DNA from: a bacterium | Lineage (GTDB): Bacteria > Zhuqueibacterota > Zhuqueibacteria > Oceanimicrobiales > Oceanimicrobiaceae | DNA: 19,669 nt | NCBI GenBank assembly: GCA_046757025.1 | Contig: JBHHXN010000095.1 | Coordinates: forward strand, 1 to 19,669 | Direction of reading: 5' to 3' | Part shown: positions 1-19,669 of the stretch, in pieces | Layout of the letters: every line of letters begins with the position of its first letter | How positions within the stretch are numbered: position 1 is the first letter of the stretch | Translations under genes and position numbers: made by a program | The notes under the pieces: model-generated | Database searches by the model: none | Told to the model about the DNA's origin: nothing | The model's input: only the letters and a program-made list of their open reading frames with translations

Positions 1-17
1 TTCACCAGAGCTTTTGG

Positions 18-1970
18 TTAAATGGATTCAAATTTTTCTCGAAGTGCAATCAGGGTAATGTCGTGCTTTTGTTGACGGCTTTTTGAAAATGACTGAAGCT
101 CAATTTTGATTTTATCGATGAATTGCTCCAATGCGTTTTGACTGTTTTCGTACAATAAATTTAAAAGTCGATCTTTACCAAAGTGTTCATTCCTGGCGTT
201 GGTTACTTCGGTGGCGCCGGAGGTGTAAATAATTAATAAATCATTTTTAAGCAGTTGTAATGATTCCGAAGCAAAGGATGGCTGGTTTTTCATTTTTTGA
301 CCGGATTCCGCCGCTATTCCCAGTGCAGCTCCTTCCGGGTTCAAATAAAAGGTTTGATCCGTACTGACTCGATACAAAATGATGGGAGGATGCCCGGCGC
401 TGGCATAATTGATTTGCCGCTTCACCAAATCCAGTATCAAATAAAATGCAGTGACTTTCTGGTCTAATTTGAAATTTTCTTTCAAATGAGCTGCAATATG
501 CGCAAGCATCTTGCCGGCATCCTGAATTCCCTTCATTTCCTCGTGAGCAATCTTTTTTATCGCTTGAATAATTTTTGATGTTTGTTCGCCAGGTTCGCAC
601 TCTGCCACGATCAAAGCAACCAGGTCTTCACCCATTTCCAGAAACTCAAAATAATCGCCACAAACCGAATTGGTTGATTCGTGCAGGTAAGAAATTTCGA
701 TATCTGGCAGTGTGGGAATACTCTCAATTAATTTTGGTTTTGCATTTTGAGTTTGCTCAGGTACGGTTGGTGCGCTCAAATCGATGGTGCTAATGATTAA
801 GGATTCCGGAGAGGGTTCGCTCAAATCTTTTGCAGAATGATTGGCCGCATTTTGAGGTGAAGGCAAATCTGCGGGCGGGGCTTCTTCAAGGATCGGTTTT
901 TTTTTAGGCGCTCGTAGCGCGGAAAGAAGCGGATTGGCCAGAACAAACACCAAGATTCCGGTGACAATAACAGCACCGACTGCGAAAATCAAGACGTTTT
1001 TTATTTGTGCCTGGCGGGCAAAATTAATTTGCATCTGCAGGTAATTTCCGGACAACAAAACATGTGAAGTACCCAAATTCCTACGAGTCGTCATATTGAC
1101 GATGGGCTTTTCAATATCAAAAATTTCGCCTGCACTTTCTAACACAAATTTATAAACATTGTTTTCCAGCTTTTCGATTTTATCTGGACGCACGAAAGAC
1201 CGCTGAAATATATCTTTGTGCGTGTTAATAATCACGGCTCCGGTGGAATCTAAAATCAATATTTGAAACACCTGTGCGGTGTTTTCCTTTAGAATGGTTT
1301 CGATGAATTCTGCCGTTTCCGGCCATTTTTGAGTCGGAAACGCGATGAGCTGCCCGTTTACTCGATGCGAAATTTGATGGCCGGATTGCAGAAAAGAATG
1401 AAAAATTTGCTTAGATGATTTGAGGTAAATATATAAATGAACCGAAGCGATGATTACGAAAACAAGGGTCATGGCTCGAAGAAAATACTTTAGTTTGATT
1501 TTCAACGACCACGGATGAGATGACGCCAGCACGCCTTTTTTGTCTTTCGGATAACGGTATTTGGTTACGCGTAGTTCATTGCCTTCACGCGTCTTTCGGT
1601 AGTCGATTTCATCCATGAGCTTGCGCATGATAAAGATCCCTAGACCGCCTTTTTTCTTAGTTTGAACGTATTTGTTGAGGTCCGGGTTTTTCACCAGGTT
1701 GGGATCAAAATATACTCCCTGGTCAATGATGTGCAAGGTGAGGCTTCTCTTTCTGACGATGGCGCGTAAAGTGATTTCGCCTTCGCGATCCTTGTAAGCA
1801 TGCCGGATGACATTGGTAGCGGCTTCATCAACGGTTAATTTGAATGCGTTGCTGACTTTATCGGAAAAGCCGTGTTTTGTACAAAGATCGGTGATAAAAT
1901 CGCGCAAGTCCGCGAGATAATCTGTATGAGCAGGTACTTTGATTTGCTCTTTTACTTTTTTCTTAAACAA
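18..1970 (-). CDS. RsbW-like anti-sigma HATPase domain + two TM helices + degenerate SpoIIE/PP2C-like domain fusion
   Basis: N-terminal EAATNVIRHAY (N box), IIDQG (G1) and GGLGIFIMRKLMD (G2). Two hydrophobic segments and a Pro-rich linker follow. C-terminal GDYFEF...YASAGHPPII...YTSGATE...HDITLI matches the SpoIIE fold. Start uncertain: TTG at 1970 (after GGGA) preferred over TTG at 2012. Confidence 0.85.
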   Translation of the reverse strand: MFKKKVKEQIKVPAHTDYLADLRDFITDLCTKHGFSDKVSNAFKLTVDEAATNVIRHAYKDREGEITLRAIVRKRSLTLHIIDQGVYFDPNLVKNPDLNKYVQTKKKGGLGIFIMRKLMDEIDYRKTREGNELRVTKYRYPKDKKGVLASSHPWSLKIKLKYFLRAMTLVFVIIASVHLYIYLKSSKQIFHSFLQSGHQISHRVNGQLIAFPTQKWPETAEFIETILKENTAQVFQILILDSTGAVIINTHKDIFQRSFVRPDKIEKLENNVYKFVLESAGEIFDIEKPIVNMTTRRNLGTSHVLLSGNYLQMQINFARQAQIKNVLIFAVGAVIVTGILVFVLANPLLSALRAPKKKPILEEAPPADLPSPQNAANHSAKDLSEPSPESLIISTIDLSAPTVPEQTQNAKPKLIESIPTLPDIEISYLHESTNSVCGDYFEFLEMGEDLVALIVAECEPGEQTSKIIQAIKKIAHEEMKGIQDAGKMLAHIAAHLKENFKLDQKVTAFYLILDLVKRQINYASAGHPPIILYRVSTDQTFYLNPEGAALGIAAESGQKMKNQPSFASESLQLLKNDLLIIYTSGATEVTNARNEHFGKDRLLNLLYENSQNALEQFIDKIKIELQSFSKSRQQKHDITLIALREKFESI

Positions 1971-2086
1971 GATATTCCCAATACAAGGTTTTGTTACCTC
2001 TAAGAAGCACAACCAGATTCAATTAAAAGATAATTTTTATTAAAACGAAAATGAGTTGACACGAGAACCTTGGTTTTGTTCAATTT

Positions 2087-2218
2087 GTGTCCATCCGTAA
2101 TGAGCTTTTTTGTCATTCCCGCAATTTTTAAGCGGGAACCCATTGGTCAGTCAGGCACGAGATTCCCGAAGCGCATGTAAGCAGGGAGCACTCGGGAATG
2201 ACGATTACGAATGGACGC
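2087..2218. mobile_element. MITE-like palindromic element, copy A
   Basis: Imperfect TIRs GTGTCCATCCGTAAT (2087-2101) and ATTACGAATGGACGC (2204-2218), 13/15 match. Internal GTCATTCCCGC..GCGGGAA and GATTCCCGA..TCGGGAATGAC hairpins. Clearly homologous to 7428-7577. Confidence 0.75.
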
Positions 2219-2443
2219 TAATTGATTGTGACGGGAAATTAAAAGGCATCTAAATTTGACGACACATAAATTATCCCTGTATTTGGATGTCATGTGTTAA
2301 AGTTTCTTCGAACAATATATTTCATTATACGGTCAATTAATCGCATAGCTTAATAGCTGTTTGGGAAAACAACATTTGTAAAAATAGAACAGTATTTTTG
2401 AATTGGTTATGACATTTGTGGTAAGAACGCCCTAATTTCAAAC

Positions 2444-2472
2444 AAGGTAGGAGTAAATTAAATAAAAATCAA
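2444..2472 (-). promoter_or_regulatory. Putative sigma70-type promoter for the kinase/PP2C fusion gene
   Basis: Minus strand TTGATT-N17-TACCTT; the region is AT-rich, so a chance match is possible. Confidence 0.3.
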
Positions 2473-2550
2473 GAATATTTTTTGAAATGCATTTCGCACA
2501 TTTGAAACAAACTATCGAACAAACACTACCAGAAATTTTCCAGACGCGGT

Positions 2551-2597
2551 AAAAAGAATGGTCGAACGTATGCTGCTTCGGCGCAGGCGTTCGGCCA
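2551..2597 (-). terminator. Putative Rho-independent terminator of the CDGSH gene
   Basis: Minus strand TGGCCGAACG...CGTTCGACCA stem (9/10) followed by TTCTTTTT, 8 nt after the stop at 2606. Confidence 0.55.
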
Positions 2598-2605
2598 ATG
2601 GTAAT

Positions 2606-2842
2606 TTATATCGAATTGTGCGTGCCATCACAGTACGGTTTATTGCCGCTTTGTTTACAACCGCACCAGGCCACCTTCTTTTTCTCGGTGATTTCTTCGA
2701 TGATGGGCGAAAATTCAGTGCCTTTATGTGAGCCGTCGCAATAGGGTTGAGTCTCCGATAAACCACAAGCACACCAGGCGTACTTTTTGGGTTCCAGCTC
2801 TTCTATATAAGGACTTTTCTGAGCAACCTTGGGATTTGCCAT
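2606..2842 (-). CDS. CDGSH iron-sulfur domain protein (two CDGSH motifs)
   Basis: [17 protein letters not shown] and [26 protein letters not shown] upstream of the ATG. Confidence 0.93.
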
Positions 2843-3070
2843 TTTACCTCCTGTACTTTTTTGACCGTAAAGAGCAATATTCTTATCAAATTAAATCATT
2901 TTTGATAAAAATGCAAGGGAATATTCTTTGTCCAATATGGCGGGAAGCAAGAATTGTTACAGCGAAATCAAGAATAGATAAAAAACAATTAAAGTATCGC
3001 CATTTCACCTTTGCGTTTTTATGCAAATAACTCAAGTTTCGCACGTAACCTGCATTATTTATAAACTTTC

Positions 3071-3206
3071 GCCACATAGGCACTAAGTCACTAAATATAA
3101 ATAACCTACAACAAGCATGAATATAAAACTGTGTTTACTGAGGTAATCTTTTGAATGCTCTTTTACACAATATTTACAATCTATTGTGTCTTCGGGATTT
3201 CGTGGC
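3071..3206. repeat. Degenerate inverted repeat with ~8-nt periodic units
   Basis: GCCACATAGGCACTAAGTCACTAA (3071-3094) vs ATTGTGTCTTCGGGATTTCGTGGC (3183-3206): 15/24 complementary, with GCCAC/GTGGC ends. Confidence 0.4.
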
Positions 3207-3221
3207 TTTGAATTATTTAAG

Positions 3222-4961
3222 TTAGACTAAACTTGCGAGCCGTTTAATTTTGTGGATGATATCCTGGCGGTGGGGATTGAGGGACAGGACTTTCTTCCAT
3301 TCATCTAGGGCTAATTTATATTCGCCCTGATGAGCGTAAATAACGCCCATGTTTTCATGGGCGATTTGGCTGCGGCCATCGAATTTTTTCACCTTTTGAT
3401 AAGCGTGGATGGCTTCGTCGAGCATCTTATTGCGGAAATACGCGTTTCCTAAAAAACTGTAAGCTTCTTTGGCGGAGGGGTATCGGTGAATGGTGTGCTT
3501 AAAGATTCGGATGGCGGACTCAAAATCTTTGTTTTTATAATGTTCAATTCCGGCAAGCAAGAGTCTAATTTTTTCATCAATCGTAAATATCGGAGACGGT
3601 TGGGTTTGCTTTTTAAGTTTTTTACTGATGAGCGTCAATTTTGCCTTGATGTCTGTTCGATTTGGGTTCAGGGAAAGCAGCTTCTGCCACTCGTTTTGGG
3701 CCATTTCCAGCTTGCGATATTTTAGGTAAATGAGTCCCAGATTTTCATAACAGTAAGTGTCTTTGGGATGCAATTTTTTGAGCTGGTGATAAATCGCGAT
3801 GGCTTCCTTTACCATCTTATTTTTGAAATAAGCGCTGCCCAATATCCTGTAAGCGGCTTTAAAATTGGGGTTGATTTTCAACAGCTTATTAAATTGAATG
3901 ATTGCGTCCTCATAATTCCGTTTTCGATAATTTTGAATGCCTCGTAAAAGTAAAAGATCTTCTTCATTTAACTCTTGCTCCTTGGCTGCCGGTGAATCAA
4001 CCTGACCCGAATCGTAGGATGCTGCTGCGGTTAGCTGTACAACGGTTCCTTCTGATGGTTCTTCCGTATCTTCCAGTATCTCTTCCTCCGGCGCGTCATC
4101 GAATTCGGAATTTGTCTCATTTGCTTGATGATTTGCATGAAAATCAGGCGCGGCAGGTTCCCGGCCTTCGTCTTCAATAAACGATTCCAGGAATTGCAAA
4201 TCTTCGTCGGTCCACACCGGCGCAAACGGCATTTCATAATCGATGTCGTCTTCGGTCTCAGCAAACTCCGGCTCAATCGGGGGAGTGGGAGGTCCTGCCA
4301 ATTCATCATCGGTTGCAATGGGCGCCTCTGTTTCAGGTGATGCGATGATATCGGTCCGAGGCGGAGACGTTTCCCAATCGGCAGCGCTCTTTTCAGTAGG
4401 TGTGGCATCGTTGACAACGGATTCATCACCATACGTTTCTTCGAGGAGATTGGAAGAAGGATTGATCTCAATATTCACCTGCGAGGCTTCATCGTCTGTT
4501 TCTTTAAGATTTGGCAGCTTTGGGGACGGAGTTTTTTGGGTTTGAAGTTCTTCCGTGATTTCCGACCTGGCTTGCAGGCTTTTGTGTGTTTGTGGCTTAT
4601 TTTTAATGGTAGATGGCGGCGTCCCATTGACAGTGGAACCCACGCTTTTGGTGCTTTTGATGGTTTGTAGAAAAGACTCAACTGCGGTATCGGAAATGTC
4701 AAATAAATCTACTTCCGGTGTTGGTGGTGCGGGATGCACCGGCTCGATCTCGCTTTCATTTTGTTCGGAATGTGCGGCGGACTTTTTTCGCCCTAAGAGC
4801 TTATCGATGTAGTCACCTAGGACAAACTCGGCTGCAATCTCCGGAGCCAGATTTACAGGCTGCACACCCGCGTCGCTGGGTGATGAGTCGGTTTTTTCAT
4901 CTGCGAACGAAGAGTCCGCGTTGACGTCAGAATCTCTCTTTTCTTCAGATAATTCTGCCAT
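3222..4961 (-). CDS. Tetratricopeptide repeat protein with long acidic, likely disordered N-terminus
   Basis: About 330 aa rich in E/D/P/S/T, then two similar TPR blocks (LLLRGIQNY..AYRILGSAYFKN..YENLGLIY and LLLAGIEHY..AYSFLGNAYFRN..HENMGVIY). Confidence 0.88.
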   Translation of the reverse strand: MAELSEEKRDSDVNADSSFADEKTDSSPSDAGVQPVNLAPEIAAEFVLGDYIDKLLGRKKSAAHSEQNESEIEPVHPAPPTPEVDLFDISDTAVESFLQTIKSTKSVGSTVNGTPPSTIKNKPQTHKSLQARSEITEELQTQKTPSPKLPNLKETDDEASQVNIEINPSSNLLEETYGDESVVNDATPTEKSAADWETSPPRTDIIASPETEAPIATDDELAGPPTPPIEPEFAETEDDIDYEMPFAPVWTDEDLQFLESFIEDEGREPAAPDFHANHQANETNSEFDDAPEEEILEDTEEPSEGTVVQLTAAASYDSGQVDSPAAKEQELNEEDLLLLRGIQNYRKRNYEDAIIQFNKLLKINPNFKAAYRILGSAYFKNKMVKEAIAIYHQLKKLHPKDTYCYENLGLIYLKYRKLEMAQNEWQKLLSLNPNRTDIKAKLTLISKKLKKQTQPSPIFTIDEKIRLLLAGIEHYKNKDFESAIRIFKHTIHRYPSAKEAYSFLGNAYFRNKMLDEAIHAYQKVKKFDGRSQIAHENMGVIYAHQGEYKLALDEWKKVLSLNPHRQDIIHKIKRLASLV

Positions 4962-4971
4962 GGAAGTACAG

Positions 4972-5718
4972 TTAAAATTTAATTTCTTTCAATGAATTTT
5001 TTTTGATACTGGCTTTAAAAACTCGATGATGAGATGTTCTTTTTAAATGTTCAGCCAATAATTTACCCCCGATGGCATTGGTATCGATTTTGTTGATCAA
5101 ATAAACGATCTGCGCCTGTATCGGTGCATTTCTGAGATAACTGTGCGGCGACAATAATTCTTTACTGATAATTTCTGGCGTCAAAATGGTACCAAAAGGG
5201 TGGCGCCATTTTTGAGAAAACAACTCTGCCCGATGCACCGTGGATTCATTAAGTTGTTCACCCACAATATTGGCTCCACAAAGCACAACCACGGTACTGG
5301 TGCACGTTGGAATGACTGGCTCATATTCTTTGTGAGTTTTTAACGAGCGTTGTCGGGAACCATCGGCCTCGATGAGAACGACATCGGCATAATTGGACAG
5401 CTCATTCACCAATGCGCGGTTTATACCGTTTAAAGTGTCTTTTTTGTAGTATTCTTTGGCGACCTGTACAATGTTGAGCTCATCAATGATCACTTTCAGT
5501 TCCGACACAAAATTGGGATTGTTTTTGGTCAGCACTAGTCCCATTTTGGACAGAAGTTGTATTTTCGTCGTAGTCGTAACGATGACTTTTAGTTTTTGCT
5601 CTACTAACTCCGAACTCAGTTTTTTGATTAATGTTGATTTGCCACCGCCTCCAATTATCGAAACAGTCTGACCTCTAAGCTGGTCAATATTCTGATTAAT
5701 AATTTTATAAAAATGCAT
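4972..5718 (-). CDS. yqeC: YqeC-family selenium-dependent hydroxylase accessory protein
   Basis: SIIGGGGKST, TTTTKI, IEADGSR..LK.H..YEPVIP and INKID motifs. Confidence 0.85.
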   Translation of the reverse strand: MHFYKIINQNIDQLRGQTVSIIGGGGKSTLIKKLSSELVEQKLKVIVTTTTKIQLLSKMGLVLTKNNPNFVSELKVIIDELNIVQVAKEYYKKDTLNGINRALVNELSNYADVVLIEADGSRQRSLKTHKEYEPVIPTCTSTVVVLCGANIVGEQLNESTVHRAELFSQKWRHPFGTILTPEIISKELLSPHSYLRNAPIQAQIVYLINKIDTNAIGGKLLAEHLKRTSHHRVFKASIKKNSLKEIKF

Positions 5719-5973
5719 CCTGCATGGAAGTGAGTATGATTATTGAATAACTTGATAACAGGTGTATGACTGAAAATAGAACGGCTCTCAATTGGTTTGC
5801 ATTGCGTTGTTTTCGTCATTTGAGAAACCAGTCCGAGGTCAATGCCATTTTAATCTCTTCTAAGGCCGTTTGCGGATCGTTCAGTCAGACAACAATTAAA
5901 GCATTTAACAATTAAAATCAAGAAATGTTTAATCGAATTTCATAAAAATGGTTTTTTATAACGGAAATTTTAC

Positions 5974-6001
5974 TTGATTGTATCACTTCAAATATTATAT
6001 T
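5974..6001 (+). promoter_or_regulatory. Putative sigma70-type promoter for icd
   Basis: TTGATT-N16-TATATT in the divergent AT-rich intergenic region. Confidence 0.3.
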
Positions 6002-6124
6002 TAGTTGGATTCATTTTAAAAGTAACCGCACGACGAAGTGATAGCGTAATTTTATTTTATTAATTTCAAAATAAATAGTATAATAAATAAATATGAATTA
6101 TGATTTGAAATTAGGAGAAATTTT

Positions 6125-7321
6125 ATGATCTCTGCGGAAATTGAAAAAGCCAAAGAATATTTTGGAAATCTGTTAGAGCAGCAGCTGAATCGTGTTGAAA
6201 CGATGAAAAAGGAGTCAACTTGGATCGATTACAATCGTGTGCAGCCCATCATCATCGGTTTGATTGGCGGGGACGGTATTGGACCGGTGATTACCGCAGA
6301 AGCTCAGCGCGTTTTAGAATTCATGCTTGCGGAAGAAAAACAATCTGGAAAAATTGAATTCAGAACAATAGAAGGCTTGACCATTGAAAAAAGGGCCGAA
6401 GTTGGAAAGGCTATTCCAATTGATGTGCTTGAGGAAATCAAAAAGTGTCACGTTTTATTGAAAGGCCCTACCACGACTCCGAGAAAAGGCGATCCCTGGC
6501 CGAATGTCGAAAGCGCCAATGTGGCCATGCGAAAAGAATTGGAGCTTTTTGCCAATGTGCGGCCGGTGAAGGTCCCGAAAGAGGGCATCGACTGGATATT
6601 TTTTAGAGAGAACACCGAAGGAGCGTATGCGCTGGGTAGCAGCGGCATAAACGTCACCGATGATCTGGCCATCGATTTTACCGTTGCCACTTTACAGGGT
6701 TCGGAACGCGTGATTCGTCTGGCGTTTGATTACGCCAAGAAAAACAACCTCGATCGCGTTACGCTGGTGACCAAAGCGAATGTGGTTAAAACCACCGATG
6801 GCAAATTCCTGGACATCGGCTATAAAATTGCCAAAGAATATCCGCAAATTGAATGCGATGACTGGTACATCGATATTATGACCGCGAAGCTGGTAGATCC
6901 CAAGCGCCGCACGCAATTCAAGGTCATGGTGCTGCCGAATTTATACGGCGATATTTTGACCGACGAAGCGGCGGAATTTCAGGGCGGCGTCGGCACCGCC
7001 GGAAGCGCCAATATCGGCAAACGATATGCCATGTTTGAAGCCATTCACGGTAGCGCCCCGCGAATGGTTCAGGAGGGCCGGGCCCAGTACGCGGATCCGG
7101 CCAGCATGATTCGGGCTGCTGGTATGTTGTTGCGACATCTCGGCTATGAAAAACGCGGGCAAGATTTGGAAATGGCCCTGGATATTTGTGGCCAGTTTGA
7201 GAAAAAACTGGTGATTACCGGGCGGACTACCGGCGCCACCAACACCGAATACGGCGATTATTTAATGGAAACCCTGAAGGATCCCAATCTGGAAGAAAAG
7301 TGGCAAAGTTACCAAAGTTGA
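6125..7321 (+). CDS. icd: Isocitrate/isopropylmalate dehydrogenase family, likely isocitrate dehydrogenase
   Basis: GDGIGP, KGPTTTP, SANVAMRKEL..NVRP, RENTEG.Y, NLYGDILTD and FEAIHGSAP motifs; AGGAGA RBS; next to citrate synthase. Confidence 0.85.
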   Translation: MISAEIEKAKEYFGNLLEQQLNRVETMKKESTWIDYNRVQPIIIGLIGGDGIGPVITAEAQRVLEFMLAEEKQSGKIEFRTIEGLTIEKRAEVGKAIPIDVLEEIKKCHVLLKGPTTTPRKGDPWPNVESANVAMRKELELFANVRPVKVPKEGIDWIFFRENTEGAYALGSSGINVTDDLAIDFTVATLQGSERVIRLAFDYAKKNNLDRVTLVTKANVVKTTDGKFLDIGYKIAKEYPQIECDDWYIDIMTAKLVDPKRRTQFKVMVLPNLYGDILTDEAAEFQGGVGTAGSANIGKRYAMFEAIHGSAPRMVQEGRAQYADPASMIRAAGMLLRHLGYEKRGQDLEMALDICGQFEKKLVITGRTTGATNTEYGDYLMETLKDPNLEEKWQSYQS

Positions 7322-7427
7322 CGATTTCTACTACGTTGAATAAGTAAAGAATGGCCGGTCGTGGCGATGCCTATTTCTGCAGCACCTCGGCCTGAAATAA
7401 TTTGTGAGGAATTTCAGTTTGTTTAAG

Positions 7428-7577
7428 TAGTGTCCGTCCGTAAACAGATTTTTTTGTCATCCCCGCACTCTTTGAGCGGAAAACCATGGGGCAGTTAGCT
7501 ACGAGATTCCCGATAAGCTTGTCCCTGCATTCCGTTTGCAGGAAGCATTTGGGAATGACGATTTCGGATGGACACGA
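7428..7577. mobile_element. MITE-like palindromic element, copy B
   Basis: TAGTGTCCGTCCGTAA (7428-7443) and TTTCGGATGGACACGA (7562-7577), 13/16 match; colinear with copy A in the same orientation. Confidence 0.75.
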
Positions 7578-7645
7578 AATAGCAAGTTTTGAAGTGATTA
7601 AAGGTTGAAGACCTAAGTGCCAAGGCAAGGTATTCGAATTTCAGA

Positions 7646-8612
7646 ATGAGTGCAGAAACTGTCAATAAATTGATAAGGGATGCCGCTGAAAAAGCCGCAA
7701 AAGAAACCGACGATCAGCCGGAGCCGGGTTTCACCACCGAACACACAAATCCCATGTCGGCTTTGGCCCTGGGCATGTCGGCGCTGGGTAATTTAGATGA
7801 AACAGCAAACGACACCACTGTTGAGGTCGAAACCGCAATGGCGATTAAATTGATCGCTCAGTTTGCCACAATGGCGGCAGCGATCGCTCGCATCAAAAAA
7901 GGACAGGCGCCCGTTGCACCCAGAACGGATTTGAGTCACGCCGCCAACTTTTTGTACATGATCAACCACCGAGAGCCGGACCAAACCAATGAACGCATCA
8001 TGGATGTGGCTTTGATCCTGCACGCGGATCACGGAATGAATGCCTCGACGTTTACGGCGATGGTGGTAAATTCATCGCTGTCGGATTTGTACAGCTCCAT
8101 CGTTGCTGCCATCGGCAGTTTGAAGGGAGCGCTGCATGGCGGCGCAAATGAACGGGTCATTTATGATTTGTTGGAAATTCGCAATCCTGAAAATGTACAT
8201 GCTTGGTTTAGTAACGCGTGTGCGACAAAACGGAAAGTCATGGGATTCGGTCATCGTGTTTACAAAGCGTACGATCCCCGGGCACGTATTTTGGGTCCTT
8301 TGGCTAAATTTATGTCCAGCAAAAATCCTGAAATCAAAAAACTGTATGACATTAGGTGAATTTGGAAAAAGTCGTACTCGATGAATTGGGTGCTGAAAGG
8401 AAAATATTCCCCAATGTGGATTTTTATTCTGGAATTGTTTACCGGGCACTGGGTGAGGAACCCATCATGTTTACGCCTATTTTTCCTGTCAGCCGCATTG
8501 CAGGCTGGACCGCGCGCGTGCTTGAATATTTGCAAGACAATCGTTTATTCAGACCAAGAGCAGTCTATACAGGCCTTTAAAGGAAGATTATATCGAAATT
8601 GAACAGCGGTAA
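7646..8612 (+). pseudogene. gltA: Citrate synthase pseudogene (apparent N-terminal internal deletion plus two frameshifts)
   Basis: HADHGMNASTF, LHGGANE and MGFGHRVYK.YDPR lie in 7646-8359. FPNVDFYSG..SRIAGW..RPRAVYTG lies in another frame (8356-8580). A third frame gives a typical ending PLKEDYIEIEQR* at 8612. The GLEG...YRGY segment is absent. Confidence 0.85.
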
Positions 8613-8658
8613 AAATGTTCAAGCCATTTTGCTTGTTTTGTGTGTATTTAAATAGCAG

Positions 8659-8688
8659 AGGGAGTTCGAGGGTGAGCTCCCTTTTTTT
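8659..8688 (+). terminator. Rho-independent terminator
   Basis: AGGGAGTTC-GAGGGT-GAGCTCCCT stem (one G-U pair) followed by a T run. Confidence 0.7.
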
Positions 8689-8711
8689 ATTTTTCCGAAT
8701 GACAAATAAAG

Positions 8712-8735
8712 TTGTGATGTTAAAACACGTCACAA
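8712..8735. promoter_or_regulatory. Palindrome upstream of the fad cluster, candidate operator
   Basis: TTGTGATGT-N6-ACGTCACAA, 8/9 complementary. Confidence 0.35.
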
Positions 8736-8928
8736 GATTTGATGTTTTTCCATTTAACTGCAAAAAACTGTCCTGAAAGGAATTGGGACGTAGCATGAAG
8801 CTTTCAATATCTTGCCACATTCACATACCTTGCCTGGTTTATTTTATTTGCACAGGTATTCTTTTAAGTGTCAATTCCTGCAAATGGCCAGATAAAATAA
8901 TCATCATTAAACAAACGAGAGGTGCGAA

Positions 8929-10683
8929 ATGAAATCTGGCGGTGCCTTTTTAATCAACCCGGTCTGTTCCGAAGAAATTTTCACACCGGAAAAATTCTCA
9001 CCCGAACAGCGGGAAATTGCAAAAACCGTGGAAGAATTTGCCAGTGAGCGGATTCTGCCAAACAAAAAAGAAATCGAAAAATACCATAAAGAGCTTTCTT
9101 TAGAGCTCTTGCGTGAGTGCGGTGAGCTCGGATTATTGAGCGTGGATATTCCAGAGAAATACGATGGGCTTGGATTGGACAAAGTCACCGCCGCCATCGT
9201 GGTTGAGAAATTGGGCTGGGGCCTTTGCGGCTCTTTTGCCACCACTTTTGGAGCGCATACGGGTATCGGAACGTTACCTATTGTCTTCTTCGGAACAGAC
9301 GCACAGAAGAAAAAATATCTTCCCAAAATAGGCTCAGCCGAATGGGTCTCGGCTTATGCTTTGACAGAGCCCGAAGCCGGCTCGGATGCGCTTTCCGGCA
9401 AAAGTACGGCCGTGCTGACAGAAGATGGCCAGTTTTACATCCTGAATGGCACCAAACAATTTATCACCAACGCCAGTTGGGCGGATGTGTTTATTACCTT
9501 TGCGAATGTGGATGGCCATAAATTCACCGGCTTTATCGTGGACCGCAACACGCCGGGCTTGTCAATCGGACCCGAAGAAAATAAGATGGGCATCAAAGGC
9601 TCTTCCACCGCTACGGTCTTTTTGGAAAATGCCAAAGTGCCGGCCGAAAATGTTCTCGGTCGTATCGGTCAGGGGGCGGCTATTGCCTTCAACTCGCTGA
9701 ATATTGGAAGATACAAACTGGGAGCCGGTACCTTAGGCGGCAGTAAAGTCGCTCTACAGGAGGCGCTGAATTATGCTTCCGAAAGAAAGCAATTCGGCCA
9801 GGCCATTCGCAATTTCGACGTCATCAAAGGTTATTTTGCGGACATGAGCCTCTACACCTTCGCGCTGGACAGCGTGATTTACCGTACGGTTGGACTGATC
9901 GACGAAGCGGTTTCCCAAATCCCGGAAGATTCTGCCGATTATCAAACGGAGGTAGCCGAGGCCATCGAACAGTTTGCCATCGAAGCCTCAATATGCAAAG
10001 TGCTCGGCAGCGAAATCCTGTGGATGGTGGCGGACAAAGGCGTACAAATTTACGGCGGCTACGGCTTTGTTGAAGACTATCCACTGGCATCGGTTTTACG
10101 AGATAATCGCATCGATCGCATATTTGAAGGCACCAATGAAATCAATCGGCAAATTATCAGCGGTTATTTTTTGCGCAAAGCGTTGATGGAAGTGCTGCCT
10201 ATTCGTGAAGCCATTAAAATCCTAACGAGTGGCGCCCAGCATGATCATCGTGAGCAGTCAAGCTCTGGTCTTTTATCGGAAGAAAAAAATGCCTTGCAGA
10301 ATGCCAAGTCGCTGGCGCTGTATGTTTTTAACGAAGCGATATGTAAATATGGCCAGGATTTGAAAAATGAGCAGCAAATCGGTTGCATGCTGAGTGATAT
10401 GTTCATGGGCATTTATCAAGTTGACAGCGTGTTATCTCGCATCCAGCAGGCCCATGGGCAGCCGCAATTCGAAAAAATCTGGATAGTCCTCGCCCGCGCT
10501 TTGTGCATGGAACAGTGTGCTCTAATTTCCAGTTCTGCGCAAAAGATTTTGTGTGCGGTGCTGGCTGGCCCAGCATTGGACAATTCGCTCAATGAGCTGG
10601 CGGTCTTTCAGAAAAAGCTGTTGATCAAAGATAATTTGTTTGCCCTGAAAAAGATGATCGCGGAAGACCTTTATCAAAAATGA
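8929..10683 (+). CDS. fadE: Acyl-CoA dehydrogenase (long FadE type)
   Basis: YALTEPEAGSDA, LNGTKQFITNA, KMGIKGSST, ERKQFG, QIYGGYGF and RIFEGTNEINR motifs; GAGG RBS. Confidence 0.95.
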   Translation: MKSGGAFLINPVCSEEIFTPEKFSPEQREIAKTVEEFASERILPNKKEIEKYHKELSLELLRECGELGLLSVDIPEKYDGLGLDKVTAAIVVEKLGWGLCGSFATTFGAHTGIGTLPIVFFGTDAQKKKYLPKIGSAEWVSAYALTEPEAGSDALSGKSTAVLTEDGQFYILNGTKQFITNASWADVFITFANVDGHKFTGFIVDRNTPGLSIGPEENKMGIKGSSTATVFLENAKVPAENVLGRIGQGAAIAFNSLNIGRYKLGAGTLGGSKVALQEALNYASERKQFGQAIRNFDVIKGYFADMSLYTFALDSVIYRTVGLIDEAVSQIPEDSADYQTEVAEAIEQFAIEASICKVLGSEILWMVADKGVQIYGGYGFVEDYPLASVLRDNRIDRIFEGTNEINRQIISGYFLRKALMEVLPIREAIKILTSGAQHDHREQSSSGLLSEEKNALQNAKSLALYVFNEAICKYGQDLKNEQQIGCMLSDMFMGIYQVDSVLSRIQQAHGQPQFEKIWIVLARALCMEQCALISSSAQKILCAVLAGPALDNSLNELAVFQKKLLIKDNLFALKKMIAEDLYQK

Positions 10684-10758
10684 AAAATTCATCATACTAA
10701 ATCATTCAAAATTATGAGATGTGCTTCCAGTTTAGCGGTACTTTAGCTTATTCAATTC

Positions 10759-11325
10759 ATGCATTTTTTCATGTCATCAAAACGCAACAAATTTGATAAA
10801 AAAGATTCGCTGGAATTGGGAGAGCAGGCTGAGCAGGTGTTTGTTAATATCGCGCGCAGCAAAGGCTGGCGGGTGCAGGCTGCCGAGTCGCGCAGCAACA
10901 TCGATGAGCACTGGGATTTCTGGCTTATCAAGGATGAAAAAAAATACCGGGTAGATGTGAAAGCCTGCAAACGAATCCGTCGGCAGGATTCACAGGTGCA
11001 AGACAAATGGGTATGGATTGAATTGCATGGGGTACGAGCAGGGGATAGGGGCTGGCTGTTCGACGGCAAAGCGGACCTGCTGGCATTTGAAACCCGCACG
11101 TCGTTTATTATTGTAAAAAGATCGGAATTGATCGATCTTGTGAACACGTTGTTACTAAAGACCGAGTGCGTAAAAAGTCCGGAAAATGCGCAATACAAAG
11201 TGTACACACGAAAAGGCCGGCCGGACCAATTGACGCTCATTGAAACTGCAAAACTCCAATCCATTCAATATGTGGAATGGCCGAAACCGAAAGACTCAAA
11301 GCATGAAATAAAAAATGGTTATTAA
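10759..11325 (+). CDS. PD-(D/E)XK-fold nuclease-like protein
   Basis: GEQAEQVF helix, HWDFWL, VDVKA and WIEL..GWL motifs. Start may be the ATG at 10771. Confidence 0.65.
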   Translation: MHFFMSSKRNKFDKKDSLELGEQAEQVFVNIARSKGWRVQAAESRSNIDEHWDFWLIKDEKKYRVDVKACKRIRRQDSQVQDKWVWIELHGVRAGDRGWLFDGKADLLAFETRTSFIIVKRSELIDLVNTLLLKTECVKSPENAQYKVYTRKGRPDQLTLIETAKLQSIQYVEWPKPKDSKHEIKNGY

Positions 11326-11352
11326 TAAAATTCTCATTCAAAGGAGTAGAAC

Positions 11353-12492
11353 ATGACAACTCAAGGTAGATTCACCGTCATTATTGACGCCGCGCGCAGC
11401 CCCATCGGGGTGAAAAACGGCAAACTGGTGGGCATTCGCGCCGACGATTTAGCCGCCCAGGTTGTAAAAGGTCTTTTGGAAAGAAATCCAAAATTTCCCA
11501 AAGAAAAAATTGAAGATGTGGTTTTGGGTTGCGCTTTTCCAGAAGCCACTCAGGGCATGCTGATTGCGAGAGGCGTTTCCATTTTGGCGGATATTCCAAA
11601 GGAAGCCGGCGCGAAAGTCGTGAACCGATTTTGCGGCTCCTCCATGGACGCGGTGCATCAGGTGGATAGGGCGATACTTGCTGGCGATATCGAAGCGGGT
11701 GTGGGCGGCGGCGTGGAGGACATGTTCGCCATTCCCATGGGCGGCTTTAATCCCAGCTTCCACCCAAAACTGGCCGAATTGCAATTTTACATGGGTATGG
11801 GAGAAACGGCGGAAAACCTGGCGAAAGATGGCAACATCAGTCGTGAAATGCAGGAGACCTTTGCCATGGACTCACACAAAAAAGCCCTGGATGCCTGGAA
11901 AAACGGGCGGTTTGATAACGAAATTATCGCCATCAAAAAGAACGGCGAGCTCATCGAAAAGGACGAAGGCCCACGCGAGCCGGATGTAGAAAAAATCAAA
12001 TCGCTGGCGCCGGCGTTTTTAAAAAACGGCACAGTTACGGCCGCTACCAGCAGTCCCTTTTCCATTGGCGCTGCAGCTGTACTGTTGACCAGCAGCGAGC
12101 TGGCCATGCAGCTCGATCTCAAGCCTCGAGCGCGCATAGTTGCCCGGGCGTTCGCGGGCGTCGATTGGACGCGTATGGGTATGGGGCCCATCCCCGCGAC
12201 GGAGAAAGCGCTGCAAAAAGCCGGCATGACCATCGATGATATCGATGTTATCGAGCTCAACGAAGCCTTTGCCGCGCAGTCGCTTTACGTTATTGAAAAG
12301 GCCGGCTGGCCCATGGACAAAGTCAATCTCAACGGCGGCGCCATCGCTTTGGGGCATCCGCTTGGTTGCTCAGGCGCACGCATTTTAGCCACCCTGCTGA
12401 ATGTCATGGAGCAGAAAAAAGCCAAATTCGGGCTGGCCACCATGTGCATCGGCGGCGGACAGGGCATCTCAACCATCATCGAAAGAATGTAG
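11353..12492 (+). CDS. fadA: Acetyl-CoA C-acyltransferase (thiolase)
   Basis: NRFCGSS, ELNEAFAAQ, GGAIALGHPLGCSGAR and CIGGGQG motifs; AAGGAG RBS. Confidence 0.96.
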   Translation: MTTQGRFTVIIDAARSPIGVKNGKLVGIRADDLAAQVVKGLLERNPKFPKEKIEDVVLGCAFPEATQGMLIARGVSILADIPKEAGAKVVNRFCGSSMDAVHQVDRAILAGDIEAGVGGGVEDMFAIPMGGFNPSFHPKLAELQFYMGMGETAENLAKDGNISREMQETFAMDSHKKALDAWKNGRFDNEIIAIKKNGELIEKDEGPREPDVEKIKSLAPAFLKNGTVTAATSSPFSIGAAAVLLTSSELAMQLDLKPRARIVARAFAGVDWTRMGMGPIPATEKALQKAGMTIDDIDVIELNEAFAAQSLYVIEKAGWPMDKVNLNGGAIALGHPLGCSGARILATLLNVMEQKKAKFGLATMCIGGGQGISTIIERM

Positions 12493-12502
12493 GGGGGAAG
12501 CC

Positions 12503-14848
12503 ATGAAAACGAAAATAGAAAAAGTCGCCGTGCTCGGCGCCGGTGTCATGGGTGCACAGCTAGCGGCCCATTTATCCAATGCCGGCATCCCATCCTATCT
12601 GTTCGACATCTCTCAGGAAATTTCTGAGAAAGGGCTGCAAGCGTCTCTGAGTATAAAACCGTCGCCTTATTACAATCCACGAACGGCCAGTCTGATCACG
12701 CCCTGCAACTATGACGACCACCTTGAAAAACTCAAAGAGGTCGATTGGGTGCTGGAAGCCATCATCGAGCGTCTGGATATCAAACAGACTCTGTTTCAGC
12801 GGATTCATCCACAATTGCAAAAGAATGCAGTGGTTTCATCCAACACCTCGGGTCTGGCCATAGAAAAAATGATGGCAAACATGCCGATGGATTTTCAAGA
12901 ACGGTTTTTGGTTACACACTTCTTCAACCCCCCACGCTACATGCGGTTGCTGGAAATTGTTGCAGGCAAAAAAACCAGACCAGAATTCGTGGATGCTTTG
13001 ACTGGATTTTGCGAAGCCGTGCTCGGCAAAGGAATTGTTTTTGCCAAAGACACGCCCAATTTTATCGCCAACCGAATCGGTACGTTTGGTATGATGCTGA
13101 CCATGAAGCTGACCAAAGAGATGAAGCTGACGGTGGAAGAAGTGGACAAAATCACCGGTACCCTGGTGGGCCGGCCCAAAAGTGCGTCGTTCAGAACCGC
13201 TGATGTGGTGGGGTTGGATACCCTGGCGCATGTTGCGCAGAACACCTATGAATTCTGTCAGGACGATGAATCTCGGGAAATATTTAAAGCACCAGAATTT
13301 TTGCGGAAAATGCTCGACAACCAGTGGCTGGGGGCGAAAACGAAAAAAGGCTTTTATCAGAAAGTCGGTAAAGAGATACTCTCACTCGATCTTGACACTT
13401 TTGAATTTACGCCCCAAAAGCCTGTGCGATTTGACGGCTACCGCGTGGCGAAAAGCTATTCCCATACCGCAGACCGCATCAAGGCGCTGGCTTTCAGCGA
13501 TGACGCCGCCGGTAAATTTTTCTGGGAGCTGCTGGCCGGCACACTGAACTACACCGCCAACCGGCTGCCTGAAATCGCCGACGATGTGGTAAGCGTGGAT
13601 AACGCCATGAAATGGGGCTTCGGCTGGGAGCTGGGGCCGTTCGAAACCTGGGACGCCATCGGGGTGGAAAAATCCGTCAAGCGCATGCAAAGAGAAAATA
13701 AAAAAGTGCCAGCGTGGGTGACGAAGATGCTAGAATCGGGCCATTCCACTTTTTATGGATACTCAAACGGACGCATCACTTATTTCGATTTCATCAAATC
13801 GGAACGTCAAACTCTGGAACAAAAACCAAAAGAGATTAATTTGCTTCTGGAAAAGCAAAAAGGTAAAGAGCTGAAAAAGAACTGGTGCGCCAGTCTGATC
13901 GACATTGGCGACGGCGTGGCTTGTTTGGAGTTTCACAGCGTGCTGCAAGCGGTTATGAATCCCATCGACGCATCCATCATCGACATGATGCAGGCTGCTC
14001 TGGAAGTGGTGCCAAAGCATGGCTTGAAAGGACTGGTGATTGGTCATCAGGGACCGAATTTTTCAGCCGGCGCCAATCTGGCACTGATTCTGCAATTGTG
14101 TGAAAGTAAAAAGTGGGATAAAGTTGAAGCCATCAGCAAATCGTTTCAGGATGTGAGCCAGAATTTGCGGTTCTCTGATTTTCCCGTGGTTTCGGCGCCG
14201 TTCAATTTGTGTCTGGGCGGCGGTTACGAAGCGGCCGCTTCTTCCAATCGCATGGTCGCTTCGGCGGAATTGTACTGCGGTCTGGTGGAAGTGGGTGTGG
14301 GACTCATTCCCGGGGCCGGCGGGAATTTGCGCGTGCTGTCAAACCATTTAAAAGCGCTAGAGAAAGCGCGAACCGGTCCGTTCCCCGTCGTGCAAAAAGC
14401 GTTTGAAGCCATCGGCTTCGCGAAAGTTTCATCCTCGGCTAAAGAGGCGGTGAAAATCGGTTACCTCACCCGCGACGATAAGATCGTCATCAATTCGCAG
14501 CAGCTTTTGTTTGAAGCGAAAAAAGCCGTTTTAGAGCTGAGCGAGGATTTTAAGCCACCGCAGCCGCGGGAGGACATTTTGCTGCCCGGCGAGGGTGGTA
14601 GAATCGCTATCGAAGCGACGTTAAACGATCTGGTGAAGGCCGGTAAAATTTCCGAACATGATCGGCTCATCGGCAGCAAGCTGGCAAACGTGCTGACCGG
14701 CGGCGCCAAAGCCTCGCCCACCCATCCCGTTACTGAACAGGATATTCTGGACCTGGAGCGGGAGGCTTTTGTGAGTTTATGCGGTGAAAAGTTGTCACAG
14801 GAGCGCATGAAATACATGTTGAAGAAAGGAAAGCCGCTGCGCAATTGA
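12503..14848 (+). CDS. fadN: 3-hydroxyacyl-CoA dehydrogenase / enoyl-CoA hydratase (FadN type)
   Basis: GAGVMG, SSNTSG, HFFNPPRYM, DTPNFIANRIG and a C-terminal crotonase domain (NFSAGANL, LGGGYE, GLVEVGVGLIP). True start ATG 12503 after GGGGGAAG, not 12401. Confidence 0.93.
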   Translation: MKTKIEKVAVLGAGVMGAQLAAHLSNAGIPSYLFDISQEISEKGLQASLSIKPSPYYNPRTASLITPCNYDDHLEKLKEVDWVLEAIIERLDIKQTLFQRIHPQLQKNAVVSSNTSGLAIEKMMANMPMDFQERFLVTHFFNPPRYMRLLEIVAGKKTRPEFVDALTGFCEAVLGKGIVFAKDTPNFIANRIGTFGMMLTMKLTKEMKLTVEEVDKITGTLVGRPKSASFRTADVVGLDTLAHVAQNTYEFCQDDESREIFKAPEFLRKMLDNQWLGAKTKKGFYQKVGKEILSLDLDTFEFTPQKPVRFDGYRVAKSYSHTADRIKALAFSDDAAGKFFWELLAGTLNYTANRLPEIADDVVSVDNAMKWGFGWELGPFETWDAIGVEKSVKRMQRENKKVPAWVTKMLESGHSTFYGYSNGRITYFDFIKSERQTLEQKPKEINLLLEKQKGKELKKNWCASLIDIGDGVACLEFHSVLQAVMNPIDASIIDMMQAALEVVPKHGLKGLVIGHQGPNFSAGANLALILQLCESKKWDKVEAISKSFQDVSQNLRFSDFPVVSAPFNLCLGGGYEAAASSNRMVASAELYCGLVEVGVGLIPGAGGNLRVLSNHLKALEKARTGPFPVVQKAFEAIGFAKVSSSAKEAVKIGYLTRDDKIVINSQQLLFEAKKAVLELSEDFKPPQPREDILLPGEGGRIAIEATLNDLVKAGKISEHDRLIGSKLANVLTGGAKASPTHPVTEQDILDLEREAFVSLCGEKLSQERMKYMLKKGKPLRN

Positions 14849-14967
14849 TTTGCCGAATAAAAAATCTACTTTCGATGCTGTTTCAAATCAACCTCGGTGA
14901 AATTATCATTTAGCAGAAATTTTGTTAAAAAATTAAAATATGTGCTAATTTGGTAGAATCGAAACGT

Positions 14968-15190
14968 GTCATTCTGAGGGAGCTAGCGACCGAAGAATCT
15001 TTTCCTACGGAGTCAATTTGTTCAGAGAACGAACCCTGTGCACGAATTCACCACTTTTGCACTTTCCCAATTGGGTTGTGTGAGATTCTTCGTCGTGGAA
15101 TTTATCCCTTCGCGTTGCTCGGGCAGGCCCTGAGCCTGTCGAAGGACTCCTGAGAATGATAAAAAACGCGGTTTTCGGAAAGACACTAAT
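14968..15190. repeat. Composite REP-like palindromic element
   Basis: GTCATTCTGAGGGAG..CGACCGAAGAATCT (14968-15000) pairs with AGATTCTTCGTCG...CTCCTGAGAATGAT (15083-15160). A CCTTCG..CCTGAGCCTGTCGAAGG unit is nested inside. It ends in TTTCGGAAAGACACTA, resembling the right TIR of copies A/B. Confidence 0.65.
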
Positions 15191-15373
15191 TATTGAAAAT
15201 AGGCTGGATCATATTTTGTGCAAAAGTTGAAACGGAGTTTGCGAAAAACAGAAATCGAAACTTGAAAAATCAGAGGAATTCCCGATTTACGTTTTGCGAA
15301 TTTCGATTTTCTGCTGCGATTCCAGCAGGCTTCGAATAATACAGGTTAAGGGGTTATTAAAAAAGGTGGATGG

Positions 15374-16621
15374 ATGAATGTACTCGTCTTAAACTGCGGC
15401 TCCTCGTCGGTTAAATTTCAAATCATCGAAACCGACCTGGAGTTGATTCAAAAAGATCAGGATCGCTGTCTGGCAAAGGGCGTACTGGAGCGCATTGGCA
15501 GCCACGCCTTGATTACTCTGCAGGCGGAAGGGCAGCCAAAGCAAAAAAAGGATGCCGCTATCCGCGATCACCGCGCGGCCATCGATTTGATTCTGCGCTG
15601 GATCATTTCGCTGGAATCAAAAATTGACCGCATCAATTCGCTGTCGGATATTCACGCCATCGGACACCGGGTGGTGCACGGTGGGGAAAAATTCAAAGTG
15701 TCAGTAAAAATCGACGACAGCGTCATAGCCGGCATCGAAGATTGCATCGAGCTGGCGCCGTTGCACAATCCTTCCAATATCAAGGGCATCCGCGCGGCCA
15801 GAGAGTTGTTGGGTGTGAATGTGCCACAGGTAGCGGTCTTCGACACCGCCTTTCATTCCACCATGCCAGCGACTTCTTTTATTTATGGAATTCCGTACCA
15901 GTTTTATCGACGTTATAAAATCCGTAGGTACGGTTTTCACGGCACCTCCCACCGCTACATTTCTTATCGCTACCGACAGCTTCACAATCTGAAGCTGCAG
16001 GACGTGAGCATCATTTCCCTGCACCTGGGCGGCGGCTGCTCAGCTTGCGCCATCAAAAACGGCGAGTCGTTCGATACTTCCATGGGCTTCACGCCGCTGG
16101 AAGGATTGCTCATGGGTACCCGCTCCGGCGACGTGGATGTGTCCATTTTTGAATATCTCTACCACAAAGAGGGCATGACCTTTTCCGAGATCGACAACAT
16201 TCTGAACAAGCGTTCAGGCTTACTGGGCATCTCGGGCCTTACCGACGATATGCGCGAGCTGCTGGAAGAAGAAGCGGACAATCAGGACCGCCGGGCACGC
16301 CTGGCCATCGATATTTTTTGTAAGCGGGTGAAAAAATACATTGGCGCCTATTTTGCGGAGATGAATGGGGCCGAGGCCGTGGTGTTTACCGGCGGCATCG
16401 GTGAAAACTCCCCAATTATCCGTGAGCGCATTTGTGCGGGCTTGGAAAGTATCGGCTTGATATTAGATACCGAGGAAAATAATCGTATGCATTCGGGCAA
16501 AATTGGCCGGATATCTGAATCTAAAAGTAAATTACACGCTTTTGTCATTCCCACCAACGAAGAGCTGCTCATCGCGCGTGACACCATTCGCGTCATCGAA
16601 AACGCGCCGCGCAGGTGGTGA
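15374..16621 (+). CDS. ackA: Acetate kinase
   Basis: VLNCGSSSVK, GHRVVHGG, LAPLHNP, FDTAFH, YGFHGTSH, MGFTPLEGL.MGTRSGD, FTGGIGEN and PTNEE motifs. Confidence 0.97.
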   Translation: MNVLVLNCGSSSVKFQIIETDLELIQKDQDRCLAKGVLERIGSHALITLQAEGQPKQKKDAAIRDHRAAIDLILRWIISLESKIDRINSLSDIHAIGHRVVHGGEKFKVSVKIDDSVIAGIEDCIELAPLHNPSNIKGIRAARELLGVNVPQVAVFDTAFHSTMPATSFIYGIPYQFYRRYKIRRYGFHGTSHRYISYRYRQLHNLKLQDVSIISLHLGGGCSACAIKNGESFDTSMGFTPLEGLLMGTRSGDVDVSIFEYLYHKEGMTFSEIDNILNKRSGLLGISGLTDDMRELLEEEADNQDRRARLAIDIFCKRVKKYIGAYFAEMNGAEAVVFTGGIGENSPIIRERICAGLESIGLILDTEENNRMHSGKIGRISESKSKLHAFVIPTNEELLIARDTIRVIENAPRRW

Positions 16622-16687
16622 TGGCTGGATGGATTGAATGAAGCATAGCAGGTGGTAGGTGGTAATTTTTTTATCGTATTCAATGTA

Positions 16688-16832
16688 TGACTCTGTTGAT
16701 TAAGTCCATTTTTCCATCAAACTTCATGCTGAGCGGAGTCGAAACATGAATAAAAAACAACAGGTTACGGCCTTTCCCAAATTCACTTCGGGACTCAGCC
16801 TGCAGGTTTCTTCGACTTAATCAACAGAGTCA
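16688..16832. mobile_element. 145-bp MITE with perfect TIRs and 4-bp target duplication
   Basis: TGACTCTGTTGATTAAGTC (16688-16706) and GACTTAATCAACAGAGTCA (16814-16832), 19/19. TGTA directly repeated on both flanks (16684-16687, 16833-16836). Confidence 0.85.
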
Positions 16833-16923
16833 TGTATTGGTTCCCAGTAATTGTGAGCAACGGGCAGCTCAATTTTATTTACTCTAAATTTTAACCCTGA
16901 TAGGGTACGGAGTTCTGGCAGTG

Positions 16924-17049
16924 TTATGCTTTGTTTGCCTCGACAATCCGTATCTCATCTTCAGTAAGGCTGTAGAGTTGATAGACCATCTGGTCGATCT
17001 CACGCTCCAGCGCCTGAACGTTTGCCTGTTTTTGTGGGTTTTTGTTTAT
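16924..17049 (-). pseudogene. Orphan C-terminal tail resembling a type IIG (Eco57I-like) restriction-modification enzyme, copy 1
   Basis: Translates INKNPQKQANVQALEREIDQMVYQLYSLTEDEIRIVEANKA*; preceded in frame by a stop. Confidence 0.7.
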
Positions 17050-17323
17050 TCAGGTGAACCCTCTTGAACTCCAGGCTTCTTGCGCCGAAATTTATCAGCA
17101 GTCCGATTTCTATACCGTATGCTTCCAGGTAATTCATTGCCTGTGCCAAATGAACATCTTCAAGCTTAATGAGCGCCTTCAATTCCACCATGACCAAATC
17201 TTCCACGAAAAAGTCCACGCGACGGGGGCCGATATTCTGGTCTCGATAATAAATCGGCATTTCCTATTCGCGTTGGAAGGATAAGCCTTCGAGATTCATT
17301 TCAATGGCCAGGGCGCGCTGGTA

Positions 17324-17606
17324 TTCAGCCTGTGAAATAGTTTTTCTTTCTGTTTCGTATATATCTTTTTCCATAAGTACTTTTCAAATATTTTTCTCTA
17401 TGTGTGGCATCCTGTTGATTAACACATCCTTCAAAGTAAATTAATTTCACCGGTCTCCTATTAACTGTAGATTTTACTTTGCCGGACATATGTTCTTCCA
17501 ATCTCTTTCGTAGGTTCTTACAATATCCGGTATACCAATAACCGCCACTGCACTCAAGAACATATATGTAGTAAAGGTTTTACATGGTTTTATTTCACAG
17601 GCTGAA
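17324..17606 (-). mobile_element. 283-bp TIR-bounded element encoding only a GIY-YIG nuclease
   Basis: Perfect 16-bp inverted repeats TTCAGCCTGTGAAATA (17324-17339) and TATTTCACAGGCTGAA (17591-17606), exactly at the two breakpoints of the GxxExxY gene. Confidence 0.88.
17325..17585 (-). pseudogene. Small stand-alone GIY-YIG nuclease with a nonsense codon at position 2
   Basis: M*NLYYIYVLECSGGYWYTGYCKNLRKRLEEHMSGKVKSTVNRRPVKLIYFEGCVNQQDATHREKYLKSTYGKRYIRNRKKNYFTG*. YIY..YTG, R..EH and A..RE..LK motifs present. Confidence 0.88.
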
Positions 17607-17691
17607 CCTCCTGAAAACCATTGCCCAGGGTGGAATGCACCCGTATGGCGCACCCGATGATGCGACGAGTCAAGTCACCGTGCAAAAAACC

Positions 17692-17789
17692 GTCTGAACC
17701 TTGATTTTCTTGATGACTCGATTTACCTGATTTCTTTGGATTTTCATTCATCATGTTCATCCTCAAATCCCCATAATCACGGTTCAGAC
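17692..17789. repeat. Palindromic leader of the GxxExxY gene with 9-nt periodic GATT/AATC units
   Basis: GTCTGAACCTTGATT (17692-17706) and AATCACGGTTCAGAC (17775-17789), 14/15 match; internal (A)ATC recurring about every 9 nt. Confidence 0.75.
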
Positions 17790-17864
17790 ACCCTCCACAA
17801 TCCGTATCTCCTCCCCGGTTAGGCCGTAGAGTTCATAGACCATCTGGTCAATCTCCCGCTCCAG
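17784..17864 (-). pseudogene. Orphan C-terminal tail resembling a type IIG restriction-modification enzyme, copy 2
   Basis: Translates LEREIDQMVYELYGLTGEEIRIVEGV*; 17793-17864 is 62/72 nt identical to 16939-17010. Confidence 0.7.
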
Positions 17865-17969
17865 TGGCCGGTGAAGTCAAGAGCCGAGGCCACACTTCTG
17901 TTGGCGTTGTGGAAATGCTTTAGACCCGCACTCCACGACCTTCCCTGCTCGATCAACTTGTGCCCATCT

Positions 17970-18689
17970 TTACTCTGACAGCACTGGCATACTATCCCAT
18001 GTTTTGCCATCCAATATGCGACCAGATTTTTTCTTATTGATGCCGCCCCATTGTTTGAAAAAGAATGGCACATCGTCGCGCAAGCTTTGTTCTTTGATGT
18101 CTTTTACCCATTCTTCTTTCATAGGACGAGCTTTTTTTCCGCTTTCTCCGCCGACAATCACCCAGTGTATGCCATTTAGATCTAAATTAGACAAAGGGCC
18201 TAACAAAGGCTCGCATGAAAGAAATTTGACTTGAGCTCTGGTCCTTTTTATTAGTTCAATTCGGTTAATTACACTTTGGTTTTCAACCGACACACCCATC
18301 CAAATATTGTGGCGCCATTCTAACCAGTCTTCGCTATCATAGTAATAAAGGACATCAGCCCGTTTGGTAAGCACTTGAAATACATGCTGCGGATTATCTC
18401 GCATCACCTGAAAAACACGTTGTATAAACTCAATGGGAATTTCTTCATGAAACAAATCACTCATGGAATTGACAAAAACTATTTGCGGTTTTTTCCAGGT
18501 GTATGGTTTTTGCAATTCTGCTTCATGCAAGGTTAATTGAAATCCATTTTTGTATTTCTCTAAGCCCATGGCTTGTAGACGTGTTGCCATGACTTCGGCA
18601 TAACAATATTTACATCCGGCAGAGACTTTATTGCAACCCGTTACCGGATTCCAGGTCATTTCCGTCCATTCTATTTTTGAATGTGCCAT
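17970..18689 (-). CDS. Phage Gp37/Gp68 family (DUF5131) three-Cys-motif protein
   Basis: SKIEWT..TWNPVTGCNKVSAGCKYCYA, FVNSMSDLFH, FQVLTKR, FLSCEPLLG, WVIVGGESG and FFFKQWGG motifs. Confidence 0.93.
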   Translation of the reverse strand: MAHSKIEWTEMTWNPVTGCNKVSAGCKYCYAEVMATRLQAMGLEKYKNGFQLTLHEAELQKPYTWKKPQIVFVNSMSDLFHEEIPIEFIQRVFQVMRDNPQHVFQVLTKRADVLYYYDSEDWLEWRHNIWMGVSVENQSVINRIELIKRTRAQVKFLSCEPLLGPLSNLDLNGIHWVIVGGESGKKARPMKEEWVKDIKEQSLRDDVPFFFKQWGGINKKKSGRILDGKTWDSMPVLSE

Positions 18690-19579
18690 CAGTTTTCTCT
18701 TTGAATGATTTGACTGGCTATTTTAACAGCGGTTTTATTATTTGAGGCAAAAACTAAATGATAAATTGGAACATTCTTGTGGTTCAACAATACCAGAGGC
18801 TTTTCGGTTGCAAACTTCCAAATAGTCTTAAGTTGCTGAACATACAGTTTGGCAATTTTGTCAATCGGTTTTGTTACTTTTTTAATTCTTTCTTCTTCTC
18901 CAAATAAGGTTTGTTCGGTCTCTTTTTTGTAAAAAAATTCTCTTATTTCTTGTTCTGCAAGTCCAAAGAAAGAGGTTAACTTTTCAATGTGTTCTAATTT
19001 TCCATCTTTATCTAATAGTCGATTCACAATTACACCGGTTGGCAGTAGAATCCATATATCTGTTCGTGTACCCTGTAATGAACAAATGCTCTGCCATCTT
19101 ATTTGCATTCCAAACGGGTCTAAGAAGATCAAGGCCGCATATTTCTTATCTCTTTTCATCGCAGTTGATAATTCCAACAATTGATTGTTGACGTCATCCT
19201 TTCTGAAAATGATATTTGGAGATTCGCTGAATTTTTCTTCTATTCTTACTTGCAAGTTTTTTAAAGTTTTTTTATCCGTATCTATGAAATAATAGTAATT
19301 AAAGGCAAAATTATCTTTAAGGCTTAAGACTCGTTCAGCAGAACCTTTGTAGACGTTGCTTTCCTCACTGATATTCAATTCTTCAAATAACGGCCTATTT
19401 TTGTAAATATCCTCCGTTCTACCCCCACTTCCTGCGAAGCCATCAAAATAGATAGTTTTCCAGTTTGGATGTTTTTTCATAATGGATAAGTAGGACCAAA
19501 CATACTTAGAAAAAGCATCTAATTTTTTCTCGGTCCAACTACCGCCCCAACGGCCAGAAGGTTCTTTTATGCAGTTCAT
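18689..19579 (-). CDS. tcmP: Three-Cys-motif partner protein (SAM-binding methyltransferase-like fold)
   Basis: WGGSWTEKKL..Y, YFDGFAGSG, GSA, FLDPFG and YHLVFASNN motifs; TGATG stop/start overlap with the DUF5131 gene. Confidence 0.88.
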   Translation of the reverse strand: MNCIKEPSGRWGGSWTEKKLDAFSKYVWSYLSIMKKHPNWKTIYFDGFAGSGGRTEDIYKNRPLFEELNISEESNVYKGSAERVLSLKDNFAFNYYYFIDTDKKTLKNLQVRIEEKFSESPNIIFRKDDVNNQLLELSTAMKRDKKYAALIFLDPFGMQIRWQSICSLQGTRTDIWILLPTGVIVNRLLDKDGKLEHIEKLTSFFGLAEQEIREFFYKKETEQTLFGEEERIKKVTKPIDKIAKLYVQQLKTIWKFATEKPLVLLNHKNVPIYHLVFASNNKTAVKIASQIIQREN

Positions 19580-19669
19580 AATTTCGGTTCTATCCAGCCT
19601 GTTTCTTAATGATAGTTTGTATTTAGTCTTTCTGCCTGTTAAGCATTGTGAAGCATGGCTTTTTTAATT

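Follow-up and report, generated by a model that had tools for sequence, protein, structure and literature searches.

Orphan ends of type IIG restriction-modification genes as likely recombination seams in defence-gene arrays

Introduction

Defence islands often lack a mobility gene, which raises the question of how they grow. The window, by which we mean the whole 19,669-nt stretch analyzed here (GenBank assembly GCA_046757025.1, contig JBHHXN010000095.1, from a bacterium of the phylum Zhuqueibacterota), contains two copies of a short coding-like sequence, each following an unrelated gene module. What are these copies, and how did genes come to lie between them? An earlier note, made from the sequence alone, took them for orphan tails of a restriction-modification (RM) enzyme gene and proposed that the conserved 3' end of such a gene is a recombination anchor that stacks or swaps defence-type cassettes, by analogy with Rhs/CDI orphan modules. 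Stubs of this kind would provide a visible, countable seam in defence islands, and a direct test of how they grow.

The window is the complete contig C95 of the assembly (G000), which holds no sequence past position 19669. C numbers denote contigs, G numbers genomes of the phylum, L numbers loci, and X1-X4 contigs of four metagenome runs, all from one study, of which X1 may be the sample that the assembly came from.

Results

Two direct copies of a gene end in the window

The relevant features of the window are as follows.

15374..16621, plus strand: acetate kinase-like (ackA) housekeeping gene, boundary of the array
16681..16839, no strand assigned: MITE-like multi-copy element with inverted arms of 26 bp, outside the array on its ackA side
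16924..17040, minus strand: orphan type IIG tail 2 (core 16939-17010, stop 16924-16926, 41-aa stop-to-stop frame)
17000..17323, minus strand: GxxExxY pseudogene, 3' part (in-frame TAG at 17264-17266; enters tail 2 in another frame)
17324..17606, minus strand: GIY-YIG mini-element, 283 bp (PF01541, E 6e-14; single copy in the genome)
17607..17754, minus strand: GxxExxY (PF13366) pseudogene, 5' part (domain profile matches)
17692..17789, minus strand: imperfect palindrome, arms 17775-17789 and 17692-17706 (14/15), fold z -2.8
17784..17878, minus strand: orphan type IIG tail 1 (core 17793-17864, stop 17784-17786, 30-aa stop-to-stop frame)
17970..18689, minus strand: DUF5131 protein, 239 aa, cargo 1b (PADLOC PDC-M41B/M30B)
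18689..19579, minus strand: tcmP, three-Cys-motif partner protein, 296 aa, cargo 1a (TIGR04474, E 1e-41)

The ORF at 15374..16621 is presumably acetate kinase-like, judging from its sequence motifs. The two repeat copies lie on the minus strand at 17793-17864 and 16939-17010, 854 bp apart, and share 62 of 72 nucleotides. Nine codons differ; five of the changes are synonymous (R, I, L, T and V) and four are replacements (E/Q, G/S, G/E and E/D). Spacing, identity and codon counts were all re-measured and came out as the earlier note had given them. A blastn search of the 6-Mb (5.96-Mb) assembly places the match at E ~2e-18, with the next-best match at E 1.5, and neither blastn nor a translated search of this assembly found a third copy. 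Neither copy is a gene, as the stop-to-stop frames span only 30 and 41 aa and have no start codon before the conserved block.

Mis-assembly does not account for the layout, because a single X1 contig spans 16804-19614 with zero differences; X2 and X3 pieces tile the same region, and together these contigs rule out mis-assembly of the repeat itself. Chance similarity, or mis-assembly of this metagenome-assembled genome, might be suspected from the contig end 90 nt upstream of tcmP and from the branching of the read graph near 19614, but the blastn E value of ~2e-18, the unchanged X1 contig and the presence of the pattern in dozens of genomes leave this explanation with almost no probability.

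Several other elements of the window were observed in passing. The MITE-like element at 16681-16839 is 147-159 nt long, with one 147-nt copy at 100% on C66 and others at 78-93%, and contains a REP-like part of ~46 nt that is far more abundant in the genome. A REP-like intergenic repeat is present twice, at 2106-2221 and 7450-7578, in copies that have diverged (79-83%). A 188-aa ORF at 10759-11325, between acyl-CoA dehydrogenase-like and thiolase-like genes, shows PD-(D/E)XK-like motifs by eye and matches nothing in Pfam or NCBIfam. Rfam gave no match within 16500-19669.

The repeats are ends of two type IIG alleles

The tail 2 peptide has matches in 16 of 41 related genomes. Where a tail match falls in a long frame, it is formed by the last residues of a protein of 790-1190 aa that carries Eco57I and TaqI_C domains; PADLOC identifies one of these loci (L013) as REase_MTase_IIG (E 0). 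Over 35 aa, tail 2 and the C-terminus of an IIG enzyme of 1186 aa share 74% identity. The earlier statement that the peptide resembles a type IIG/Eco57I-like C-terminus was therefore correct, since it ends Eco57I/TaqI_C type IIG proteins of ~1000-1200 aa. Pfam has no model for the tail, and the PDB returned no tail match, only a methylase ending before the tail. Judged by these sequence comparisons, the window repeats are the leftover last 25-37 codons of type IIG RM genes. In L013 (3-1796), L016 (2-2938) and L031 (923-5392), Y1-transposase-like or DUF559 domains were seen in-frame within the helicase/IIG proteins.

Beyond the shared 72 bp, each tail fits a different IIG C-terminal subtype. 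Tail 2 resembles L013 out to 17040; tail 1 extends to 17878 in a subtype like that of L016, the closest full gene, relative to which it carries a 2-nt insertion. Because the tails extend past the 72 bp into different subtypes, they are the ends of two different IIG alleles. The 13 related IIG proteins that were compared show identities of 0.4-0.9 (mostly 0.6-0.9) through residue 720, of 0.07-0.28 over residues 761-1120 and of 0.73 in the last 25 aa. Cover by contigs of the four runs is about zero over the IIG specificity domain and recovers at the tail. The tail is the sole conserved block behind a hypervariable specificity domain of ~360 aa.

No full-length IIG gene was found in the 5.96-Mb assembly. 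Contig C34 ends in 121 intact codons of a PLD/SNF2 helicase (84% nt identity to G012) that run off the contig, and the same helicase precedes IIG in L085/L013 and in L125. An X4 contig, 99.3% identical over tcmP-DUF5131, departs from the window at 19614 and has a tail match upstream of tcmP, within its last 165 letters; X2 and X3 contigs continue past 19669 as G000 does. From the helicase end on C34, the X4 tail before tcmP and a tail stub in G014 (below), the parent IIG gene probably lies in the assembly gap, with allele differences just upstream of tcmP. The ends of C34 and C95 do not overlap, an exact 32-nt search of the metagenome contigs for sequence past the C95 end gave no match, and no bridge from C34 across the gap to C95 was present among the contigs listed from the four runs. 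When the four runs were mapped on the G012 operon, relatives of the helicase-IIG operon appeared at several depths; among the pieces listed, none was linked to tcmP.

Cargo of the window and its decay

The gene labels proposed earlier hold for all three families (TcmP, TIGR04474, E 1e-41; DUF5131, E 7e-101; GxxExxY, TIGR04256/PF13366). TcmP matches the PADLOC candidate PDC-M41A (E 3e-109), and the tcmP-DUF5131 pair has a GC content of 0.37 vs 0.47 for the genome. Relatives of tcmP occur in 6 of 166 other phylum genomes, and the tail HMM found no tail near tcmP in any of these six. In G014 the pair (at 86%) is preceded, ~105 nt ahead of tcmP, by a short tail stub that was recognized by eye only. 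Since the HMM was negative near all six relatives and only G014 has a stub, the pair also moves without a tail. In G134 (L076) a DUF5131-tail junction exists that is unlike the junction in the window. The window array gives the PDC-M41 pair positional support as defence cargo.

The second cargo, GxxExxY, is a dead pseudogene. The GIY-YIG element disrupts it within its signature motif, so that of the tail-[GxxExxY]-tail module described earlier the family label stands and the intact module, with its GIY-YIG insertion and TAG, does not. Thus, the window example is partly decayed. The palindrome begins at the last codons of tail 1, supplies its stop and spans the 5' end of GxxExxY.

The GIY-YIG element is bounded by perfect 16-bp terminal inverted repeats, and its ORF remnant (17328-17579) has no usable start. 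The stop codon lies inside the right terminal repeat, and a target duplication is not clear. An X3 contig joins across the insertion point, with 12 differences in 149 letters, and shows the empty site; its source is probably a related organism. Among related elements, those in 7 of 10 other loci examined have inverted repeats of 16-18 bp. In L226, L227, L228, L230 and L232, relatives disrupt integrase-like and transposase-like genes (labels by eye). Ssn nucleases with NTS/SRM repeats (PMC11893778) resemble the window element in the single-domain GIY-YIG of ~90 aa and the repeat-flanked, IS-like layout. Their repeats are self-folding 20-50-nt hairpins, whereas the window element has one pair of 16-bp terminal inverted repeats and, unlike Ssn/SRM, interrupts coding genes.

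Tail arrays across genomes

We searched 167 phylum genomes with a 14-row tail profile, which matched 66 of them. The 145 tail matches include 84 in frames <150 aa and 48 in frames >=300 aa, where the short frames also take in contig edges and frameshifted parents. Two to five tails occur on 26 of 109 phylum contigs, with no opposite-strand tails. A short tail lies downstream of 9 of the 48 long-frame tails and upstream of none. In 78 extracted loci, tails were classed as orphan (74), parent (23) or edge (16), with some frameshifted broken-parent ends among the orphans (for example in L031, L091, L093 and L201). A cross-prokaryote scan confirmed at least 578 of 612 candidates; the best 80 loci, whose record titles name among others Bacteroidota, Planctomycetota, Chloroflexota, Leptospirales, one cyanobacterium and one archaeon, include 20 with two or more tails and none of mixed strand. 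Tandem tails enclosing variable defence or toxin-antitoxin (TA) cargo, which the earlier note had proposed to look for in other genomes, are thus common both within and beyond the phylum. Parents with at least 2 kb of downstream sequence have a stub within 5 kb in 14 of 53 cases. Tail-to-tail spacing is 260-4896 nt (median 937, n = 61), and the longest iteration is four stubs in one array. Kin share loci, so these array counts are not independent events; L158 was left out as a duplicate of L091. The tail was found in one record of a plasmid collection and in none of a phage collection.

Several loci have variant layouts. In G037 an IIG head is followed by a complete type II RM system and then a tail. 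L018 (5513-8827) is a collapsed locus, with an IIG head, a type II RM system (C5 methylase, Vsr and DUF4928) and a tail, as is L014 (636-1861), with a helicase head and two small ORFs between two tails. In L184 (3302-10471) and in L187, two long IIG frames follow one another and both have a tail at their end; L184 and L189 share a Bpu10I-like RM cassette behind the tail at 97%.

Of 92 between-tail ORFs, seven were excluded (six likely antisense, overlapping or short spurious frames and the window's own), and the remaining 85 were scanned against Pfam, giving 45 with a match and 40 without. The families include DUF3800, NYN, RhuM, TumE, Y1 transposase-like, DUF559, DarTG, Schlafen, HicA, PIN, YhcG, Bpu10I RM and GxxExxY, together with a few non-defence families and one DDE transposase. 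Known systems are represented by DarTG, Bpu10I RM, HicAB, TumE and PADLOC candidates, with RM cargo in L018 and L189 only. A guilt-by-position screen is therefore possible for the 40 unmatched ORFs that lie beside known defence systems. Cargo ORFs are mostly co-oriented (61 vs 15). Pfam found no integrase among the 85 cargo ORFs and one tyrosine recombinase among 118 flanking ORFs (140-620 aa, within 3 kb, cut-off 1e-15), that is, in 1 of 45 array loci, many of which lie on short contigs. The genome's own two tyrosine recombinases are on other contigs, neither on C95 nor on C34.

The same cargo, junction and stub, with homology stopping at the tail end, recur in L135/L097, L021/L087 and L068/L078; L135 and L097 are 80% identical over 885 nt, and their record titles place them in different phyla. 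In L156/L135 and L125/L128, one genome has the cargo after the parent and the other has the same cargo after a stub.

Stub boundaries and divergence

The 5' boundary of the stubs lies 47-515 nt from the stop (IQR 83-165, n = 113). Many stubs have no parent nearby. Identity between a stub and its local parent is 77-96% and never 100%. In 31 stub-parent pairs, 213 of 389 mismatches are at third positions, pN/pS is 0.21, indels occur in two pairs and there are four new stops; simulated neutral decay gave a mean pN/pS of 0.76 and a minimum of 0.56. The divergence of stubs from local parents is thus coding-like; the same pattern would arise from an exact local duplicate that allele replacement later parted from its parent. 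For 24 of 32 stubs the best match is the local parent, a result compatible both with local duplication and with exchange among close alleles.

Duplicated ends at other genes

As controls, we examined genes unrelated to RM. The AckA C-terminus has 114 matches in 99 of 167 genomes of the same phylum, four of them in frames <150 aa; the share of short frames is 58% (84/145) for the IIG tail vs 4% for ackA, figures that are only roughly comparable (profile vs single query). In G000, 12 of 2358 genes have a downstream match to their 3' end, and those inspected are mostly paralogues. Nevertheless, true stubs exist. A dipeptidase 3' end is duplicated (76/77 nt) around BrnT-CopG on C46 (28145-29129, L234), and an OPT transporter end (91% over 136 nt) around TumE on C62 (4584-5672, L235). 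On C8 (63088-64261, L236), two copies (85%) of an end that we take to be from an oxidoreductase flank AbrB/MazE-PIN; one of these ends is fused to N-terminal residues of the same gene. On G020 contig C54 (68-900, L237), the last 76 bp of an ackA-like gene are repeated (72/76 nt, 94.7%) around two small ORFs, by eye a Phd/ParE-type pair. The duplicated-end process is generic, because true stubs bracket TA pairs at non-RM genes, and IIG is a hotspot. Thus, the link to an RM gene holds as a hotspot (58% vs 4%) and not as an RM-specific feature, as three other genes bracket TA pairs.

Discussion

Tails likely mark recombination seams at which defence genes pile up without a dedicated integrase. 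We favor, with moderate confidence, the view that they are dead 3' ends left when incoming DNA recombined into the conserved gene end and shunted the old end downstream. Because the last ~25 codons are the sole conserved block behind the specificity domain, a swap of specificity between alleles would take two crossovers, the left one in the methylase part and the right one in the tail. A donor with the order tail-cargo-stub, either linear DNA or a tail-cargo circle looped out between two tails, could recombine with the resident tail through its stub, which would serve as the right homology arm. The cargo would then join directly behind the gene whatever lay downstream, leaving the gene end intact and pushing older cassettes outward. 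Genome comparison shows that cargo and the stub downstream of it travel together. Host RecA-type recombination should be enough, although the first stub behind a cargo would require one illegitimate or long-target-duplication event. In the window, the order would be the IIG gene in the assembly gap, its tail (tail 0), tcmP-DUF5131, tail 1, the dead GxxExxY and tail 2. The evidence for this mechanism is a static comparison across genera and metagenome contigs. No tail-to-tail joint skipping the cargo was found in the four runs. The conserved 3' end as a recombination anchor, the core of the earlier proposal, is supported by cargo-stub junctions that are common to genomes and by homology that stops at the tail end. 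Against it, stretches of 70-150 nt with 77-90% identity are a borderline substrate for efficient homologous recombination, and the plasmid and phage collections, with the tail in one record and in none, gave no vehicle.

Passive duplication is a serious rival, although we consider it rather unlikely as the main route. Here cargo would insert and, through break repair or template switching, make an exact copy of the resident end; divergence would follow as the functional end was replaced or converted, and the tail would be a passive scar, not a reused arm. The near-identical duplicates around TA pairs at the dipeptidase (76/77 nt, C46) and ackA (72/76 nt, G020) ends, and the best match to the local parent in 24 of 32 stubs, favor this explanation, and Furuta et al. 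2010 (PMC2853133) describe long target duplication by RM units; in one case the target was a type IIG gene, and the duplications often spanned a start or stop codon. Independent duplications would not, however, reproduce the same cargo-stub junction in distant genomes, the two window tails come from different subtypes, and no IIG stub is 100% identical to its parent.

We regard a dedicated trans-acting enzyme inserting cassettes at the tail as improbable, whether an integron-like site-specific recombinase or a cargo nuclease (GxxExxY, RAYT, DUF559 or GIY-YIG) that cuts near the palindrome. Small nucleases and Y1 transposase-like genes are abundant in the cargo, the palindrome starts exactly at the tail 1 stop, and the cassettes are compact and mostly co-oriented (61 vs 15 ORFs). 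Yet stub length varies, the tails show neither folding (z -0.4 and -0.6) nor an attC-type core pair, much of the cargo has no nuclease, and an integrase is present in 1 of 45 loci, with the genome's two tyrosine recombinases on other contigs. Still more improbable in our view is that the stubs are expressed or act as cis-elements under selection, as small helical peptides or as translational couplers for cargo on the RM transcript. This would account for the pN/pS of 0.21, the few indels and the cargo starts that are often 0-15 nt from the tail stop (L135, L156 and L125); it does not sit well with window tails that have no start codon before the conserved block, nor with frameshifts or stops in or beside stubs (window tail 1, L014, L032 and L068; four new stops in 31 pairs), and coupling may be a side benefit that leaves the origin of the stub unexplained.

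Building on the recombination reading, we tentatively suggest, with distinctly less confidence, that a gene plus a dead copy of a conserved end may be an enzyme-free targeting cassette. It could enter any homologous locus whatever its genomic surroundings, cross phyla through restriction-specificity swaps and build polarized, acquisition-ordered defence arrays; TA modules would take the same route at housekeeping gene ends, with IIG as the dominant dock.

How do these arrays compare with known systems? Integrons consist of short co-oriented defence or TA cassettes separated by repeats, with the newest next to the anchor. IIG arrays likewise have short co-oriented cassettes with repeats between them, the newest apparently next to the anchor. 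Unlike integrons, they have no integrase (a tyrosine recombinase in 1/45 loci), no attC hairpin or core and no fixed crossover point. The IIG tail array is not an integron.

Very small TA-only genomic islets without mobile-element genes have been suggested to spread via homologous recombination at flanking core genes (PMC13617665); a term search did not find direct repeats or copies of gene ends described there. In long target duplication (PMC2853133), variable direct repeats of >30 bp form without a mobile-element gene and often span the stop codon, as in IIG arrays, and Furuta, Abe and Kobayashi report one H. pylori case that hits a type IIG gene as well as swaps of TRD alleles in IIG genes. 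There the insert is an RM unit, the event is single and the repeats are mostly near-identical (60/65 and 26/26 in the rows seen). In IIG arrays, the RM gene end is instead the target, up to four stubs occur, identity is 77-96%, and the cargo is mostly non-RM (tcmP/DUF5131 and GxxExxY in the window) and keeps its stub across genomes.

The closest geometry is that of Rhs C-terminal displacement arrays, for which Jackson et al. 2009 (PMC2935791) proposed homologous recombination, with a circular intermediate, that shunts the old end downstream, and that of cdiA-CT/cdiI modules found as orphans (Poole et al. 2011, PMC3150448). In these systems too, an intact gene is followed downstream by co-oriented fragments that differ in 5' length, each have linked genes and mostly lack start codons; the homology of a module extends between successive conserved motifs, and a once-attached module is found displaced in another genome (here L156 vs L135 and L125 vs L128). 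The content differs. An Rhs/CDI fragment is a conserved core with a variable toxin tip, reloadable onto the protein, followed by immunity. The IIG stub holds only the conserved last 15-60 codons, its variable domain lies upstream, and the cargo consists of unrelated stand-alone genes that are never fused as a new C-terminal tip. The analogy drawn in the earlier note thus holds for geometry and fails for content, as the stub is conserved and there is no effector tip or immunity. Our literature search, with subscription journals outside its scope, found no paper describing IIG tail arrays or nuclease-palindrome cargo. The recombination logic is already published for Rhs/CDI and for RM insertions; the IIG arrays are no new machine, and they widen the kinds of arrays known to follow it.

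Follow-up and report, generated by a model that had tools for sequence, protein, structure and literature searches.

A 283-bp GIY-YIG nuclease element inserted into a bacterial GxxExxY gene is a dead member of a widespread class of minimal mobile elements that has apparently not been described

In the window, the whole 19,669-nucleotide stretch of DNA analysed here, a GxxExxY gene is split by a 283-bp segment in which a small GIY-YIG nuclease frame lies between inverted repeats. This raises the question of whether so short a segment is a mobile element and, if so, whether its nuclease is the enzyme that moves it. The features are collected in Table 1. The first-pass annotation of this DNA described an 86-codon GIY-YIG gene between perfect 16-bp repeats, one of which writes the end of the protein. 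The perfect repeats are indeed there, with 251 nt between them, and so are the frame, the YFTG-stop written by the right repeat and the ATG at 17585 (minus strand), 5 nt past the inner end of the left repeat, but that annotation overlooked that codon 2 is a stop. The frame matches PF01541 (GIY-YIG) with 52.7 bits against a cut-off of 22.6, no other domain being found between the ends, and it retains the family-invariant Y6, Y16, G18, R26, E50 and E62. Owing to the stop at codon 2, this copy of the element has to be considered dead and, together with the stop at 17264-17266 of the host gene, it makes both genes pseudogenes in the window. Read in the host frame, the left repeat gives VQPVK followed by a stop that ends 4 nt ahead of the nuclease ATG. 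The 16-nt repeat is present in only two copies in the 5.96-Mb genome, with up to one mismatch allowed. Contigs of runs X1-X3 are identical to the window letter for letter across the element and may be the window's own source.

Table 1. Features of the element and of the gene that it interrupts (window coordinates)
Feature	Position	Strand	Remarks
Mobile element	17324..17606	-	283 bp; 34% GC against 47% GC for the genome
Left terminal repeat	17591..17606	-	Perfect 16-nt inverted-repeat partner of 17324-17339
86-codon Slx1-like GIY-YIG nuclease frame	17325..17585	-	Stop at codon 2 (17580-17582)
Right terminal repeat	17324..17339	-	YFTG, the final four codons, and the stop are encoded here
5' part of the interrupted GxxExxY gene	17607..17766	-	TIGR04256 positions 1-23; PF13366
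3' part of the interrupted GxxExxY gene	17000..17323	-	TIGR04256, 73.5 bits; extra stop at 17264-17266

The arrival of the element by insertion had been deduced from the split of the GxxExxY gene (TIGR04256/PF13366) at GNGFQEV/YQRALA, the slash marking the junction here and below, and alleles devoid of the element bear this out: the comparison of filled and empty alleles, which had been proposed as a check, found both. Contigs in runs X3 and X4 carry the joint 17323-17606 with the element absent, and the X4 allele, 87% identical to the window flanks (49 differences in 390 nt), reads E-V-I-Y at this place, as do nine of 12 more empty alleles from the phylum. The window element replaces five target bases and duplicates none, and 22 of 22 intact homologues give the same five missing bases. 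A search of 60 relatives for the orthologous empty locus returned short matches only.

Relatives of the element were sought by a scan of the GTDB species genomes, from which the best 80 of 292 relatives were retained, and 30 loci from the window's own phylum were added; those best 80 come from Bacteroidota, Patescibacteria, KSB1, Cloacimonadota and others. The window's phylum is probably KSB1, as L005, a record that bears this name, is equal to L099, which comes from a genome of the same class. After removal of three duplicate loci (L098-L100), the ends of 90 close and 17 distant GIY-YIG loci were compared. Among the close loci listed, window included, 79 of 90 have two ends that match at 14 or more of 16 positions, compared to 0 of 90 shuffled and one of the 17 distant loci, so that the close homologues do carry flanking inverted repeats, about which the first-pass annotation had left a doubt. 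Perfect ends, true of the window copy, are on the other hand atypical of the family (16/16 in 10 of the 90 close loci listed). All 85 elements among the matches listed end in Y(F/L)(T/I/M)G. When the 27 close loci without one canonical end are set aside, the 63 canonical elements listed measure 271-320 bp, and their third end pair is usually C.A (35/63) or T.G (14/63). The repeat core varies among elements, with cognate ends perfect in 47 of the 63 as against 13% of non-cognate pairs; in 50 of these 63 elements, the compensatory cells in the ends amount to 62 against 27 expected, and 0 of 500 shuffles, uncorrected for kinship, reach the observed value. Four bases outside the core are conserved as well when the ends are found by the core alone (T 220, T 209, C/T 218 and A 218 of 251). 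A metagenome scan with the pattern of the right end only gave 29 loci, 22 of them with both ends, the seven others being three truncated loci and four chance matches. No family relative was found in viral contigs, where three pattern matches were due to chance, and plasmids and phages contain only distant GIY-YIG genes with 37-42% identity. A description of such a mobile-element family was not found in the open-access full-text literature, a scope that does not extend to ISfinder. Taken together, these data make it almost certain that the element is genuine and mobile: the 283-bp segment of the window, although broken, is a genuine copy of one of these tiny mobile elements, a family that is widespread and apparently forms an undescribed minimal class.

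Unlike the window copy, most copies retain an intact nuclease frame (82 of 85 elements among the matches listed). The median dN/dS is 0.11 over 740 unsaturated pairs of 62 nuclease genes, and Y6, Y16, G18, R26 and E62 are invariant across the 53 sequences listed; as judged from these substitutions, the gene is under purifying selection. The AlphaFold model of the nuclease (pLDDT 92) has UPF0213, Slx1 and At-HIGLE as nearest folds, and the closest solved structures by both sequence and fold are those of UPF0213, PDB 1zg2 and 1ywl. With the domain, the two tyrosine motifs, the central arginine and the C-terminal glutamate all present, the protein falls in the Slx1-like branch of the GIY-YIG superfamily. 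The nuclease is probably the enzyme that mobilises the element, a reading that has to be weighed against several others.

The first-pass annotation had suggested a search for copies reduced to the repeats, and such copies exist: minis of 38-113 bp, with the same ends as the full elements, lie in homologue loci, and the shortest, of 38 nt, are pure hairpins. In the window's genome, a 105-bp gene-less element with family ends (C228:6257-6361 of G000) splits the start of a Ser/Thr kinase gene at GEGG/MG. The end pattern is matched 244 times in 46 of the 167 genomes of the phylum, against 16 times for the reversed control. When 46 repeat ends from 30 KSB1 loci were examined, 30 turned out to bound minis and 11 the nuclease gene, and five are unpaired within 1.5 kb. 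These counts bear on the first alternative, namely that the nuclease is a passenger and that the ends of the MITE-like element carrying it are recognised by another enzyme, a transposase or host recombinase with its gene at a different place. In line with it, the family nuclease was not found in five mini-rich genomes (76-100% complete), nor an intact one in the window's genome despite its 105-bp mini, two results that count against the nuclease as the mover, and Y1 transposase genes are present in all five mini-rich genomes. IS1272 is moreover reported to replace its target without duplication (PMC5678879). Nevertheless, the annotation's own concern, that the same repeats might belong to a DDE or HUH insertion sequence, was not substantiated: no transposase-like frame is evident by eye at the 46 ends, the family end motif is found at 0 of 22 DDE_Tnp_1_3 or Y1 transposase loci (a direct search over two families in the five mini-rich genomes), and no other gene was found between family ends. 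The passenger reading also leaves unaccounted for the low dN/dS, the invariant catalytic residues, the repeat-encoded C-terminus and a target site that follows the nuclease clade. It is therefore regarded as improbable, although the best placed of the alternatives. Since several multi-copy minis have homologous flanks, some of them may have spread inside a larger repeat, which is a further point against our reading.

Eighty unique landing sites are available, of which 31 have an intact homologue spanning the junction; the other 49, lacking one, were not counted. At 31 of 31 sites the element is co-oriented with the host gene and some target bases are lost: two at one site, three, four and five at eight sites each, six at three sites and ten at three sites. 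The element opens after the first base of a codon in 24 of the 31, and no target-site duplication is seen at any of them or at the window's empty allele. Because the losses range from 2 to 10 bases, and because the left end of a sister clade (CTTG) does not vary with the target, we rejected both a duplication of the target and a crossover core of four fixed bases, of piggyBac-like or integron-like type. Derivation of the right end from the target was rejected too, as it fits the Bro-N sites described below and neither L078 nor four of the five GxxExxY sites, where the empty alleles mostly read GTG ATT.

The five nucleases found at the GxxExxY E/V site (window, L001, L002, L160 and L167) form one clade (support 100/99), and their hosts are KSB1, Bacteroidota and Patescibacteria together with two contigs without phylum label, thus at least three phyla. 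Both metagenome nucleases closest to the window's protein also lie at GNGFQE/V. The filled GxxExxY host genes require four changes on their tree, and their monophyly is rejected (AU test, p=0.019) in a weakly resolved tree of 17 rows with one long branch. With the nucleases in one clade and the filled host genes not, the GxxExxY site was struck independently. Silent change in the host flanks has reached saturation (pS 0.87-0.89 and pN 0.14-0.20 in three pairs), and wobble differences between the filled flanks extend as far as the junction, so that insertion took place without co-conversion of the flanks. Bro-N genes are struck at RDN/MT by the full elements of L008, L012, L015, L020 and L023 and by a 54-bp mini in L028, and further targets preferred by other clades are the stop codon of FGE-domain genes, Schlafen/RecG-like genes and two groups of genes that we label from their motifs, namely four-helix-bundle genes and integron-type integrase genes. 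The landing sites are thus clade-specific as far as these sequences tell, and one of them has been reused independently by a single nuclease clade. Both this specificity and the lack of target duplication had escaped the first-pass annotation. The preference is not absolute, the sister clade striking other genes as well. No long target consensus was found over 73 sites, which share only a purine before the left end (63/73) and an A at -3 (37/73). With so weak a consensus, the choice of site by 86 residues goes unexplained, a point that we count against the nuclease as the mover.

The same observations are relevant to free-standing homing, in which the enzyme would cut empty alleles only and repair would copy the element, the paired ends aiding the copying or being tolerated rather than serving as substrate. 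The use of the same base in conserved motifs across phyla, with wobble changes tolerated, is what homing endonucleases do (PMC1564403). However, identity to the window's flanks is no more than 58-67% at the filled sites, with no trace of co-conversion, the junctions vary by 2-10 bases, the nuclease has no extra DNA-binding domain, and gene-less minis retain the ends and reach the same sites. Homing is consequently judged unlikely, marginally more so than a passenger nuclease.

An RNA route, in which the nuclease would nick the target and a borrowed reverse transcriptase would copy the transcript, as in Penelope with its own enzyme, is less probable again, and by a clear step. It would agree with the strict co-orientation and with some of the targets, the FGE-domain and four-helix-bundle genes, which presumably recall diversity-generating retroelements; one reverse transcriptase gene also adjoins an element, at L074. 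A three-way junction with compensatory changes in the coding sequence, found in 24 of 50 elements and forming a subfamily, points the same way. Such a junction is not universal: it is missing in the window copy, where 2/10 and 3/10 of the pairs form, and the consensus fold does not show it either. Against this route, the element has no reverse transcriptase and a single one was met among the 42 neighbouring proteins scanned; there is no G.U bias on the coding strand, no Rfam match (introns included) was found in seven loci, and both element ends are precise. More generally, the G.T and A.C mispairs of the stem display no clear strand bias (9 versus 15), so that a folded single strand is not proven. 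Finally, one old insertion inherited with the GxxExxY gene, its function saved by intron-like splicing or excision, would explain why both junctions are common to four of the five filled alleles and why host and element are both deeply diverged, but it is barely credible, given that the filled host genes are not one clade, that the window's host gene is nearer to empty alleles (87% and 73%) than to filled ones (58-67%) and carries a stop, and that the lost bases differ in frame between sites, so that no uniform splice restores the host gene.

Returning to the nuclease as the mover, the following model can be proposed. The element would leave no room for a promoter of its own; the nuclease gene would be transcribed from that of the host gene, and it would be translated by coupling to the truncated host frame. 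In 24 of the 28 cases counted, without chance control, the host-frame stop lies between -8 and +13 nt relative to the start of the nuclease. In the single-stranded element, the two ends would pair into a stem, as the 38-nt pure hairpins and the pairing of the subfamily's coding sequence with both ends lead us to propose. The nuclease would nick at the base of this stem, by analogy with Slx1, which cuts branched DNA, and SsnA, which cuts beside hairpins, and would also nick the preferred target sequence. Cleavage by GIY-YIG hydrolases yields 3'-OH ends and does not pass through a covalent intermediate; the element would therefore be patched in by the polymerase and ligase of the host, with a few bases trimmed. 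The gene-less minis would be moved in trans. To our knowledge, strand transfer by GIY-YIG enzymes has no precedent. As a whole, the account of a 271-320-bp family with co-varying inverted repeats that inserts site-preferentially without duplication, the nuclease being the likely mover, is the one that we favour, with some reserve as regards its mechanism. We are evenly divided on its widest form, according to which these would be a new kind of insertion element in prokaryotes, at about 285 bp among the smallest autonomous mobile DNAs, one 86-residue nuclease reading the paired ends, picking a clade-specific target, making use of host repair, promoter and ribosomes, and driving a large family of palindromic 38-113-bp minis in KSB1, Bacteroidota and Patescibacteria.

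Among known systems, the closest is Ssn/SRM, for which Chenal et al. (2025; PMC11893778) called the NTS-ssnA-NTS arrangement IS-like and hypothesised a domesticated mobile element, the sections available of that study covering cutting and not mobility. If the nuclease is the mover, the present family would provide a direct test of this hypothesis that hairpin-linked small GIY-YIG genes are mobile elements. In both cases, a single-domain GIY-YIG protein of about 90 residues is tied to an inverted repeat. Ssn genes, however, adjoin hairpins of 20-50 nt that are separate from them, whereas in the present family the gene lies inside a single pair of repeats, which also encodes its C-terminus, and mobility is evident from filled and empty alleles. 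The SRM motif in its published degenerate form occurs within 500 nt of one of 63 elements, with a limited sensitivity, as the pattern also missed three Ssn-type loci of the window's genome. The three proteins of these loci, which we take to be Ssn-type on the basis of a cd10448 pattern, are unmatched by tblastn at E 1 and sit on a long separate branch of the tree (100/99), and the profile match covers the shared core only, with 33% identity.

Like insertion sequences and MITEs, the family has inverted repeats at its termini and a single gene that takes up the whole element, disrupts other genes and has given rise to gene-less derivatives with the same ends, but it measures about 285 bp, has no DDE, HUH, serine, tyrosine or DEDD enzyme, loses 2-10 bases instead of duplicating them, and is strictly co-oriented with clade-specific sites. 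IS200/IS605 elements and REP-associated Y1 transposases rely on a small HUH enzyme that acts through a covalent tyrosine intermediate, and each end has its own hairpin. A small enzyme, hairpin ends, the lack of target duplication and many gene-less palindromic copies are common to them and to the present family, in which the fold is in contrast the hydrolytic GIY-YIG one and a single stem runs from end to end. The GIY-YIG homing endonucleases, either intron-encoded like I-TevI or free-standing like T4 Seg, share the catalytic fold, the selfish spread and the recurrent targeting of conserved codons within a gene family. Here, however, there is no intron or intein, no added DNA-binding module and no flank co-conversion, the host gene is destroyed and the terminal repeats are conserved. 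As for earlier reports, IS200/IS605 and REP-associated Y1 transposases come up in the discussion of PMC11893778, one recent GIY-YIG insertion into an HsdR gene is mentioned in PMC1564403, and PMC11270868 notes that insertions other than introns in the rRNA genes of CPR bacteria contain GIY-YIG genes, the passages of the latter two papers at hand mentioning neither inverted repeats nor a mobile family.

If the nuclease is the mover, a simple hydrolytic nuclease aided by host repair would represent a new chemistry for bacterial transposition; many Slx1-like GIY-YIG genes that stand alone and are at present annotated as coding for repair proteins would gain a function, and there would be an explanation for a palindromic repeat that is common in uncultured phyla and for the many broken genes found there. 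Natural clades with different targets and a protein of 86 residues would also offer a compact system to study, and perhaps use, site-specific DNA insertion.

Several minor observations can be added. An intact kinase gene starts about 30 nt downstream of the 105-bp mini of the window's genome, and 102-107-bp minis lie in kinase starts of other KSB1 genomes too (L247, L250, L251, L253, L256 and L259). At L229/L102, L047, L011 and G169:C76, minis and full elements are arranged in tandem, with a single 4-mer linking one core to the next; in the L102 array, each unit has a different interior of about 70 nt, so that the whole resembles repeats and spacers. Other multi-copy minis (L231-L235, L240-L242, L245-L246 and L260) lie within arrays of degenerate repeats of about 7 nt, presumably of the kind found around GxxExxY and four-helix-bundle genes. 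Elements right after the stop codon of FGE-domain genes ending in GFRL, a type which we believe to be a target of diversity-generating retroelements, were seen at L005, L009, L024, L027 and L097, and small hairpin minis then follow in L005 and L024. At L056 and L058, elements with a different core occupy another position of GxxExxY genes, with about 13 codons missing as counted by eye. A distant clade of small GIY-YIG genes (L111, L114, L116, L117, L121 and L123), which end in or beside a CCGCC..GGCGG hairpin with a tRNA-like sequence, sometimes in tandem, is probably a parallel selfish family.

In the window itself, a 73-nt direct repeat (16938-17010 and 17792-17864, 86%) lies on either side of the GxxExxY gene and encodes on both sides the same C-terminal tail, EREIDQMVY..Y.LT.EEIRIVE, presumably that of a type IIG restriction-modification protein, and the GxxExxY unit may in turn have been inserted as a cassette. 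Upstream of this cassette, a DUF5131 (three-Cys radical-SAM-like) gene and its TcmP partner occupy 17970-19579. At 16681-16839, a 26-nt inverted repeat (92%) with 107 nt between its arms is matched by many contigs in the same runs (summed depth 100-500) and is therefore probably another repeated hairpin element.
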